A stretch of 64,000 nucleotides of DNA from Naegleria gruberi (taxonomy: Eukaryota), in NCBI GenBank assembly GCA_000004985.1, contig GG738881.1; one strand, written 5' to 3'. The notes under the pieces were generated by a model that saw only the letters and a program-made list of their open reading frames with translations, was not told the origin of the DNA and did not search any database. The translations under genes and the position numbers were made by a program. Numbering within the stretch: position 1 is the first letter of the stretch; each line of letters begins with the position of its first letter. Positions 1-64,000 of this stretch are shown piece after piece.

Positions 1-1195
1 CTTCCATGATGCATTGATTGAGATAGTTCAATTTAGGGAAATCATCATAGGTTGGGTTTCTTCTTGATTCACCAACTCCAAGAATAGAATCAATTTCTTC
101 ACGAGCTTTTTGTTGAATATCAGGTCTCTTTCCCAACTCGTAACAAATCCATTGTAATGTAGTTGAAGTTGTCTAAAATTTCAAATAAAAAGTTCATTAC
201 AAAATTGTTAAACTCTAAAAAAACCCACCTCATGTCTATTTCAATAAATTAGGACAAATAGTTTTAAAATTCGAATACAAACCCAGCAAGCGAAAAGATG
301 AATGCATCTGACTTGATCTCATTATCTGTCAATACCCCTTTTTGAACTAAATTGGCTTCAATTAAACAACTCAATAAATCTCTTCTGTTCATTCTTTCTC
401 CTGAACTTCCAAATTGTTTTTCAATTTCATGTTTTCTTTCCTTGATAGCTTTTCCAAACTAGTTCTGAATTTACTTCCATTACTGGCAATTTCAGAATCA
501 GAAGACTTTTCAAATATTCCAAAATCCAAATCAAATCCAACACGTCCCAAAATGCTCAATGTAATATCACTGAAATCACTCTTGATATCTCTTGTTAAAT
601 ATCCCTTAACAGTTTTTCCTCCAATTTCCAACTCTTGTTCCTTTTTTCCCCATCGAGTAGAGAACAATTCATCAACACACTCTGACGAATATTCACACAA
701 ATACTCCAAATTTTGAGATGTAAAGGCAGGCGAGCAAATTTGGTGATGACTTTTCCATGAACTTGAATTGGCATCCAAAATGGTCAATAAATTATCACCA
801 AATGTCTTGAATACTTCGTATGGTCTGAAATATTTGGGAAAATTATTTCCCTTGGTAATGATGACTTCCTTTAACATTTCCTTATTGGAAATATAGACAA
901 GATTTCTATCCATGAGTGAAACTCTTGTAATTCCATTCTCTAAATCTCCCTTCTTTCTCATCAAATCTAAAATTGCATGATGATTATTGACAAACATGTA
1001 TTCGGAAAAGAATGGAATTCTCCAAAAGAAACTCATGACTTGCCATCCACCTGGAATGTGTGAAACTTTTTGATAATTTAAATAAATTTTAATGGCAACA
1101 TAGCACAGAATGGTCAGTAGTGTGATCACTGTGAGAGTCAATATCATTGTATTTTTTTCTGATGATGTCTTTGACGTTTGTGAAATGATGATCAA
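1..1195 (-). CDS. Cytochrome P450 (5' part; 3' end lies beyond window start). Exons 279..1195 and 1..176; intron 177..278
   Basis: N-terminal TM anchor plus a proline-rich hinge (FPKYFRPYE). Downstream exon encodes TTSTTLQWICYELGKRPDIQQKAREEIDSILG (helix I/J P450 signature). Intron has a GTA donor and ttttAG acceptor. Confidence 0.8.
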
Positions 1196-1310
1196 TATTG
1201 GAGATCACGGCTATTTTGGAATGCTTTCTTGAATGGAATGTTTATTCCAAAATTCAATTCAGGTTCTATTCAGTCACTCAAAATAATTCTGAAGGAATAA
1301 CAATTTACTA

Positions 1311-3458
1311 TTAAATATCATCCAGATCAAGTTCTTCATCATCCAGTCCAAGTAAATCGTCATTGGAAGGAGTTACATGTTGTTGGAATGGTGGTCTTGA
1401 AGATTTGGAGAAAGAGGGAGGTTGAGATGTGAATGGAGGTGAATCTTCAGCATATTCCGAACAAACAGAGGTAAGGTCATCAATATCTCCCAATTTTGAT
1501 TCAAAGTTTTCGAGCTCGTTTCTTATTTGATCTATAGTTGAAAATTCATGAAGTTCTTCATTTCCGAACGACATTAAACAATTCATTGAAGTTTCCAAAG
1601 TGGCAAGAGCATATCCTGCCTCTCCCTTAATTGCGTATTCAGGTAAAAGTTCACTCATCATTTGGAATTTGACAAACAAATCCATAATATTCGACTTGGC
1701 AACAACGTAAATGAAAATTGGAAGCAAATCATCAGCACCAACAATTATTGGTGGTGTAATTCCATGCTCATATCCATACTTTTGATAATAGTCATTGACG
1801 TCTTTTGAAACTTGATTCATAGCTAAACAAATAAAGTCAACCTTCTTGGTAAAGGATGTGGTTTGATCGAATTCTTTGAAAATTGCAATGGTTCTTTCGA
1901 AAGGATACCTCTCCTTCTCCAAAGTAAACTTATCAGGAAGCTTGAGTGCTTGGAGTGTTATTGTTGAGGTACATTTTGAAACCTTATCGTTCATTCTATT
2001 ATTTTCTTCTCCATAAACAAGTAAATATAAGAATAACAACTTGGAATAGATTCCATTTCCCCACATGGTATCCGTAATGGTATCTGATAAAGAATTAAAA
2101 ATGTTAAATCTTTTAAAAACATACCAATAACTATATCTTCATAATTTTGTGAAGGCATTTCCCAATACTTTCCAAAAAGTACCATACTCAATTTGTCAAT
2201 AAATAATTGAATATCATTCACACATTTAGAAATTAATTGTTTTGGATTCAAATCTGGATTGTGAATCATTTTGGAAGGATTACACACCTCTCCAAAATAT
2301 TCATAGAATTTAAGGCAAATTTGGCTTAAAGTGTGTGCCGGATTAGCCAATGTGAATGAAACGTGTTGTCTAATTTTTTGTTCGGTTATAGAATCGACTG
2401 GCATATCAGCCATATCATTTCCAGCAGAGACAGACAAGATTGGATTTAATATTGATGGCTTGGAAACTGTTTCCAGAAAAACTCTGTCCTGTTCTATCAG
2501 TATTGGATCCATATTTTGATAATTAAAGTAGGTATCAATGAATTTCGACCAATGATCCTGTTCCTTCCATCTAAATGTACGTTTCTTATTCTGAATTCGT
2601 TCCAAGAAGGACTCAACATTATTTCTCATTTCTGCTTGTCTAGCTCTTTCTATGCTTGTTTTTATCATTTGTTCTTTCATTTCTGTTAACCTTTGTTTTT
2701 CATATTCCTTTCTTTTCATTTGTAGCTATTTTGTTTAATATCCTAATCTGGTGTAAATTCAAACTTACAGTTTTACTAACGTCTTGCTTGGTTGTGTGAT
2801 TTGTGGCAGTTTGATTTGCACCACTAGAAGATGGAGTATTTGGAGAAGTATGAGAAGTACCTGATGATGGTGATGTAACACTAGTAGTTGGTGGTGGAAC
2901 TGTCGTTGATGCATTGCTTTGTGGAAATAGAGGTTTGCTAGCATGTGCCAATGAATGATTTGGTAATTTGGATCCAGAATTTGTAGGAGAAATGGTAGGA
3001 GGTTTCTTTGTTGGAATATTATTGGTTGATGATGTCGATGAAGGAGGAGAAGAGGATGTTTTGCTATTATTTGAATTAAAACTCGATGATGGAGAAGTAT
3101 TAGCAGTTGTAGTTGTAGCAGTAGTAGTAGAAGTAGTAGTACTATTATTATTGATTGAATTATGTGTCGATTCCTTATTAAACATTGCAGAAAGTGAAGC
3201 AATTCTCTCCATAGACTGTTCCGAATATTTGATTAATTGTATCGATTGATCGGATAATACATGTTGTTGATTAGTAGAACAAGTCTTCATTTCTGCCTGA
3301 ACAAAACTCGATATTTGCTCCATATACTTTAAATAATTGGCTAGTGCCATCCAGTGTTGCTGCTGTTCATCGTGGGTGATGGCCATCATTAGGGTCTTTT
3401 TAATATCATTCACGATGAGAATGGGTGGCGTGGCAGCAGCAGAACTATTGTTCGGCAT
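1311..3458 (-). CDS. VPS9-domain (Rab5-GEF-like) protein with Ser/Thr/Asn-rich N-terminal region. Exons 2769..3458, 2125..2725, 1311..2083
   Basis: GADDLLPIFIYVVAKSNI...ELLPEYAIKGEAGYALATLE matches the VPS9 catalytic core. Two introns (43 and 41 nt) with gtaagt/gtatgt donors join the three ORF pieces in frame. Confidence 0.75.
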
Positions 3459-4032
3459 TTTTTTTTTAATTGTTGTTACTTCTTATGAATCAATGTCGAC
3501 TGAAAATTTCTATTTAGAAAAAAGGAAGATAAATTACAGTACATACAATTAACGGATGTTTCATTATCGATGTTGTTACAATAGCTGCTTTGAATCGATT
3601 ATTATTAGTATTTTTTCTGGAAATATCTTAATTTTTTCCTTAAATTCCAAAGGAATGGGTAAGGAACTACAGAATATGAAACAAACTAATTAGAAATGAG
3701 TTTAGTTTTAAGGATGTTAATAAGAGTCATGTGTTTAGAGGTGAAATGAAATTATTCGAAACAGTCATTAGAGTAAGTAAGGAGGATTATAATGAATGTC
3801 GCGTAACCGAATTTTATAAGGTCAACCCCTGAATAGTTTCCAATAAATATTTTGCTCAATGATTCGGCTAAGCCAAACATTCGAATAAAATTGTTTTCAC
3901 AATTGCATACGAAACCCATTATTGTATCCAAAGCCTCTGAAATATCTTTTGTTCCGTGCCAAAGAACATGAAAAGTGTCAATCTTTTTTACCCTCCATCC
4001 ATCAACGTCAACTGTAAAACAACAATAAAAAA

Positions 4033-5893
4033 ATGATTAGCACTTCAAGACCAAGTCTCTCTGGTTGGACAGAAATTTTCGATGAAAAACACCAGAGGTT
4101 TTATTATTTTAACCCATCAACTAATGAAACATCGTGGACACAGTAAGTAGTTTGGTTTCGTACACTTTCGTCAACTTTCGGATATAAAGTCCAAAAGAAC
4201 AAGAAACTCCAGCAGAACAACAACAACAAAATCATTCTTCTTCAACTTCTACAAATACAACAATAACAACAAATGAACTAGCACTTTCAACACTTTCTTC
4301 TAGATTATCCGAAACTGATAAAAAAAAGAAAATGGCAAAAAAGAAAAATCAAAGACGTTTTGCAAGTATAGCCGATCAATACTATCTCGTTTTCAAGAGA
4401 GTTAAAAAGTTAGAAGATGAGAAACCTTTAGGATATGATTCGTTAACAATCAAGGATAAATTTATCCTATTTCAATTATCACATTTGACATCTGTTAAAT
4501 CAGGTACAGTAAGATTAGCAGAAATGGAAAAGGAAATCAAAGAATCTGAAATGTTATTTTCATGTCTTAGAGGAGACACTCAAAAATTCACAGAATTAGT
4601 TTCCAAATATCCAAAGAAATTATCTGAAACTCTACCAACGTCCAAATTGAATATTTTACATTTAGGAGTAGCAAGTGGAAATATTCACATTGTAAAATAT
4701 ATAATTTCTCTGTTACAGAATATGAAATCAATTTCAATTGATCAAAATACTTTTAATGGATTAACTTCATTGCATATTGCTTGTTTATTTGGTTTATTTC
4801 AAATTGCTAGCTTGTTAATTGAGTTTGGTGGTGCAGATACTAATGTTACTTGTAATTGTATTCCAGTTGCTCCTCCTTATTTACAAAAACCACTTACTTA
4901 TTGGAATAATATTAAGGATTGTTCTGTAAATTCCTTTACACCATTCCTTTATGCTGTGTTTGGTGGTAGTTTGGAAACTGTTATCATGTTTGCCAATTTA
5001 GCAAAAGTTGGTGTTAGTATTGAACAGAATAGAACCGGTTTCATTACAGATGCACTTTCATTGGCCTGTATTTTACAACATGTTAAAATTGTTGAGCTAT
5101 TTTTGAGAGAGGATTATATTTTCAATTATGATCCTAATTGTATTGATGAATATGGTATGACTCCTATTATGTTTGTTGCCATGTCATCTGGAAATGCCAG
5201 TAAGTATTTAAATTCTCTATATTAGTTTAATGATTCATTTCATTGTTAATTCACATTCAAATTGTTAAACAATTGAATCATTCAGTTGTCGTTTCAAAAC
5301 TTGTTAAAAAGTCTGCAAGTATCGTTGGTGTGAATAGATTGAATGGCTACTCTTGTTTACACTTTGCCATCAATAATGGAAATTATGGATTCATCAAGAG
5401 ATTGTGTCAAGAGAAGGAAGGAAGTGAAGAATTGGCCCTCGTCTTGAGAACTCACAATGCCAAACAACCACTCAATCCACTTCAATATCTGAATAGTCCT
5501 GAAGCTCAAAATCAATTTACTCCCGAGCTGAGAAAAAAGACAGAAAATATTCTTAAAGCACATGGTGCTTCTGAAAAGAAAGGTTTCAGTGATATTGTAA
5601 AGGAAGGATATTTGACAAAACAAGGACACGTTGTCAAGAATTGGAAAAAGAGATGGTTTATTCTACGTGTTGGAGAATTGCAATATTTCAAGAGTATTCA
5701 AAAGCTTAAAGAGCCAACTGGTGCTATCAATTTGGAGAATGGAAGTTTAGCTAAAACTTATACGAAAAATTGTTTTGTCTTGTATGATTCAAAGAATGAT
5801 AAGAAATTTTTCATTCAGGCTGCAACAGATGAGGAAATGAAAGAATGGTGGGATGCTATCGCATTCTGCATATCTCATGCTGGTGGTCAATAA
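4033..5893 (+). CDS. WW-domain / ankyrin-repeat / PH-domain protein. Exons 4033..4142, 4190..5199, 5286..5893
   Basis: Exon 1 encodes GWTEIFDEKHQRFYYFNPSTNETSWT (WW domain). Middle exon has ankyrin repeats (LHLGVASGNIHIVKYII, LTSLHIACLFGLFQIASLLIE). Last exon has a PH domain (GYLTKQGHVVKNWKKRWFIL...EEMKEWWDAIAF). Introns have gtaagt donors and stay in frame. Confidence 0.8.
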
Positions 5894-6098
5894 ATAGTTT
5901 ATTAATATTTGAAATCACACTGCTTACCATAATTAGGAAAAGCAGAAGATGTTAGTTATTAAAAGGATCTCAGAATTTATGAAATAGGGCACATGAACAA
6001 GGTATGTCGCTTCTTTCAAGGAACTTCATGTTCGGTTCACTGAATCTCCCCTTAATTCCATCATGTAATCAACAGTTAATCCTCCTTAATTGATTTGG

Positions 6099-7599
6099 CT
6101 AATCGTGAGGATCTTTGGAATGTGGAGTTTCAATATCATGAGCTACGTGGTCTTTGTCTATTACATCCACACCTGCGAACTCGTTACAACCAAAAGAGTA
6201 CTCCCTTTCAAGTTCCTTCTCTTCTTTATCCTCATCGTTGGTATTTTGTGGTTTAACAGGAGATAAAGGTTTGGCACTTTTCACATTAGCTGAAACTGCT
6301 TGCTTTCTAGGAGAATGAAAGCTGTCTCCTCTTGGTGTCTTGCTTGGATGGGAGCCAGCACAGTTAATAACAATCTCTGAATTAACATCCCCTTCATAAA
6401 TTTCGGATCCAACAGTTCTTGGTGATTGTTGTGAACCCATTGTGTGGCTTCCATGTATTATTGAGGAAGCTCGCTTAAACTCGGCATGATGATCGTTGTG
6501 AAGTGTGTTTGTACTGTGAGATTTTGTTTCGATTGGGTGTATTCTCTTTCCGTCTGAAATTTTCTCAATCTTGTAAGAAAATGTGCTTTCTGTAATGGCT
6601 GCGCTTGATGTTTCCATTTGAGTAGTTTCAGTTTCCTCAGCTCTTTTGGCATTATTTGCAGCATTCTTTTCTTCCAACTTTTCCACTTGTAATCTTCTCT
6701 TTTCCATAATATATTCGTAAGTTGTCTGATTCCTGTAAACTGTTGGTTGGATTTGGTCAACTCTATTATTGTTAAAAAAAGCTACTTACTCAATTTGATA
6801 TGAAGAATAAAAAGCTGAGTTATTGAGAGAGCTACCATCAACGTAACAAGACCACCTAATGCTACATAACACAAGTGAGCTATAGGATGGCTGAAAGTAT
6901 AAACACTCAGAACTATTCAATAATAAATAACATTTAGAAATATGTGAACGTTTCCACTTACGTCTTTCACTGAAATCATCATACCATATACTGGAATCAA
7001 TAATGAAAATTACTTTGGCAAACACTGTGTAGAGTAATAACAGAAAAGTATCGCAAAGGAACACAAAGAACACTTTGTAGTTTCTTCTTCCAATGCACAT
7101 GTTCAACCATCTGCAATGATGATCAAACCCAGACACACATTTCATACATAATTTACAATGTTTGCTCGATTCATATCTAAAAAAGATCAATTAAGAATTC
7201 AATCCAAAACCTACACTATCAATTTACAATGTTGACAAAATACTATTTTCTTCCCTTCATAAATTGGGTCAACACCCTTATCTTTCATAATTAAATGTTC
7301 ATCAGCTGCATCAAAAAAAGTCAATATTAAATGTGTGATTGTACTCGTCGATCCCATTAAGAAATAAATTATTGTTGCTGGAACAAGAAATTCCACCCTC
7401 GCCACAGTGGAAATCATTAAATAGAAATCAAAATGTAAAAGTATCATGCCTATCCAGGCCAATACTTGAAAAACATCAACAGGCCACTGAAGGCCATGTT
7501 TCCTCCGAACATTTCTCTTCCGAATGCCTCCCTAATAATACTGTTGATCCAAACATTAATAATCAAGTTACCTACCTTGCAGTCACACCCGAGACACAT
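6099..7599 (-). CDS. DHHC-type palmitoyltransferase (zf-DHHC). Exons 7576..7599, 7215..7531, 6962..7176, 6790..6912, 6099..6739
   Basis: The spliced product reads [41 protein letters not shown], the canonical Cx2Cx9HCx2Cx2Cx4DHHC spacing. Multiple TM helices, with 38-50 nt introns. The C-terminal low-complexity tail is in the 202-aa ORF frame. Confidence 0.75.
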
Positions 7600-7903
7600 T
7601 TTCTTTGAAAATTATAATTATAATACTCGTAACAATGTTGTATTAATTCATAAAGCGATTTATCTCCTTAAAAATCTTAGCGTTTTTAAATAATACAAAA
7701 ACCACTCCTCTTTTCCAACAAGTATAATGGTCTATTGCTTATTGTTCTTCTCTTTCTTTGTATACACTCCCAAAAAGATAACACTCGTTATTATTTAAGG
7801 TTTGTTGTTGACAACTTTTTTTGCGAATGAATGGTGAAAATAAGGCTTTGAAGTTTTGGACATCCGCATTAGCAATAAACAACATTTGTTCCACTAACTA
7901 CAC

Positions 7904-8132
7904 AAAGCGCGGCAAATCAGCTTCAGGTGTTAGGACGCACAATTCATTGAGGGCAAATTTTGCTCAATTTTAAATGAAATAATACATCAGCAAATGTCAT
8001 ATGAAATGTATTATCATGTAATTATAAAGATGAAGTTATTAATAATATAAAGATGAGCATCAGAGAGAATAATGCAAAATTCAATAGTAAGAAAGTGTGT
8101 TGAGGCAGTTGTAGAAAATTGGCGCCAAAATT
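7904..8132. promoter_or_regulatory. Divergent promoter region with two E2F-like motifs (AAAGCGCGGCAAAT at 7904-7917; ATTGGCGCCAAAAT at 8119-8132)
   Basis: Palindromic TTTSGCGC-class motifs lie between the divergently transcribed DHHC gene (start 7599, minus) and the coiled-coil gene (start 8221, plus). Confidence 0.4.
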
Positions 8133-8220
8133 TGAAAGGTAAAAAAACAGTAAGCAAAAAAAATGAGTGTTCAAGCAGCTTCAAGCCAGGGCTAGTAGTA
8201 CCTTCCTGAGGAAATCTCAA

Positions 8221-10425
8221 ATGGCAAATAATAGTAGTAATGTTTCAGAGAGTGTGGGGATGATTGATACAGATCTTGTTGAATTATATACACATTGTGT
8301 TTTATGTATTGATAGATATCGATCGGATAGTGGAGGTTATCCACCTGACACTTTTGTTGAGCATTACTTTGATGATATGGATTTAGAGAAAAATAAGAAA
8401 GATATGGAATTTATTTCGGAACTTATAGTTGGATTGGAACGATATGAAAACTTTATCAATACGACTTTGGATCTATTTGCAAAAAGAAGTTCTGCTGAGG
8501 AATTTTTAATTTTAAACAGAGAAAAGACGGACTATTCTGTGGTTTTGTATATGCTCTATTTTATCTTCCCTGAAAAAGCAACATTTGCATTCCTTAAATT
8601 ATTTTTCTCTAATGCACTTGTACCTGTAAAGAGACAGCGATTTATTCAATTCATTTTCAATTCGGACATAATTGCTGAAAAGTGTGTCGATGAATGGAGT
8701 AAGCATTATGAAATAGCTTGGATAGAAGCTGAAATTATCTCATCGGTAAAGGAAAATCAAGGCACTGTTTTGGATTATGCAGCCACTCTTGTTGATAAAT
8801 CAAAACCTCAGAGAAAAGCCGATACAGTGATGGAGCCATTCAACTTGACAGAACAAAAACCCAAGACCCTCCCAGTAGAGGAAGTTATTGATTTTAAATT
8901 TAAGACAAAGGAAGTACCGGCTACAACCTACCAACCAGAGCATCCAGGTATTGCTAAAGCTCTGGATATGTACAGGGAAGGTAAAAGAGTGCCATTCCTT
9001 GACGAAAAGGTATTGGAAAAGAATAGAAATGAGATGAATAAGTTGCGAGAAGAAATGGAGAAGAGTAAGCTCAATAATTCTACTCTCTTCCAAAAGAAGA
9101 AGAAAGATGCAGAAGAGTTTGCCAAAAAATACGAGGAAACAATTCCTTCCCCCAAGTTTGTAGTGAAAGACATCGAACAAGTTAGAAAGATACTAGATGC
9201 TCCAGCTAATGTCAAACTGAACGCGGCAGCAATCTTGAGAGAAGAAGCCATTGTCAGAAAGAAGCAAGGAAAAGAAGCTGAGTTGTTAAAGAAATACGAG
9301 ACTGAATTGAGAGATGACTCTGAGTTTGTAAATTGGAAGGAATCAATGAAACTTATGGATGAAAAAAAACAACTGGAAGATATTGAAAGAAAGAAGAGAG
9401 AAGCTATGGAAAGTGATCTCAATGCAAGATTAATGAAGGAACAATTTGCAGAGAAGAACACTATTATCGCCTCAGAACAGAAAAAGAAAAGGGAAGCAGA
9501 TGTTAATGCACTGAAAGAAAAACTTGTCACTTACCAAAAGATGCAAGAAGAAAAAAACAAAGAGTTTGCAAAGGCCAGAGAGGAAAAATTGAAGGAGGTA
9601 AAGAAGGAAATTAAGATTGAAAAGAAGAGAACTGCCTATGAAGTGAAAAAACAAAGAGAAGTCAATGAAAAGATAATTAAGAAACAACAAGAGGAGGAAC
9701 AGAAGAAGAGAGAAGAGTTGATGAAACAAATCAAAGCTTTAGTGAGTGGCTCAAAACGTCAAACAAAAACATTCGATAGAACAGAAACTTCAGAAGTTGG
9801 TCTTCTAGCTGAAATGTCTATACAACAATTAAAGGAGGAACTTGATGGTCTTAAGAAAAAACAAGAACAAGAGCGAGAAGAAAAGAAATCTCAAATTATT
9901 TCACAAAAAAAGGAAAAGGAAAATGACATGCAGGCAAAACTTTCCTTACTTCGAAAACATAGAGAACAAACGAAGAAGGAACGAACAACCAATAGAATGA
10001 AAAAGATTGAAACTATGGAGACTCAAAACAAGCAGGCAGAAGAAATGAGACGAGAGGGAATGATAGCCCTCAGTGAAAAGATTGAGCAAAAGCGAGACCT
10101 GAAAATGAAAGAACTCAAGCAACAAGCAGAACTGAAGAATCAACGATTGAAAGAAAAACAAAGACTTCACCAAGAAAAAGAAAATGTTGAGAAGAAGCAC
10201 TGGGAGAATCAAGAAATAGGTGCAGAACGAGAATGCCTTATAAGATTTGAAAATCAAAAACGAAGTGCTCCTGTTAGAAATCGATCCAAGAAAATAGGTC
10301 TTTATAAAACAAGTGACAATATAACTGAAGCCATACATCACGAGGAGGAAACACCAATTAACGAGGAAGTTGAAGATCATCCTGAAGACACAACTCACAA
10401 TACATCTGCAGCAGAAATAAACTAA
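8221..10425 (+). CDS. Large K/E-rich coiled-coil protein (about 735 aa from ATG 8221)
   Basis: Uninterrupted 2.2-kb ORF with a conserved-looking N-terminal globular part, then long heptad-like KEELRK-type repeats. Antisense and off-frame ORFs inside it are compositional artefacts. Confidence 0.7.
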   Translation: MANNSSNVSESVGMIDTDLVELYTHCVLCIDRYRSDSGGYPPDTFVEHYFDDMDLEKNKKDMEFISELIVGLERYENFINTTLDLFAKRSSAEEFLILNREKTDYSVVLYMLYFIFPEKATFAFLKLFFSNALVPVKRQRFIQFIFNSDIIAEKCVDEWSKHYEIAWIEAEIISSVKENQGTVLDYAATLVDKSKPQRKADTVMEPFNLTEQKPKTLPVEEVIDFKFKTKEVPATTYQPEHPGIAKALDMYREGKRVPFLDEKVLEKNRNEMNKLREEMEKSKLNNSTLFQKKKKDAEEFAKKYEETIPSPKFVVKDIEQVRKILDAPANVKLNAAAILREEAIVRKKQGKEAELLKKYETELRDDSEFVNWKESMKLMDEKKQLEDIERKKREAMESDLNARLMKEQFAEKNTIIASEQKKKREADVNALKEKLVTYQKMQEEKNKEFAKAREEKLKEVKKEIKIEKKRTAYEVKKQREVNEKIIKKQQEEEQKKREELMKQIKALVSGSKRQTKTFDRTETSEVGLLAEMSIQQLKEELDGLKKKQEQEREEKKSQIISQKKEKENDMQAKLSLLRKHREQTKKERTTNRMKKIETMETQNKQAEEMRREGMIALSEKIEQKRDLKMKELKQQAELKNQRLKEKQRLHQEKENVEKKHWENQEIGAERECLIRFENQKRSAPVRNRSKKIGLYKTSDNITEAIHHEEETPINEEVEDHPEDTTHNTSAAEIN

Positions 10426-10454
10426 CAATGCCAAAAATCATTATGAATTTGAAG

Positions 10455-11108
10455 CTATTTTTCAGTATCAGGTGTCTTCTTCTGGAGATTGAAAGAAATT
10501 GTGGATTTTGTTGAACTTTTAACAGAAAGAGGAGTTGATCTAATGGATTGATTTGGAGTCGACAACATTAATTCGTCCTCTTCTAATTCATCCAATTCGA
10601 TTGTTTCCTCTTGATTCTTTTTCGATTTTTTCGACAAGTACTCTTCATACTTGTTCGGAATGAGTGGATCATATTCATCAGCATCTCTAGTAGAATTATT
10701 CATTGAATTATTTAATTTCCTCTTATTGTGTAGTGTTTGGCTTGCATCTTCAGTCGGATCGTCAATTATTGTTCCAATTTTCTTTACATTATCACTTGAT
10801 GATTTGAAGGGATTACTCCTTGGTGTTTGCTTTAATTTTACAGATGATGGAACCAAAGAGAATGAACTCAATCCTTTAGGTTTAGCTGGTGCGATATTCT
10901 CCTCTGGTGTTGCAACAATTAATTGTTTGTTCTCCTCCTTTGGTTTTTCTTCCGAACATGAAACTACCAATGAGTTGCTCACTTTATCTATTGTTGTTTT
11001 TGATGGAGTGGCAATCGGAGTGTCTACTGCAGTTTCCTGTTGTTGATTTGATGTTTGTGTTTGTTTTGAAGGAAGTGGGAGTGAACCAAACAGTGACATT
11101 TTTTGCAA
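10455..11108 (-). CDS. SPF45/RBM17 N-terminal-like protein (DEYDPLIPNKYEEY motif), Ser/Thr-rich, no G-patch/UHM encoded here
   Basis: MSLFGSLPLP start and DADEYDPLIPNKYEEYLSKKSKK resemble the SPF45 N-terminus and its conserved YDPxxPNxYE motif. Only 29 nt separate its stop from the convergent upstream gene's stop. Confidence 0.45.
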   Translation of the reverse strand: MQKMSLFGSLPLPSKQTQTSNQQQETAVDTPIATPSKTTIDKVSNSLVVSCSEEKPKEENKQLIVATPEENIAPAKPKGLSSFSLVPSSVKLKQTPRSNPFKSSSDNVKKIGTIIDDPTEDASQTLHNKRKLNNSMNNSTRDADEYDPLIPNKYEEYLSKKSKKNQEETIELDELEEDELMLSTPNQSIRSTPLSVKSSTKSTISFNLQKKTPDTEK

Positions 11109-11159
11109 TTATTTAAATATTAATTCATGGTTGACAAATTCTAAAGTATTTATAATAAA

Positions 11160-12392
11160 TTAAAGTTTTCTAATTGAGATACCTCCCACAAAATCGCAAT
11201 ACTTATATGCTGGACTCCAAATTCCACTATCATATTCAGTAGGCAGAACTGTATCACAAACCATTCCCTTTGAAATAACACGAATGGAATCAACTGTTTT
11301 TCCAATATTTGGTAATCTCCAAAAGAGTGATTGAGTTTCACATGGAACAAATGAATCAATGAGAGGAATTTGTTCATTGTGAAGAATAGTTGCCTTTCCT
11401 TGAGAGTTTGGTGCTGAAAGAAGGGCAATTTCCAAATGTAAATTTTGAATGGTTGTTGTGAGAGGGAGATTGGTATCTCTCTTTGTAGAGGATGGTGGTG
11501 CAACACATGGATATTTGACCTTAATGTTAAAATCATTTTCCTTGACAGGTGTCATTGAAACATCTAATGGGAATGCAGCAACTGCAAAGAATGGTTTAAA
11601 ACATGTCTTGTCATCATTTGGCTCTGCATGTTTCCACATGTTACAAAAATCACTGACAGAATATCTGACTGTAGTTGGGTTTCCATCTCTATCCCAAGGA
11701 TCCAACATGATAATATGAGATACTTGATTATTTGATGTTTCGTATCCAACAGCAACTCTATAGTGTCCTGAAGATGTTGGACTATCTTTGAATTTCATTA
11801 AACACATTACAGGAATATCATTCTTCAAAAATTGATTGACCAAACTATCAACCCAACATTTAGTTGTGGTATCTTGTCTGGCTTGTTCACATGGCAACAA
11901 GGTATTTCTATCAGGATAATACAATGTAACCAAACCAGAATGCTCGAAAATATTTGCTGGAATTGATGCAAATGAATTATTTGCCAAACCAAACCAACCA
12001 TTCTTTGGAGAAACTTCTGGAAATTGGATATAATGTTGACTTTGAGGAGTAGAACTAATTGGTGAAAATCTAGCTCCTCTCACAACATCCAAACTCAATG
12101 TTCCTGAATGATTTGAAGTTCTAGCAACATCAATAATAGCTCTCTGATCAATAAACTTTTCTCTATAATAATACGAGAGCACCATATTCAAAGAGGCATC
12201 ACCACATGAATAATCTGTGATTTGATGCAAATATGGCACGTTCATAATTTTGTCTTTGAGTGGCGATATCATCTTCAATTCTGCTCCTCTCACCACCTCC
12301 TGGATTCCGAAGAAGCACACAACAATCATCATGACAATAAATGCATTAATAGGTGCACACCCATCAGAGTGATGACTCACTTTTGGAGACAT
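11160..12392 (-). CDS. Secreted/membrane-anchored peptidase C39-like (papain-fold) domain protein
   Basis: N-terminal hydrophobic segment, then ITDYSCGDASLNMVLSYYY ... SGHYRVAVGYE, which resembles the Cys and His blocks of Peptidase_C39_2-type domains. Single exon. Confidence 0.6.
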   Translation of the reverse strand: MSPKVSHHSDGCAPINAFIVMMIVVCFFGIQEVVRGAELKMISPLKDKIMNVPYLHQITDYSCGDASLNMVLSYYYREKFIDQRAIIDVARTSNHSGTLSLDVVRGARFSPISSTPQSQHYIQFPEVSPKNGWFGLANNSFASIPANIFEHSGLVTLYYPDRNTLLPCEQARQDTTTKCWVDSLVNQFLKNDIPVMCLMKFKDSPTSSGHYRVAVGYETSNNQVSHIIMLDPWDRDGNPTTVRYSVSDFCNMWKHAEPNDDKTCFKPFFAVAAFPLDVSMTPVKENDFNIKVKYPCVAPPSSTKRDTNLPLTTTIQNLHLEIALLSAPNSQGKATILHNEQIPLIDSFVPCETQSLFWRLPNIGKTVDSIRVISKGMVCDTVLPTEYDSGIWSPAYKYCDFVGGISIRKL

Positions 12393-13064
12393 TTTTTTGT
12401 AAGACTTGTCTCAGTCTTGAGCAGTAACATCTTATGTAATCTTCTTCTTTTATTCTCCTCAATAAGCACTTTTAGTCCTTTCTTATTGAATTTTCAATAA
12501 TAATTATCATCATGAATTTTTACAATGAATTTTACATTTTCAATATAAATATATTATGAATATTAATAACCAGTCCAAGTAGCTATGCTCATACAACCGT
12601 TCAATTATCCCAAAATGATTCTACAGTTCTCATATCGATTGTAGAAAAAACAAGAGTTTCTTATTCGTTCGGATTTTTTCTATATCTCTCCGGTTGATCA
12701 TGACTCTTTGAGTACAGAGAGAGAGTTGGTTTTCTATTTACCATTCCCATTCTCAATAATACGCCATTAATTGTTGCGATTGATCAGAATCAGATATTAT
12801 TATCAAAGCCTTTAATGTGTTTGTGAATGTTGCTGTTTTTTGTCGCTATTTTGCCTCTCTCTTGTAAACACCATTTCTGTTGTTTAAAAACAAATTTAAA
12901 AAAAAAGAAATTGCCATCTGTGGTTGTTTGCGTAGCGAATCACTCTTCTTTGAACATTGAAATTTTGTTCTACTACTCCTTTGTATATTAGTGATACACA
13001 ACTTTAAATTGGTTGTATTTGTAAAAAACTTAGTGTAAAATATTGTATATTTAAACTTATAGAA

Positions 13065-15427
13065 ATGAAGTCAACCATTAGATCGGGTGTTATTGGAAAG
13101 TTTAAGAATCAAAGCAAATTGTTGATGAGTGGAGTTTCATCATCACCACTTGTTATTGGTAACAAGAGATTGATCAACTCAACCATGAATAATTTAATGA
13201 TGGAAAAGAGGTCTTTTTCACAATGTGCCATTAAATTTAACAAGCCAGATTCCGAGATTCCTGATTCATTCGAAGAATCTTACAAAATGTCCATCGATTT
13301 CAAAACTGGTGGTGCTGAAAAGTTCTGGGCTGCTCAGGTAAGTTGTAATCTTTACTGTTTCTAATTATTACCATGTTTAGGCTGATGAGTTGAGTTGGAT
13401 TACTCCATACACAAGAGTACTCAACAATGACAATCCTCCATTCACAAAGTGGTTTGAAGGAGGCACTATTAATGCATGTTATAACTGTTTGGATGTTCAT
13501 GTTAATAATGGAAGAGGAGATCGGGTTGCTGTAATTTATGACAGTCCTGTATCAGCCAAATACAATAATGGACAACCTGTTGTAAGAAAGATCACCTATT
13601 CTGAGCTTTTGAAAAATGTTCAACTGCTTGCTAATGTTATGAAAACTAAATTTGGTGTTAAGGTAAGTTTGACCAGCTCAGTAATATTAAAAATATTCAG
13701 AAAGGTGACAGAGTAGTAATCTATATGCCAATGATTCCCCAAGCCCTAGAGGCAATGCTTGCCTGTCAAAGATTGGGTGCTATTCACTCTGTTGTTTTTG
13801 GTGGTTTTGCTAGTCATGAACTGGCAATTCGTATTCAAGATGCCACACCAAAACTGATTATTTCCTCATCATTTGGTCTTGAAGGAATGAATAAGACAAT
13901 TAATTATAAGGAAATTATTGACGATGCCTTTGTAAAGTCTGGAGAAGCTGCTAATGGATTAAAGTCTCTTATTTATCATAGAGAGAACTTACCAAAAGTC
14001 AATCTCCAAGAAGGAAGAGATTATGATTGGGAAACCTTAGTGAATGCTAAGGATAACAAACCAATGAAGGAAGTTGAAGCTGTTTCTTCAACTGATCCAA
14101 TGGTAAGTAATTTTCAACTATCTCAATTTCTTAAAGAAAAAAGTATCTTCTCTACACAAGTGGAAGTACAGGTAAGCCAAAGGGAGTCGTTCGTCCACTT
14201 GCTGCTCACTTGACAACTCTGAAATGGAGTATGAAATCAGTTTTTGGAATTGAGGAAAACGATGTCATGTGTGCGATTAGTGACATAGGATGGGTAGTAG
14301 GCCATAGCTATATTGTCTATGCTCCTTTATTGAAAGGTTGTACCACTGTCATGTTTGAAGGCAAACCAATTGGTACACCAGATTCTTCTGCCATTTGGAA
14401 ACTCGTATCTCAACACAAGGCCAACGTCGTCTTTTTTGCCCCAACAGCTGCTCGTGCCATTAAGAAGGAAGATTTGAATGGAGATCACATTCGTAATAAT
14501 GATCTGAGTAGTTTGAGAGCATTGTTTGTAGCTGGTGAAAGATGTGACACAAGTACCTTGTTTTGGTTACAAGAACACTTAAAGAGACCAGTCATTGATA
14601 ACTATTGGCAAACAGAAACTGGTAGTCCAATTTGCTCTGTTTCACTTGGTTATCAAAAGGATTATTCAAAGATTAAGGTAGCTCCAGGCTCTTGTAACAA
14701 ACCAGTACATGGATGGAATATTAAGATTCTTCCAATTGAACAAGCAGACCAAGAATTGGATACTAATCAACTCTCTGAACTTGCTGAACATAATGAGGGT
14801 TATATTGTTGCCAAGTGGTAAGTTAATTGTCAACTTTCTGAATTTCTTAATCAAAATAGTCCACTTCCTCCAGGATTCATGTCAACAGTTTGGGGTAATA
14901 ATGATAGATTTGTTGATGGATACTTCAAGACATTTGCTAAATATTATAAGGCAGGTGATGCTGGACATATGGATAAAGATGGAAATGTCTATGTCATGAC
15001 AAGAACTGATGATATTATCAATGTTGCTGCACACAGACTTTCTACTGCAGAAATGGAAGAATTATTACTTAGACTTCCAGAAGTTGCTGAAGCAGCTGTA
15101 ATTGGTATTAAGGATGAATTGAAAGGGCAAATTCCTATTGGTTTTGTCGTTCTCAATGAAAAATTCAAACATGTTCCAAGAGTTGAAATTGAAAAAAGAT
15201 GTGTTGAAACCATTCGTAAGAATATTGGTGCAGTTGCTGTTTTCAAAATCGTCATGATTTGTGAAAAGTTGCCAAAGACTCGTTCTGGTAAGATTTTAAG
15301 AGGAATAATGAGACACATTGCCGACGGAGAGAAGTATGTATTCCCATCAACCATTGAAGATGCTACTGTTCTTACTGATATTGAAAGAGTTTTGGCTGAA
15401 CATAATCTTCCAGCTCCATCTAATTAA
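13065..15427 (+). CDS. Short-chain acyl-CoA synthetase (acetate/propionate-CoA ligase, ACSS-family AMP-binding enzyme). Exons 13065..13337, 13381..13662, 13701..14102, 14144..14817, 14860..15427
   Basis: Spliced product contains YLLYTSGSTGKPKGV (AMP-binding motif I), WQTETG, and the C-terminal GKILR motif. It aligns throughout with ACS/PrpE-type ligases. Four introns of 41-43 nt with gtaagt donors. Confidence 0.85.
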
Positions 15428-15541
15428 ATAAATTCTAATAATCAAAATATTTGAATATTCGATTGACCATTCAACGATTAACTTGATCAAAAAATAATAT
15501 TAAATTAATTGGCGTTTTGGATAATTCAATTAATTAAAAAA

Positions 15542-17329
15542 ATGTCGGAAGGAAATACTCCACAAACATTGTCATCCAATAATAACATCGTTGAACAGGA
15601 AGTGAATGATTTTATTCAGAGAGGAAATAAATTAGTGTATGAAGGCAATATTACGGAGGCTGTTGAAGTTTTCAGTAAAGCCATTGAAATTGCACCAGAT
15701 AATCCATTTGTTTATGATATGAGAGCTTCGGGTATGTGGATTTATTTATCATGGCAATAATTAATCATCATTAATTAGCCTACATTTTGATGGATGAATA
15801 TGAGAAGGCTGTATTTGATGCTGAGAAATCTATTGAAATTAAACCTTCATGGTCTCAAGGATATTTCAGAAAGGGTTTAGCTTTATCACTTGTTGGAGAT
15901 ATGGAAGCAGCAATTAATACTTTAAATGCTGGTTTGGAAGTCAATCCAAAGCATGCATCCATGATCAAATTGAGACAAGATTTATTGGATTATGTCAGTC
16001 AAAATAATGAGGAAAATGTAAATATTCTTGGAGGTGATGATTTGGAACCATTTACTGATGATGAAAAACTTCCAGTTACAATTTTGAGTGGATTTCTTGG
16101 AAGTGGAAAAACCACTCTTCTCAATCACATTTTACAAAATAAGGAAGGTCTCAAAGTTGCTGTTGTTGTAAATGATATGAGTGAAGTCAATATTGATGCT
16201 GAATTGGTGAATCAATCTAGTGCATTGTCTCGTGTTGATGAAAAGATGGTTGAAATGACCGTAAGTATTTCATTAACTACTACTGTGTTAATTCTTGAAC
16301 CTCCTTCAGAACGGATGTATTTGTTGTACATTGAGAGAGGATTTACTTCAAGAGGTTGGTAAATTGGCCAAGCAAAAGAAGTTTGATTATCTCCTCATTG
16401 AATCAACAGGCATTGCTGAGCCATTGCCAATCGCCCAAACATTCTTCTTCCAAGACCAGAGAGGTAAAATGCTTTCACATTACACAAGATTGGATACTTT
16501 GGTGACTGTTATTGATTGTTTTAATTTTATGAAAGATTACACAAGTGATTCTACATTGGCCACAAGAAACATGGGAATTAACGATAATGATAATAGAAAT
16601 GTTGTGGATCTCCTTTTGGACCAAATCGACTTTGCCAATGTCATTATTTTGAACAAGACTGATTTGATTAGTGAAAAGAAATTAGGAAAACTCGAAGCAA
16701 TTATTAAGAAATTGAATAATGATGCTGTAATTATCAAGTCTGAATATTCAAAGGTTGACCTCAGGTCCATACTTAATACCAAACTCTTTGATTATGAAAA
16801 GGCTCTCAAAACACCAGGATGGATTAAAGAGCTTCAAAAAGAACACACCCCAGAAACTGAAGAGTATGGAATCAGTTCGTTTGTATATAGAAGAAGAAAA
16901 CCATTTGTACCACAAAAGTTATATGATTGCATCCATGATGGAAAACTCAAAGGTATAATTAGGTCAAAAGGATTTTTCTGGCTTGCCAGTGATAATAGCA
17001 CACTTTATGAGTGGGCAACTGCTGGGCAAACATTTTCCTTTGCTCCAAAATCAGTTTGGTTTGCATCCCTACCTGAGGAAAAGAAGCAACAAATTCCAAA
17101 TGAGAAGGTTGAAGAAATTCTTCGGGAAACCAAATATGAAGGAAAATTCGGAGATAGAAGACAGGAAGTTGTGTTTATAGGAAGTAATATGAATAAGGAA
17201 GAATTAATAGACACTTTGGATCAATGTTTACTCACAGATGAAGAGATGACTTTGGAAATGACTGAATGGGAAAGTAACTATGCCAATCCATTCAAAGAGT
17301 TCATGCATCAACACAAACACCAAGACTAA
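15542..17329 (+). CDS. TPR-repeat plus CobW/ZNG1-family GTPase (metallochaperone-type). Exons 15542..15731, 15779..16260, 16310..17329
   Basis: N-terminal TPR-like repeats. P-loop [23 protein letters not shown] metal-binding motif after the second intron. C-terminal CobW_C-like region with His-rich tail HQHKHQD. Confidence 0.8.
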
Positions 17330-17517
17330 CAAGTTCAATAAATGAGCTTATTCACACCTATATAAACAACAGGAGAGAAGACATAAATATTTGGCCCAAA
17401 ATCTCTTTGGGGTTCTAATTGATTATCCGTTCTAACTCACCTAAGCCTTATTATGAAATTTTGTCTTATTGGAGCTTAAACAAAATATGCAAAGCTACAT
17501 AAAAGTTCAACCTACAA

Positions 17518-17530
17518 TTTGGCGGCAAAA
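17518..17530. promoter_or_regulatory. E2F-like motif TTTGGCGGCAAAA upstream of the Myb gene
   Basis: Matches the TTTSGCGS consensus and lies about 300 nt upstream of ATG 17833. Confidence 0.3.
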
Positions 17531-17832
17531 GCAAACTTCCACAAGAATATCAGGTAACGGGAGAAATATTCTCTTGTTGAATGCAATAGAAATTTTTCTT
17601 GCATCGAATATTCTCTCCAACTTTTAAATAAAAATATCTCCAATTCATCTCGTACGAGATTCTACCTCCTCACCATCATCTTGCGCTAATTGTTCTGGCC
17701 ACAGATTAAATTCTTCATCATCATCTTGAAATTAAGTGGATATTCTTCCAATCTGATAAATCAAATAACCTTTTACTAACTAACGTTTATTGATCATCAT
17801 CAATTTAGTATATATGGAATTTTTCTTTACCG

Positions 17833-19263
17833 ATGTCTAACCAATTCAAGAAGAATAACAATAATACCAACAACAATTCTGATACAAACCAACCAATCAG
17901 ATTGAGCAATATTTTAGATCTGCGAGGTGTTAACGATACATTGCCAGACAATTACATCCAACCTTCTAACCGAAGTGGAAATCAACAAAATAATAACAAC
18001 AATACACCAATGGTAAGCCTGGATAGCATATTGGGTATACGAAATTCATCAACCCTATCTGATAATCCAAATCTCTATCAAGGTCATATTAACTTCCATC
18101 ACAGTGTACATCATGATGGCCATCATGTAATAGACCATGTTGATCCCGATCTCCACCAACAAGAACAACAAAGATTAAGAATGTTTAACTCTGCTGGAGG
18201 TGGTGGAGCCAGTAATGGATTGCCTTCAATACCAAACCTTCCACAAAATATGAGTTCAATTCTTAACACCAATGAATCGTCCAACAATAATAATAATAAT
18301 AATTCGAACATTAGAAATACCAGTGCAGATCATCCAAATAACTATAATTCATATCAACAATCCTCCAATTCTATGCAAAGTTATACTAATAATAATAATA
18401 ACACTAGCAGTAATAGCTACTTTAACAATAATTCAAATAACTATATGCAACAACAGTCCTATACTAATAATAACAATAATAATAATAACAACAGTAATAA
18501 TAACAACTACTTTGATAACACAAGCCAATATTCCAATAACCAAAACAGTAATAACTATAACAACTTTAACAGCAATGGTTTTAATGCATTTACAAATAAT
18601 AATAATAATGGCAATGGTAACTTTTACGAAAACAATAATAATAATAACAATAACAATAATAACAGAAATAATAACAATGGTGGAGGTCAAGATGACTATT
18701 CTCAAGATGTTATTGTTTTGGTTGTTGAACAACAAAAGAGAATTTATCAATTAGAAGAAGAATTGCAACGAGCTCAGGATTATATTAACAAACTTCAAGA
18801 GTATGTCACTTATCTTGAATCTGAAAAAGAAAAGAATTCCAAGAAACAAAGTAGATACTGGACTCAAGAAGAACACAAGTTATTCTTAGAAGGTATTGAA
18901 AAGTATGGCAAGAAGGATGTTAAAGCTATTGCTAATTTTGTTGGAACCAGAAATGCTACCCAAGTAAGGACACACGCTCAAAAATACTATGCCAAGATTG
19001 ATAGGGAACAAAAGAAACACAGAGAAAAGAAATTGCAAGAAGCAAAGAAAAGAGTTAGTGATAAGCAAGAAAAGAAAAAGTCGAAACGAAAGAAGAAGAA
19101 ATATGATGACGATGAAGATAGTTTATCTAATGCAGATTCCTCAAATCAAGACTTTATGGGCAGTAATTCTTCGAGTTTGAGCGACGTAGAACCAAAAGAT
19201 GATGTAGAACCAATTCTTGACTCGACACCACACCAACAATTGACTGAAACCACCCTTACATAA
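17833..19263 (+). CDS. SHAQKYF-class Myb-like DNA-binding protein with long poly-Asn tracts
   Basis: WTQEEHKLFLEGIEKYGKKDVKAIANFVGTRNATQVRTHAQKYYAKI is a single Myb/SANT repeat of the SHAQKYF type. Preceded by a coiled-coil and extensive N-rich low complexity. Single exon. Confidence 0.8.
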   Translation: MSNQFKKNNNNTNNNSDTNQPIRLSNILDLRGVNDTLPDNYIQPSNRSGNQQNNNNNTPMVSLDSILGIRNSSTLSDNPNLYQGHINFHHSVHHDGHHVIDHVDPDLHQQEQQRLRMFNSAGGGGASNGLPSIPNLPQNMSSILNTNESSNNNNNNNSNIRNTSADHPNNYNSYQQSSNSMQSYTNNNNNTSSNSYFNNNSNNYMQQQSYTNNNNNNNNNSNNNNYFDNTSQYSNNQNSNNYNNFNSNGFNAFTNNNNNGNGNFYENNNNNNNNNNNRNNNNGGGQDDYSQDVIVLVVEQQKRIYQLEEELQRAQDYINKLQEYVTYLESEKEKNSKKQSRYWTQEEHKLFLEGIEKYGKKDVKAIANFVGTRNATQVRTHAQKYYAKIDREQKKHREKKLQEAKKRVSDKQEKKKSKRKKKKYDDDEDSLSNADSSNQDFMGSNSSSLSDVEPKDDVEPILDSTPHQQLTETTLT

Positions 19264-19569
19264 TTGACCTTAAATGTTTCCCAAGAATATTTGGAAACAT
19301 TGGCACTGAGCTGTTCTCTTTTGTTTTGTGTGTGAAAATATGTTGCTTTCTTAAACAACAGAAAATAAACAAATCTTGAAAATGTTATTTGCTAATAATT
19401 ATTGGTATTGACTTTTTAATTGGTCACCACTTGAAGATTGTTATCATCATCATAAAATATTTGCAACAACAGGATGGAAAATTTCAGTGATAAGAGAACA
19501 GCCAAGATTCTCTTGTTGTTGGAATTTTATTGTGCTTTAAAAAAAAATTTCTCTCAATAGCAGTGAAAG

Positions 19570-20636
19570 ATGTCGTCTTCACCTTCATCATCGTCATCAA
19601 ATGAAGAGTTTTCATCTTTTAGAAAAGTGCTGATTTCCATAGCTAGTTATAATGTTGAAATTGGTTATAGTATTTGTGGAGGTGTAAGTGGTACTGTGAG
19701 TAGAACAGTGGCTGCTCCATTTGAGAGACTTAAAATTCTCTTCCAAGTACAAGATCTTTCCGTACAAAAGCCAACAGGAAAAGATGTTAAATATAATGGT
19801 ATAATAAGAAGTTTAATTAAAATCGGAAAGGAAGAAGGTATTTCGGGATATTTCAAAGGAAATGGTAGTAATGTTGTTCGTATCGTTCCATACACCGCTG
19901 TGCAATTTGTTTCATATGAAAAGTATAAAGAATGGATGATGAATATGAATCCAGATGGCCGATTAACAACCTGGCAAAGATTAAATTGTGGTGGTTTGGC
20001 TGGTATGACTTCAGTTATCGTCTCCTATCCTTTGGATGTTGTTAGATGTAGATTGAGTGCACAATATGAACCTAAAATTTATCATGGTATTAATCATGCT
20101 CTTAAACTTATTTATCAAACAGAGGGAATTAAAGGATTATATAGAGGAATTGTTCCAACATTGCTAGGTATTGCACCTTATGTTGCTCTCAATTTTACAA
20201 CTTATGAACATTTGAAAGTTAAGAGTCTTGAATATTTAGGATCGGATAATTTAGGAGTTGTTACAAAATTGGTTTTGGGTGCTGTTAGTGGTACTTTTGC
20301 TCAAACTGTCAGTAAGTAATTAATTCAAGTATTATTATTACAATATTATTAATTACAATTTTATTAATTTAATACTTATTAATAATATTAGCCTATCCAT
20401 TTGATGTCGTTAGAAGAAGAATGCAAATGGTTGGTATGAGTGGAGCTGAAGAGCTGCCAAAGACAATGCCTAGTGCATTCCGTCAAGTTTATCAAAAATA
20501 TGGTTTCACTGGATTCTACAAGGGTCTCCTTTCAAATTATATGAAAGTTATACCTGTAGTTTCAATTAACTTTGTTGTTTATGAATATATGAAGATTTTC
20601 CTTGGTTTGGCTAAGAGTGGAAGTGGTGAAGTTTAA
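19570..20636 (+). CDS. Mitochondrial carrier family protein (SLC25A16/A42/Leu5-like). Exons 19570..20311, 20392..20636
   Basis: Three carrier repeats with PFERLKILFQ, PLDVVRCRL and PFDVVRRRMQ signatures. One 80-nt very AT-rich intron with a gtaagt donor. Confidence 0.85.
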
Positions 20637-20706
20637 ATGGGAATGATAATAATAGGTGTTTAGTTTGGAGATACGAGTAGTTCTGTAAAAAAAAATTGTA
20701 TTGAAA

Positions 20707-22002
20707 TTATTGTTTCTTCTTCTTTTTCTTTGTAGATTCTTCACTTTTCTCTTTCTTTCTCTTCTTTTTGACAGCGGTAGCTGCTGGTTCTTCAACAACA
20801 GGTACTGGCTCAGTTTCACCATATTCTGGTAGAACTGGTCTGCCATAGAGAGACATGTATTTGTCAAAGAGTGGTTTGAGACCTTCAAATGCTTCATGTA
20901 CTTTTCTGGTTGGCATTAAGGATGCAATTCCAACACCAAGCGTTTCAGCCACAGCATAGTGGTACTCGTAGTCATCATAATCTGAAATTAAAAAGCTTCT
21001 ATTATATGCTTTTCCTCTCTTGAGTTCTCCAACAATAAATGAATCAAATTTGGAGATACTCTCGTCAATTGGGGCCATAATTTCTTCATCCACTGTAAAG
21101 ACAGCCGGCGTGGAAGCTAATCTCATTTCTTCTTGATCTTTTCTTAATTTTTCATTTAGCTGAGCTTCTCTTCTTAGCTTTTCCTTTTCTTCTTTTTGCT
21201 TTTGTTTGATTTTTTGCTGCTCCTCTTCTTCTCTCTTCTTTTTAATTTGTTCAATTTTTTTTAATTGTTCTCTTAGTTCATTTTCTTTCTTTTCCACTTC
21301 AGATGATCGTGAAAAAAGAGCTTCCAAATTTTGTTTTCTCCTCACTTCATAATCGTAATCATAATCTACACTTAATATTGGATGTGTCATTAACTTCTCT
21401 TTTGGAATACCCTTTGCTCTTTGTTTTAATATTGCTCGTGAGATGTCATAATATCTCTTCTTTAAATCTTCCACTGAACGTTTAATTGCAGATTCCTTGC
21501 TTTTCAATTCACTTGAACAAAACCTGTCATGTACAACAATAAAACGTAAATCAAATGTTTTACAAAGTGAAAATAATAAATCAGTTTCTTCTCTTGTCCA
21601 ATCACTTTTTTCATCCATAGGTTCTATTATATTTTTATAATCATCATCCGAATATTGAAAAACTCTAGCCTTTTTGTTTAAAACTTCAAAAGGATAATTC
21701 AACTCCACAGGTTCATCGTCATCATCATCATCAACTCTAACCCAATGATAAAACACAGCCCCATCATCCCTAGCATTATTTATAAAAGGTTTCCATCTCC
21801 ATTTATCTGTTGTTTGTACAATCTTTCTCTTTTGTGTTGATCGGAGTGGTGTTTCCGATATCCTAGTGGCTGTTGTTGGGCTTTTAAATGGTGTTCCTTC
21901 TTTTAAAGTTTTGGCTGTACTCTTTGGTGGAGTTTGAAGAATTTGATCAAGTGCTGATTTTTTGGAGTGTTGAACACCCAACAAATCGGCATAATCACTC
22001 AT
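20707..22002 (-). CDS. DMAP1/SWC4-family protein (SANT domain, NuA4/SWR1 subunit homologue)
   Basis: WTREETDLLFSLCKTFDLRFIVVHDRF matches the DMAP1/Swc4 SANT domain. Acidic N-terminal stretch, K/E coiled-coil, basic C-terminus. Single exon. Confidence 0.75.
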   Translation of the reverse strand: MSDYADLLGVQHSKKSALDQILQTPPKSTAKTLKEGTPFKSPTTATRISETPLRSTQKRKIVQTTDKWRWKPFINNARDDGAVFYHWVRVDDDDDDEPVELNYPFEVLNKKARVFQYSDDDYKNIIEPMDEKSDWTREETDLLFSLCKTFDLRFIVVHDRFCSSELKSKESAIKRSVEDLKKRYYDISRAILKQRAKGIPKEKLMTHPILSVDYDYDYEVRRKQNLEALFSRSSEVEKKENELREQLKKIEQIKKKREEEEQQKIKQKQKEEKEKLRREAQLNEKLRKDQEEMRLASTPAVFTVDEEIMAPIDESISKFDSFIVGELKRGKAYNRSFLISDYDDYEYHYAVAETLGVGIASLMPTRKVHEAFEGLKPLFDKYMSLYGRPVLPEYGETEPVPVVEEPAATAVKKKRKKEKSEESTKKKKKKQ

Positions 22003-22270
22003 TTTTTTTTAAATATTTAATAATTTATAATAATAATATTTTTAAATAGTTAAATATTAGTTTGTATATTAATTGAAGCAATAGAAATTGTAATCTTTAG
22101 TTCATTGATAATCTGTGAGAATTTCAATAATAATAATATTAATATTTAAAATTGTTTTTTAATAAAGGTTACAAAAAAAGGAAGGAGAACGGAGTTGGGG
22201 GAAAAAACAGCTGATTGATCATTCTGATCATCAACACACGTGATCACAATAAGTATCATCAGGGATTAAT

Positions 22271-22669
22271 TTACCCAAGAGTATTTTGACCACTGTATGT
22301 TACATAAAGGAAACCATCTTCATCCCTATATCTCTCATAAACATTACTCATTACATCAGTTTGTAATAATAAAACATCACGGCCCACAAAGAAGAAGAGA
22401 GATGTCGTTTCATTCAATGATAATCTATTTCTAACAACCATTACGAATTGACTCACAGTTAAATCAGCAGGTACCAGATACTTATTCTTATCAATGGATG
22501 GCAAATCCTTTTCAACTGATGATTTTTCGCAAATCACAGGAATACGATCACTGTATTTCTCTCTAACCTTCTTTGATTCTTCCATTCTTTCTGAGAGAGT
22601 TTTTTGTTCTTTAAAGATTTTACCAGTCTTGGTGATTGGTTTAACAGAGGGTATTAAATTTGGATCCAT
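22271..22669 (-). CDS. atg8: Autophagy-related ubiquitin-like protein Atg8
   Basis: 132-aa protein colinear with Atg8/GABARAP (SDRIPVICEK...KYLVPADLTVSQFVMVVRNRL...SLFFFV...YVTYSGQNTLG), with the conserved C-terminal Gly present. Confidence 0.9.
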   Translation of the reverse strand: MDPNLIPSVKPITKTGKIFKEQKTLSERMEESKKVREKYSDRIPVICEKSSVEKDLPSIDKNKYLVPADLTVSQFVMVVRNRLSLNETTSLFFFVGRDVLLLQTDVMSNVYERYRDEDGFLYVTYSGQNTLG

Positions 22670-22885
22670 TGTTGTTGTAGAGTTATTGTTGTTGTTGGCT
22701 ATTTTTTTGTGTAAATTTGCTCTCTAATTGGAACTATTAATAATTTCGTTAATGTTCTAATTGGAAGTCGTAATGGAACATGATTGGAAATAGACAGGTT
22801 CTTAAGGACGATACATACCATTAACGAATCTTTGGCCGATGTTAGAAGATGTCCTTAATAAAGAGTGAATCAGTGGTTGTTTTAT

Positions 22886-24293
22886 TTACATCATCATTGG
22901 GGATTTGATTTCTTCTGGAGATTCTTGATTGAGAATTTCCTCAATATCAGCAGTTCCAGATTGGTTAAGTTGATTGGCAAGATTATGGTCTAGTTGGATG
23001 GTTGTAGAGATTTTCTCATCGAGGAAGAGAATGGTTTGATTCTCTTGAAGGAAGAGATTGAGAATGATTGGAAGATAGAGTGATATCATTTTGATATGTT
23101 TAGATTCATGATTTTCACTTTCTTGATAGCTGAGGGATTTTGTGAGAATATCAAATTTGAAAATATACTAACCTTAAATTACAAATAAATGTATTTACAG
23201 TATGAACATCGGTGATTTGATTATAAGGTACAAATAATTCAGTCTTATTCTTGTTAGAAGGGTCAATAATAGAGAATCCTGTTTCGTCCAAAATCATATA
23301 CTTTTTGTACCATCTATCATCCTTAATTAAAACTTCCAATGATGAGTGGTCCATATAATTAGGTGTTGAGTCTTTCTTTTCTGTGGTAGTGAACATATTT
23401 ACAAGTGGACCTACACTATAAGAATAGAGTCCAGAGAGATAATAATTGAATGAGGAGCTAGTAGCATTAGAGGCATTATTAGTTGTTGGAATAATAGATT
23501 GTGAGGATGTTTGAGATTGTTGTTGAGCTTCAACCTCTGCAATTGATTTCTTTGAGGTAAAATTTGAAGGTGTCAAACTCTTAATATATGAGAATGGATC
23601 CAATTTTTTACCTCTTGCTGAGTAAATGAGTCGCCCATCAGATTCTGTCTCATCTTCACTGTCCTCTCCATATTGAATTTCCTTCAAGAATCCATTCTCA
23701 TCAACTTTTAATTCAATAGCACGTTCCTTTCTCTTTTTTGAAACGGATCTTGGTTTTGATCCATACATTCTCAATTGATCCAAAACATGATTAATAACCG
23801 AACAAGCATTTGTGATACTCTTCAATCCAATAAAATAGTATGAAGTCAAATTAGTTTGAATCAATAAAACTGATTTAAATAAATAAGTAGTCTTTGATGC
23901 AAGTTGTATATCTTGAAATGGAATAATAATACAATTAGCATGACTTTTCAATTCCTTTTGTTCATTGGGAAGTTGTGTATATACATCTTCCTCTTCAATA
24001 TAACCTCCACCACTATTGCCCATCATCATGGATGAATTAATTCCTGGAACACCACTACCAACAGAAGAAGAATTATCAGCACCTCCCTTACCTCCATATT
24101 CAAATAATACAAATCTCGGAGTGATATACAAAGTACCACCTGATGGAGCCACTGTATAATTCCAATACTGACAAGGAAACTTTTTAATTAATAAAAAGGC
24201 ATGTCTATCATCGGCAATATTCACCACATTATTCATCGTTGCGTGTGTGGATGAGTTTGGAGAACCAACTCGGAACGATGATAAGTGTTGCAT
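22886..24293 (-). CDS. Hypothetical protein. Main exon 23172..24293, candidate 3' exon 22886..23129 via a 42-nt GTTAGT intron
   Basis: 380-aa ORF with no confidently recognisable domain (a C-terminal PH/GRAM-like segment is a guess). An in-frame continuation into ORF 22886..23089 is possible through gttagt...ccctcag. Confidence 0.5.
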
Positions 24294-24507
24294 TTTTTTA
24301 CTAGTTTTTGAAATTTGAATTAATTGGAGCTATTTTTACAAATTGATGAACGTGATGATTTATCATGTTGTTTTGAGATATTTGACCAATTTAGAGACAT
24401 TTTCAAAACTATTTGGTAATATTTGACCAATCAGATATTTGATTGGATAGCTGTGTGCATTGTAATATTGTTGTAAATTGTATTGTGTAATGGTTGACTA
24501 AAATCTT

Positions 24508-25133
24508 TTACATTAGTTGACAATCCCTTGTCTTTGAGAATAATTCTCTTTGGTGATTGTAATAAACAAGTGTTTTGGCAAAAATCTCTGCCAAGTATTT
24601 TGTGCTTCCCTCTCCAGTCATTGCTGAGCTTTCAACATAGGTACAACAACCTGTTGAACGAGCCATCAATTCTCCTTCACTGAAACTGATTGGTGTTGTA
24701 AAGTGTTGAAACTTTAACTCTTTTAGAACTTTTGAACTATTCCTCAAATCAGCCTGGCATCCTATTAAAATGATTGGACTGTCTGGGTTGTAATGTCTAA
24801 TTTCTGGAATCCATTTGTGTTGAATATTCTCAAAACTTATACTGGAAACAGTACTGAAGCAAGCACAAAATAAATCAGTTTCAGGATAACTAAGCGGTTT
24901 TATCCTCTCATAACTATTCCAGTATAATTAAATAGAGAGCATAACCTTTCAGTACTTACTCTTCTTGACCTTCGGTATCCCACAAATAAAAATTACAAAT
25001 CTCCTTATTATTATAATGGTATGAAACACACGAGGTATTATATGAATGATAGTAGAATTGAGGTGCATAACCGAAACCCAAATAGTGGATTAACCAGGTT
25101 TTTCCAATACGTCCATCTCCAGTAAATATCAGA
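24508..25133 (-). CDS. Rac/Rho-family small GTPase with CAAX box (CQLM). Exons 24960..25133 and 24508..24913 (46-nt intron), plus a probable 11-nt start exon 25437..25447 (ATGAATAAATT)
   Basis: LIFTGDGRIGKT (G1), [28 protein letters not shown] (switch II and Rho signature), LIGCQADLR (G4), ESSAMTG (G5), and a C-terminal CQLM. Confidence 0.75.
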
Positions 25134-25165
25134 CTGAAATTAAATTCAAAGGAGATTGATGATGG

Positions 25166-25447
25166 TCAACTTACAATCTTTTTATGATTCGACTGTTGTC
25201 CTTCTGTGCAAACTTCCTTTCTCAAATCCACACCTTTCAAAAGTTCCAAATCATTCTCCTCAATCGTTGATTTAATTTCCTCAAAATGCTGATAAAGTTC
25301 CTCCTTAATGGAATGTTTCTTGGCCACTACTTTACTTCGTTCTTTTAAAGTTTCCTCAATTTCATGTTGAACTTTTTCCTTTAATTCCAAGAATGACTTT
25401 CTCTTATCCATTTCCAAAAATACGTACAGATCATACAATTTATTCAT
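25166..25447 (-). other. 93-codon K/E-rich ORF occupying the putative first intron of the Rho GTPase gene; ends exactly at a gtaagt donor but is out of frame with the GTPase exon
   Basis: MNKLYDLYVFLEMDKRKSFLELKEKVQHEIEETLKERSKVV... reads through from the same ATG as the proposed micro-exon. Coding versus intronic status is unresolved. Confidence 0.3.
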
Positions 25448-25638
25448 TCTTTCGAATATTATTTATGAAACTCAAAATTCCTCAATTAAAGAGAAATGGA
25501 GGTGTTTCAAGAAGAAGGAATGGAACTGGTGCATAAAAAGAACCCTAATATTATTTTGTATTGGTTCTGGTTGTATGGTTATCCGTTTAGAATAAACTTA
25601 AAAACAGATTGTGAAAAGTGATTTCGAATAAATAAAAA

Positions 25639-27129
25639 ATGAACAGCATAACCAAGGCAAGACCTTGGAGACTTGCTGCAGCAATTTTAGGTATCATCTT
25701 TGTGGGTGTTTTACTATTCGAAATGATGCAGATTCGTGTAAAACCAACCTCGAAACCACCAACAATAATAGAAGTAGATCCAGTAACTACTACTACTTTG
25801 ACTAAACCTAAACAACCAGAAAAGGAATTTACAATCTGGTCAACAAGTTATCGTATGTATTATTAGTTTCGTCTAGTTTCGAATAATAATAATTTTCGAT
25901 TAGATATTTCACCGATCGAATGCTTGAAACATTTTCTTGAAAACGACTTCCGAAAGAAAACAGGAAGAAAGGTAAAAATCATTAACAAATCACTAAGTGG
26001 TCACTGTCACATCCCAAAGACATGTGCCAAAGATTTAAAAGTTTTGAATAGTGGAAATGGAGGATTTACTCCATGCAGAGAAAAAATTGGTGAAAAATTA
26101 TATGAAGCATACAAACAAGACGATGAATTCGCTTCAGTTGACTTGGTAATGTGTGATCACAATATTGCCATGTGTGAATTATATATGGCATTTGACAAGC
26201 CAATGGTTCTTCAAGCAACAACTCGTTATGAATTGTGGAGACATAGTCCAAGTGAATGGCAAAATTTAAATCAAAATCTTGAAAAAATTGTTGCTAAAAA
26301 GCACAATTCAATTGTGGCAAATAATTTATTCGATGCAAATTATGTTCAATATTTCACAGGACTTAAAATTCCAGTTTTTGATTCATATTGTGCATATACT
26401 GCTGATGAGGGAACTTATAATCCAACTAGAAGTGAATTCTTGATTGGACCATCTAGATCTTCTGCAAGTGGAGCTTTCTTTGAAACAATTAATAGATTAA
26501 TTTCTCAAGATGGAAATAAGATTCAAATTAAGGGAATTCGTCAATTGTACAGCCATTTCAAATATTCTGACTTGGCCGCTCATCCAGCCATTATTATTAT
26601 TCCATATCAAGTATCAGTTATGAGCTTTTTCGAATATTATAGAATGAATATTCCAATGTATGCTCCATCTATTGAATTATTAACTAAATGGCATGTTGAC
26701 ACTCGTATTTTGAGTGAAAGAACATGGGGTTTGGTTGGTTCTGGAGGTAATGTTGGAGCTAAAGGATCTCCTTCAGAAATGAAGAAACACCCAAATGCCA
26801 ATCTTCCAAACTTTGATCCAAACAATGATGTTGATTATACTAGTGTCTTATTTTGGAATCAATACTCTGATTTCTATCAATGGCCTAATATTATTACATT
26901 CAGTTCATGGGAAGATTTATTTGCCAAATTGAAGGGAACTACACTTGACGATTATAAGGAAATCAGCAAAAAGATGGCCATGTATAATGCTGAAGTTAGT
27001 GATTCCCTTGTCAGAAAGTGGCTTGATGTTATTGAAAGAGCTGAAAGTAAGAAGGACAAAAATCAAAAATCAACATTGACTTTTGAACAAGCAATGAAAA
27101 ACCATTGGAATATTGATATGAAATGTTAA
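25639..27129 (+). CDS. Type II (signal-anchor) membrane protein of unknown function, possibly glycosyltransferase-like. Exons 25639..25852, 25904..27129
   Basis: N-terminal WRLAAAILGIIFVGVLLF anchor, Pro/Thr stem, then a ~400-aa lumenal domain. One 51-nt intron (gtatgt...gattag). Confidence 0.6.
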
Positions 27130-27196
27130 TCTAGATTTTAGTATAAATATTTAATATTTAAAATTATTATATCACGATTGTGTGTCTTATGTAAAC

Positions 27197-29192
27197 TTAA
27201 TTACAGCATACACTAACACAACAAACTGTGACATCATCTGATTTTCCATGGCGTTTAAATTCTCCTGTCATTTTGCTTAAACCCATGGAGAACGGTGTAT
27301 GGATTGGTAAATTCTGAGAGCTATATCTCTTGACAGCTTCCTGAACTAATTTTTTAGCAATACTATGACAACTAGTTCCAGCTTTCATTATCTTTAAGAT
27401 ATCTTGGTCAAATAAATTATCAAAAAGTCCATCTGTTGCAAGGATGATAAAATCACCTTCTCGTAATGTGCAACAATTAATTTGTAAATCAGCACTACTT
27501 GGATCGTCCTTTATCAGCTCATCACTGTCCAATTCTGGCGGTATGATGGACAATTGATAAGGTGCATTAAAGTAGTGTTGTTGTTCCTTAGTTCTGTAAA
27601 TAACCTTATTCTTCTGTTTGTTTACGACTGCAAAGCCTGAATCTCCTAGGTTGGCATATGATAATTGGTACAAGTTTTGAGGAAGAGGTTTAAGGAAGAG
27701 AACGCAAGCAGTTGTTCCTCCAGCCTTCACTTGATTCAGTTCAGTCATTAATCTAAAAGCTCTTTCTAACAGTATTTTTGGATGAATAACTTGAGGAAGT
27801 TCCAATGCTTTCATTACAGTTGATTCATATTCTTTAGGTATTGTGTAATTATTCTCTGAAATGATTTGATTGATTTGGTCTGCACAGAGTAGCATTTTAC
27901 AATTCCACATTAATTGACGTGATACTAAGGATGGATCAATTTCGAATGCCATCCAACCGCCTACTCCATCTGCAATGCCAAAACTATAAACTTCATGTTT
28001 TGTACTATAACAACAATAGTATGCATCTTCACCTGTTGGGTGAGTAGATTCATCACACATTGGTTTTTGTTTGCTGTAAACTGAAACTTTGAGAGCTTTT
28101 TCACTTGTAGCTGCTCCACCATTTGGATCATTTGGATTTGCAGCGTTATTTGCCTTCTTAATTCTATATTGTAAATTCAATTTGTTTTTCGGAATTGGTG
28201 GTGGTGAGAGGAGAGGAACTTTGGTGGGAGAGATTGAATCATATTGTTTCATTGGTCCGGTTGTTGACTGTACATCGAAAGAGTTCTATTATTTCAAATA
28301 TGATATTCCACCAACATTACCAAAATATCAAATAATTGTTTGGATAGGATTTTCAAATATTTAGCAATGAGACAACAGTACTTACCTTTGATAAGGTCGC
28401 ATGTGGTGTAATGTATGAGGCCTCAACATCAATCTCTTCTTCATCTTCAACATAATGTGAGGCTGTTATTGGAGTTAGGGGTTGCTTATTTGAAAGGGTT
28501 AGAGGTGCTATTGGACGAGAAGATGGTGATAGAGATTGAAAATCTCTTCGCTCACCATCTTTCTTCCTTCCCAATGGTGTAAGAGGTTGCTTATTGGAGA
28601 GAGAACCAAGAGTGCCCGAATTTCCAGTTGCATTGACACTGAAAGAATTCCTCATTGGTGCATGATGGTCTCCAACATTTCCTGCTGATGAAATTGATCT
28701 CTTACTATTACCTCCTCCTGTAGATGAGAAGAAATGTATGAGAGGGGATGAGTTAGGTTTTGGTGAGGTAACTTTTGGATCCAGTGCTCCTGAAGAATTT
28801 GTATTTCCACTACCTGTTGTTCCAATACTACTACTAAGAGAATTTAATTTGTTTTTACCTCCTGGCTTGGCAGAGGATAATTGTTTTGATCGAGAAGAAC
28901 CCGATGGTGTACTCGAAGAAACAATAGCAACAATTCCACTACCACCCGAAGATGGCGAACCACTATTTCCAAATCCATTTACACTACCACCAACAACAAT
29001 ACCACTACTTCCCACACCTCCACCAAGAGGTCGTGCAGAGAAGGAAGGAGATGAAGATCGAATGCCTGCTGTAGTTCCCTTCTTCATTTTTACTTGTTGG
29101 AGAAAATTTTGAGAAGTTGTGTTGTTGCTATTGCTTGGCGTTGCTGGTCTGCCAGTTATTTCAATACCAGGGAATGGTTTTAAATTGTACAT
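27197..29192 (-). CDS. PP2C-family protein phosphatase (PPTC7-like) with Ser/Gly-rich N-terminal region. Exons 28386..29192, 27197..28265 (alternative acceptor at 28283)
   Basis: FGIADGVGGW, GGTTACVLF and ILATDGLFDNL are PP2C motifs. The N-terminal 279-aa low-complexity ORF joins in frame through a 102-120-nt gtaagt intron. Confidence 0.75.
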
Positions 29193-29195
29193 GAT

Positions 29196-29210
29196 TTTGG
29201 CGCGAAAAAA
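29196..29210. promoter_or_regulatory. Canonical E2F-type site TTTTGGCGCGAAAAA in the divergent promoter between the PP2C and TALE homeobox genes
   Basis: Perfect TTTGGCGCGAAA core a few nt upstream of the PP2C start codon on the opposite strand. Confidence 0.4.
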
Positions 29211-29890
29211 ATAGGAACAGTTGTTTTTTGACTCTTATGCTGCCTTATTAATGAGGTGCTCTTGTACGGCAATTAACTTGGACAGTGTGCTCTGTCCTTG
29301 AAGACTTGATATGAGTTTGAGGAAAGGAATCGGAGAGTGAGAGGATTGCTTTTCAATAATAATGGGTCGAGTGTTTTATCTTGTTGCTCCTCTGTTATGA
29401 TAATGATGGCCTGAGACTGAGGTTCTTTGATTTACCCAATGAAGTGCTAAATGATGTGTTCTTATTCTTTTTGGAGATGTAAATGAAGATGTCTGGGCGG
29501 ATTTTCAGAAAATTATGATAATGATGGCAAAACACAAGCATTATCAAGTTCAAATATTCAACAAGTTGTTTATCAAGTGACTGGCGATTGAGAGAGATTG
29601 AAACAGCAACTCGATTGGTGCTCTTTTTTTAGAGAAGTTGATTGTCTAAAAAGATAGTACTAGAAATTAATACGAAAATGAAGAGATTGTGATCTTAATT
29701 GGAAGTTTTCAGTGAGGAGAAAACAATATTCGAAATTAAAGAGTATTCAAAGAGATGTAAACTGGATCTGTCAAGATTTCATTACCAGTATCAAGGTTTA
29801 AGTACTGAAACAAGTAAGCAAACAACCAACTGCTACTGCCACCAACACACCTAAGAATGAATAACGATTTTGCCTCTGTGCACAGAAACT

Positions 29891-30961
29891 ATGGGAAACG
29901 AAGATGTTATTTTTGGTCTTACATGTTGCAAGTCAACGTCAGCCATCATTACAAAAAAAACGTTAGAAAAAAAAATGGCAACTCAAAATATTATTCATCA
30001 CCCTCTGTATCCTTCGGTGCTTGCCAGTCAAAGTGTTACCATTGCGGATGGTCATCGTCACTATAAAAACATTTCCGCACAACCAACAACAGTGACAAGT
30101 GAAGACATTAAGAGAAAGTTACATGAAATTGGTGACAGTGAAATTCCGAATCAAACACAAACTTCAATTGATGTCTCTGTACAAAATGATAACGGTTCTA
30201 TCATCAATCAATTATTTAGTAGTTATTTACAACAAACTTCATATCCTACAATTATTGAAAGTGAGCTTCCTACACTTTCAGAACCACAACCATCACAAGC
30301 CGATGATGTGTTAATTGGCATGACAGCAATGCACACTCTTGCAAAGATTGAACTACAAAGCTTGTATAATTTATGTGAGGATTATATTGACAGAATGCAT
30401 CACACTTTACATATTGAAAAACAAAACGCCAAACAAAATGCCAAACAAAAAGTACAATATCCTTTAGTTTATACCGGATCCAGTATTGCTGGTTTTAACA
30501 GTCAAGGAGGTAACTTGGCATTTGGTCAATCAAGTGGAGACGATCAAACAGATCAAATGGATCAAAATGATAATGGTTCTGATGGATCTGGACTTGATGA
30601 TGATTACTCATTATCTGATATGAAGAAACCAGAAGATGTTGTTAAGGAATTGAAGAAACGTTATTCTGGAGAAGTTTTAAATCTTGCTAAAAAGAAGAAG
30701 AATTTCTGTAAATCATCAACAGACGTATTAAATGTTTGGTTTTTCCAACATTTACATGATCCATATCCAAGTGATGATGAAAAGAGAGTTCTTTCACAAC
30801 AAACTGGACTCTCACTTTCTCAAGTTAACAATTGGTTTGGTAACAAGAGAATGAGATATAAGCGTAAAATGTTGGAACAAAATAGAAAGAATGGAAAATC
30901 TCAAGAGGACGAATCTCAACAATTACAATTCCATAATGATCAAGATTTTAATTTTAATTAA
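29891..30961 (+). CDS. TALE-class homeodomain transcription factor
   Basis: Homeodomain NVWFFQHLHDPYPSDDEKRVLSQQTGLSLSQVNNWFGNKRMRYKRK with the three-residue PYP loop insertion, an acidic upstream region and Q-rich low complexity. Single exon; ATG at 29891. Confidence 0.85.
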   Translation: MGNEDVIFGLTCCKSTSAIITKKTLEKKMATQNIIHHPLYPSVLASQSVTIADGHRHYKNISAQPTTVTSEDIKRKLHEIGDSEIPNQTQTSIDVSVQNDNGSIINQLFSSYLQQTSYPTIIESELPTLSEPQPSQADDVLIGMTAMHTLAKIELQSLYNLCEDYIDRMHHTLHIEKQNAKQNAKQKVQYPLVYTGSSIAGFNSQGGNLAFGQSSGDDQTDQMDQNDNGSDGSGLDDDYSLSDMKKPEDVVKELKKRYSGEVLNLAKKKKNFCKSSTDVLNVWFFQHLHDPYPSDDEKRVLSQQTGLSLSQVNNWFGNKRMRYKRKMLEQNRKNGKSQEDESQQLQFHNDQDFNFN

Positions 30962-30986
30962 GTTTTTGTAAATTTGTAAATAAAAA

Positions 30987-32425
30987 CTACCAAGCAAAGT
31001 GAACTAGATAACCACAACCAATACCAATTGCTGATCCAAACAACAATCCAGTATTAAGGAAAAAGTTCATCAGGTAGGCTGCCTTTTCTTGTTCTCCAGT
31101 TTTAACAACTGATGGACCACTTGCCATACCAATTGAACAGCAATAACCATTGGTCAAACCAAAGAGAGCTAAAATAATACTAAACCAAATTGGTTGAGTA
31201 ATATAAAGTGGATTAACACAGAAAATAATCACTGGAACAAATCCCAATCTAAGTAAAATTAAAATCCACAATTGTTTGTGAGTAAGCAGAATTGTTCTCT
31301 TCCAGTTTGGTAAAGCTCTTCCAATACAATCAAAAATATTGAAAATTGAAAGAGTAATAATTGGATTCCAAGACATGTGAATATCCTTTCCCTCGTTAAT
31401 GTATCTGATATCAGTAATCAAACCAGGTGTCAGTGAAAATGTAGTAAGGAAGGTAACAAAAATACCAAGACCAGGAGACCACAACTTTCTCATGAGAGAC
31501 AACCAAGTAATACCAAAATCATTCATATTCACACTAATATCTGGTACTTCTGCCTTTTCAGTAATCAAGCTTTGAGTATCAAGATCTTCAGTAATATCAT
31601 CACCATCTCCATTTAAATTTCCAATAGAGGCAATACTCTGTGGAGCATCTTCATTGGATCCTGAGAAATTATCTTCTTCCTTCNNNNNNNNNNNNNNNNN
31701 NNNNNNNNNNNNNNNNNNNNNNNNNNNNNNNNNNNNNNNNNNNNNNNNNNNNNNNNNNNNNNNNNNNNNNNNNNNNNNNNNNNNNNNNNNNNNNNNNNNN
31801 NNNNNNNATTCAAACAAATGACACAAGTCAACATGAATATCTTATCATAGGTTTGTTCATTATTATTAAATCCATATTGATTGACTAAAATCACATTAAT
31901 AAACAATGTGACCAATACACAAACAAAATTCAATGCATATCCTAGGAAAATAAATTGTTCTACTGTAAATGTTTGTGCTTTTAAAGTATGTACAGATTTC
32001 CTCCACATGAATATTGTATAAATTATCATTGAAGTCAATTGTCCTATATTAAATCCAAAACTAAGTATATATTCTAAAAAGTCAAAAAGATTGAAACTAT
32101 CTGGTGATGGTGTCGGAAATATCAAAGTAAACCAATCGACAGATAATTGAAAACAAATTCCAGGAACCAAGATACCCGATCCCATCAATAAAAACATAAT
32201 TCTAGCCATTGAATAAGCATCTCTAGGAATGGTCTTTTCAAACTTTTTAGGATTTTCCTTTCTATGAACTACCTCAGCAAATGAAACACTATATCTTCGT
32301 ATTCCATCTCCATCTTGATTATTTTGTGAAATTTGTTGTTGATGTTGTTGGTGTTTATTCACGCTCACCAAACTAACATCCTCATCTTCATCTCCTCCGA
32401 TAGCTTCATACTCATGTCTATTCAT
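30987..32425 (-). CDS. Equilibrative nucleoside transporter (ENT/SLC29 family), interrupted by an assembly gap
   Basis: Multiple TM helices and ENT-like blocks on both sides of the N-run (MARIMFLLMGSGILVPG; GLTNGYCCSIGMASGPS). The two ORF halves are in the same orientation. Confidence 0.75.
31684..31807. other. Assembly gap (124 N) inside the ENT gene
   Basis: Run of N characters. Confidence 0.99.
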
Positions 32426-32693
32426 TTTTTTAAAGCTGTTTGCTTGTAATTTTCAATGCATTTCTTGTTTTGTAGTGATGACTAGATATTTTCTTGATTC
32501 TTTTAGAGGAGGTGGTACTGTACTTGTGGTGGTTTCTAGTTTGACTAGTTGAACGTACCCAAATAGTTTGTGCATGACCACAAGTGTGTTGGATGACAAA
32601 TTATTGTCTACAGTAGTTAACGAGCAATTACAAAATGCATTTCTTGTCATTTGCATAGCAACAGAGAGTAAATGAATGAAAATAAGATTTATT

Positions 32694-33608
32694 TTACTTG
32701 CCTCTCGACCTTTTACCTGGTCTCTTCTTGGAGATGGCATTATTCTTCTTTTGTTGAGCTCCACCTTTAGAGAATCTTTCCTTTTTATCAGACAATCCTT
32801 GTATCTTTTTATATTCTTCAGTAGCCTTATCAACATCAAATTCTTTACCACTTCCTGAATGAGTTCTTCGCCAATGGTCAATAGCATCAATATCAGTCTT
32901 CTTTTGATGAATCTTTTCCTTAATTCTTTCAGCTTTTAATTGTTTTCCGATCTTTTGTTGTTCCTTTCTTTGTCTTCTCTTTTCTCTTTCTTCAATGACC
33001 TTTCTAGATTGAACCAATTTGTTTCTAATCTTGGCCATATGTTCATCAGACTTGACCATTTCAGCAAAATAGTCATCTGGTCTGTGAATAGCAATTCCCA
33101 ATGTGTGTAATTGTTTAAAACCTTCCTTAGCACTAGTGACAGCTTGATTATAGAATTGAATTTCTCTATCAATATCATCTTCATGATTTTCAACTTTCAC
33201 AGGTGTAGGTGATGTAAGTTGTAAAGTAAAAACCCAATCCAAATTCTTTGTTTGAATAGGTAATTTGTTCATACAAGCTTTAACAGCATCAACATCAAAA
33301 ACTTCCTTTGTATCTCTCAAAAACATTTGGGAAATTGAAGCCGAGTCTTCACCTTCACCATTTTCCATTTTCTCGATTCTTCTTTGGGCTTCCATCAGGT
33401 TTTTATAGGCTTCCAGTTCGGCTTCTTCTAATTCTACATCATCAATTAATAATTCATCGTTTCTATATTTATCCGCATATGCTGCTAAATATTTATCATC
33501 ATCAACATTATTATATTCAAAGTTAAGTTGTTTGATTTGGTTTTTTGATGATGCTGAGAAATCCCTCTCAATTTCTGCCAGTGTTGCCAAGTTGCTCATT
33601 TTTTTCAA
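32694..33608 (-). CDS. Probable rRNA-processing protein EBP2 (EBNA1BP2 homologue)
   Basis: LHTLGIAIHRPDDYFAEMVKSDEHMAKIRNKLV plus coiled-coil and a basic K/R tail are typical of Ebp2. Single exon. Confidence 0.6.
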   Translation of the reverse strand: MKKMSNLATLAEIERDFSASSKNQIKQLNFEYNNVDDDKYLAAYADKYRNDELLIDDVELEEAELEAYKNLMEAQRRIEKMENGEGEDSASISQMFLRDTKEVFDVDAVKACMNKLPIQTKNLDWVFTLQLTSPTPVKVENHEDDIDREIQFYNQAVTSAKEGFKQLHTLGIAIHRPDDYFAEMVKSDEHMAKIRNKLVQSRKVIEEREKRRQRKEQQKIGKQLKAERIKEKIHQKKTDIDAIDHWRRTHSGSGKEFDVDKATEEYKKIQGLSDKKERFSKGGAQQKKNNAISKKRPGKRSRGK

Positions 33609-33784
33609 AAATTTGTTCTTCTTTTTATTTTTACCTTCAATTATTTATTGAAGAGAAGAAACTGTGATGATGGTGAAGAGAAATTTATTCTTTAATTCTT
33701 CAATAATGGGAAAGAATATTGGTAAGATAATTTGGATATATTCGGAACTTGTTGTTTAATAATTACAGAAAATAAATAGATTTA

Positions 33785-36119
33785 TTATTGGAAAAAGTTG
33801 GATTGTTTGAGTTCATTGATGAGGAGAGGGATTTTAGGATCTTCATTCGATGTTTCCATTTCTTGAATGACTTTCATAAATTCTTCATCAAGTGAAACAT
33901 TAATGGTCAATTTGTTCATCTTGAAAAGTGTGAATAGACATTTCACAATAATGAATGAAACTTTAACCTTTTCCTTTCTGAGCTTCATCACTTCAACAAG
34001 TTTGGAGGCAAAATCTGGATGAAGAGTTAAGAGTTTGTTGGCATTTTCTTCATTATTAAAGATGAGATTAATCAATGACTCTAATGAGTAGAAGCACACA
34101 ATGAAGTGAATGTCATTGGTAGCTAATTTGTAGAGAGTTGTTAAAATATTATTGTGACGATTGATAATTTCATTTTGATTTTCTCTGGCCTTAGTTAAAT
34201 TGGAGAAGGCAAAGAGAGCATTAACCATCAAACTGATATCAATTTCAGAGTAATCAGTTGCTTCTGCTAACATTTCAAACATTTCTACGAGTGGAATAGT
34301 TGCTCCACTTTCAACAATATATTTACAAGTAACATCTGTAATAAGAGGTTAGAAAATCACCACTTAGCTCAATAATACAAACCTGTAGTTCCCATATTAC
34401 CCAAGGCAATACAACAATTTCTTTGAATGAAATTATTCATTTGAGTAGCGATAGGGCTGGCTTCTTGATATTCTGGAGATAATTGGTTGTGATACAAGAC
34501 GCTTAAGATCTTTGTCAAAGATTGAACTACGCCCTTTTCAATCATCATTGGAAGGTTACGACCTATATCAATAAAGATTCGCAAATTAAGATATTTGCAA
34601 ATAAATTTTGAAACTTACGTTCAAGAGCAAGGAATCCTAAAAGTTTAACAACAAATCTCAAAAGCTTGGAAGAGGAGGCAATTTGCAAGGTACTCAAAAT
34701 AGATTCAATGAGTGTGAGCATTGGGTCAATCAAGTCCAATTCTGTGGCCATATAATATTGGATGTGATCAATTTCTGCAACATTTGAAAGGAACTCAACA
34801 ACACTTTCTTGCATTCTCTTTCTGAATTCTGGAAGTTGAGTATGTGAGTGCACGAATCTCTTCAATGTATTAATAAAATCTTTAGAATCCTTTACCAAAA
34901 CTTCAGCCCACTTATTATTGACCTTAACGAGAGAAACATCCAATAAATGAATAACTTGAGTGACAATTTCTTGGACAGATTCTTCATCCTCATCCTCATT
35001 TTCATCCAATGATTCAGAAATTTGAATATATCTCATTAAAATATTATCCAATGATTGAATAAGATTAGAATGTTCAATTGTGAGCTCATTGAATTCCTCT
35101 AAAGAAATTGTTAATTATTGAATATAATTATTACTGATACTTACTGTGTGATCCGACTAATCCAACCAATTTAATGGCAACACCAAGAATATTTCCTTCA
35201 CATAATGGATTTGCAAGAATTTCATCAATAATAATATCGAGAGCATTCTTTGATTCTACTTGTGATGTCATGATTTGTTCGCAAGCCTCTTGAACTTCAC
35301 AAACATTTTCCAAGGCTCTCAATGAGTGATAAAGTACTCCACTAACCTCATTACTTCTATAAGTGTAAATGAGTTTAATGAGTGAAGTCACACCACCATA
35401 AGAAACAACCTTTCTTCTAACACCATCTGCAAATGTAAGAAATCAATAGTTCAATAATAACAACTTACCATCTGAGTGTGCAAAATTTGCAATACAAGCA
35501 CAAACGCTTCTAATCAAATTAACATCATCATGATCTAAAGCAAATTGGATAAATCCACAAACAATTTGTACAACAGGAACCGACAATCCTTCTTCATCAC
35601 AAATAATCAAAGCATTAACAGAGTGTTCAAAACATAAATTACCCAAAACTCTACACAATTGGAAATAGAGTGGTAATTTATCTGTTTCCAAAGTTGTGGT
35701 ATGTCTACGTAATAATCCACAAATCACAGGCACTCCACCAACTTCTCTAATTGTATCTCTATTAATTACTATTTAATTAATCAGTACACATTTGAAATTT
35801 AAAACTACTACTACTAACATTCTCTGGACAAGTCTCCTAATTTTTGACAAGCATCAGTTAAATCAGAAACATTAGATTCCAAATTTCCGATAAGTGTTAA
35901 CATTAATCTAATATCTCCAATATTAACATTCTCTTCGATCATCTCCAACATGTTCTTCCTTTCTTCAATTTCCTTTGATTGTTCATCGTCGTTTTGTTGA
36001 TGAATATTATTGATTGCTTCGTTTTCAGCAGCTGATGATGATGGAATCATTTTTTTAATGTATTGATGAGTTCTTTCTTCGGTGCAACTTCTCTCCATCA
36101 ATTGCAGCGGGATAATCAA
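33785..36119 (-). CDS. Armadillo/HEAT-like helical-repeat protein (SmgGDS/Rap1GDS1-like guess), about 6 exons. ORF pieces 35814..36119, 35443..35733, 35131..35391, 34563..35051, 34369..34584, 33785..34282
   Basis: Six same-strand ORFs joined by 43-50-nt introns (verified: gttagt...aaatag at 35759-35805 and gtaagt...tttgcag at about 35392-35437). Repeated LxxLxNL/ALENVCE helical-repeat motifs. Confidence 0.55.
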
Positions 36120-36212
36120 ATTATATTCATATCAATACTGTGCAGTTTATGTGATGAACCCTTGCCTATGTAATGTTGTAGGCAAAGCTGATAATTAAAA
36201 AATGGGAAGGAA

Positions 36213-37082
36213 ATGAAACCTACTCATCAAAAAACCAAAAAGAAGAAGAAGGAATTAAAACTTGCTCACTTTACTGAAAGATTGAAGAAAAAGAAATGTT
36301 GTAGTGATGTGGAATCAAGTCATGTTAGTAGTAGTGGAGAAGAGAATCAACAAATCAATGTAATAGAAGCAAATTTGGTGGATGAGTTTTATCAATCTGT
36401 TGAGCCTCATGTTATTCATTCGGAAAACAAGTTGCTCTACTTTGATCATATGTGTGTTGCTTCACAATTTCCTCCACTCTTGAATTTAAAATTATTTCCT
36501 AATGGAAAGGAAGTTTCTGAAAGTTTATCTGCCTATTATTCTGTTAGGGATTATTTGGAATTTAAAAACGACTTGAATATCATATCCAATAGGAACGTTC
36601 AATGTTATGTAATTGCTGATGGAAATGTTCCTAGAACTGCTGCTGTATTTGCTTGTGCTACAAATTGGAGAGTATTTTCCATTGATCCAAGAATGAAACA
36701 AAAGTGGGTCTGTAAATTTAACAATGATGTGGTGTCAATGGATAATGAACAAGGTCAACCAAAAGAACAAGATTTTGTAGAAGGATTAGAATCAACACCA
36801 TCCATTCAGAGATTATATCCCTTCTCAATGACAAGCACTGAATTTCTTCAAACTTCTATTTTCAAAAAGGTAAAATCACTCAAATCAGATTTGAATATCA
36901 TTGTAGCAGTTCATTCACATGCTGATTTATGGGAGTTTTACAATGAAATTCCATCTCCCAAATTATGTTTGGAAATTCCATGTTGTTTCAAGCCAAACAT
37001 TCAAAGAGAACCAATTACTGTCTTTACAGACGAAGCTCTTCACAGTGAAAAGAATACAATTTACATGTGGTATGAAGAATAA
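36213..37082 (+). CDS. Hypothetical protein (289 aa), basic N-terminus
   Basis: Clean ORF with coding-like composition (YVIADGNVPRTAAVFACATNWRVFSIDP). No domain recognised by eye. Confidence 0.55.
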   Translation: MKPTHQKTKKKKKELKLAHFTERLKKKKCCSDVESSHVSSSGEENQQINVIEANLVDEFYQSVEPHVIHSENKLLYFDHMCVASQFPPLLNLKLFPNGKEVSESLSAYYSVRDYLEFKNDLNIISNRNVQCYVIADGNVPRTAAVFACATNWRVFSIDPRMKQKWVCKFNNDVVSMDNEQGQPKEQDFVEGLESTPSIQRLYPFSMTSTEFLQTSIFKKVKSLKSDLNIIVAVHSHADLWEFYNEIPSPKLCLEIPCCFKPNIQREPITVFTDEALHSEKNTIYMWYEE

Positions 37083-37187
37083 GAAATACCAAACTCTCAA
37101 TAAACTTTATTCTTGTTGTAATCTCTCTAACATTTCAAATAATTGTTGAATTTGAAAGTGGAGTAAAATAAAAATAACTTTAAAAAA

Positions 37188-37960
37188 ATGCCAAAAGATA
37201 CCAATTACGAGGAAGCCGAAGAAAACTACGAAGAAGAAGAAGAAAATATCAACGATGTAAGTGGAGAGTTGTCGGATCATCGAAATATTGATGGAATTAA
37301 TTTTAAAAAAATTATATTATTTGATGATGATGATTATTAGGAAATTGAAAGTATAAAAAAGCGAGTACAACAAATGCAAGAGGAACACGCCAAGATTAAA
37401 GAAATGCAATCAGAAATTGAAAGGAACTTGAGCACTGTTGCTGAAAATCAAGAAGAAATTGATTCTAGATCTATTTATGTAGGAAATGTTGATTACGGAT
37501 CTGTTGCTGAGGAATTGGAAAACCACTTTAAACAAGCTGGTGATATCATCAGAATCACAATCAAGAGTGACAAGATGGGTAATCCTAAAGGGTATGTTTG
37601 GTTATTATTTAATGGCAATATCAAAATATTTACAACAACAACATTACAAAATATTAATTATACAAACTGTCAATTAATTACATTAATTTTAACCGTCAAT
37701 TATTAACAGTTTTGCTTATATTGAATTTAAAGACAAGAGTTCTGTTGAAAATGCTCTCCAACTCAACGGTTCAACATTTAGAAATAGAGAATTGAAAGTC
37801 TTTGCTAAGAGAACCAATATTCCAGGGTTGAGTACAACAACTAGGGGAAGAGGTAGAGGAAGAGGTGCTCCAAGAGGAGCTCCACGTGGTGGATTTGTCC
37901 CAAGAGGTGGCAGAGGAAGAGGAGGTCGTGGACGTGGTAGAGGTGGTGGTCCATACTAAG
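37188..37960 (+). CDS. Nuclear poly(A)-binding protein PABPN1/PAB2-like (single RRM plus RG-rich tail). Exons 37188..37256, 37341..37591, 37710..37960
   Basis: Acidic N-terminus, coiled-coil, then RRM ([21 protein letters not shown]...[32 protein letters not shown]) and a C-terminal RGRGRG repeat. Introns have gtaagt and gtatgt donors. Confidence 0.85.
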
Positions 37961-38002
37961 CTTATTAAACAATTATTTCAAATTTAATACAATTATTAAT
38001 AT

Positions 38003-41000
38003 TTATTTACTTAAATTCTTAACTTGGTCCTTAATTTCTTTAACTTGTTTGCTATCTGTTTGAAGAATCTTTCTACATAATTCGAGAGCTCCTGACTTGT
38101 CAACTTGTGACATGTAATTCTGAGCAATCTTTGAGAAGAGAAGTAAAATACTGACAGCCAATTCGTTATCAGTGAGAATGTATGATTGAACTGCCTTGAC
38201 AATAATCTTCATATCATCAATAGAAAGTTTGATAACATCGTAATGTACACAAATCGAATGTAAAATGTTTGAAATGATAGTGCAAACACTCTTATCGATT
38301 GAAGTGTCTTTGAGTTTCTGCACGAGGGTTGAGATAATCTTTTCTCTCAAATCATAGGTAATCAAATTTTGAACAAGAGCTTGCTCCTCAGTTTCCTTGA
38401 ATTGAGTGAATGGCATAATTTCTAACAAGAGATTCAAAGCCATTGTAAGAGTAGTATTCTTGGATGAATTTTTTGTAACGATATCCAAGAGAGCAACATG
38501 GAAACCAAATGTACTAGCAAATTGGGTACCAGCTGTTTCCTTATTATGATTCAAATGTTTCGTGAACAAGCTCAATACCATTTCTTGTAATTCAGGATCT
38601 CCAAAACCAAATGAAAGAATCAAAACTCTAACATTGGTATAAACATTTCTATCAGCTTGTTCGTCCATTGAAATATCGTTCCATCCCTTGTTTAAACTGT
38701 CTGGGTAATTCTTCTCAATATCGTTCAAGAATTCAACACAATATGACAAGATCCAACCTTCTTCAGGATATTTAGACAAAATGCTAAAGAAGATTGAATT
38801 GAAATCAGAGGCCAGAATTTCAATCAGCTTATCCTTATCATTTCTATTTCTGTAAATTACATTCAAAATAGTTAAAATGTTGGTAACTGTTTCCTTATTC
38901 TTCAAATTCAATTGGAGTAAGTTCTTGAATGATTTCAATACGAGAGGAGAATCAGATAATTCTGAAAAGATTTTTGTAACGTATTGGTTATTTCCACTAC
39001 TGTTTGTTAGTAAACTTGTAACACCTCCTTGAGTTACCATAATCTTTGTCATTTCTGCTTTGGCTGTGCTCTCCTTGGCTGTCAGAGCAACAAATTTAGT
39101 GAATGGAATTAAAATTACATTCAATTCGCAATTCATCATATTCAATTTGAAATCATCAAAGTTGTTTCCAAGTAATAAGAAAGCTTGAGATGGAGCAATA
39201 GAAGTGAATGATAAATGTCCATTTCCATAGAAATATACCAAATACTTGACAATCACATCAAATGCCAACAATCTCTTACTCATATTCTTTAAAGATTCCA
39301 AATTATGCAAGCAAATGTTATTCAATAAATTAAATAAACTTCTGGACAAGTCGAACAAGTACAAGTATTCCTTTTGTGTGTAAAGTGTAGTCATTACTTC
39401 TTCACAATACTTGATGATGAAATCGAGTTGTTTTTGAGAGATTAATTCATTCAATTGTTCATTTGGTCTCTCACACAATAATCCCAATAATTGCAAAGAA
39501 AGTGAAATAACTGTTACATTTTCAAAGTTATTAATTGGAGCATTTGAGTTATTTGGAAGGTTGTTTGCATTGAACAATTTGAATTTCAGGTAATGTTCAT
39601 TGATAATCTTGTGCAATGAATTAACCAAACCAGTTAATCTCATCATTGCCTTGGCTGGTTCATTGTTACCAGACTTAGTTACCAAAATATTGTTACAAAT
39701 TAACAAGCCAATCAGGCAAATAGAGTAGGATCTGGTGTTATCATTCAACATGCAAACACATGCTTGCAAACCTTCATTTGAAACAATATCCTCAACAAGT
39801 GAAGCAGCATCCTTCTTGTAACGTTCATAGAGATATTTGGCAGCATTCAATGCACGTTTGTGACTTTGTGAATTATATTCCAATTCTTCAATGAGTTGTG
39901 AAATATCGTCAATTTTTGGAATTTCGTCATCTTCATCTTCTATTGGTTCATCTTCTTCTCCTCCAGATGGTGGAAGAGGAGAATAATCAAATGAAGGATC
40001 GACCAATGAGTATTCTACTTTCGTTTTCAAGTTTGGTTTAGAGTCTGACTTGGTAAATGATGGTTTCTTTGTTTGAATTTCTTCCTCTTCTTCTTCATCT
40101 GATTCGTCTTTCAGAACTGTCTTTTTACTTCTTGGACCACTTGTTGACGGTTTCTTATTGGTAGCAGATGAAATTACTGGCTCATCTTCATCCTCATCAA
40201 GTTTGAGAGTTTTAGTTGGGGCCTTCTTGTCACTCTTAATTTCCTCTTCTTCATCTGAATCGTCATCTTTGAGAACTGTTGTCTTTTTCTTATTTGGAGG
40301 ACCCCCACTTGCTGTAGCAGTTGGTCTAGGGTTTGATGTAACTTTCTTTGATACAATCTTTCCATCATCATCTGAATCAGAATCATCCTTCAATACACTA
40401 GTTTTAGATTTAACTGGAGCAGTAGAAGTTGGCTTGCTGGTTTTAACAGGAGATGCTTGTTTAACATTCTTATTTGATGCCTTTTTAGTGACAATAATAT
40501 CTTCCTCTTCATCACTATCACTTTCCAAACGTGCTGTTGATGTCAAAAGTGGTGTAACCTTACTAACTTGTTCATCCTTGACATTTCTAACAACTGCACT
40601 TTCTAACTTGATTGGCTCTTCTTCCTCCAATTCTTCAGGTTCCATTTCTGCTTCCAATGGTTCAATTTCAGCAGGTTGAATTTCTTCCAATTCTTCATTC
40701 TTGACCTTTTTAACATCCTCAATTTTTTCTTCCTTCTTTGGAGATGATTTTTCTTCACTCACAACTGAAGATGAAGCCACTGCTGATATTGTTGATGAAG
40801 ATGATTGTATTGTTGCACTTGTTTGTGGTTTAACAGTTTCAACAACATTATCATTTGGTTGTTTAACAGTAATAACCATATTTGAATTGCTAGTATTGGC
40901 ACTTCCCTTGCCAATTAACTTTTTAATACTTTCAATCCATTCCTCTGCTTCCTCCTTTGATGAGCATTCAAATGTCCATTCTTCTTCTTTTTTCTTTCCT

Positions 41001-41257
41001 TCAATGTGTGATTTAACATAGAAACAGAATGGATGTTTCTTTGTAAATTCCAAATTAGTGATAGTATGAGCAGAGTCAAGAATTAAAGTTGATTTTCTTT
41101 CCTTTCCATCGGACGAAAGAATGGAAAGTGAATTTGGATGTGAGTTGAGTGAAATGAGTGTTTTCTTCCATGATAACATGCCACTCTTCTTTACTTCACC
41201 CTGTTTGACTAGTTTGTAATGGATGGGTGTTGTGGCAGCATCAATGGATTGCATCAT
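38003..41257 (-). CDS. PH-domain protein with acidic triple repeat and C-terminal ARM/HEAT-like region (about 1080 aa)
   Basis: N-terminal PH domain (GEVKKSGMLSWKKTLISLN...WTFECSSKEEAEEWIESIKKLI). Three ~40-aa repeats around K(K/T)(T/S)VLKD(D/E)SD(S/E)(D/E)(D/E). Long helical C-terminal part. Single exon; ATG probably at the MMQSID site. Confidence 0.7.
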   Translation of the reverse strand: MMQSIDAATTPIHYKLVKQGEVKKSGMLSWKKTLISLNSHPNSLSILSSDGKERKSTLILDSAHTITNLEFTKKHPFCFYVKSHIEGKKKEEEWTFECSSKEEAEEWIESIKKLIGKGSANTSNSNMVITVKQPNDNVVETVKPQTSATIQSSSSTISAVASSSVVSEEKSSPKKEEKIEDVKKVKNEELEEIQPAEIEPLEAEMEPEELEEEEPIKLESAVVRNVKDEQVSKVTPLLTSTARLESDSDEEEDIIVTKKASNKNVKQASPVKTSKPTSTAPVKSKTSVLKDDSDSDDDGKIVSKKVTSNPRPTATASGGPPNKKKTTVLKDDDSDEEEEIKSDKKAPTKTLKLDEDEDEPVISSATNKKPSTSGPRSKKTVLKDESDEEEEEEIQTKKPSFTKSDSKPNLKTKVEYSLVDPSFDYSPLPPSGGEEDEPIEDEDDEIPKIDDISQLIEELEYNSQSHKRALNAAKYLYERYKKDAASLVEDIVSNEGLQACVCMLNDNTRSYSICLIGLLICNNILVTKSGNNEPAKAMMRLTGLVNSLHKIINEHYLKFKLFNANNLPNNSNAPINNFENVTVISLSLQLLGLLCERPNEQLNELISQKQLDFIIKYCEEVMTTLYTQKEYLYLFDLSRSLFNLLNNICLHNLESLKNMSKRLLAFDVIVKYLVYFYGNGHLSFTSIAPSQAFLLLGNNFDDFKLNMMNCELNVILIPFTKFVALTAKESTAKAEMTKIMVTQGGVTSLLTNSSGNNQYVTKIFSELSDSPLVLKSFKNLLQLNLKNKETVTNILTILNVIYRNRNDKDKLIEILASDFNSIFFSILSKYPEEGWILSYCVEFLNDIEKNYPDSLNKGWNDISMDEQADRNVYTNVRVLILSFGFGDPELQEMVLSLFTKHLNHNKETAGTQFASTFGFHVALLDIVTKNSSKNTTLTMALNLLLEIMPFTQFKETEEQALVQNLITYDLREKIISTLVQKLKDTSIDKSVCTIISNILHSICVHYDVIKLSIDDMKIIVKAVQSYILTDNELAVSILLLFSKIAQNYMSQVDKSGALELCRKILQTDSKQVKEIKDQVKNLSK

Positions 41258-41488
41258 TTTTTTTCTATGATGTTTTGATTTGTAAACATTTGACAAGTGG
41301 CGAAACCCTTTCTTTAAAAAAACAATTAAATGTTTTCCAAATGTAATTGCATCCAACACTTTCAATTATATTATTAATAATATGTTAATGTTATCATTGT
41401 TTGTTGTAAACGTTGTTTTTCATATTAATTCTTTGTTTTTGTAAATTAAACTTTTGAAATAAAATCAAAAGGAAAATAGGAAATAAAA

Positions 41489-42373
41489 ATGTCTTCAAAT
41501 CAACAAGGAGTTGAAAATAATACCAAGCAAAATCTCTCATCGGAACGTTTTGCAGTTAATATTTCTAATCATGTGGGTACTGTCGTATTAAATAGACCAA
41601 AGAAGATGAATGTGATGGACAAACCATTCTTCTCTGAATTTTATCAAGCCATTCATAGATTGAATGAATCAGATGATGTTTATGTTATCGTATTGAAGAG
41701 TACACCTGTTGATCAGTGTCCGCACTTCTCTGCTGGATTGGATTTGAAGAGTGTTGCCTCTGATATTATGCCATCAGCTTCCGATGATGAATCTTCTCCT
41801 GCTGTGGCCAATTTGAAATTATCAAAATTAATTAATGAAATGCAACAAGCTTTTAGAATTTTGGAAACTTGTAAGAAACCAGTGATTGCTGCTATTAATG
41901 GAATGTGTATTGGTGGAGCTATTGATATGATTCTTGCTGCTGATTTTAGAGTTTGTACAAAGGATGCTATTTTCAGTATTAGAGAAACCGCTGTTGGAAT
42001 TACTGCTGATTTGGGTACTTTGAATAGAATTCACAGAGTTGTTGGAAAGGGTTTTGCAAGAGAAATGGCATTCACTGCTGCTGATGTTAAGGCAGATCGT
42101 GCTTATCATTTTGGACTTGTCAATCAAGTATTCGATTCTCAAAAGGAAATGTTTGAAGCTGTTGACAAGATGGCTAAAACTATTGCTTCTCACTCTCCTC
42201 TCATTGTTCAATCTACAAAACATATTATGAATCATGCTGAAGAACATTCAATTGAGGATGGATTGGCCTATGTCAAACTTTGGAATAGTGCTTTCTTGAA
42301 ATCTGATGATTTAACTGAAGCTTTCATGTCATTCATGGAAAAACGTAGACCTAAATTCAAGAATAAATTGTAA
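41489..42373 (+). CDS. Enoyl-CoA hydratase/isomerase family protein (ECH1 dienoyl-CoA isomerase-like)
   Basis: Crotonase fold motifs (FSAGLDLK, AAINGMCIGGAIDMILAADFRV, ETAVGITADLGTL). C-terminal -NKL may act as a weak PTS1. Confidence 0.8.
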   Translation: MSSNQQGVENNTKQNLSSERFAVNISNHVGTVVLNRPKKMNVMDKPFFSEFYQAIHRLNESDDVYVIVLKSTPVDQCPHFSAGLDLKSVASDIMPSASDDESSPAVANLKLSKLINEMQQAFRILETCKKPVIAAINGMCIGGAIDMILAADFRVCTKDAIFSIRETAVGITADLGTLNRIHRVVGKGFAREMAFTAADVKADRAYHFGLVNQVFDSQKEMFEAVDKMAKTIASHSPLIVQSTKHIMNHAEEHSIEDGLAYVKLWNSAFLKSDDLTEAFMSFMEKRRPKFKNKL

Positions 42374-42374
42374 A

Positions 42375-43121
42375 TTATTTCAATTGACTTTTGATTGTTG
42401 AGGTTAATTCCACTATTATTTTAAACTCCACATTAAAGATATTAAACCAAACTTGTTTCGTTTCACTTGTTGCTTCCTCTTTGGTTAACATTAATTCATT
42501 AATTCCAAGTAATTCAGCTGTCAAGTATATTATCGAAGCTGCAATTTCATTTGGATAATAGGTACAGCAACATTTTGAATCATAAATCTTATCCACTAAT
42601 TTAAAACAAAATTGAATAAAACTATTCTTGATAACCAAATTTCTATAACCATTCAATGAATCACAATATCCCAAAATATATTTATGTGGATGTACCACAG
42701 CAAATTTAAATTTGATACTTCTCATCACTATACTTTCATATCCAATAATACAATCCTTGAAATTATGAAGATCAGTGTCAAGTAATCCATATGGTTCACT
42801 CTCAGGATCCAACACTTTCCGACAAGAATTAATAACATCCCTTGCTCTTCTCACTTGTTCCTCACTTTTACAAGCTAGAAAAACACAAGCACATGAAATA
42901 AGTGTCCAATCACATGACGAATGTTCTATTGTTTTCAAACTTGAATGAAAATAATACAAGGCTGTACATGTTGCTGATTGAGTAACTTCTAACAAGTAAC
43001 ACATCCTCCGAATGAGTCTAACATTTTCTTTGATTTTTTCTTCGTGTGATTGTTGTAGTAAAGGATGTTGTGATTGCAAAGCATATGGACTATGATAATA
43101 GGCTTGATTTGAAGACATCAT
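42375..43121 (-). CDS. Cyclin-box protein (transcription-type cyclin C/H/K/L/Q family-like)
   Basis: CTALYYFHSSL...ISCACVFLACKSEEQVRRARDVINSCRKVL resembles a cyclin box. Its stop lies 1 nt from the convergent upstream gene's stop. Confidence 0.5.
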   Translation of the reverse strand: MMSSNQAYYHSPYALQSQHPLLQQSHEEKIKENVRLIRRMCYLLEVTQSATCTALYYFHSSLKTIEHSSCDWTLISCACVFLACKSEEQVRRARDVINSCRKVLDPESEPYGLLDTDLHNFKDCIIGYESIVMRSIKFKFAVVHPHKYILGYCDSLNGYRNLVIKNSFIQFCFKLVDKIYDSKCCCTYYPNEIAASIIYLTAELLGINELMLTKEEATSETKQVWFNIFNVEFKIIVELTSTIKSQLK

Positions 43122-43302
43122 TTTTTATAATTCGATTTTTAAATAATTATTAATAATATATATTTATAAATTAATAAATATTCATTGTAAAGTGTTTAAT
43201 AACATTCTCCTAAAAGAAATGATAAACTACAAAATTTCCAAATTAAATCGGAATTAAATAGAATTGGAAGGAAATCAAATAAAAATTAATTAATAATAAA
43301 AA

Positions 43303-45356
43303 ATGTGGGCAAACTCTGTTCTCAAATGGGCAGAACAAACATTGGAAACTGTGGATAGAAGCACAGCAGGAGCATCTAAAAAACTGACAACATTGGGGAA
43401 ATTGGATGATGATTCGGAAAGTAGAATTGATTCTTCGGTTCATGAAGATGAATCAAAGAATGTTGATCACTATAAATCATCGGAAGAAGGTACTGCATTT
43501 GTTACAGCAAATCATACTGCATTAACATCAACAACAAATAGTGTTGCTGTTGAAAATGTTAATTTTGATAAGATCAGAGAAGAGGCGGAGGAGGAATTGA
43601 TGAATGAATTCTTCAAGAAGAGTGAATCGGAAAGATTGGAAGAAGCCTTGCAGTTTGTAAAGGATTGTGCAAATTCATCAATTATTGGAGAAACTACTGT
43701 CCAAGTGGAAGGAGATGAAACTTTGAAGCAAAATCAAGAAATTTCCAATGAGAAATCAATTGTTACTCTCTATGATCAAGTGAAGAAAGTTGAATACTTT
43801 AACAAGAATTTAAAAGAACATTTCGACAAGTTAACTTCTCAATCAAAACATTCACAACGTTATAATGCCGAATCACAGAATGTAAGTACCTCTGGAAATA
43901 GCATGAATATTTAAATATTTGAAGAGATTGGAAGAACAAGTTTCAAGACTTTTGGAAGAGAAAGTTAAAACAGACACAGAGTTAACAAATACACTCAATG
44001 AACGTGATAAACAAGCCCAAAAGTATCAATCGAGGGTTGATGCACTAGTAGAGCAAATGAAATTGAAAGATTTATTGATTTCAGAAATGCAAGGAGAAAA
44101 AGACATGTACGTTTTATTATTATTATTGATTATAAATTAATTTTAATAATAGGATGGCAAATGAGCAATTAAGATATGAAAAATCAACTGCTGAAGAAAT
44201 TACCAAACTGAAACAACAAATTGAAGACCTCCAAAATCAACAAAAGGAAAATAAGAAAGAGGAAAAACAAATCCACAAAAAGATGGAAGAATTGGAACAT
44301 AAACACCAAGAAGCTGTTAAAAAGCTTAAAGAAGAATACTCTGAATTGGAATCTACTCTCAATGAGAAATTGGATGAAATATCTAGATTGGAATCCAATA
44401 TCAAGTTGAAAGAACAAGAATGGCAAGCTAAAAATCAAGAATATTTGGAATACAAGAACAGAGCCGCCAAACTCTTATCTGTGAGAGACAAACAAATCGA
44501 AGAATTAAAAAAGTCTGGAACCGAATCAGGTGATAAAAAGGAAGAAACTGCTACAGATGACGACACTGATTTAATGAATGCCTTGGATAAAGAGGACATG
44601 CTCTTGGATTTGGAAAACTTGAAAGCTGATAATCAAGAACTTCAATCACAAATTGAGCTGATGAAAAAGCAACACGAAGCTGAAATGAATACACTCAGAT
44701 TCAAATTGAAAAATATGGAAAAGAATCTTGAAAAAGAGAAACAGTTGAGCGCTAAATACCAAGAAAATATAACCTCATTGAAACTTAATTTTGATGAAAT
44801 GAAGCATCAATATGAAAATGAAAAGAAGCTCATTAAAGATCAATTGAAGGAGAAGAAGGAAGAAATTAATCAACTTCAAAAGCAACTCAATCAAGCCAAA
44901 TATAATAATTCATCCAATCAAAATGAGCTTGAACTGAGAAATAGAGCCATGGCTGAAAGACTCATTGAGAAACAGTCCCAACTCGAAACTGTAAACAGTG
45001 AAAAAGCAGCCATCCAACTTGATTTGGAAAAATGTCAATTGAAGATTAAGGAACTTCAACTGATAGCTCAGGTTACACCAATTTCTAGAAATTATGCCGA
45101 TGAAGAATCACCATTTGATAATGAAGCACCATCGGTTTCTGTAAAATCAGATAGATTCTTTAGAGATTTATCAAAGAGAGGTTTTGTTGCCAGGCGAGTG
45201 GCTCATGTTATGGCCTTTATTGATTCATTTTCAATTTCAACTGGAAGTATTTTGAGAAGATTACCACTTTTGAGAATTTTACTTGTTATTTATATTATAA
45301 CTCTTCACATATGGGTCTTTTACATTTTATCCCATTTGGCTCATCTCTCTCAGTAA
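43303..45356 (+). CDS. Tail-anchored coiled-coil golgin (golgin-84/CASP-like). Exons 43303..43881, 43925..44106, 44153..45356
   Basis: Long coiled-coil followed by the conserved RxxxRxxxH...F motif and a single C-terminal TM (LLRILLVIYIITLHIWVFYILSHL). Introns gtaagt...tttgaag and gtacgt...taatag. Confidence 0.65.
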
Positions 45357-45438
45357 TAACTTAATCTTTGTAAATAAAAACCTTGAACACTACATGATCA
45401 AATAATTATTGAAAAAATCATGTGGAAATAACTAAAAA

Positions 45439-46392
45439 ATGGAAAAAGAACACAACACGGAAGAAACAAGCAATAAAAATTCATCTTGTTTGTCGTCATC
45501 ATTGGAAAGAGTGAAAGCATTCACAGAGCAACATCATCTCATTCCAAAAGAACCCTCACAGAATGATGATTCGGAATCACAACAATCGATAGTAGCATCA
45601 GAATCAAAAAATTTGAAATTTAAAATTGATGATGATGAATTCACTACAAAAAGTCATCGTATCATGTGCATTGATACCTTTCCCAAAATTCCATATTCTG
45701 ATGAAAATAAGAGAAATAGAAATGCACTTCATTGGGGACAACGTAAATTACTTTTATCAGAAATTGAATTTCTTACCGAATATTCACATGATGGAGATGT
45801 CGTGATTTATGCTGGAGCTGCTCCAGGTAGTCATTTAGTTTATTTAGCAGAGGTTTTATTTCCCAATCTCAAATTTATGCTTGTGGATCCAAATAAGTTT
45901 AATAAGGATTTGTATCATGTTAGAAATGTAACAATTATGGAAAGTTATTTCACAGACGAAATTGCAATGGAAATTAAAAAGATTAGGAATATTGAAAGTG
46001 GAAATAATTTACTATTTATTAGTGATATTAGAACTGCTGATCCACTAGTTATGGATCCAGAACAAAATGAAAAATGTATTACGGAAGATTTAACATTACA
46101 AAAAGGATGGTTGGAAATTTTACTCCCTCGATTCAGTATGTTAAAATTCAGACTCCCATTTACAGAAGGTAAAATTAAATACTTTAGAGGTGATATTTAT
46201 TTACCAGTTTGGGGTAGAAAATGGACAACTGAATGCAGACTTGTCATTAAGGAGGAGGATATCAAAGATTCCAATCAAATTGAATATGATAATCTTTCTT
46301 ACTCTGATCAATTATTCTATTTTAATAATATTACAAGATTTGAAAATATTTATCCACATGACATTTGCTCAGATGGGGTGGACAATTGGTAA
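45439..46392 (+). CDS. Poxvirus VP39-like cap-specific mRNA (nucleoside-2'-O-)-methyltransferase (PAP regulatory-subunit family), intronless
   Basis: Aligns with vaccinia VP39 as recalled from memory, block by block: HWGQRKLLLSEIEFL (HQGQLKLLLGELFFL), VVIYAGAAPGSHLVYL (VVYIGSAPGTHIRYL), LLFISDIRT (IILISDVRS), LKFRLPF (LKWRCPF), YFRGDIYLPVWG (FYIPHGNKMLQPF). Confidence 0.8.
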   Translation: MEKEHNTEETSNKNSSCLSSSLERVKAFTEQHHLIPKEPSQNDDSESQQSIVASESKNLKFKIDDDEFTTKSHRIMCIDTFPKIPYSDENKRNRNALHWGQRKLLLSEIEFLTEYSHDGDVVIYAGAAPGSHLVYLAEVLFPNLKFMLVDPNKFNKDLYHVRNVTIMESYFTDEIAMEIKKIRNIESGNNLLFISDIRTADPLVMDPEQNEKCITEDLTLQKGWLEILLPRFSMLKFRLPFTEGKIKYFRGDIYLPVWGRKWTTECRLVIKEEDIKDSNQIEYDNLSYSDQLFYFNNITRFENIYPHDICSDGVDNW

Positions 46393-46569
46393 GTGATCTT
46401 GTTGTTGTATAATTTTTTACTGAACTTGCAACTACGGTAAAGCTATGACTGTAGATCAGAGATTTTAATTTTACAAAACTTTATCAAGAAATTTCCAGAA
46501 AGAAAGAAAGACATCACCTGTAGTGAAGATTATGAAACCATTAATGAGAATGAAATAATTTCACAATGG

Positions 46570-46905
46570 ATGTCTGACATTTCTCATCAAATCTCCACTA
46601 AAAAGAGAACGTTGATTCACATGCCAGACACATCCATATTTAACTTTGGGCCTACAATTCACCTTCACCCTCAACAACAAAATTGCAAAGAGTGGCTTGA
46701 TATGAGAAATATGGTTTTGCAGAGGACAAAACAGTTTTCCCAAAAGGTTCATTCAAAATCATATCATGCATCTAGTTCACAATCTTTTACACCAACAGAG
46801 ATGGAATCAACTACAGTTTCTGAAAGTACACAATTGGATGATGATAATTATGAACAAACAAAGAAGAGGAGACGTAGAAAGAAGAAAAAATCACATGTAC
46901 AATAA
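46570..46905 (+). CDS. Small hypothetical protein with basic KKRRRRKKKK tail (NLS-like)
   Basis: 111-codon ORF downstream of the VP39-like gene. Coding status uncertain. Confidence 0.3.
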   Translation: MSDISHQISTKKRTLIHMPDTSIFNFGPTIHLHPQQQNCKEWLDMRNMVLQRTKQFSQKVHSKSYHASSSQSFTPTEMESTTVSESTQLDDDNYEQTKKRRRRKKKKSHVQ

Positions 46906-47374
46906 TTTGAAACCTTTACAAATTTCCAATACCATCCCTAATTGATGATTGCTGAGTATGTAAATGAAAATAGTTTCTTATCAGAATATCGTGTCTATTA
47001 CAAGAGAACAATTTAGGTTTTTCATCAAATGATTTTTGAGCTCTAAACCCAGAAATGAAACTTTGAGAAACGAACTCTATTAATGAATACTATACATCCT
47101 ATCTCATTTAATTTGAGACTTTGTCATTAACCCCAAGTAGTAATATTAATTTTATACAATGGCTGTTTGATGTTTCGTTTCTAATATTATTTCAAAAATC
47201 TAATAATAAGTTTGATCACTAGAAGCGGATCTTCAAATAACATAATTGGTAAACAGTGTTGACAAATGAAATAACGGTTAACATGGTAAATATCTGTGTG
47301 ATATTGAGTAATTTTCTTGCAAAGATCGTAAAATGGATATTTCGAGATCAAAAGTGGTATTCCTAGATTCAGTG

Positions 47375-47388
47375 ATTGGCGCCAAAAT
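47375..47388. promoter_or_regulatory. E2F-like palindrome ATTGGCGCCAAAAT, identical to the 14-mer at 8119-8132
   Basis: Exact 14-nt repeat of the motif found in the 7.9-8.1 kb promoter. Lies in the 1.36-kb intergenic block upstream of gene 48269. Confidence 0.3.
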
Positions 47389-48268
47389 CATAACTGATAT
47401 CTTTCCAACATACAAAACACTGATGCATTTGTCAACGTTAAAAATCTCTCAGAATAACTGTTGAAACATTCTGAGAAATTTCTACCCAAAATTGGTTTAC
47501 CTAATAACTGAATTAACTGAATGTTTGTTAAAAAGACACTGCTCAAAGTTGATGTTAAAATCTCTATGAATGTCTATTGATTATGTGAAATTCACAATAG
47601 TCAATTGATTTTGCAAAAGAGGTGATTGTATTTTTCAAAACTGAGTATTACAACGTGTAGTGCACCAAAGATTCCCTCTGAAAGCAGCAATACTTCTGAC
47701 AATCTCCCTCAAAATTATCCACTTTGATTGCATATTCAAATTCCATTGAATGGACAACCTGAGTAGTATGTAATTCCACTTCTTTTGGTTTGAGTTACAA
47801 ATGCTTACTAATATTCTGAAAATAGTGTTAAACTGCTGCAAGGTCAATACGTTGATTGCCAGTGAGAGTATATGGAAAGAGGCTATCTCAATAAATACAA
47901 CTCTTGATGAGCATTGATAAGGTTCTGTAAATCTAAATAATTCAAAGTATCTCTTGGAATCTTGTGTGAAGAGTCTGATTGCAATATGTGTTGAAAGATG
48001 CAATTAGAAATTGCTTGAAGTAATTAGTTGTTTATGATCCTCATATTTAACCATGAAACATACGAAACTGAGAGAAACTCAACTATTTTCATGCAAACAC
48101 ATATTTTGGAAAGTTATAACAATAATACTTGGATGCTTTTATCAATTTATGTTGTAATCTATCCATTGTCTCAGAATACATCAAGTTGAATTTGATAGAA
48201 TTTACGATTTCAACTCCAAGGAGTATACTGCTACAACAACAATAACCATTCAACCATCATCATAAACA

Positions 48269-49219
48269 ATGGGCCAACAAAACAAGCGTTCCAGTCTCAC
48301 ATTGGCTGTCGATACTTTTGATGCTATCATGCCAATCGATACCTCAACAAGACATGTAAATAGAAAATCAAACTCTACTCCAACACCTGTAAATACCATG
48401 GTAGAGAGAAGAAGATCCAAATCAAGTGTGCCTGCTCTTGAAGAACTCAAGAATCTCAAAGAAGAATCAGTCAAAGGCTATATGAAAGGAAGAAGACCAA
48501 GAAAAGAACCAGTTATGACACAACTCCAAGAAGGAGAAGCTGACCAAACCAATGATGATTCACCACAAAGTCCAAAGAAGAATAAGATTGTCTTTACCAA
48601 GATTTTCAAAAAGTCAACTAAATCCTCTTCACCAACAACAAAATCATCACCAGTTGAAGAAACAATAGTCGTTCCAACAGTATTTGTTCCACCAACAACA
48701 ACAGCCTCTGGAAAGAGAGTTAAAATTACTGGTGCCTATGTACATACTCAAAACAATAGAACACTCGCTCAATCATCACCAACAAGCTCACAAATCCAAA
48801 CAACAGATCGTCTCAGAAGTAAATCTTCACCTGTAATGTATTCAAATGAGACAAGTATGGTTGTTGGTGGATATATTCATAAGAGAGCTCAAACTGATCC
48901 AATCCCAGATATGCTTCTCACCTTGACTCCTCCAGCTGAAGAACCAACACTTACAAAGAACAAATATTCCAGTCCATTCTTACCATCAATTGAATTGCCT
49001 GCCTCATCTTCTTCCAAATCATTGGATGAAGAACCATTTTTCATTGTTATTGATGAACACACAACCTATATGGAGATGCCTCTTACAAAGAAGAACGGTA
49101 TCATTATTAAGAAGAAGAAGGAAAAGCTTAAGGAAATGGTACAAGTATACTATTTACAAAAAGACGAATTGGTCAATAGAACCAGAAGAGAAATGGCCAA
49201 GAGCAAGAGAAGAAGATAA
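48269..49219 (+). CDS. Hypothetical Ser/Thr/Pro-rich protein with N-myristoylation-type start (MGQQNKRS)
   Basis: 316-aa ORF. Met-Gly-x-x-x-Ser N-terminus, basic C-terminus. Confidence 0.55.
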   Translation: MGQQNKRSSLTLAVDTFDAIMPIDTSTRHVNRKSNSTPTPVNTMVERRRSKSSVPALEELKNLKEESVKGYMKGRRPRKEPVMTQLQEGEADQTNDDSPQSPKKNKIVFTKIFKKSTKSSSPTTKSSPVEETIVVPTVFVPPTTTASGKRVKITGAYVHTQNNRTLAQSSPTSSQIQTTDRLRSKSSPVMYSNETSMVVGGYIHKRAQTDPIPDMLLTLTPPAEEPTLTKNKYSSPFLPSIELPASSSSKSLDEEPFFIVIDEHTTYMEMPLTKKNGIIIKKKKEKLKEMVQVYYLQKDELVNRTRREMAKSKRRR

Positions 49220-49434
49220 ACAATTCTCATCACCATAAGATTCACCAATTGAATCTCAAACTATAGTATACTTCGAGTCCTTCCCTAACCTTCCTAACTG
49301 TTAATAATCCGAGTCCCAATTTTGTATAGTCTTTCTGCGAGCAATAAACCCTTCTATAATTTATTGTAAATTCAATAATTCATTCTCTTGTCTTAATGAA
49401 GTGAATTTCCTAATGTTTTCTTCTTTCAAAAAAA

Positions 49435-51177
49435 ATGACAAGCAAACACCTGGCTAAATTCTTTGCCAATAAATATCAAGTTAGTGATCAACAAGAAAAA
49501 TCAACAAGAACTAGAAATCATCTCGGACCTGAATCAGGGTTGATATTTCAACCAGAGTTTAATGATGTAATCTATGAAATTTATCCATCATCTTTTAATT
49601 GGTTCGGATCAAAGAGACCAAATGTTTATCTATCAAAGAAGAGACAACTTGTTGAATTTAATGATGTCTTTTTATTCAATTTTATTGTTAAGAGTTTGAG
49701 GAAATATGAATTTGCTAATCATACTAATCAGTCATCTGAGGATTTACAATTTATTGAAGGAGTTAAATTATTAATTGATTCTAATCCAGTTAAACCATCA
49801 CAGAAAATTATCAAACTAATAGAATTAATATTTTATCAATGTAATAGTCAAATAGCTTTATTGAAGAGTACACTTCCGAGAATTACTGATGCCGAGTTGA
49901 AATGGCAAATATTTACAGCCAAATCAAGCTTGATTGTCACATCATGTTTGACAATTATTAATATTATTGCAAAATGGAGAATGGGTACAATCAATTCAGA
50001 AGATGAAATCAAAATTCAAGAGTTTAGATTCCTTGCTGAAAATACCATTAGAGAAATTAATACTATTTCCAATTCAGAAACTGTATCACAATCATTTAAA
50101 TTAGTTCAAAATAAGAAACAACCAGCTGTCATTCAAAAAATTGTTAGATTTTTAAAGATTATCATGATAGAAAGAGCTCATCAATATTCATCATTCAATC
50201 AAGCCCTTTTCTTCATTTCAATTTTTGGTAGTAGAATATTCCCAGCATTGTTTAAAAAGCTCTCTGAGAAATTTATTGAAAAACCAGCAACCAATATCAA
50301 TTCAACAGGTAAGAAAAAGCCATTGAAGAAAACTCCAATCACTATGAAAGATGCTCAATTTATTGGATTTGTTGTAGGAACAATGTTTGGAGCTGGAGGA
50401 TGTGCCTCTGTTGTTACCACCTGTTTAGATTACTTGAGAGACAAATCTTTGGGAAGAAGATTAGAAGATACACCACTCAGCTCAATATTTGTTTCTAAAA
50501 GTATTTGGATGACATTTGGTGCATTGATTGGTATTGCAATCAATATTGCAGCTAGACAGTCTATTCACATGGCTGTTGGTAAAATTATTCAATCATATTT
50601 GAATAATCCTCAATTTATTAGAAAGATTGCTGGTAAGCAAAATGAATTGATGGCTAAAATAATGGCAAGAACCTTCTCTAACATGCTCTCTAAGGAGACT
50701 TCCAAAATGTTGTTACCATCCTTTGATAAGAAACCAATTACAACACAAAAGAAGGATTCAGACAAATCGTCAGGATTTGCAACCATGACCAACGACCCTT
50801 TCATCAAATCTCTTTTAAAGGATCAATTATCATTTGTCAATAAGAAGAACAAAATTGCTGGATATTTAGTTGATAATATTCTATTGGGAGAAAGCAATAT
50901 TTTAGAAAAACCTCAACAAGTTTTCAGAAAATTTTCCAATTTGAAATCCAAATATTACAATGCTCTGAATAGAATTATTCCAGCAGAAAATAGCGTATGG
51001 CACTATTGGAGTACAATGACTGCTCTCTTCCTCTCGAATAGATTCTCCAAACAAGTGGCTGACCAATCTTTTGAACAACAAGAGTCTCAACTCTATGAGC
51101 TTAATGCTGAGTTAAGGGAAATTCTCAGTGCTTTCACGCAAAGATTTTCAAACATGGAGAGAACATCAAAGTTGTAA
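49435..51177 (+). CDS. Hypothetical protein (580 aa) ending in -SKL
   Basis: Long clean ORF. Two hydrophobic segments (FIGFVVGTMFGAGGCASVVTTCL; IWMTFGALIGIAINIAA). C-terminal ERTSKL resembles a PTS1. Confidence 0.6.
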   Translation: MTSKHLAKFFANKYQVSDQQEKSTRTRNHLGPESGLIFQPEFNDVIYEIYPSSFNWFGSKRPNVYLSKKRQLVEFNDVFLFNFIVKSLRKYEFANHTNQSSEDLQFIEGVKLLIDSNPVKPSQKIIKLIELIFYQCNSQIALLKSTLPRITDAELKWQIFTAKSSLIVTSCLTIINIIAKWRMGTINSEDEIKIQEFRFLAENTIREINTISNSETVSQSFKLVQNKKQPAVIQKIVRFLKIIMIERAHQYSSFNQALFFISIFGSRIFPALFKKLSEKFIEKPATNINSTGKKKPLKKTPITMKDAQFIGFVVGTMFGAGGCASVVTTCLDYLRDKSLGRRLEDTPLSSIFVSKSIWMTFGALIGIAINIAARQSIHMAVGKIIQSYLNNPQFIRKIAGKQNELMAKIMARTFSNMLSKETSKMLLPSFDKKPITTQKKDSDKSSGFATMTNDPFIKSLLKDQLSFVNKKNKIAGYLVDNILLGESNILEKPQQVFRKFSNLKSKYYNALNRIIPAENSVWHYWSTMTALFLSNRFSKQVADQSFEQQESQLYELNAELREILSAFTQRFSNMERTSKL

Positions 51178-52046
51178 ATGCAACTCTACAGTTCGATTAT
51201 ATGAATACGGAGAAGGATGGAATCCATGATGATACAAATCAAGAAATAATCCCTGCTGAAAAGTACCTCAAGTGTGGGAATACTATGGACTACATTCTCG
51301 AAAGTCCTTACCCCTAAAAAAGAAAAGACGAAACGACATGAATAAAGGACTTGACATAAAAGATTTAGTACAAAACAGTAAGACATTGTTACAAGAATGG
51401 CAAGGTAAATACCGTTCCAAAACTAATCACAGAATCGTATTTGGTAATATGGAAAAACAAAGTGCGTTGTAAATGCAACTCCATTCATAGTGTCAGCATC
51501 AATAACATGTTTTGAAAGTTTTGTAGTTAGAGTTTTTAATCCATCAATACACATATTCCGAGCAATTGCTAAGATGAATAAGAGAATAGAGTTCAAGATG
51601 ATTTTTAAATAATATGTATACTGTTAAATTCATATTTCAATCTGCAGTGTATTATGATTGGTGAATTTCAAATTGTATCCTCTAAGGTTGTTGTGGACGA
51701 ATAGTTTTGGATCCAGAAATGGCACAGAGAATTCGAATAAATCAAAAACAATATAAGTTATTCAATTATAACACAAATCATTCAAATGTTGCACAGAGTC
51801 CTTAAATGCCGAAAAGTGTGGTCTCTCAGGTCGTTATTGATACAAGAGACATTAATAAACTTACACCTTTTATTTCACTATTCTACCAAATCCCGTTCCA
51901 AGTTTTAATACTAGTTGACCCTGTAGTAGAAACTCTTGCAAGGCCACATTTTAGGTAATTCAAATGCCAAGCACCTAAACTCAATATGTCTCCTATCAAC
52001 CGTTTGTGATGAACTTCTTGCCAATAGATAGCAAATAGATAAAAAA

Positions 52047-53734
52047 ATGGTCTTTCAACTATTTGCAACTACTGCAGATAATTTCAATGCAACCAACAAC
52101 CAAACAAGCGCAATATGTGATGCCTCTTTTTTCAATTCAACATGGTCAAGAGAATTTCCTGGACGAGTTGACTATTCACTATGTCCAGATACTTGGGTTG
52201 GTAAGTGATTTCTACAATGATTTATGAACCGATGGTGCATGCGTAAATGGACAATGTTTAGCATTTGGTATGTTTTAATAGTGCTGACATATTTGAATTT
52301 ACATTAATAGCTCTGTGTTTGACATTTCTTCTCATTTACTTGTCAACAATCTTCTCAAGTGGTTTGGGAGTAATTTGGAAGAGAAATAGTGGTCACATTC
52401 AAGCAAGAAGTCCAATCTACTTGTTTTTCACTCTATTTTCTGCCTTTATATTCATCTTTGGAATGACCATGAGATTTATTGTGGGGAGAAAGATATTTCC
52501 ATGTGGATTGGTTACAATTTTCTTCTTTACATTTCCTCAAGCTGTGACATTGCCAACGATTTTTAGATTGATGAGAACTTTTCTCATGCACAAGATTAAT
52601 TTACAAAAAACCAAATTATTTGATGTTGATGTAAATAAGGGACAAGTCAGAGTTGATCAATCTCAATCAGCTCTATCTGAAACTATGAGTAAAACAGAGT
52701 TAAAGTTGGTTGACTCAGATATTAGCAGTGAAATGTCATTGACAAATGTGGAATTGAATGAAGGAAATGAAGATGGAGACGTTTCAAACTCTAAAATCGA
52801 ATTTAAAAACTTGTCAGATGTAAAGAAGGAAATGAGAAAATTGAATATTTACAACTTTTTAATTAGTTACAAATTCATCACTGTTGTGTACATTCTTGCA
52901 TTTGTATTTGGAATTTTACTTTGGGTACTGATTGGAGTGGTGGAAGAGGTTGTTTATCAAAAAGATCCAACTAAGGGGAGAATATTCCTATTAGAAGGAG
53001 GTATTCTATTGTTTGAGCATGGCTGTGGATTGTCAACCAATACTACTATCATTATTGGAGTTGAATCAATTGCCTATATTATTTTAGAGCTGGTCTTTTT
53101 CATCTTGTGTCTGATGGCTGATAGAGATTCATGGGGAATTAAGAAGGAGAGTCTTGCTCTAATATTCTTTCAAATTGTTGCTGCAGTTCTCTTCATTGTA
53201 TGTGGATCCATTAATGTGATTAAGAATCTTGTGGATTACTATGTACCTTATGGATTTCTCATTTGGGGATACATGCTTTTAGAGGTGATTGTTTGTGTTT
53301 CATTACCTGTTCTATACTCTATAGGAAAAGAGAAGAAACATCAAGAATCGGGTGATACTGGGTTTGAAAGATTATTGAAAAACAAAAAGACATTTGATAT
53401 TGTTCTTGATTTTGCTAGAAGAAGCTACTGTACTGAAAGTGTTCTATGTTGGAGAGATATTGAACGATACAAAAAGAGTGGAAAGGGAAATAGAAAGAAG
53501 ATTGCTCTCCATATAGTCGAGGCCTATTTATCACTGGAAGCTCCTTTAGAATTGAACATGCCAAAAATTCAAGAAAGAAAACAAGAATTATCTGCGATTA
53601 TTGAGAATGGAAGTTTAGAGTTGGACCTTTTTAATGGAATTCAAGAACATTGCCTGCATGATATGATAGATTTAATGGATAGATTATCAAGTGCCAATAA
53701 GGAAATTTCTGAAATATTGAGGAATAGCAAATAG
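52047..53734 (+). CDS. Seven-transmembrane protein with C-terminal RGS domain (7TM-RGS). Exon 1 52047..52196, exon 2 52262..53734
   Basis: Cys-containing N-glycosylated ectodomain exon, about 7 TM helices, and a C-terminal RGS fold (FDIVLDFARRSYCTESVLCWRDIERYK...IVEAYLSLEAPLELN). The exon 1 join needs a GTTGGT donor, so it is uncertain. Confidence 0.65.
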
Positions 53735-53954
53735 TCATGGTAAAATCAAGTGCATTACTTATTATGACTTTTAATATTATGTTGCAAGAAGAGCTTCAAC
53801 ACCTTTCATTATGAACATTTGGAATGTAATAAACCACAGCTTACTAGCAAATTAAAAAGATTAGATTTACAATATTATTATATTGGAAAGTGAGATTAAT
53901 TGTTTTGGCGTCGTTCGTCGTTGTCTTTATCACTTATGATGAAATCCAATGTAA

Positions 53955-54025
53955 GGCGGCTTAGCACAGTGGTAGTGCATCAGTCTTGTAAACTGAGGGT
54001 CGAGGGTTCAATTCCCTCAGTCGCC
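53955..54025 (+). tRNA. tRNA-Thr (anticodon UGT/TGT)
   Basis: Cloverleaf folds by hand: acceptor GGCGGCT/AGTCGCC, D-arm GCAC-AGTGGTA-GTGC, anticodon arm TCAGT-CTTGTAA-ACTGA, T-arm GAGGG-TTCAATT-CCCTC. Followed by a TTTT Pol III terminator. Confidence 0.85.
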
Positions 54026-54229
54026 TTTTGTTGAATTGTTTTTTTCTATTTTCCATAAAAGAACGAATAATTGGAATAATCTTTAACAGTTAATGAAACA
54101 AACCTTGAGTGATATTTAAATAATTTTAAAATATTAGCTTATTGTAATTATTTTAATATTAAAATAAAGTAATTTTTAATAATTTAATATTTTTTTTATT
54201 ACAAGCAAGGTCTTGATGATGTGATGGAA

Positions 54230-55159
54230 TTACATACCAATGTATTCTTCTTCTTCATCGCCATCAACTTCCTTGTTTTGTTCTCTCAAATTTTCCAAGA
54301 GGACAGTCAAAGAATGGTCATCCTTTTCGTTAACAACTCTTGGAGGAGCTTTAACTGTAACTTCACCGTCATACTTCTTGATAATTTCGGTAATCTTATC
54401 AATAGAAGCTTGTAATGTATCCAAACCCTTTTGTTTATCACTTGTTGTTGTTGCCATAACATAGAGAGGAGGAGCAACAAGGGTAATCTTGATGTCGATT
54501 TCTTCTTCGGTACCAATCTTTTCACCTTCAGATAAAGCTTCTTTCACAGCTTCAATTCCTTCATATGAATAACAAGTTACTTGAATATCGGCTCTCAATT
54601 TAACTGGTTGAGGCTTCAAACGATTTTGTATGATTGAAAGTAATTGTTCTTTGGTATTATTATCAGGGAATTCAATATCTTGGAAAACTTGGTCTGGATT
54701 TGTTAAAGTCATCTTGAAAGCATCAAAAGCATGTCCAAACTTTCTATATAATGGCCATGAAATTAATTTGTTCAATTCTTCCAAGTCTTGGTCAGTTGTT
54801 TCAGCCAAGTGTCTCATGATAGAACTAACAGCCTTGCTCTTGTTATATTTCTCTTCACATTTTGGAATATCTTCAGCAGCAACTTTACTCTTACTCAAGT
54901 CAATATATCCCTTTTCAGGATCAACACGCAAAACAACACAAACTTCATTTCTTCCTAAACGGATTAATTGAGAAATAGAACGAATTCTTTTTCTACTCAA
55001 TTCACTGCTCAAGATAAGACCTTCAATGTTGTTATATTCCAATAAAGAAACATAGGCACCGATATCGGTGATATGCTTGACTTTGACCATCACAAGGTCG
55101 TCGACTTCTGGATGTTGTTGTTCGTAATATCTGCAGCTTTGTTTCTTGGCTTCGCTCAT
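54230..55159 (-). CDS. Translation initiation factor eIF2 alpha subunit
   Basis: Colinear with eIF2-alpha. S1 domain (YPEVDDLVMVKV...GAYVSLLEYNNIEGLILSSELSRKRIRSI, including the Ser51 context) and a C-terminal acidic tail. Single exon. Confidence 0.9.
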   Translation of the reverse strand: MSEAKKQSCRYYEQQHPEVDDLVMVKVKHITDIGAYVSLLEYNNIEGLILSSELSRKRIRSISQLIRLGRNEVCVVLRVDPEKGYIDLSKSKVAAEDIPKCEEKYNKSKAVSSIMRHLAETTDQDLEELNKLISWPLYRKFGHAFDAFKMTLTNPDQVFQDIEFPDNNTKEQLLSIIQNRLKPQPVKLRADIQVTCYSYEGIEAVKEALSEGEKIGTEEEIDIKITLVAPPLYVMATTTSDKQKGLDTLQASIDKITEIIKKYDGEVTVKAPPRVVNEKDDHSLTVLLENLREQNKEVDGDEEEEYIGM

Positions 55160-55614
55160 TTTTTTAATTTTCAATTTTAAAAAAATTTAATTTTAGCTCT
55201 TTTTTAAATGTAAATTAGTACTGCAAGGAGATGAGCCAAAGCTGATAATTGGACCAATTATCATCAGATGGAAGAAGAATATTCTAGCAGGATTATGAAG
55301 GCTTTTTACAATTAGAAATCCTATGAAATTTTATTGGTTGATTTTATAAAAATAAAAAGCATTTCGGAATGTACTTTCATCTTGTTAATGAAAATGATTT
55401 AAAATTCAAAAAGATTTTAACGAGATGAATTTGAAATCAAATAGGAATATGAAGAAGAAACTGATTTATCAAGATTTGGAATATGAATTGAACTTGTTTT
55501 GATTGAGTGGAGCAAGTGAAAAGCCTCCATTACGATCAATCAAAAAAAAATAAGCTCAAATCCCTAGGAGAATTCACCCTCTTGTTTTGAATTAGAATTA
55601 ACATCATCAATAAT

Positions 55615-58366
55615 ATGAAACGATTGGTTTTTAGAGCAGTAAAGGGAGGAAGAGATTCAAGTCTCTTGAAGCCTTGTATCAAGAAGGAACATCAACAATC
55701 AATTATCATGATGAATGGGTCGAATAGTAAAAGAACATTTTTTGATTTTTCGGAGGATGATTTGAAAAAGATGAACAAAGCAACCAACAAACCAGAAGTG
55801 AAGGGTGATGAATTGAAGAAACCAGACGAACATCCAACTTCTTTAAATTCATCTCATTTAGCTCACTCGGAAGGAAGCGAATCAAAGATGGTTGTTCCTA
55901 AAAAGAGATCAATGGCCGTCAACCCTCATGAACCTCTCTATGGTGAATGCCTCAATTTTAAAGCTCAAAATAATTTAATTGATTTTAGTGGAGAAAGACG
56001 AGAGGATGTTAACAAAGTTATGAATATTCTTTCAAATGTTGAAAGTCACAATAATATTATTTTAGGTTAGTTTAATTTTGGATCAACATATATTTTTACA
56101 CATTCAAATAGTTGGTGAAAATGGTGTTGGAAGAAGATCAATTATTGAATCATTGGCCTATAAGATTACTAAAAATCCAGAAAATGTTCCAGAACGTTTG
56201 AGGAACACAAAAATAATTGAGCTCTCTGTTGATAACTTGTATGGATGCAATGTTACAAATAATATTTGCACAACCTTCTTCAATGCATTGAAATCACTCA
56301 AGGTTTATGATGCCTTTAATTATGATTTGCCTCCAAATCCAAAATTAATGTCGATTGAGGAAAAGAAAGCGCATCTATACGGAAATAATCCGCCTCCAAC
56401 AGCTCATGATGAGGATGTCGAAAGATTGTTCAACGAAATGGTTGAATCTGTACAATTATATAGAGAAAATAGAGAAAAAACTAATCAACCTAAGATTTTA
56501 TTTATTCATCAATTTTATAATATGGTAGATGATTATTCATACTCTTTCTATGATAGTGTATCATCAGTTTTGCAACCTTTATTGGAAAAGAAGAGGCTTA
56601 AATTAGTAACATGTATGACACCATCTGAGTATGCCAAATTCACAAAGAATCCACTTGCTTCTCATTTTGAAGTTATCAAAGTTGGTGAGCCAAACTTTGC
56701 CACTACATTGGATATTGTAACAAAGAAGAAGGAATATTTGGAAGCATCTCATGGAGTTTTTATTGATAATGATATCGTTGAAGAGGCTCTCTTACTCTCT
56801 AATAGATATATCCCACTCAAGGCAAATCCAATGAAATGTATTTCAGTTCTAGATGAGTTGGCATCAATTGTTGAAAAGAGAGGTTGTTCAATTCCTATTA
56901 ATGTATTGGAGTTAGAGGATAAGATTAAGAAGGTGTCAATTGATATTGACAAAAAGAGTGATGATGATATTGATACTTCTTCATTAATGAAAAAATTGGA
57001 AAAGCTTAAGGAATCATACGCAACAAAATATTCTGCTTGGAAGGCTGAGTACCAAGCTCTTCAGTCTTACAGAGAAAATAGAGTTAGATTAATAGGGTTG
57101 AAGAAGGAACTTGGTGATTGTATTGCATCTATTACCAGTCCTGACTGCGAGTCTGCCAAGAGGGCATCAAAAATAATTGAAGATGATATTCCAGAAGTGA
57201 AGGCAAGTTTGAAAATCTTTGAAAAACAGTCTGCCAAAAACAAATATGTCAACAATAGAGCTACTTTGGATGACTTGTCTGTAGTGATTTCTAGAATGTC
57301 TGGAATTCCTCAAAAGGATTTGTATTTCACAACTCAAAAGAATCATTCTCTTAATAATATGGAGTCTATCTTGGAAGAACAGGTAATTGGACAAAAACAA
57401 GCAATTTCTTCCATTTCAAAAACAATACGAGTTGCCAAGCTAGGTCTCAGAGATGCTAACAAACCTCAAGCTTCACTCCTATTTTGTGGATTTTCAGGGG
57501 TTGGTAAAACTGAGCTTGCTAAACAAATAGCTAAAGTTGTTTATGGAAATGAAAATTCTGTATCTGTAATTGACATGACAAAGTATAATACTGAGTTCTC
57601 TGTATCCGGATTGATAGGCACATCGGCTGGCTATGTAGGTTACGATGATGGTGGCGAGCTAACCAACACAATCAAGAAGAATCCATTCCAAGTAATTATT
57701 TTTGATGAAATTGAAAAGGCACACAGTAGAGTTTGGAATATTTTATTACCAGTTTTTGAGGAAGGTGTTTGTCAGAATAATTATGGTGAAAGTGTTTCTC
57801 TGAAAGATACAATTATCATTCTTACATCTAATGTGGGTACAAAACGATTGTTCCAACACAAGGAAGAGGACAAGGATTTGACACAACAAGAAATCTTCCA
57901 TGAAGAAATCAAGGAAACTTTTGCTCCTGAATTCCTCAATAGATTAGATGATATCGTCATTTTCAATGAGCTTTCCATGCATGATTTGGATAAGATTTTG
58001 TCAATTCAATTGAGAAAGTTAGAAGAAAGACTTTCAAAGAAGAGAGAAATCAAGATTGAACTCTCTACTGAAGCTAGACAATTCTTAATTTTTAACTCAT
58101 TTGATATTCAGTTGGGTGCTCGTCCAATTAAGAGAAATATTCAAAACTACTTATCGGCACCAATTTCAGACCTCTTCTATCAAGGAAAATTGGACAAGCA
58201 TTGTACTTTGAAGGTAGATGTTGATGAGAAGAAATTGAAAGTGGAAGTGATAGTAGATGAGAAGAAGGAAAGTCAAGAAAAGAGGAAACGAAACAATGAT
58301 TATGATGACTTATTAGAACTCGATCACAAACTTAAGAATGCTATCAAATCATCAAATGTAGAATAA
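55615..58366 (+). CDS. ClpB/Hsp104/Hsp78-family two-domain AAA+ protein with divergent NBD1 Walker A. Exons 55615..56065, 56112..58366
   Basis: NBD1 region IILVGENGVGRRSIIESLAYKI (GxxGxGRRS instead of GxxGxGKT). NBD2 canonical (GFSGVGKTELAK, IIFDEIEKAH, sensor and ClpB_D2-small). 46-nt GTTAGT intron. Confidence 0.75.
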
Positions 58367-58388
58367 ATGAATACTTCTTATTTATTTA

Positions 58389-58850
58389 TTAATAACCACC
58401 TCTCAATCTCAATACCAAATGGACAGTTGAATCCTTTTGAAGATTGTAATCTGAGATAGTTCTACCATCTTCCAATTGTTTACCAGCATAAATCAAACGT
58501 TGTTGATCCGATGGAATTCCTTCCTTATCAAAAATCTTTTGTTTCATATTCTCAATAGTGTCATTCGATTCCGTTTCAATAGTAATGGTCTTTCCTGTCA
58601 ATGTTTTCACAAAAAGTTGCATTCCTCCTCTCAATCTCAACACCAAATGAAGAGTGGAGTCTTTTTGAATGTTATAATCATTGAAAGTTCTGCCATCTTC
58701 CAATTGTTTACCTGCGTAGATGAGCCTTTGTTGTTCTGGTGGAACTCCTTCCTTATCTTGAACCTTTCTTTTAACATTTTCAATTGAATCGTTTGATTCA
58801 ACTTCCAATGTGATAGTTTTACCAGTGAGTGTCTTGACAAATAATTGCAT
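58389..58850 (-). CDS. Tandem di-ubiquitin-like protein (two divergent ubiquitin repeats, ends ...LRGGY)
   Basis: Two 76-aa repeats roughly 80% identical to ubiquitin ([55 protein letters not shown]...LVLRLRGG). K48, K63 and the GG terminus are conserved. Confidence 0.85.
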
Positions 58851-59262
58851 GATTGGTTTGAATTGTTTTTTTCTTATTGTTGAAATTCAAACCTAAATCT
58901 TCCCACTATTTATGTGAATCTGCGGTTTTTGTGTATTTTTAGATAAAAGTTCTTTGAAAGAGCTAGTTGAGCTTTGAACTAGTTTTGTTTCTCTACACAA
59001 ATTTTGGAACTTGGGATATATTGTAATTTAAAAGCACAAAAGGTGAAAATTAGCATGTTAATATCGAATAACTAATTAGATTGTATTTTTTTCATATTTT
59101 TTCACTTTGAAATGTTTGTGGGTGTAATCATTGCTGATTGTCTTGATATATACTTGATAAATGTATTCAAATTTTTTACCATATCAACTAGACATTTTGG
59201 AGTGCCTTTTGTGGCTTTCATGTGTCTTAATAAAAAGAGCTCAAGTAAAAAGAGACAAAAGC

Positions 59263-59343
59263 TGCAGAAGGTGGGATTTGAACCCACGAAGCTTGCGCAG
59301 TAGAACTTGAGTCTACCCCCTTTGACCACTCGGGAACCCCTGC
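59263..59343 (-). tRNA. tRNA-Leu (anticodon CAA), type II with long variable arm
   Basis: On the minus strand: acceptor GCAGGGG/CTTCTGC, 3-bp D-stem CCC/GGG with GAGTGGTCAAA loop, anticodon arm GTAGA-CTCAAGT-TCTAC, 12-nt variable arm, T-arm GTGGG-TTCAAAT-CCCAC. T-run downstream. Confidence 0.85.
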
Positions 59344-61074
59344 TTCACATTCATTCACATTCATTCTTTATCACACTGAAATAGAATTCTATTTTCTAAA
59401 GTACACAACTACACTGAAGGTCCTTCTTACTTTCGTATTATCATCTTTATTCACCAAGAAAGCCTGACTGGTAGCCTTATTCTTTCAAATATTTTCTTGA
59501 ATCTGTTATTGAATTTTTTCCCAATTTTTTAACCATAACTTTTCTGCATAACAATTTACACTTTCAGAACCAATATAACATCATTGAGGATGCAAGATTG
59601 ATAAAACCATTGACTGTACTTCTACAGGATCTTTTCTGTAGGAATACATAAACTCGACTTTTTTGAGTCAATCTGACCTTTGAGGTTAACCAAGATGAAG
59701 ACTCTGTAGTCACATATCTTGAGCATGATATCGAACTGGAAACATGCTTCGCTGTAGGTTTCCTCGTTCATAGATGATTGCTGCATTCCTTACCAGCCAT
59801 GGTTTGTGAATGGGGGATTTGTGAACATGCAGATTGGTACCTTAAACTTTTTATCAATTAATAGAAAATTAATACCCTAGCTGCCAATAAACTAAAATTA
59901 AATTCTATCAAGATCGGAATATCAACACTTTCCTTTAATTTACTTTAATCAACATGGTTAAATGTAGATTGTGTATTCAAAGCTAATCTTGAGCTCACAA
60001 TTCTTCTGAATGAACATCAACTAAATGTTTAGTTATCTTCATTGCACTGTATTGGAGTTAGACAAGTGTTGTTCTAAAGATTTGACATTTGTCATGGAAA
60101 TTAACACTTGCTAGGTATGTGTTTAATCCTCTTCAAAGAAGTCTAATACTATACTATTGTTTTTGAAAAAGTAAAAGCAAATATTTGAAGACTCAAATCC
60201 GTAAATTGATCTTTTATTGATCAACCACAAGTATCTCTTTCTAAATGATAAAATTCAAAGGTGATATATAGATGGTCACGTAGCAAGCTTTTCTAAATAA
60301 CAAACTTACTGAACCAACAATCAATAGATTCGTTGCCTTCACTGTTCATACAGTCAAAGACTGTAGCGGGATAGTCGCCATATTCCTGGCAGGCTTCCCG
60401 TCTAATTTAACAATTGAAATTTAAATAATACAATAATATGTTCCTCACAGTAGTAAGGGCAGTAAATTGATTATCAATCAAAAAAAATGAAATATTTAAT
60501 ATGGCCGTATATTAGTTCACAATATTCTCATTTAACACTCATATTGATTTTGTAAAAATGTAGTTACTTGGAACGATGATTCAAAATGGAAAAGTTCCAA
60601 TATTGCTTTTCAAAGATTGAGAAGATTGATATTTGAGCAAAATGTTAGAATTGAATACTTTAAGTTTTATTTACAATGATCGCCTAGGTTTACAAAATTG
60701 TGAGTTGTGGAGATTACCACATTTTGAATTGTTTGTTTCTCATTTCTAAAGTATTATGTGATTGAGATTTAGAAGTTTTACTTGTTTCATTTCCGAAATT
60801 TCCTTGGATAACATTATTGGTGAAGTGTTATTGGAGGAATTATACATATTTCTTCTTGTTGAGACCATTTTCTTATTATTATTTTGTTATTTTCTTTTGT
60901 AGATTTTCATTAAATTTCCTTCATCAAAATATTAATAGAAAAATTCAAACTTCTTGTTAAAAATCGGAATCACAAAATTAGTGGAAATCATCTTGGAAGT
61001 AAATAGATAACTGATCGGATGATGATATTTCCACAACAAAACAAAATAACTAAATAACAAACACTAAGAGCAAA

Positions 61075-61425
61075 ATGCCAGCTAGAAATACTTCATCACA
61101 TTCTTCCAAAGATAAAATTCCAACAAAAACAGAATGGACAAGATCTAAACCAATTGATTTATCTAAAAGATTACCATTATTTGATATTGATACTTCAAAT
61201 ATTATAAGTGGAACTAGACATCGTAATAATATTGATTATCATCATGCAAATTTAAATGGTAAACAAATTTCAGTGAAAAGATCTTCGAAAAATTCAATTG
61301 AAAAGAGAACTAAATGTAAATATCCTAAATTTGTAAATAAAAAAAGAAGAGAATTAAATACCCAGAAGAATCAGATCTTATTATTGTTCATAACTGAAGT
61401 TGCCCTACTGTGTTTGAGGCAGTAG
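61075..61425 (+). CDS. Small basic hypothetical protein (116 aa)
   Basis: ORF with K/R-rich sequence and an RxxL (D-box-like) element KRLPLFDID. No recognisable domain. Confidence 0.3.
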   Translation: MPARNTSSHSSKDKIPTKTEWTRSKPIDLSKRLPLFDIDTSNIISGTRHRNNIDYHHANLNGKQISVKRSSKNSIEKRTKCKYPKFVNKKRRELNTQKNQILLLFITEVALLCLRQ

Positions 61426-61949
61426 TTCATTTAGTAAATTACTTTGATTTATGAGAAGAGTTTAATATTGTGTGAATTGTACAACAGAGATTTATTTAAA
61501 ACTGAAATGATTCAATCTGCTATCATATAATTGTGGTTTTGTTCTTGATATTAGGAGTGCTGTGGATTTGATGAATTCTGCAAATACTAAGTGAGAGAAA
61601 TAATTGTCAGCCCTCTTGAACTCTATTCTCAACTATTAATTGATTAGGAAAAGTACAAGAGGGCTCAATGAATCTATAATCATAATAGCTATAGTATTCA
61701 TTGCAGTAGGTTTCTTTTTTTTTTAATTGAACAAGAGACAATTTCACTCATTCAACCCACTTGCTATCTATTTATATTTTTGGAAAATGTAACTTTCATA
61801 TTTTGAAGCTCACATCCATGCATTTACTTGTCATAAGCAATGCTCAATTTCATTGTTGTACAGGACATGTGTTTCTGTTGAACAAATATTTCAGGATTCA
61901 AATTAATGACTACCGGTACAATTATATTTCACAATTTGAGGAAGTGTAT

Positions 61950-62067
61950 GGCTACGGCCATATCACGATGAATGCACCTCATCCCGTCCGATTTGAGAAG
62001 TTAAGCATCGTCGAGCCACATCAGTACTGAGGTTGGAGACAACTTGGGAACCTGTGGTGCTGTAGTC
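61950..62067 (+). rRNA. 5S ribosomal RNA
   Basis: GGCTACGGCCATATCACGATGAATGCACCTCATCCCGTCCGATTTGAGAAGTTAAGC...GTACTGAGGTTGGAGACAACTTGGGAACCTGTGGTGCTGTAGTC matches 5S conserved blocks and helix I pairing (GGCTACGGC/GCTGTAGTC). Followed by a TTTTT terminator. Confidence 0.8.
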
Positions 62068-62309
62068 TTTTTGATTGCAATAGGAAAATCTATCCTAATA
62101 TATGGTTATTCATGGATTAAAAGCATCTTTTGTAATGCAATGTTTGAGAGTGGTGCATCTTTCTGTGATATTAAGGACGATGTACCCTCTAGACAAAATT
62201 ATTCGAACCATCACATTCACTTGTTCAATTAGATAATTGCTAAATACTTTATTTTACATTTCGATATGTACCTTGTAAAGTGCAGGGAAGTTTTGATGAG
62301 GAATTTGAG

Positions 62310-62582
62310 TCATCCTCCTAAAACAATCATTTCTCCAAGTGCCTTTTGAAATTTCTCAACAGATTCCCAATGAGCATAATTAATATATTGATATTGAGAT
62401 TTTTCCATATCGAGTGCCTTATGAAGTGAAGTATGAATGAAACCATCTTGTTTTTTAAAGAATTCTGCGCAAACAGTCCAACCCAATTCAAATTCCTTCT
62501 CATCTTTCACATCAATGTGAAATGGATTCATGAGAACAACGTAATTGGTTTTCATTGATTTAACAGGACAAGTATTGGACAT
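62310..62582 (-). CDS. ABM-domain (antibiotic-biosynthesis-monooxygenase / stress-responsive Dabb-like) small protein
   Basis: 90-aa ORF. FELGWTVCAEFFKKQDGFIHTSLHKALD...YAHWESVEKFQKAL fits the ferredoxin-like ABM fold pattern. Confidence 0.5.
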   Translation of the reverse strand: MSNTCPVKSMKTNYVVLMNPFHIDVKDEKEFELGWTVCAEFFKKQDGFIHTSLHKALDMEKSQYQYINYAHWESVEKFQKALGEMIVLGG

Positions 62583-63107
62583 GTTTTGATGGAGGTATTA
62601 ATGATTTTGTTTTTTTTTGATTTGATTTTGTGACTTTTCCTTATTGGGAGTGTTTCTTAAAAAATCCGCTAACAAAATTGCTCAACTCCTCAGTAGAGGA
62701 CAATTGAATACTTGGATTTGAGGACAATTTTTCTAGTTTGAACTTAAATGAGCTCACATTATAATGAGAAGAAACAAATGGGGTCGAAGCTGTGTCTCTT
62801 TCTAGATGGATATTGTGTTTGGAACTGATGATTAAGTAAATTTTGTAGGAATTACAGTCTGTTATTAGTGATAAAGATCTATAAATTCGAAGAGCAAAGA
62901 TAATAAAGTAACGAGTGGGTGACAGGCAATTGAGTCCATCCTGACCTTGGAAAAAAATTAGGTCAAAACTGTGGGCATTATCTCGATCATTAGTATATTT
63001 AAAGAAGATATTTTTGAGATAATTGTAGCCCTACATGTCTAGTTTATGGGGTAAAAAATTGGAAGTTGTACTCTTTGTAGATAAGGCAAAAATTGACAAT
63101 CTTGAGA

Positions 63108-63178
63108 TGCGTCGACCGGGAATTGAACCCGGGTCACGGCGATGGCAACGCCGTATTCTACCACTAAACCATCGACGC
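63108..63178 (-). tRNA. tRNA-Gly (anticodon GCC)
   Basis: Reverse complement GCGTCGATGGTTTAGTGGTAGAATACGGCGTTGCCATCGCCGTGACCCGGGTTCAATTCCCGGTCGACGCA is near-identical in architecture to eukaryotic tRNA-Gly-GCC. T-run downstream on its strand. Confidence 0.9.
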
Positions 63179-63284
63179 TTCTTGTTCAAATGACTTGTTA
63201 CCTATTTGTAAAATTAAATATGAATGCTTATGTTAAAGCAAACGATTTTAGGAATTGTACGCGTCCTTTTGAAAGTTAAAAAAA

Positions 63285-64000
63285 ATGATCAAGAAACCAG
63301 AACTCTTTTCCGACGATATTTGTTTTGAAATTCTTTCCCATTTGGCAAATGATTGGAAATTTATTTTCACAACTTGTTCATTAATTTCTCAACAATGGCT
63401 AAATGTTATTAAACACAATTCATCATTGTTGAATCTTTCCATTTATTTTAATCAAAAACTAAATGATGAACAGAAAAATCAAATGTCAAAATGTGAATTA
63501 TTAACATGTTTATCCAATGTGAAAGTTTATTCAAAGATTGCGAAATGGTTTTGTACAAATATTGGAATATTCATGAAAGGAATGATTAGATTAGAAATTA
63601 GCTATTGTCGTTTGGAAGCAGAAGATGTCAATTTTATTGGTGAAATGAAGCAATTAACTGAACTTGATATTAGTTTAAATAATATTAATTGTAAAGGAGC
63701 TATTACTATCAGTCAATTGAGTAAATTAACTAAACTCAATGTTTATCAAACCAAAATGGGTGTTGAAGGTGCTAAAGAACTAAGTAAATTGAAAGAACTA
63801 ACATCCCTCGAAATAGGAGACAATCATTTAAAATCTGAAGGAGCAGCTCACATTGCCCAAATGAGAAAATTAACATTCCTTGATATTAATACCAATATGA
63901 TTGGAAATGAAGGTATTGAGCTGATAAGTAGAATGGAACAATTAACTGATTTAGATGTTATGGATAATAATATTCGATCAGAAGGTGTTAAATCACTCTG
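63285..64000 (+). CDS. Leucine-rich-repeat (ribonuclease-inhibitor-like) protein, 5' part (continues beyond window end)
   Basis: ATG at 63285, then repeated LxxLxLxxNxIgxxGa units (LTELDISLNNINCKGAITIS, LTKLNVYQTKMGVEGAKELS, LTSLEIGDNHLKSEGAAHIA, LTFLDINTNMIGNEGIELIS). No stop before 64000. Confidence 0.7.
   Translation, partial: MIKKPELFSDDICFEILSHLANDWKFIFTTCSLISQQWLNVIKHNSSLLNLSIYFNQKLNDEQKNQMSKCELLTCLSNVKVYSKIAKWFCTNIGIFMKGMIRLEISYCRLEAEDVNFIGEMKQLTELDISLNNINCKGAITISQLSKLTKLNVYQTKMGVEGAKELSKLKELTSLEIGDNHLKSEGAAHIAQMRKLTFLDINTNMIGNEGIELISRMEQLTDLDVMDNNIRSEGVKSL

What the first reader, a model, noticed from the sequence alone, without database searches (positions are those of the whole stretch)
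24508..25447. Rho/Rac GTPase with unresolved 5' structure: 11-nt start exon plus a 303-nt ORF-containing intron, or a frameshifted coiled-coil N-terminal extension
The GTPase core exon (24960-25133) begins in phase 2 right after a cag acceptor, so it needs two nucleotides from an upstream exon. The only ATG that gives a classic Rho N-terminus is ATGAATAAATT at 25437-25447, which is followed by a GTATGA donor and yields M-N-K-F-LIFTGDGRIGKT. That makes a 303-nt intron (25134-25436), six times the local norm. The same ATG also opens an uninterrupted 93-codon K/E-rich ORF that ends exactly at a gtaagt donor 41 nt before the acceptor (25175), but joining there is off by one base. Either the long intron encodes an alternative product or retained-intron isoform, or the gene carries a +1/-1 frameshift (sequencing error or pseudogenisation) in an N-terminally extended Rac.
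Basis: seen in the sequence. Interest (0 to 1): 0.5.

Follow-up and report, generated by a model that had tools for sequence, protein, structure and literature searches.

The report
Decayed Naegleria Rho GTPase gene copy
This is a broken copy of a Naegleria gruberi Rho-type GTPase gene that normally carries a long N-terminal extension; it has lost its correct splice acceptor and its original start region, was already flagged as a putative pseudogene in the literature, and is of little further interest.

Summary
The window is Naegleria gruberi, not a dictyostelid. The gene is XP_002674984.1 on the minus strand. Comparison resolves the structure. A N. gruberi paralog (XP_002673500.1) and a ~98%-identical syntenic copy of this locus from a metagenome (L002) show the ORF is exon 1 of an N-terminally extended Rho, with an F-box-like head and a helical K/E segment. 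A 41-47-nt intron follows, and its in-frame acceptor gives HKKI|IF(T/N)GDG. In the window that acceptor AG is TG (A->T at 25131). The only remaining AG (25135-25134) causes a frameshift, and the unspliced RNA meets a TGA. The window also lacks about 290 nt that encode the F-box-like head and native start codon in L002. Window vs L002 coding changes are 12 nonsynonymous to 3 synonymous. The 11-nt exon plus 303-nt intron model is not supported. The GenBank model, which splices out the P-loop, is an artefact. Herman et al. 2021 (Table S8) already list this gene as a putative pseudogene. This is an ordinary, already-known case.

The parts
25175..25447 (-). Exon 1 remnant. 91 codons of the K/E-rich helical N-terminal extension, starting at what is an internal Met in intact relatives (M79 of L002's product).
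   Evidence: Colinear with P0061/L001 (73% aa, 85% nt identity, one 3-nt indel, dN/dS 0.53). About 98% identical to L002, where it lies in frame behind an F-box-like head. An ORF this long occurs in 2/20,000 shuffles.
25134..25174 (-). Intron 1 as delimited by the only remaining AG (GTAAGT...TTTCAG, 41 nt). It contains the in-frame TGA at 25168-25166. Splicing here gives HKKI-SDIYWRW... and a stop 31 codons later.
   Evidence: After the shared GTAAGTTG the segment is only 46% identical to the paralog, and the lengths differ (41, 45 and 47 nt), which is how an intron behaves.
25130..25133 (-). TCTG: the ancestral end of intron 1. L002 reads TCAG and the paralog reads GCAG here, each giving the in-frame junction HKKI|IF(T/N)GDG. 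The window has T instead of A at 25131, so the acceptor AG is lost.
   Evidence: The junction is used in the GenBank model of XP_002673500.1 and in the manually corrected model of Herman et al. 2021, Table S8.
24960..25129 (-). Exon 2 proper: beta1, P-loop GDGRIGKT, switch I region and DTEGQE.
   Evidence: Pfam Ras family hit, E 6.8e-25 on the 196-aa model. dN/dS 0.34 against the paralog.
24914..24959 (-). Intron 2 (46 nt, GTAAGT...ATAG), conserved in position and length in L001 and L002.
24508..24913 (-). Exon 3: the rest of the G domain (CQAD, SSAM), the Rho insert, the CAAX box CQLM and the TAA stop.
   Evidence: dN/dS 0.24 against the paralog.
25453..25465 (-). Deletion junction. About 290 nt present in L002 are missing here, comprising part of the 5'UTR, the native ATG and 234 nt that code for the F-box-like N-terminus. 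The right edge is at 25453|25454. The left edge is ambiguous, within about 25458-25465.
   Evidence: tblastn finds no F-box-like segment anywhere in the window.
25427..25436 (-). GTATGA (25436) and GTACGT (25427): the phase-2 GT sites behind the '11-nt exon' model and its 20-nt variant. Both are most likely just codons.
   Evidence: Both are present as in-frame coding sequence in L002 and absent in L001 (TTATATGACCCATAT).

Best explanation
The locus is a decaying paralog, a putative pseudogene (XP_002674984.1), of a Naegleria-specific Rho ('Rac') subfamily. Intact members have an F-box-like N-terminus, a K/E-rich helical segment of about 90 residues, a short phase-0 intron, a Rho G domain with Rho insert, and a CAAX box.

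In this genome copy two lesions prevent synthesis of the full protein. First, the AG of the in-frame intron-1 acceptor has mutated to TG (A->T at 25131). Splicing to the only nearby AG (25135-25134) shifts the frame, and the unspliced RNA stops at TGA 25168-25166. Second, a deletion of about 290 nt removed the native start codon and the F-box-like head.

Shown here: the gene structure by comparison, both lesions, and near-neutral substitution since the split from L002. Inferred: that no functional GTPase is made. At most a coiled-coil peptide of 93 or 122 aa would be translated from ATG 25447.
For: - Identity: P0001 = XP_002674984.1, N. gruberi NEG-M. Window GC is 33.0%, and N. gruberi is reported at 33%.
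- Paralog XP_002673500.1 (P0151) covers 100% of the 'repaired' protein at 76% identity and is annotated with the HKKI|IFNGDG junction. Its metagenome counterpart L001 shows a 45-nt GTAAGT...CAG intron at that site.
- L002 is a syntenic, roughly 98%-identical copy with TCAG|ATATTT. It yields an intact 360-aa protein with F-box-like head, coiled coil, Rho domain and CAAX box. The window has TCTG there.
- The window lacks about 290 nt that include the native ATG and 234 coding nt.
- Window vs L002: 12 nonsynonymous and 3 synonymous codon changes, omega about 0.93. Omega of 0.24 is rejected at p=0.02. Replacements are spread over both lineages.
- The window/L002 lineage deviates from the Rho consensus at 4 conserved columns where the paralog does not, and the reverse never occurs (p=0.125, weak).
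- Independent manual curation lists XP_002674984.1 as 'putative pseudogene: yes' (Herman et al. 2021, PMC8296547, Additional file 10 Table S8). The same paper describes birth-and-death evolution of these families.
Against: - No transcript data were available, so use of an alternative donor or a non-canonical acceptor cannot be excluded.
- Exons 2 and 3 are still completely open, with no internal stop or indel, so any inactivation is recent.
- The A->T call rests on one assembly and could be a base-call error or one allele of a heterozygous site.
- Omega near 1 is based on only 15 changes and does not reject omega of 0.5.
- L002 itself has a tandem AG (TTTCAG/TCAG), and which one it uses is unknown.
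Confidence: 0.8

Rival explanations
1. Rescue isoform. After losing the F-box head and the in-frame acceptor, the gene is expressed as a conventional small Rho of 196 or 199 aa. The start is ATG 25447, the donor is GTATGA (25436) or GTACGT (25427), and splicing goes to the AG at 25134. This skips the whole coiled-coil exon as a 303- or 294-nt intron. It is the reader's first model.
For: Both joins are in frame and give a complete G domain with a normal-length N-terminus (MNKFLIFTGDG or MNKLYDLLIFTGDG) and a CAAX box. Pfam Ras E is 6.8e-25. GTACGT and GTATGA are acceptable GT donors. A 300-nt intron is within the range for N. gruberi, whose reported mean is 203 bp. Exons 2 and 3 are still open.
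Against: The skipped segment is a conserved exon in the paralog and in L002. The two GT sites lie in in-frame coding sequence in L002 and are absent in the paralog, so they were not selected as donors. Because ORF and core exon share a frame, any phase-2 GT would appear to work. Four such sites exist, so the fit is expected by chance. A much stronger donor, GTAAGT at 25174, lies next to the acceptor. Substitution since the split from L002 looks neutral. Curators found no model that could be corrected.
Confidence: 0.08
2. Assembly or base-call error, or a heterozygous allele. The real N. gruberi sequence, or the other haplotype, has TCAG at 25133-25130 and makes the coiled-coil-Rho protein from ATG 25447, without the F-box head.
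For: A single base (25131) decides between frameshift and an in-frame HKKI|IFTGDG junction, and L002 has the A. Exons 2 and 3 are intact.
Against: The same copy also carries a deletion of about 290 nt and a 2-nt intron indel relative to L002, which are not base-call errors. The substitution pattern is near neutral. Even with the A restored, an upstream AG 4 nt away would compete and the native start is gone.
Confidence: 0.08
3. The public GenBank/JGI model (239 aa) is right: exon 1 is joined at 25175 to 25000, removing 25174-25001.
For: The GT-AG borders are canonical and the join is in frame.
Against: It deletes the P-loop, beta1 and switch I, which are plainly encoded at 25129-25001 and are conserved with the paralog and L002. 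It looks like an ab initio workaround for the frame problem. Curators flagged the gene as a pseudogene rather than accept it.
Confidence: 0.02
4. The intron is retained and the TGA (25168-25166) is recoded as selenocysteine or read through. It aligns with a Cys codon (TGT) in the paralog's unspliced reading.
For: ORF and core exon share one frame with a single TGA between them, and L001 has TGT at that codon.
Against: No SECIS-like element was found in 23800-25800 even at E<=10. The segment after the TGA diverges like an intron (46% identity, length differences). L002 has a 2-nt indel there, which puts its read-through out of frame. Curated models of the paralog splice it out.
Confidence: 0.01

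Closest known systems
XP_002673500.1 (N. gruberi 'rho family GTPase', listed as 'Rac' in Herman et al. 2021 Table S8): the intact paralog
   Same: Same architecture from the helical K/E segment onward. Both introns are at the same positions, and the HKKI | IF(T/N)GDG junction and the CAAX box CQLM match. It is 76% identical over the whole repaired protein.
   Different: The window copy lacks the F-box-like head and native start, has TG instead of AG at the in-frame acceptor, and carries non-consensus residues in the DTAGQEDYDRLRP block ([13 protein letters not shown]).
L002 (ENA metagenome ERZ929261, contig k127_185445): the intact allele or ortholog of this same locus
   Same: Both flanking genes are syntenic and identity is about 98%. 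It has the same TGA inside intron 1 and the same divergent G-domain residues.
   Different: L002 keeps TCAG at the acceptor, has 2 extra nt in intron 1, and keeps the roughly 290 nt with the start codon and F-box-like head. Its product is an intact 360 aa.
F-box-GTPase fusions of Naegleria (Herman et al. 2021) and RhoBTB or TbFRP-type atypical GTPases
   Same: A small-GTPase domain is fused to a module that recruits a ubiquitin ligase. [quoted passage not shown] TbFRP combines FYVE, F-box and GTPase domains. RhoBTB pairs Rho with BTB.
   Different: In this subfamily the F-box signal is below threshold (Pfam 12.7-16.5 bits against a cutoff of 20.5; best PDB profile hit FBXO3 at E=0.11). The window copy has lost that module altogether.

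Membership tests
Rho family small GTPase (Ras superfamily) | Ras-type G domain with G1 GxxxxGK[ST], G3 DxxGQ, G4 [NT][KQ]xD and G5 SAx | tested here: met
   Pfam Ras E 6.8e-25 and Roc E 5.6e-14 on the spliced 196-aa reading. GDGRIGKT, DTEGQE, CQAD and SSAM are visible in the translation. Q in G4 also occurs in Cdc42 (TQID). These motifs are encoded in the DNA, but whether they are translated is the question at issue.
Rho family small GTPase (Ras superfamily) | Rho-specific insert helix between G4 and G5, and best hits to Rho/Rac/Cdc42 | tested here: met
   The DLRNSSKVLKELKFQHFTTPISFSEG segment aligns with the RhoA/Rac1 insert region. Top named hits are Rac, Rho and Cdc42 proteins. The gene is listed as 'Rac' in Herman et al. 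Table S8.
Rho family small GTPase (Ras superfamily) | C-terminal CAAX prenylation box | tested here: met
   CQLM followed by a stop.
Rho family small GTPase (Ras superfamily) | An intact, translatable open reading frame that links a start codon to the G domain | tested here: not met
   With the conserved gene structure, the only AG gives a frameshift and the unspliced RNA meets a TGA. It is met only under the unsupported 303/294-nt intron model.
Processed or unitary pseudogene / decaying paralog | Disabling lesion relative to intact close relatives | tested here: met
   Acceptor AG changed to TG at 25131. A 5' deletion of about 290 nt removes the start codon and N-terminal module.
Processed or unitary pseudogene / decaying paralog | Relaxed selective constraint (dN/dS near 1) | tested here: inconclusive
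   12 nonsynonymous and 3 synonymous changes against L002, omega about 0.93. This rejects omega 0.24 (p=0.02) but not 0.5. Only 15 changes were counted.
Processed or unitary pseudogene / decaying paralog | Lack of productive transcript or protein | not testable with these tools
   No N. gruberi RNA-seq junction data could be reached.
F-box protein (SCF substrate adaptor) | Recognisable F-box motif of about 40-45 residues at the N-terminus | tested here: inconclusive
   For the relatives only. Pfam F-box E is 0.0083-0.12, below the gathering cutoff, at residues 3-36 in P0061, P0151 and P0054, with no hit in P0180. The best PDB hit of a 4-sequence profile is the FBXO3 F-box, E 0.11. UniProt names P0054 an 'F-box domain-containing protein'. 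The window copy has no such segment.
Selenoprotein gene | In-frame TGA plus a SECIS element in the 3'UTR | tested here: not met
   The TGA is present, but no SECIS family match was found at E<=10 in 23800-25800.

The most novel reading that the evidence does not exclude
The broken copy has been salvaged. By using one of the GT sites just after the start codon (25436 or 25427) with the shifted AG at 25134, N. gruberi NEG-M would convert a former coding exon into a roughly 300-nt intron and express a conventional-sized Rho from what used to be an F-box-coiled-coil-Rho gene. That would be a natural example of exon 'intronisation' after a splice-site mutation and domain loss.
Probability: 0.07. 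Interest if true: 0.45.

Novelty: already known. Interest (0 to 1): 0.12.

Why it matters
It matters mainly as an annotation correction. The GenBank protein XP_002674984.1 is an artefactual model that splices out the P-loop, and the locus should be treated as a pseudogene, as Herman et al. 2021 already flagged. What this analysis adds is the mechanism: loss of the acceptor AG at 25131 plus a 5' deletion, both revealed by an intact near-identical allele in a metagenome. It is one small, concrete example of the birth-and-death turnover reported for the very large Rho family of Naegleria (more than 80 genes). It raises no new biological question.

Tried and rejected
The 93-aa ORF and the GenBank proteins were not on record as called genes.
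2. A scan of JGI metagenome contigs for the exon 1-intron 1-exon 2 junction pattern found nothing.
3. Selenocysteine recoding of the TGA: no SECIS element.
4. The 60-nt intron using GTCGAA at 25193 and the 264-nt intron using GTCATT at 25397 are in frame. I rejected both on general splicing knowledge, because the +3 position is C, which makes a poor donor. Neither was tested experimentally.
5. I first read a switch-I Thr->Gln change as a sign of decay in the window copy. I withdraw it. RhoA and this protein have the same 38-residue spacing between GKT and WDT, and a gapless alignment places RhoA Thr37 opposite Ser in the window and Pro in the paralog, so the claim depended on the alignment.
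6. Lys->Gln in the NKxD motif is not a defect, because Cdc42 has TQID.
7. The relative-rate test against the Rho consensus (4 to 0) is only suggestive (p=0.125).
8. The genome paper (Fritz-Laylin 2010) is not held, so no species-wide splice-site consensus could be cited.

Full report
**What is there**

The gene lies on the minus strand.

- A core exon at 25133-24960 sits behind a TTTCAG acceptor and starts in phase 2.
- A 46-nt intron (24959-24914) follows.
- A last exon (24913-24508) ends in the CAAX box CQLM and a TAA stop.
- ATG 25447 followed by GTATGA can be joined to 25133. This removes 303 nt and gives a 196-aa protein that matches Pfam Ras (E 6.8e-25).
- The same ATG opens a 93-codon K/E-rich ORF that ends just after a GTAAGT at 25174.

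First, the ORF and the core exon are in the same reading frame, separated by one TGA (25168-25166). Because of this, any phase-2 GT inside the ORF looks like a usable donor. Second, four such GT sites exist: GTATGA at 25436, GTACGT at 25427, GTCATT at 25397 and GTCGAA at 25193. The ORF itself is not a chance feature, since only 2 of 20,000 shuffles keep an ORF of 93 codons or more.

**Source organism and existing annotation**

The only close database hit is the Naegleria gruberi 'small GTPase', accession XP_002674984.1 / EFC42240.1 from strain NEG-M. The window's 33.0% GC matches that genome's reported 33%. The source is therefore not a dictyostelid.

Reported mean intron length in N. gruberi is 203 bp, and introns down to about 30 bp were allowed in Naegleria mapping. 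Neither 303 nt nor 41 nt is disqualifying on length alone.

The GenBank model (239 aa) is a third structure. It joins ...HKKI at 25175 to ICNFYLWDTEGQ at 25000, which removes 25174-25001. That throws away the P-loop, beta1 and switch I.

**Relatives that resolve the structure**

An exhaustive HMMER search with the GenBank protein found P0061, which matches the K/E-rich ORF at 69% identity. Its DNA is L001, a 1,270-nt metagenome contig. L001 aligns colinearly with the window from the ATG through the ORF, the 41-nt segment, the core exon, intron 2 and exon 3.

| Segment | nt identity | aa identity | dN/dS |
|---|---|---|---|
| ORF (exon 1) | 85% | 73% | 0.53 |
| Core exon (exon 2) | 79% | 66% | 0.34 |
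| Last exon (exon 3) | 91% | 87% | 0.24 |
| Short segment after the shared GTAAGTTG | 46% | n/a | n/a |

The ORF has one 3-nt indel and no frameshift. The short segment also differs in length, 41 nt in the window against 45 nt in L001. The ORF therefore behaves as an exon and the short segment as an intron.

In L001 the acceptor AG lies 4 nt further 3' (…ACGCAG|ATATTT). That gives HKKI|IFNGDGSVGKT, a beta1 strand with the same spacing as RhoA's RKKLVIVGDG. L001 lacks both the GTATGA and GTACGT sites.

A profile search then recovered three more proteins.

- **XP_002673500.1 (P0151, 354 aa).** This second N. gruberi gene covers the whole repaired protein at 76% identity. It is annotated with exactly that HKKI|IFNGDG junction and has an F-box-like N-terminus. 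L001 is its close counterpart.
- **P0054.** This N. lovaniensis protein has the same layout and is named an F-box domain-containing protein by UniProt.
- **P0180.** This metagenome protein is 92% identical to the window's ORF.

**The decisive comparison**

The contig carrying P0180 is L002, which is 3,391 nt long and comes from the same sample as L001. It is a syntenic copy of the window locus at about 98% identity. The start of the upstream divergent gene and the whole spacer to the downstream gene align. Three differences matter.

1. At the end of intron 1, L002 reads TTTCAGTCAG|ATATTT and the window reads TTTCAGTCTG ATATTT. L002 thus keeps the in-frame acceptor used in the paralog. With it, L002 encodes an intact 360-aa protein with F-box-like head, coiled coil, Rho domain and CAAX box. 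The window has T for A at 25131. Its only AG (25135-25134) gives ...HKKI-SDIYWRW... and a stop 31 codons later.
2. The window lacks about 290 nt that in L002 hold part of the 5'UTR, the native ATG and 234 coding nt of the F-box-like head. The right edge is at 25453|25454. Because the paralog and N. lovaniensis both have this head, its absence is a deletion in the window lineage. tblastn finds no remnant elsewhere in the window.
3. There is a 2-nt indel inside intron 1. This also shows that the read-through frame is not conserved.

The GTATGA and GTACGT sites are present in L002, but as ordinary in-frame codons (K-L-Y-D-P-Y-V-F) downstream of the F-box-like head.

**Selection**

Between the window and L002 there are 12 nonsynonymous and 3 synonymous codon differences, giving omega of about 0.93. 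That is unlikely under the omega of 0.24 seen in exon 3 between the paralogs (p=0.02), but it does not reject omega of 0.5.

Polarising with the paralog assigns about five replacements to the window lineage and four to five to L002. The relaxation, or rapid change, therefore predates or is shared by both lineages.

Against a Rho consensus, the window/L002 lineage deviates at four conserved columns where the paralog does not (DTAGQEDYDRLRP becomes [13 protein letters not shown]), and the reverse never happens. This is only suggestive at p=0.125.

I withdraw an earlier impression that a switch-I Thr had been lost, because that alignment is ambiguous. Gln in the NKxD motif is normal for Cdc42.

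**Alternatives tested**

- Selenocysteine or read-through of the TGA: no SECIS-like match at E<=10, and the downstream segment evolves as an intron.
- More natural copies of the junction: none in JGI metagenomes.
- Transcript-level look-ups were not possible.

**Comparison with the literature**

Herman et al. 2021 (PMC8296547) manually curated the Naegleria Ras-superfamily genes. Their supplementary text reports three relevant points.

- N. gruberi has more than 80 Rho genes.
- Coding-sequence-disrupting mutations suggest birth-and-death evolution.

Their Table S8 gives a corrected model of XP_002673500.1 with HKKIIFNGDG and GQEDYDRLRP. It lists 'Rac, XP_002674984.1, putative pseudogene: yes' with no corrected sequence. 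My independent conclusion therefore matches published curation.

The F-box assignment for this particular subfamily stays below threshold in my tests. Pfam scores are 12.7-16.5 bits against a cutoff of 20.5. The best PDB profile hit is the FBXO3 F-box at E=0.11.

**Verdict**

The lesion is a lost acceptor AG at 25131 plus a 5' deletion, not an indel at 25170-25180.

The 11-nt exon with a 303-nt intron is an artefact of the shared reading frame. It survives only as a low-probability 'rescue isoform' that RNA-seq could test.

The case is ordinary and already recorded. Its practical value is to document why the GenBank model is wrong.

Noticed in passing
window 24378-24390 and 24419-24431 (minus strand): The exact 13-mer ATTGGTCAAATAT occurs twice, 41 nt apart, in the spacer between the GTPase stop codon (24508) and the ATG of the next gene (24293). 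By chance, 11 of 100 shuffles give two or more matches. The spacer from about 24300 to 24507 is almost identical to L002, more conserved than the GTPase coding sequence. The motif contains ATTGG (an inverted CCAAT), so it may be a promoter element of the downstream gene.
   Followed up: partly
window 23151-24293 (minus strand); L002 1738-2949: The downstream same-strand ORF of 380 aa (MQHLSSFRVGSPNSS...) is syntenic with a 403-aa called gene in L002. Its function was not examined.
   Followed up: no
window 25639-25866 and 25924-27129 (plus strand): A divergently oriented neighbour starts only about 190 nt upstream of ATG 25447. It comprises a 75-aa ORF with a hydrophobic N-terminal segment, followed 57 nt later by a 401-aa ORF. 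This is probably one two-exon gene. Its first codons are also on L002 (1-162, minus strand).
   Followed up: no
L002 964-973 (TTTCAGTCAG): The intact allele has two AGs 4 nt apart at the end of intron 1, and only the second is in frame. The likely branch-site motif TTTAAT, which is also present in intron 2, lies only about 6 nt before the first AG. This may explain why the second AG is used, and how the window lineage could drift into losing it.
   Followed up: partly
P0151 = XP_002673500.1 (N. gruberi, other scaffold): The GenBank model of the intact paralog mis-splices intron 2. It reads ...WDTAGQEE|LRPLSY and so lacks DYDR. L001 and the corrected model of Herman et al. give GQEDYDRLRPLSY.
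   Followed up: yes
L001 and L002 (ENA ERZ929261 / ERR1078381, PRJEB11402): One metagenome sample contains contigs from a Naegleria very close to N. gruberi NEG-M: about 98% identity at this locus and near-identity to the paralog XP_002673500.1. It could serve as a second-strain reference for checking other doubtful NEG-M gene models.
   Followed up: no

What the first reader, a model, noticed from the sequence alone, without database searches (positions are those of the whole stretch)
45439..46392. Poxvirus/NCLDV-type VP39 cap 2'-O-methyltransferase encoded as an intronless gene in an amoebozoan-like genome
The 317-aa product aligns block-for-block with vaccinia VP39 as recalled from memory, including the SAM/cap-binding core (VIYAGAAPGSH, LFISDIRT, LKFRLPF). 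VP39 is the PAP regulatory subunit and cap-specific nucleoside-2'-O-methyltransferase. Eukaryotes normally use FtsJ/CMTr-type cap methyltransferases. VP39-like enzymes are characteristic of poxviruses and giant viruses, and of only a few protist lineages. The gene has no intron while most neighbours carry 40-50-nt introns, which fits acquisition from a nucleocytoplasmic large DNA virus or an endogenised viral fragment now fixed between host genes. If it is expressed, the organism may carry a second, virus-derived cap1 methylation system.
Basis: partly seen in the sequence, partly recalled or inferred. Interest (0 to 1): 0.75.

Follow-up and report, generated by a model that had tools for sequence, protein, structure and literature searches.

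The report
Naegleria VP39-family cap methyltransferase gene
This is an already annotated Naegleria gruberi nuclear gene for a VP39-family mRNA cap ribose methyltransferase; it has a normal host intron and keeps its chromosomal position in related species, so it is an ordinary resident gene and not a recently captured giant-virus fragment.

Summary
The ORF at 45439-46392 is real and belongs to the VP39 / PF01358 family (111 bits; only VP39 among solved structures; K103-D196-K236-E265 intact). Three parts of the finding are wrong.

1. The genome is Naegleria gruberi (Heterolobosea, Discoba), not an amoebozoan. The gene is NAEGRDRAFT_69984 / XP_002674895.1, already named a cap 2'-O-methyltransferase in UniRef. 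A 2011 paper already reports an N. gruberi member of this branch.
2. The gene is not intronless. Its 'stop' lies inside a GTAAGT splice donor. A 54-nt intron (46389-46442) joins a second exon (46443-46905), giving a 470-aa protein. Splicing restores family-invariant residues and adds 53 bits to the family score.
3. Recent viral capture is not supported. The same intron position occurs in N. fowleri and a third species. Gene order is colinear with N. fowleri over about 18 kb. Codon usage matches the host, and all 30 scanned window ORFs are cellular. Naegleria has at least two further paralogs, and the family occurs in many eukaryotic supergroups.

The deep origin (virus or cell) stays unresolved: giant-virus and cellular homologues are equally distant (about 40-46% identity) and the tree is star-like. 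Which cap nucleotide is methylated cannot be inferred. Low interest; the useful by-product is a corrected gene model.

The parts
45439..46388 (+). Exon 1 of NAEGRDRAFT_69984 (codons 1-316 plus the first two bases of codon 317). It includes a poorly conserved N-terminal region (aa 1-~75) and most of the VP39-like methyltransferase domain.
   Evidence: ORF list. Pfam PF01358 covers aa 85-309. The N-terminal 'QHHL' patch is shared with the N. fowleri and P0002 orthologues, which supports the start at M1 over M76 of the public 242-aa model.
46389..46442 (+). Spliceosomal intron: 54 nt, GTAAGT...AAG, phase 2. The apparent stop codon TAA (46390-46392) lies within the donor site.
   Evidence: Read directly from the sequence. 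Splicing is in frame and rebuilds a Cys codon, TG|C. An unbiased scan of the window recovers the same intron. It is the best of all AG acceptors against a family HMM built without the window-clade sequences: 385.4 bits spliced versus 332.0 unspliced. N. fowleri has an intron at the same position and phase (108 nt; L001 10927-11034) and so does L060 (146 nt).
46443..46905 (+). Exon 2 (codons 317-470 plus stop TAA at 46903-46905). It holds the end of the catalytic domain (CYDCRSEILIL), a C-terminal extension conserved within Naegleria, and a basic tail.
   Evidence: The translation continues the family consensus DHCYDCxAExxILxxYL. It supplies invariant D319 and E323 and near-invariant C317, C320, R372 and L374. 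phmmer of aa 325-470 against the N. fowleri model gives E 1e-21. The conserved coding sequence starts 127 nt upstream of the first ATG of this reading frame (46570), so it is not an independent gene.
45691..46455 (+). VP39-like (PF01358) methyltransferase domain, aa 85-321 of the spliced product. The interval includes the intron.
   Evidence: Pfam scan of the 470-aa product: 110 bits, aa 85-321 matched to profile positions 17-257 of 292. AlphaFold2 model of exon 1: pTM 0.79, core pLDDT above 90. The top 21 Foldseek PDB hits are all VP39, E 4e-17 to 4e-15; the next hit is at 7e-7.
45802..45834 (+). SAM-binding glycine-rich motif VIYAGAAPGSH (aa 122-132).
   Evidence: Aligns to VP39 VVYIGSAPGTH. 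Y124, G126, G130 and H132 are invariant in the family alignment.
45745..45747 (+). Catalytic K103 (equivalent to VP39 K41).
   Evidence: HMMER alignment to VP39 and the family alignment; invariant.
46024..46026 (+). Catalytic D196 (equivalent to VP39 D138).
   Evidence: invariant.
46144..46146 (+). Catalytic K236 (equivalent to VP39 K175).
   Evidence: invariant or near-invariant.
46231..46233 (+). Catalytic E265 (equivalent to VP39 E207).
   Evidence: invariant.
46861..46890 (+). Basic cluster KKRRRRKKKK (aa 457-466), a candidate nuclear localisation signal.
   Evidence: Present in the spliced translation. Similar clusters occur in N. fowleri (KRKKRRKHKKRNKK) and L060 (KKRRRRKHKR). The NLS function is inferred and was not tested.

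Best explanation
The feature is a resident nuclear gene of Naegleria gruberi: NAEGRDRAFT_69984, two exons, 470 aa. It encodes a SAM-dependent, cap-specific RNA ribose 2'-O-methyltransferase of the VP39 / TbMTr2 family.

Likely mechanism (inferred from homology, not tested): the Rossmann-fold domain binds S-adenosylmethionine through the YAGAAPGSH / D150 motifs. An aromatic pocket (F241 and probably Y86) positions the capped 5' end of an RNA. The K103-D196-K236-E265 tetrad then transfers a methyl group to the 2'-OH of one of the first transcribed nucleotides. The C-terminal basic tail suggests the enzyme works in the nucleus on host Pol II transcripts.

The gene was already in the common ancestor of N. 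gruberi and N. fowleri, and it is one of at least three VP39-family paralog groups in Naegleria. Shown here: family membership, intact catalytic and SAM-binding residues, gene structure, synteny and host-like composition. Inferred: splicing in vivo, enzyme activity, nuclear location. Unknown: which nucleotide is methylated, and the ultimate (viral or cellular) origin of the family.
For: Family and fold:
- PF01358 at 111 bits on the ORF and 110 bits on the spliced product.
- VP39 is the only PDB sequence relative, E 1e-17.
- AlphaFold2 pTM 0.79; the top 21 Foldseek hits are all VP39, followed by a gap of ten orders of magnitude.
- K-D-K-E and the SAM-contact residues Q101, Y124, G126, G130, D150 and R198 are conserved.

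Host residency:
- 100% identity to an N. gruberi protein.
- 17 N. fowleri gene products map colinearly to window 33.3-51.2 kb, with the orthologue directly after Golgin_A5.
- The intron position and phase are shared by three species, with lengths of 54, 108 and 146 nt.
- Splicing adds 53 bits against a family HMM built without the window-clade sequences.
- GC 0.318, GC3 0.244 and codon-usage distance 0.109 all fall within the neighbours' ranges (0.341+-0.026, 0.260+-0.035, 0.104+-0.021).
- All 30 scanned ORFs in the window are cellular.

Distribution:
- Paralogs NAEGRDRAFT_70140 and the N. lovaniensis A and B proteins.
- Homologues in Willaertia, Pharyngomonas, Euglena, Thecamonas, Monosiga (nine introns plus a G-patch), Capsaspora, rotifers, amoebozoans, dinoflagellates, Palpitomonas and Pterocystis.
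- Werner et al. 2011 (PMC3113572) list N. gruberi in the TbMTr2 branch.
Against: - No transcript or protein evidence was available, so splicing and expression are inferred only from conservation.
- The residue equivalent to the m7G-contacting E233 of VP39 is S289 (A in N. fowleri). It is E in every other family member compared, so cap recognition may differ or be weakened.
- The nearest relatives outside Naegleria include proteins on giant-virus contigs (P0004 on a 534-kb contig; P0005 on GVMAG-M-3300005538-5). They score as well as cellular homologues: 236 bits versus 229-247.
- The NJ tree cannot place the Naegleria clade: 0.48 with paralog A, 0.38 with a giant-virus clade.
Confidence: 0.8

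Rival explanations
1. One reading: a recently endogenised fragment of a nucleocytoplasmic large DNA virus (or a recent single-gene transfer) that happens to lie between host genes and has not been adapted to the host.
For: The family is abundant in giant-virus MAGs: 48 of the 52 IMG/VR loci with homologues (the other four proved to be RNA viruses), at 28-47% identity. The two best hits outside Naegleria lie on giant-virus-like contigs. A giant virus that infects Naegleria is known (PMC11043551, listed).
Against: - A spliceosomal intron typical of the host, conserved in position in three species.
- The orthologue sits at the syntenic position in N. fowleri, at only 51-56% aa identity, so the gene is old.
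- Codon usage and GC3 cannot be told apart from the neighbours'.
- No viral hallmark genes in 64 kb.
- The best viral identity is only about 46%, no better than cellular homologues.
Confidence: 0.03
2. Ancient transfer followed by domestication: an ancestor of Naegleria (or of Heterolobosea) acquired this paralog from a giant virus. The gene then gained an intron, a C-terminal extension and host codon usage. It now functions as a host gene.
For: - In the NJ trees the window clade is a long, isolated branch, and a giant-virus clade (P0004/P0005/L007) is among its nearest neighbours (0.38).
- The intron is not shared with Monosiga or with Naegleria paralog A, so it was gained in this lineage.
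- The literature describes the whole family as horizontally mobile between viruses and unicellular eukaryotes (PMC3113572; PMC4615557; PMC13393146).
Against: - The best NJ neighbour, though weak, is Naegleria paralog A (0.48), which would favour a duplication within the cell lineage.
- All deep nodes have bootstrap values near zero.
- The direction of any transfer (virus to cell or cell to virus) cannot be read from these data.
Confidence: 0.15
3. The protein keeps the fold but has changed function. Loss of the E233-equivalent cap contact would make it a ribose methyltransferase for a different 5' end (for example a trimethylguanosine or unmethylated cap, or an internal site), or a regulatory or inactive paralog.
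For: The E233 equivalent is S/A/S in the three orthologues but E in all ten other sequences compared. The Y204 equivalent is W only in this clade and T (A in Naegleria paralog A) in the other non-VP39 sequences compared. The clade is the most divergent of the Naegleria paralogs: about 40-46% identity to others, against 50-56% for paralog B.
Against: K-D-K-E and all SAM contacts are intact and conserved across three species at 51-59% overall identity, which indicates purifying selection on catalysis. The aromatic F241 (VP39 F180) and the acidic E243 (VP39 D182) are retained. An acidic residue (D290, or E in N. fowleri) directly follows position 289 and might replace the lost glutamate.
Confidence: 0.1

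Closest known systems
[quoted passage not shown]
   Same: Same Pfam family (PF01358), same fold (Foldseek E about 1e-16, TM about 0.6), same K-D-K-E tetrad, the same SAM-binding motif, and an aromatic residue at the F180 position.
   Different: Only about 30% identity over 214 residues. E233 is replaced by S289. The Naegleria protein has about 80 extra N-terminal residues, a family-specific CYDC motif and a 150-residue C-terminal extension with a basic tail. It is an intron-containing cellular gene. Nothing suggests a VP55-type poly(A) polymerase partner, so the 'PAP regulatory subunit' role should not be transferred.
Trypanosoma brucei TbMTr2 (TbCom1/TbMT48, cap2) and TbMTr3 (cap3) methyltransferases
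   Same: Cellular, nuclear-encoded VP39-family enzymes in the same supergroup (Discoba). Werner et al. 2011 place an N. gruberi protein in the TbMTr2 branch (PMC3113572).
   Different: I could not obtain the trypanosome sequences, so orthology of this particular paralog to TbMTr2 was not tested. Trypanosome enzymes act on the spliced-leader cap4; no hypermethylated cap has been reported for Naegleria in the papers I read.
Acanthamoeba castellanii medusavirus Cap3MTase (YP_010801901.1 = P0137)
   Same: Same subfamily of the HWGQRKL / YAGAAPG / CYDC type, at 38% identity over 343 residues to the window protein. Biochemically shown to be cap-dependent and SAM-dependent (PMC13393146).
   Different: It is viral. 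It methylates the third nucleotide and keeps the E233-equivalent glutamate. It is closer to Naegleria paralog B (52-53% identity) than to the window gene.
N. gruberi paralog NAEGRDRAFT_70140 (XP_002674806.1, 569 aa) and N. lovaniensis paralogs A (XP_044544000.1) and B (XP_044545782.1)
   Same: Same family and same organism or genus, with intact catalytic residues.
   Different: 40-46% identity to the window protein. Different N- and C-terminal extensions. They retain E at the E233 position. Paralog A has no intron at the CYDC site.
CMTr1 / CMTr2 (FtsJ-type, PF01728) cap methyltransferases of animals and many protists
   Same: Same chemistry (K-D-K-E Rossmann-fold ribose 2'-O-methylation of cap-adjacent nucleotides). 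Some eukaryotic VP39-family members even carry CMTr1-like accessory domains (G-patch, WW).
   Different: A different family. FtsJ-type and NS5-type structures appear only from Foldseek E about 1e-6 onward. Whether Naegleria has any CMTr-type gene was not tested here.

Membership tests
VP39-like cap-specific ribose 2'-O-methyltransferase (Pfam PF01358) | Significant match to the family profile above the curated threshold | tested here: met
   111.4 bits (ORF) and 110 bits (spliced product) against a cutoff of 25.4.
VP39-like cap-specific ribose 2'-O-methyltransferase (Pfam PF01358) | Catalytic K-D-K-E tetrad (VP39 K41/D138/K175/E207) | tested here: met
   K103, D196, K236 and E265, all invariant or near-invariant in 35- and 52-sequence alignments and aligned to VP39 by HMMER and MAFFT.
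VP39-like cap-specific ribose 2'-O-methyltransferase (Pfam PF01358) | SAM-binding Rossmann fold with a glycine-rich motif and an acidic residue at the end of strand 2 | tested here: met
   VIYAGAAPGSH (aa 122-132) and D150 are conserved. The AlphaFold2 model shows alternating beta/alpha elements, pTM 0.79.
VP39-like cap-specific ribose 2'-O-methyltransferase (Pfam PF01358) | Three-dimensional similarity to VP39 in preference to other ribose methyltransferases | tested here: met
   Foldseek against the PDB: ranks 1-21 are VP39 chains (E 4e-17 to 4e-15). The next hits are BTV VP4 at 7e-7, then RlmM, NS5 and FtsJ.
VP39-like cap-specific ribose 2'-O-methyltransferase (Pfam PF01358) | m7G cap-binding pocket (aromatic sandwich Y22/F180; acidic D182 and E233) | tested here: inconclusive
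   F241 aligns with F180 and E243 with D182. E233 aligns with S289 (A in N. fowleri), with D290 adjacent. The Y22 region could not be aligned; the near-invariant Y86 is a candidate.
VP39-like cap-specific ribose 2'-O-methyltransferase (Pfam PF01358) | Cap-dependent methyl transfer to the 2'-OH of a defined cap-adjacent nucleotide | not testable with these tools
   Needs biochemistry. Characterised relatives act on nucleotide 1, 2 or 3 (PMC3113572, PMC4615557, PMC13393146).
Poxvirus poly(A) polymerase regulatory (processivity) subunit | Heterodimer with a VP55-type catalytic poly(A) polymerase | not tested
   No VP55-like gene was seen among the 30 window ORFs scanned, but the rest of the genome was not searched. 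The Pfam name is historical and should not be read as a function here.
Recently endogenised giant-virus element / recent NCLDV-derived gene | Adjacent viral hallmark or other virus-like genes | tested here: not met
   The neighbours are Golgin_A5, cyclin, enoyl-CoA hydratase, PH, RGS, eIF2-alpha, ClpB, Ebp2, a mitochondrial carrier and others.
Recently endogenised giant-virus element / recent NCLDV-derived gene | Composition or codon usage deviating from the host | tested here: not met
   GC3 0.244 versus 0.260+-0.035; codon-usage distance 0.109 versus 0.104+-0.021 for 28 window ORFs.
Recently endogenised giant-virus element / recent NCLDV-derived gene | Absence of spliceosomal introns | tested here: not met
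   A 54-nt GTAAGT...AG intron, with position and phase conserved in N. fowleri and L060.
Recently endogenised giant-virus element / recent NCLDV-derived gene | Insertion absent from the syntenic locus of related species | tested here: not met
   The orthologue lies directly downstream of Golgin_A5 in N. fowleri, within a block of 17 colinear matches.
Recently endogenised giant-virus element / recent NCLDV-derived gene | Phylogenetic nesting inside a viral clade | tested here: inconclusive
   NJ trees with 200-500 bootstraps: the Naegleria clade has support 1.0, but its sister is unresolved (paralog A 0.48; a giant-virus clade 0.38).
Orthologue of trypanosome TbMTr2 (cap2 methyltransferase) | Specific phylogenetic grouping with TbMTr2 | not tested
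   No trypanosome sequence could be retrieved. Werner et al. 2011 place 'Naegleria gruberi' in that branch without my being able to tell which paralog.

The most novel reading that the evidence does not exclude
Naegleria, like its distant discoban relatives the kinetoplastids, may rely on a set of three VP39-family paralogs, not on CMTr-type enzymes, to methylate several cap-adjacent nucleotides. This divergent paralog has a remodelled m7G pocket (E233 to S/A, and a clade-specific Trp at the Y204 position). It could be specialised for a particular position or for a non-canonical cap. If so, multi-position cap methylation by VP39-type enzymes would predate the Euglenozoa.
Probability: 0.12. Interest if true: 0.5.

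Novelty: already known. Interest (0 to 1): 0.15.

Why it matters
It matters little beyond housekeeping. The gene is in the public N. gruberi annotation and UniRef already calls it a cap 2'-O-methyltransferase. Werner et al. (2011) already noted VP39/TbMTr2-type enzymes in N. gruberi and other protists and called the family horizontally mobile.

Three results are useful:
- A corrected gene model: 470 aa in two exons, against the public 242-aa single-exon model, which is truncated at both ends.
- A clear demonstration that an apparently 'intronless virus-like ORF' was an artefact of a stop codon inside a GTAAGT donor.
- A small testable oddity in the cap-binding pocket of this paralog.

For the wider question of whether cap ribose methyltransferases moved from viruses to cells or from cells to viruses, this locus shows only that any transfer predates the N. 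gruberi / N. fowleri split.

Tried and rejected
- IMG/VR scan with the single protein found nothing. It worked only with an alignment.
- Exact-sequence look-ups of the N. gruberi models P0001 and P0129 found no contigs, so I could not examine the N. gruberi paralog locus.
I modelled exon 1 only, so the C-terminal CYDC segment and the extension are unmodelled.
- NJ phylogenies (167 taxa and 83 labelled taxa; gamma-corrected p-distances; 200 and 500 bootstraps) did not resolve the sister group of the Naegleria clade. No ML software was available.
- Shared-intron test. Paralog A of N. lovaniensis has no intron at the CYDC site. None of the nine Monosiga introns coincides with the Naegleria intron (nearest is 7-8 codons away). 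Thecamonas is intronless. So intron positions say nothing about deep ancestry.
- Test for a shared derived C-terminal extension. phmmer of Ng aa 325-470 hits only the N. fowleri orthologue. The 'CYDC-RSE' variant occurs in 25 sequences of mixed origin. Neither is informative.
- Literature search for the locus tags returned nothing. Papers on Naegleria giant viruses and methylomes gave background only.
- Four 'viral' loci that I had labelled as giant viruses in the trees (L040, L042, L043, L054) are RNA viruses (one search confirmed L040 and L054). This does not affect the conclusions.
- I did not run the large representative-protein search, because family size was not in doubt.
Full report

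Yes for the ORF and its family. No for three descriptive claims.

A 317-codon ORF runs from ATG 45439 to TAA 46392 on the + strand. Its product matches Pfam PF01358 (PARP_regulatory, the VP39 family) at 111.4 bits, E 5e-32, against a curated cutoff of 25.4. Among 177,635 distinct PDB sequences, the only hits are vaccinia and monkeypox VP39 chains (E about 1e-17, query 90-307 against VP39 28-251).

In the HMMER and MAFFT alignments the VP39 catalytic tetrad K41/D138/K175/E207 corresponds to K103/D196/K236/E265. The SAM contacts Q39, Y66, G68, G72, D95 and R140 correspond to Q101, Y124, G126, G130, D150 and R198. All are invariant or nearly so across 35-52 homologues.

An AlphaFold2 model of the ORF (mean pLDDT 80.4, pTM 0.79, core above 90) finds VP39 structures at Foldseek ranks 1-21 (E 4e-17 to 4e-15). 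The next hit, bluetongue virus VP4, is at 7e-7, followed by RlmM, flavivirus NS5 and FtsJ. Family membership is therefore solid.

**2. Which organism and which gene?**

The best database hit is 100% identical: 'predicted protein [Naegleria gruberi]', XP_002674895.1 / EFC42151.1 / NAEGRDRAFT_69984 / UniProt D2VM22. [quoted passage not shown]

Naegleria is a heterolobosean (Discoba), not an amoebozoan. The window's 33% GC matches the published value (PMC8296547). The public model is only 242 aa (M76 to W317).

**3. The gene is not intronless.**

Two results did not fit an ORF ending at W317. The family consensus continues past it ('...GEGxDHCYDCxAExxILxxYL...'). The N. fowleri orthologue model (XP_044568471.1, 566 aa) equals the orthologous ORF plus the next ORF downstream.

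The window sequence reads GAC AAT TG|GTAAGTG...GGTAAAG|C TAT GAC TGT AGA TCA GAG. The TAA 'stop' is bases 2-4 of a canonical GTAAGT donor. Removing 46389-46442 (54 nt, GT..AG, phase 2) rebuilds a Cys codon. The frame then reads on as ...GVDN|CYDCRSEILILQNFI... to a TAA at 46903-46905, giving a 470-aa product.

Evidence that this splice is real:
- Exon 2 supplies residues that are invariant (D319, E323) or nearly invariant (C317, C320, R372, L374) in the family.
- I built a family HMM without the window-clade sequences. Against it the spliced product scores 385.4 bits, the unspliced ORF 332.0, and every other AG acceptor after this donor at most 345.6.
- An unbiased scan for short GT[AG][AT]GT...AG introns that join two long ORF pieces recovers exactly this intron. 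It also finds about 18 other donor sites in the window, whose shortest solutions are mostly 42-57 nt.
- N. fowleri has an intron at the same codon and phase (AATTG|GTAAGT...AAAAG|TTATGATTGT, 108 nt). So does a third Naegleria-like species (L060: GACAATTG|GTATGT...CCAG|TTATGACTGT, 146 nt).
- The part of exon 2 beyond the catalytic domain is conserved with N. fowleri (phmmer E 1e-21). All three species end with a Lys/Arg-rich cluster (KKRRRRKKKK, aa 457-466).

The conserved 'QHHL' patch upstream of M76 also suggests that translation starts at 45439 and not at the public model's M76. Published statistics give 1.7 exons per gene for N. gruberi. One short intron is therefore typical of a host gene, and lack of introns would not have been diagnostic anyway. 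No transcript data were available, so splicing is inferred and not observed.

**4. Is it a viral insertion?**

The local evidence says no.
- *Synteny.* Seventeen N. fowleri gene products from a 21-kb locus map in the same order and orientation to window 33.3-51.2 kb, at 33-77% amino-acid identity. In both species the VP39-like gene directly follows Golgin_A5 (44154-45356). P0003's cluster contains N. fowleri FDP41_007673.
- *Age.* The orthologues are only 51-59% identical, so the gene predates a deep split within the genus.
- *Composition.* GC (0.318), GC3 (0.244) and codon-usage distance to the pooled window ORFs (0.109) all lie within one standard deviation of 28 neighbouring ORFs.
- *Neighbours.* All 30 larger ORFs scanned in the 64-kb window carry ordinary cellular domains or none. 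They include P450, VPS9, ankyrin, PH, CobW, Myb, a mitochondrial carrier, SANT, PP2C, homeobox, a nucleoside transporter, Ebp2, ECH, cyclin, golgin, RGS, eIF2-alpha and ClpB. No capsid, packaging ATPase, primase or viral polymerase was found.

**5. How widespread is the family?**

Far wider than 'poxviruses, giant viruses and a few protists'. Two database searches returned more than 1,200 relatives each. Named cellular sources are:
- *Heterolobosea:* N. gruberi (a second paralog, NAEGRDRAFT_70140), N. lovaniensis (paralogs A and B), Willaertia magna (two), Pharyngomonas kirbyi (two).
- *Euglenozoa:* Euglena gracilis and E. longa.
- *Obazoa:* Thecamonas, Capsaspora, the choanoflagellates Monosiga, Choanoeca and Didymoeca, and Brachionus rotifers.
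- *Amoebozoa:* Mastigamoeba, Flabellula, Ceratiomyxa, Soliformovum.
- *Other groups:* the dinoflagellates Polarella and Gymnodinium, Palpitomonas, and Pterocystis.

Several carry eukaryotic accessory domains (G-patch, WW, RRM, ankyrin). The Monosiga gene has nine introns and a G-patch.

The literature already covers this. Werner et al. [quoted passage not shown] The 2015 review repeats that TbMTr2 and TbMTr3 are VP39 relatives (PMC4615557).

**6. What about a deep viral origin?**

This cannot be settled here. The two best hits outside Naegleria lie on contigs with giant-virus character: dense small ORFans, intein/homing-endonuclease domains, DUF5710, SNF2 and dNK. One contig is 534 kb. The other is the IMG/VR giant-virus MAG GVMAG-M-3300005538-5. 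IMG/VR holds 52 loci with homologues at 28-47% identity.

Cellular homologues are equally close. BLASTP bit scores to the spliced protein are:

| Sequence | Bits |
|---|---|
| Naegleria paralog A | 247 |
| Naegleria paralog B | 237 |
| Giant-virus P0004 / P0005 | 236 |
| Thecamonas | 229 |
| Medusavirus | 218 |
| VP39 | 80 |

I built neighbour-joining trees on 283-303 trimmed columns, with 200 and 500 bootstraps. The three orthologues group at 1.0, the dinoflagellates at about 1.0, and several viral clades are well supported. The backbone is a star. The window clade joins Naegleria paralog A at 0.48 and then a giant-virus clade at 0.38.

Two rare-change tests were uninformative: intron positions are not shared with paralog A, Monosiga or Thecamonas, and the C-terminal extension is unique to the orthologues. 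The supported statement is this: the gene has been a resident of the Naegleria lineage since before the N. gruberi / N. fowleri split. Whether that lineage first obtained it by duplication of a cellular paralog or from a virus is open. I put ancient viral acquisition at about 15% and recent insertion at about 3%.

**7. How it most likely works.**

By homology (inferred, not tested), the protein binds SAM in the Rossmann-fold pocket, docks a capped RNA 5' end, and uses K103-D196-K236-E265 to methylate a ribose 2'-OH next to the cap. The basic C-terminal cluster suggests nuclear import and action on host Pol II transcripts.

The target position cannot be assigned. VP39 methylates nucleotide 1, TbMTr2 nucleotide 2 and TbMTr3 nucleotide 3. 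The medusavirus enzyme YP_010801901.1 (P0137 here, 38% identical to the window protein) methylates only nucleotide 3 in vitro (PMC13393146). I also could not test whether Naegleria has a CMTr-type enzyme at all. The Pfam label 'poly(A) polymerase regulatory subunit' reflects a poxvirus-specific second function and should not be transferred.

**8. One oddity.**

In VP39, E233 contacts m7G. The PDB holds E233A and E233Q mutant structures (1EAM and 1EQA). The equivalent residue is Glu in all ten other family members compared, including both other Naegleria paralogs. It is Ser, Ala and Ser in the three orthologues of the window gene. The Y204-equivalent position is Trp only in this clade.

F241 (VP39 F180) and E243 (VP39 D182) are retained, and an acidic residue follows position 289. 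This may mean a modified cap pocket. It is the basis of the low-probability 'novel case', and I give about 10% to a changed-substrate or inactive reading.

**9. Verdict.**

This is a real, correctly classified VP39-family gene, but an ordinary, previously annotated and previously published host gene. The features that made it look exotic (no intron, amoebozoan host, viral island) do not hold. Novelty: already known. Interest: about 0.15. The practical outcome is a corrected two-exon, 470-aa gene model for NAEGRDRAFT_69984.

Noticed in passing
L040 78-6392 (also L042, L043); L054 64-6813: Some IMG/VR 'viral' homologues are RNA viruses, not giant viruses. L040 is a 2104-aa replicase polyprotein with a PF01358 VP39-like methyltransferase (aa 944-1166), an SF1 viral helicase and RdRP_2. 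L054 is a mononegavirus-type L protein (Mononeg_RNA_pol plus the capping region) whose C-terminal methyltransferase carries the HWGQRKL motif and just passes PF01358 (25.7 bits). So the VP39-type domain also circulates in RNA viruses.
   Followed up: partly
window 45664-46392 versus 45439-46905: The public N. gruberi model XP_002674895.1 (242 aa, M76 to W317) appears truncated at both ends. It misses about 75 N-terminal codons (the conserved QHHL patch) and the whole of exon 2 (154 codons), because the stop inside the GTAAGT donor was taken as the gene end.
   Followed up: yes
window 38003-41365 (-): A 1120-aa ORF with a PH domain lies between the RRM gene and the enoyl-CoA hydratase gene in N. 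gruberi. It has no counterpart at the syntenic N. fowleri locus (L001 goes from 5081 to 5329), so it is a lineage-specific insertion or loss inside an otherwise colinear block.
   Followed up: no
window 41489-42373 (+) versus L001 5329-5856 / 6021-6329: The enoyl-CoA hydratase gene is a single ORF in N. gruberi but split into two ORF pieces in N. fowleri. This is probably intron gain or loss between the species.
   Followed up: no
P0011 (MEM3062935.1, 'MAG: Nitrososphaerota archaeon', 4.5-kb contig): A protein labelled as archaeal is a VP39-family member 48% identical to the Naegleria protein. It is almost certainly a giant-virus or eukaryotic contig placed in the wrong bin.
   Followed up: no
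P0109 (Soliformovum irregulare transcriptome) with P0004 / P0005 / L007: An amoebozoan transcriptome sequence groups with giant-virus MAG proteins (bootstrap 0.87 with labelled taxa). Either a viral transcript in the culture or a recent exchange between virus and host.
   Followed up: no
window 11160-12392 (-): A 410-aa ORF with a Peptidase_C39_2 domain (papain-like, mostly bacterial), E 2.7e-11. This is an unusual domain for a eukaryotic gene and a possible bacterial acquisition.
   Followed up: no
window aa positions 289 and 262 of the product (46303-46305 and 46222-46224): Clade-specific substitutions at VP39 cap-contact positions. The E233 equivalent is S/A/S, and the Y204 equivalent is W, in the three Naegleria orthologues only.
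   Followed up: partly
L060 3-1454: In the third Naegleria-like species (environmental contig, JGI 3300002220) the gene upstream of the VP39-like gene shows no similarity to anything in the window. Downstream synteny (the window 48269 ORF) is kept, so the upstream boundary of the syntenic block differs there.
   Followed up: partly
window 43882-43924, 34563-34618, 35099-35144, 35427-35468 and others: Candidate short GTAAGT introns (42-57 nt) in neighbouring genes. Several of them also hide a stop codon at or near the donor, so other single-ORF gene models in this region may be truncated in the same way.
   Followed up: no
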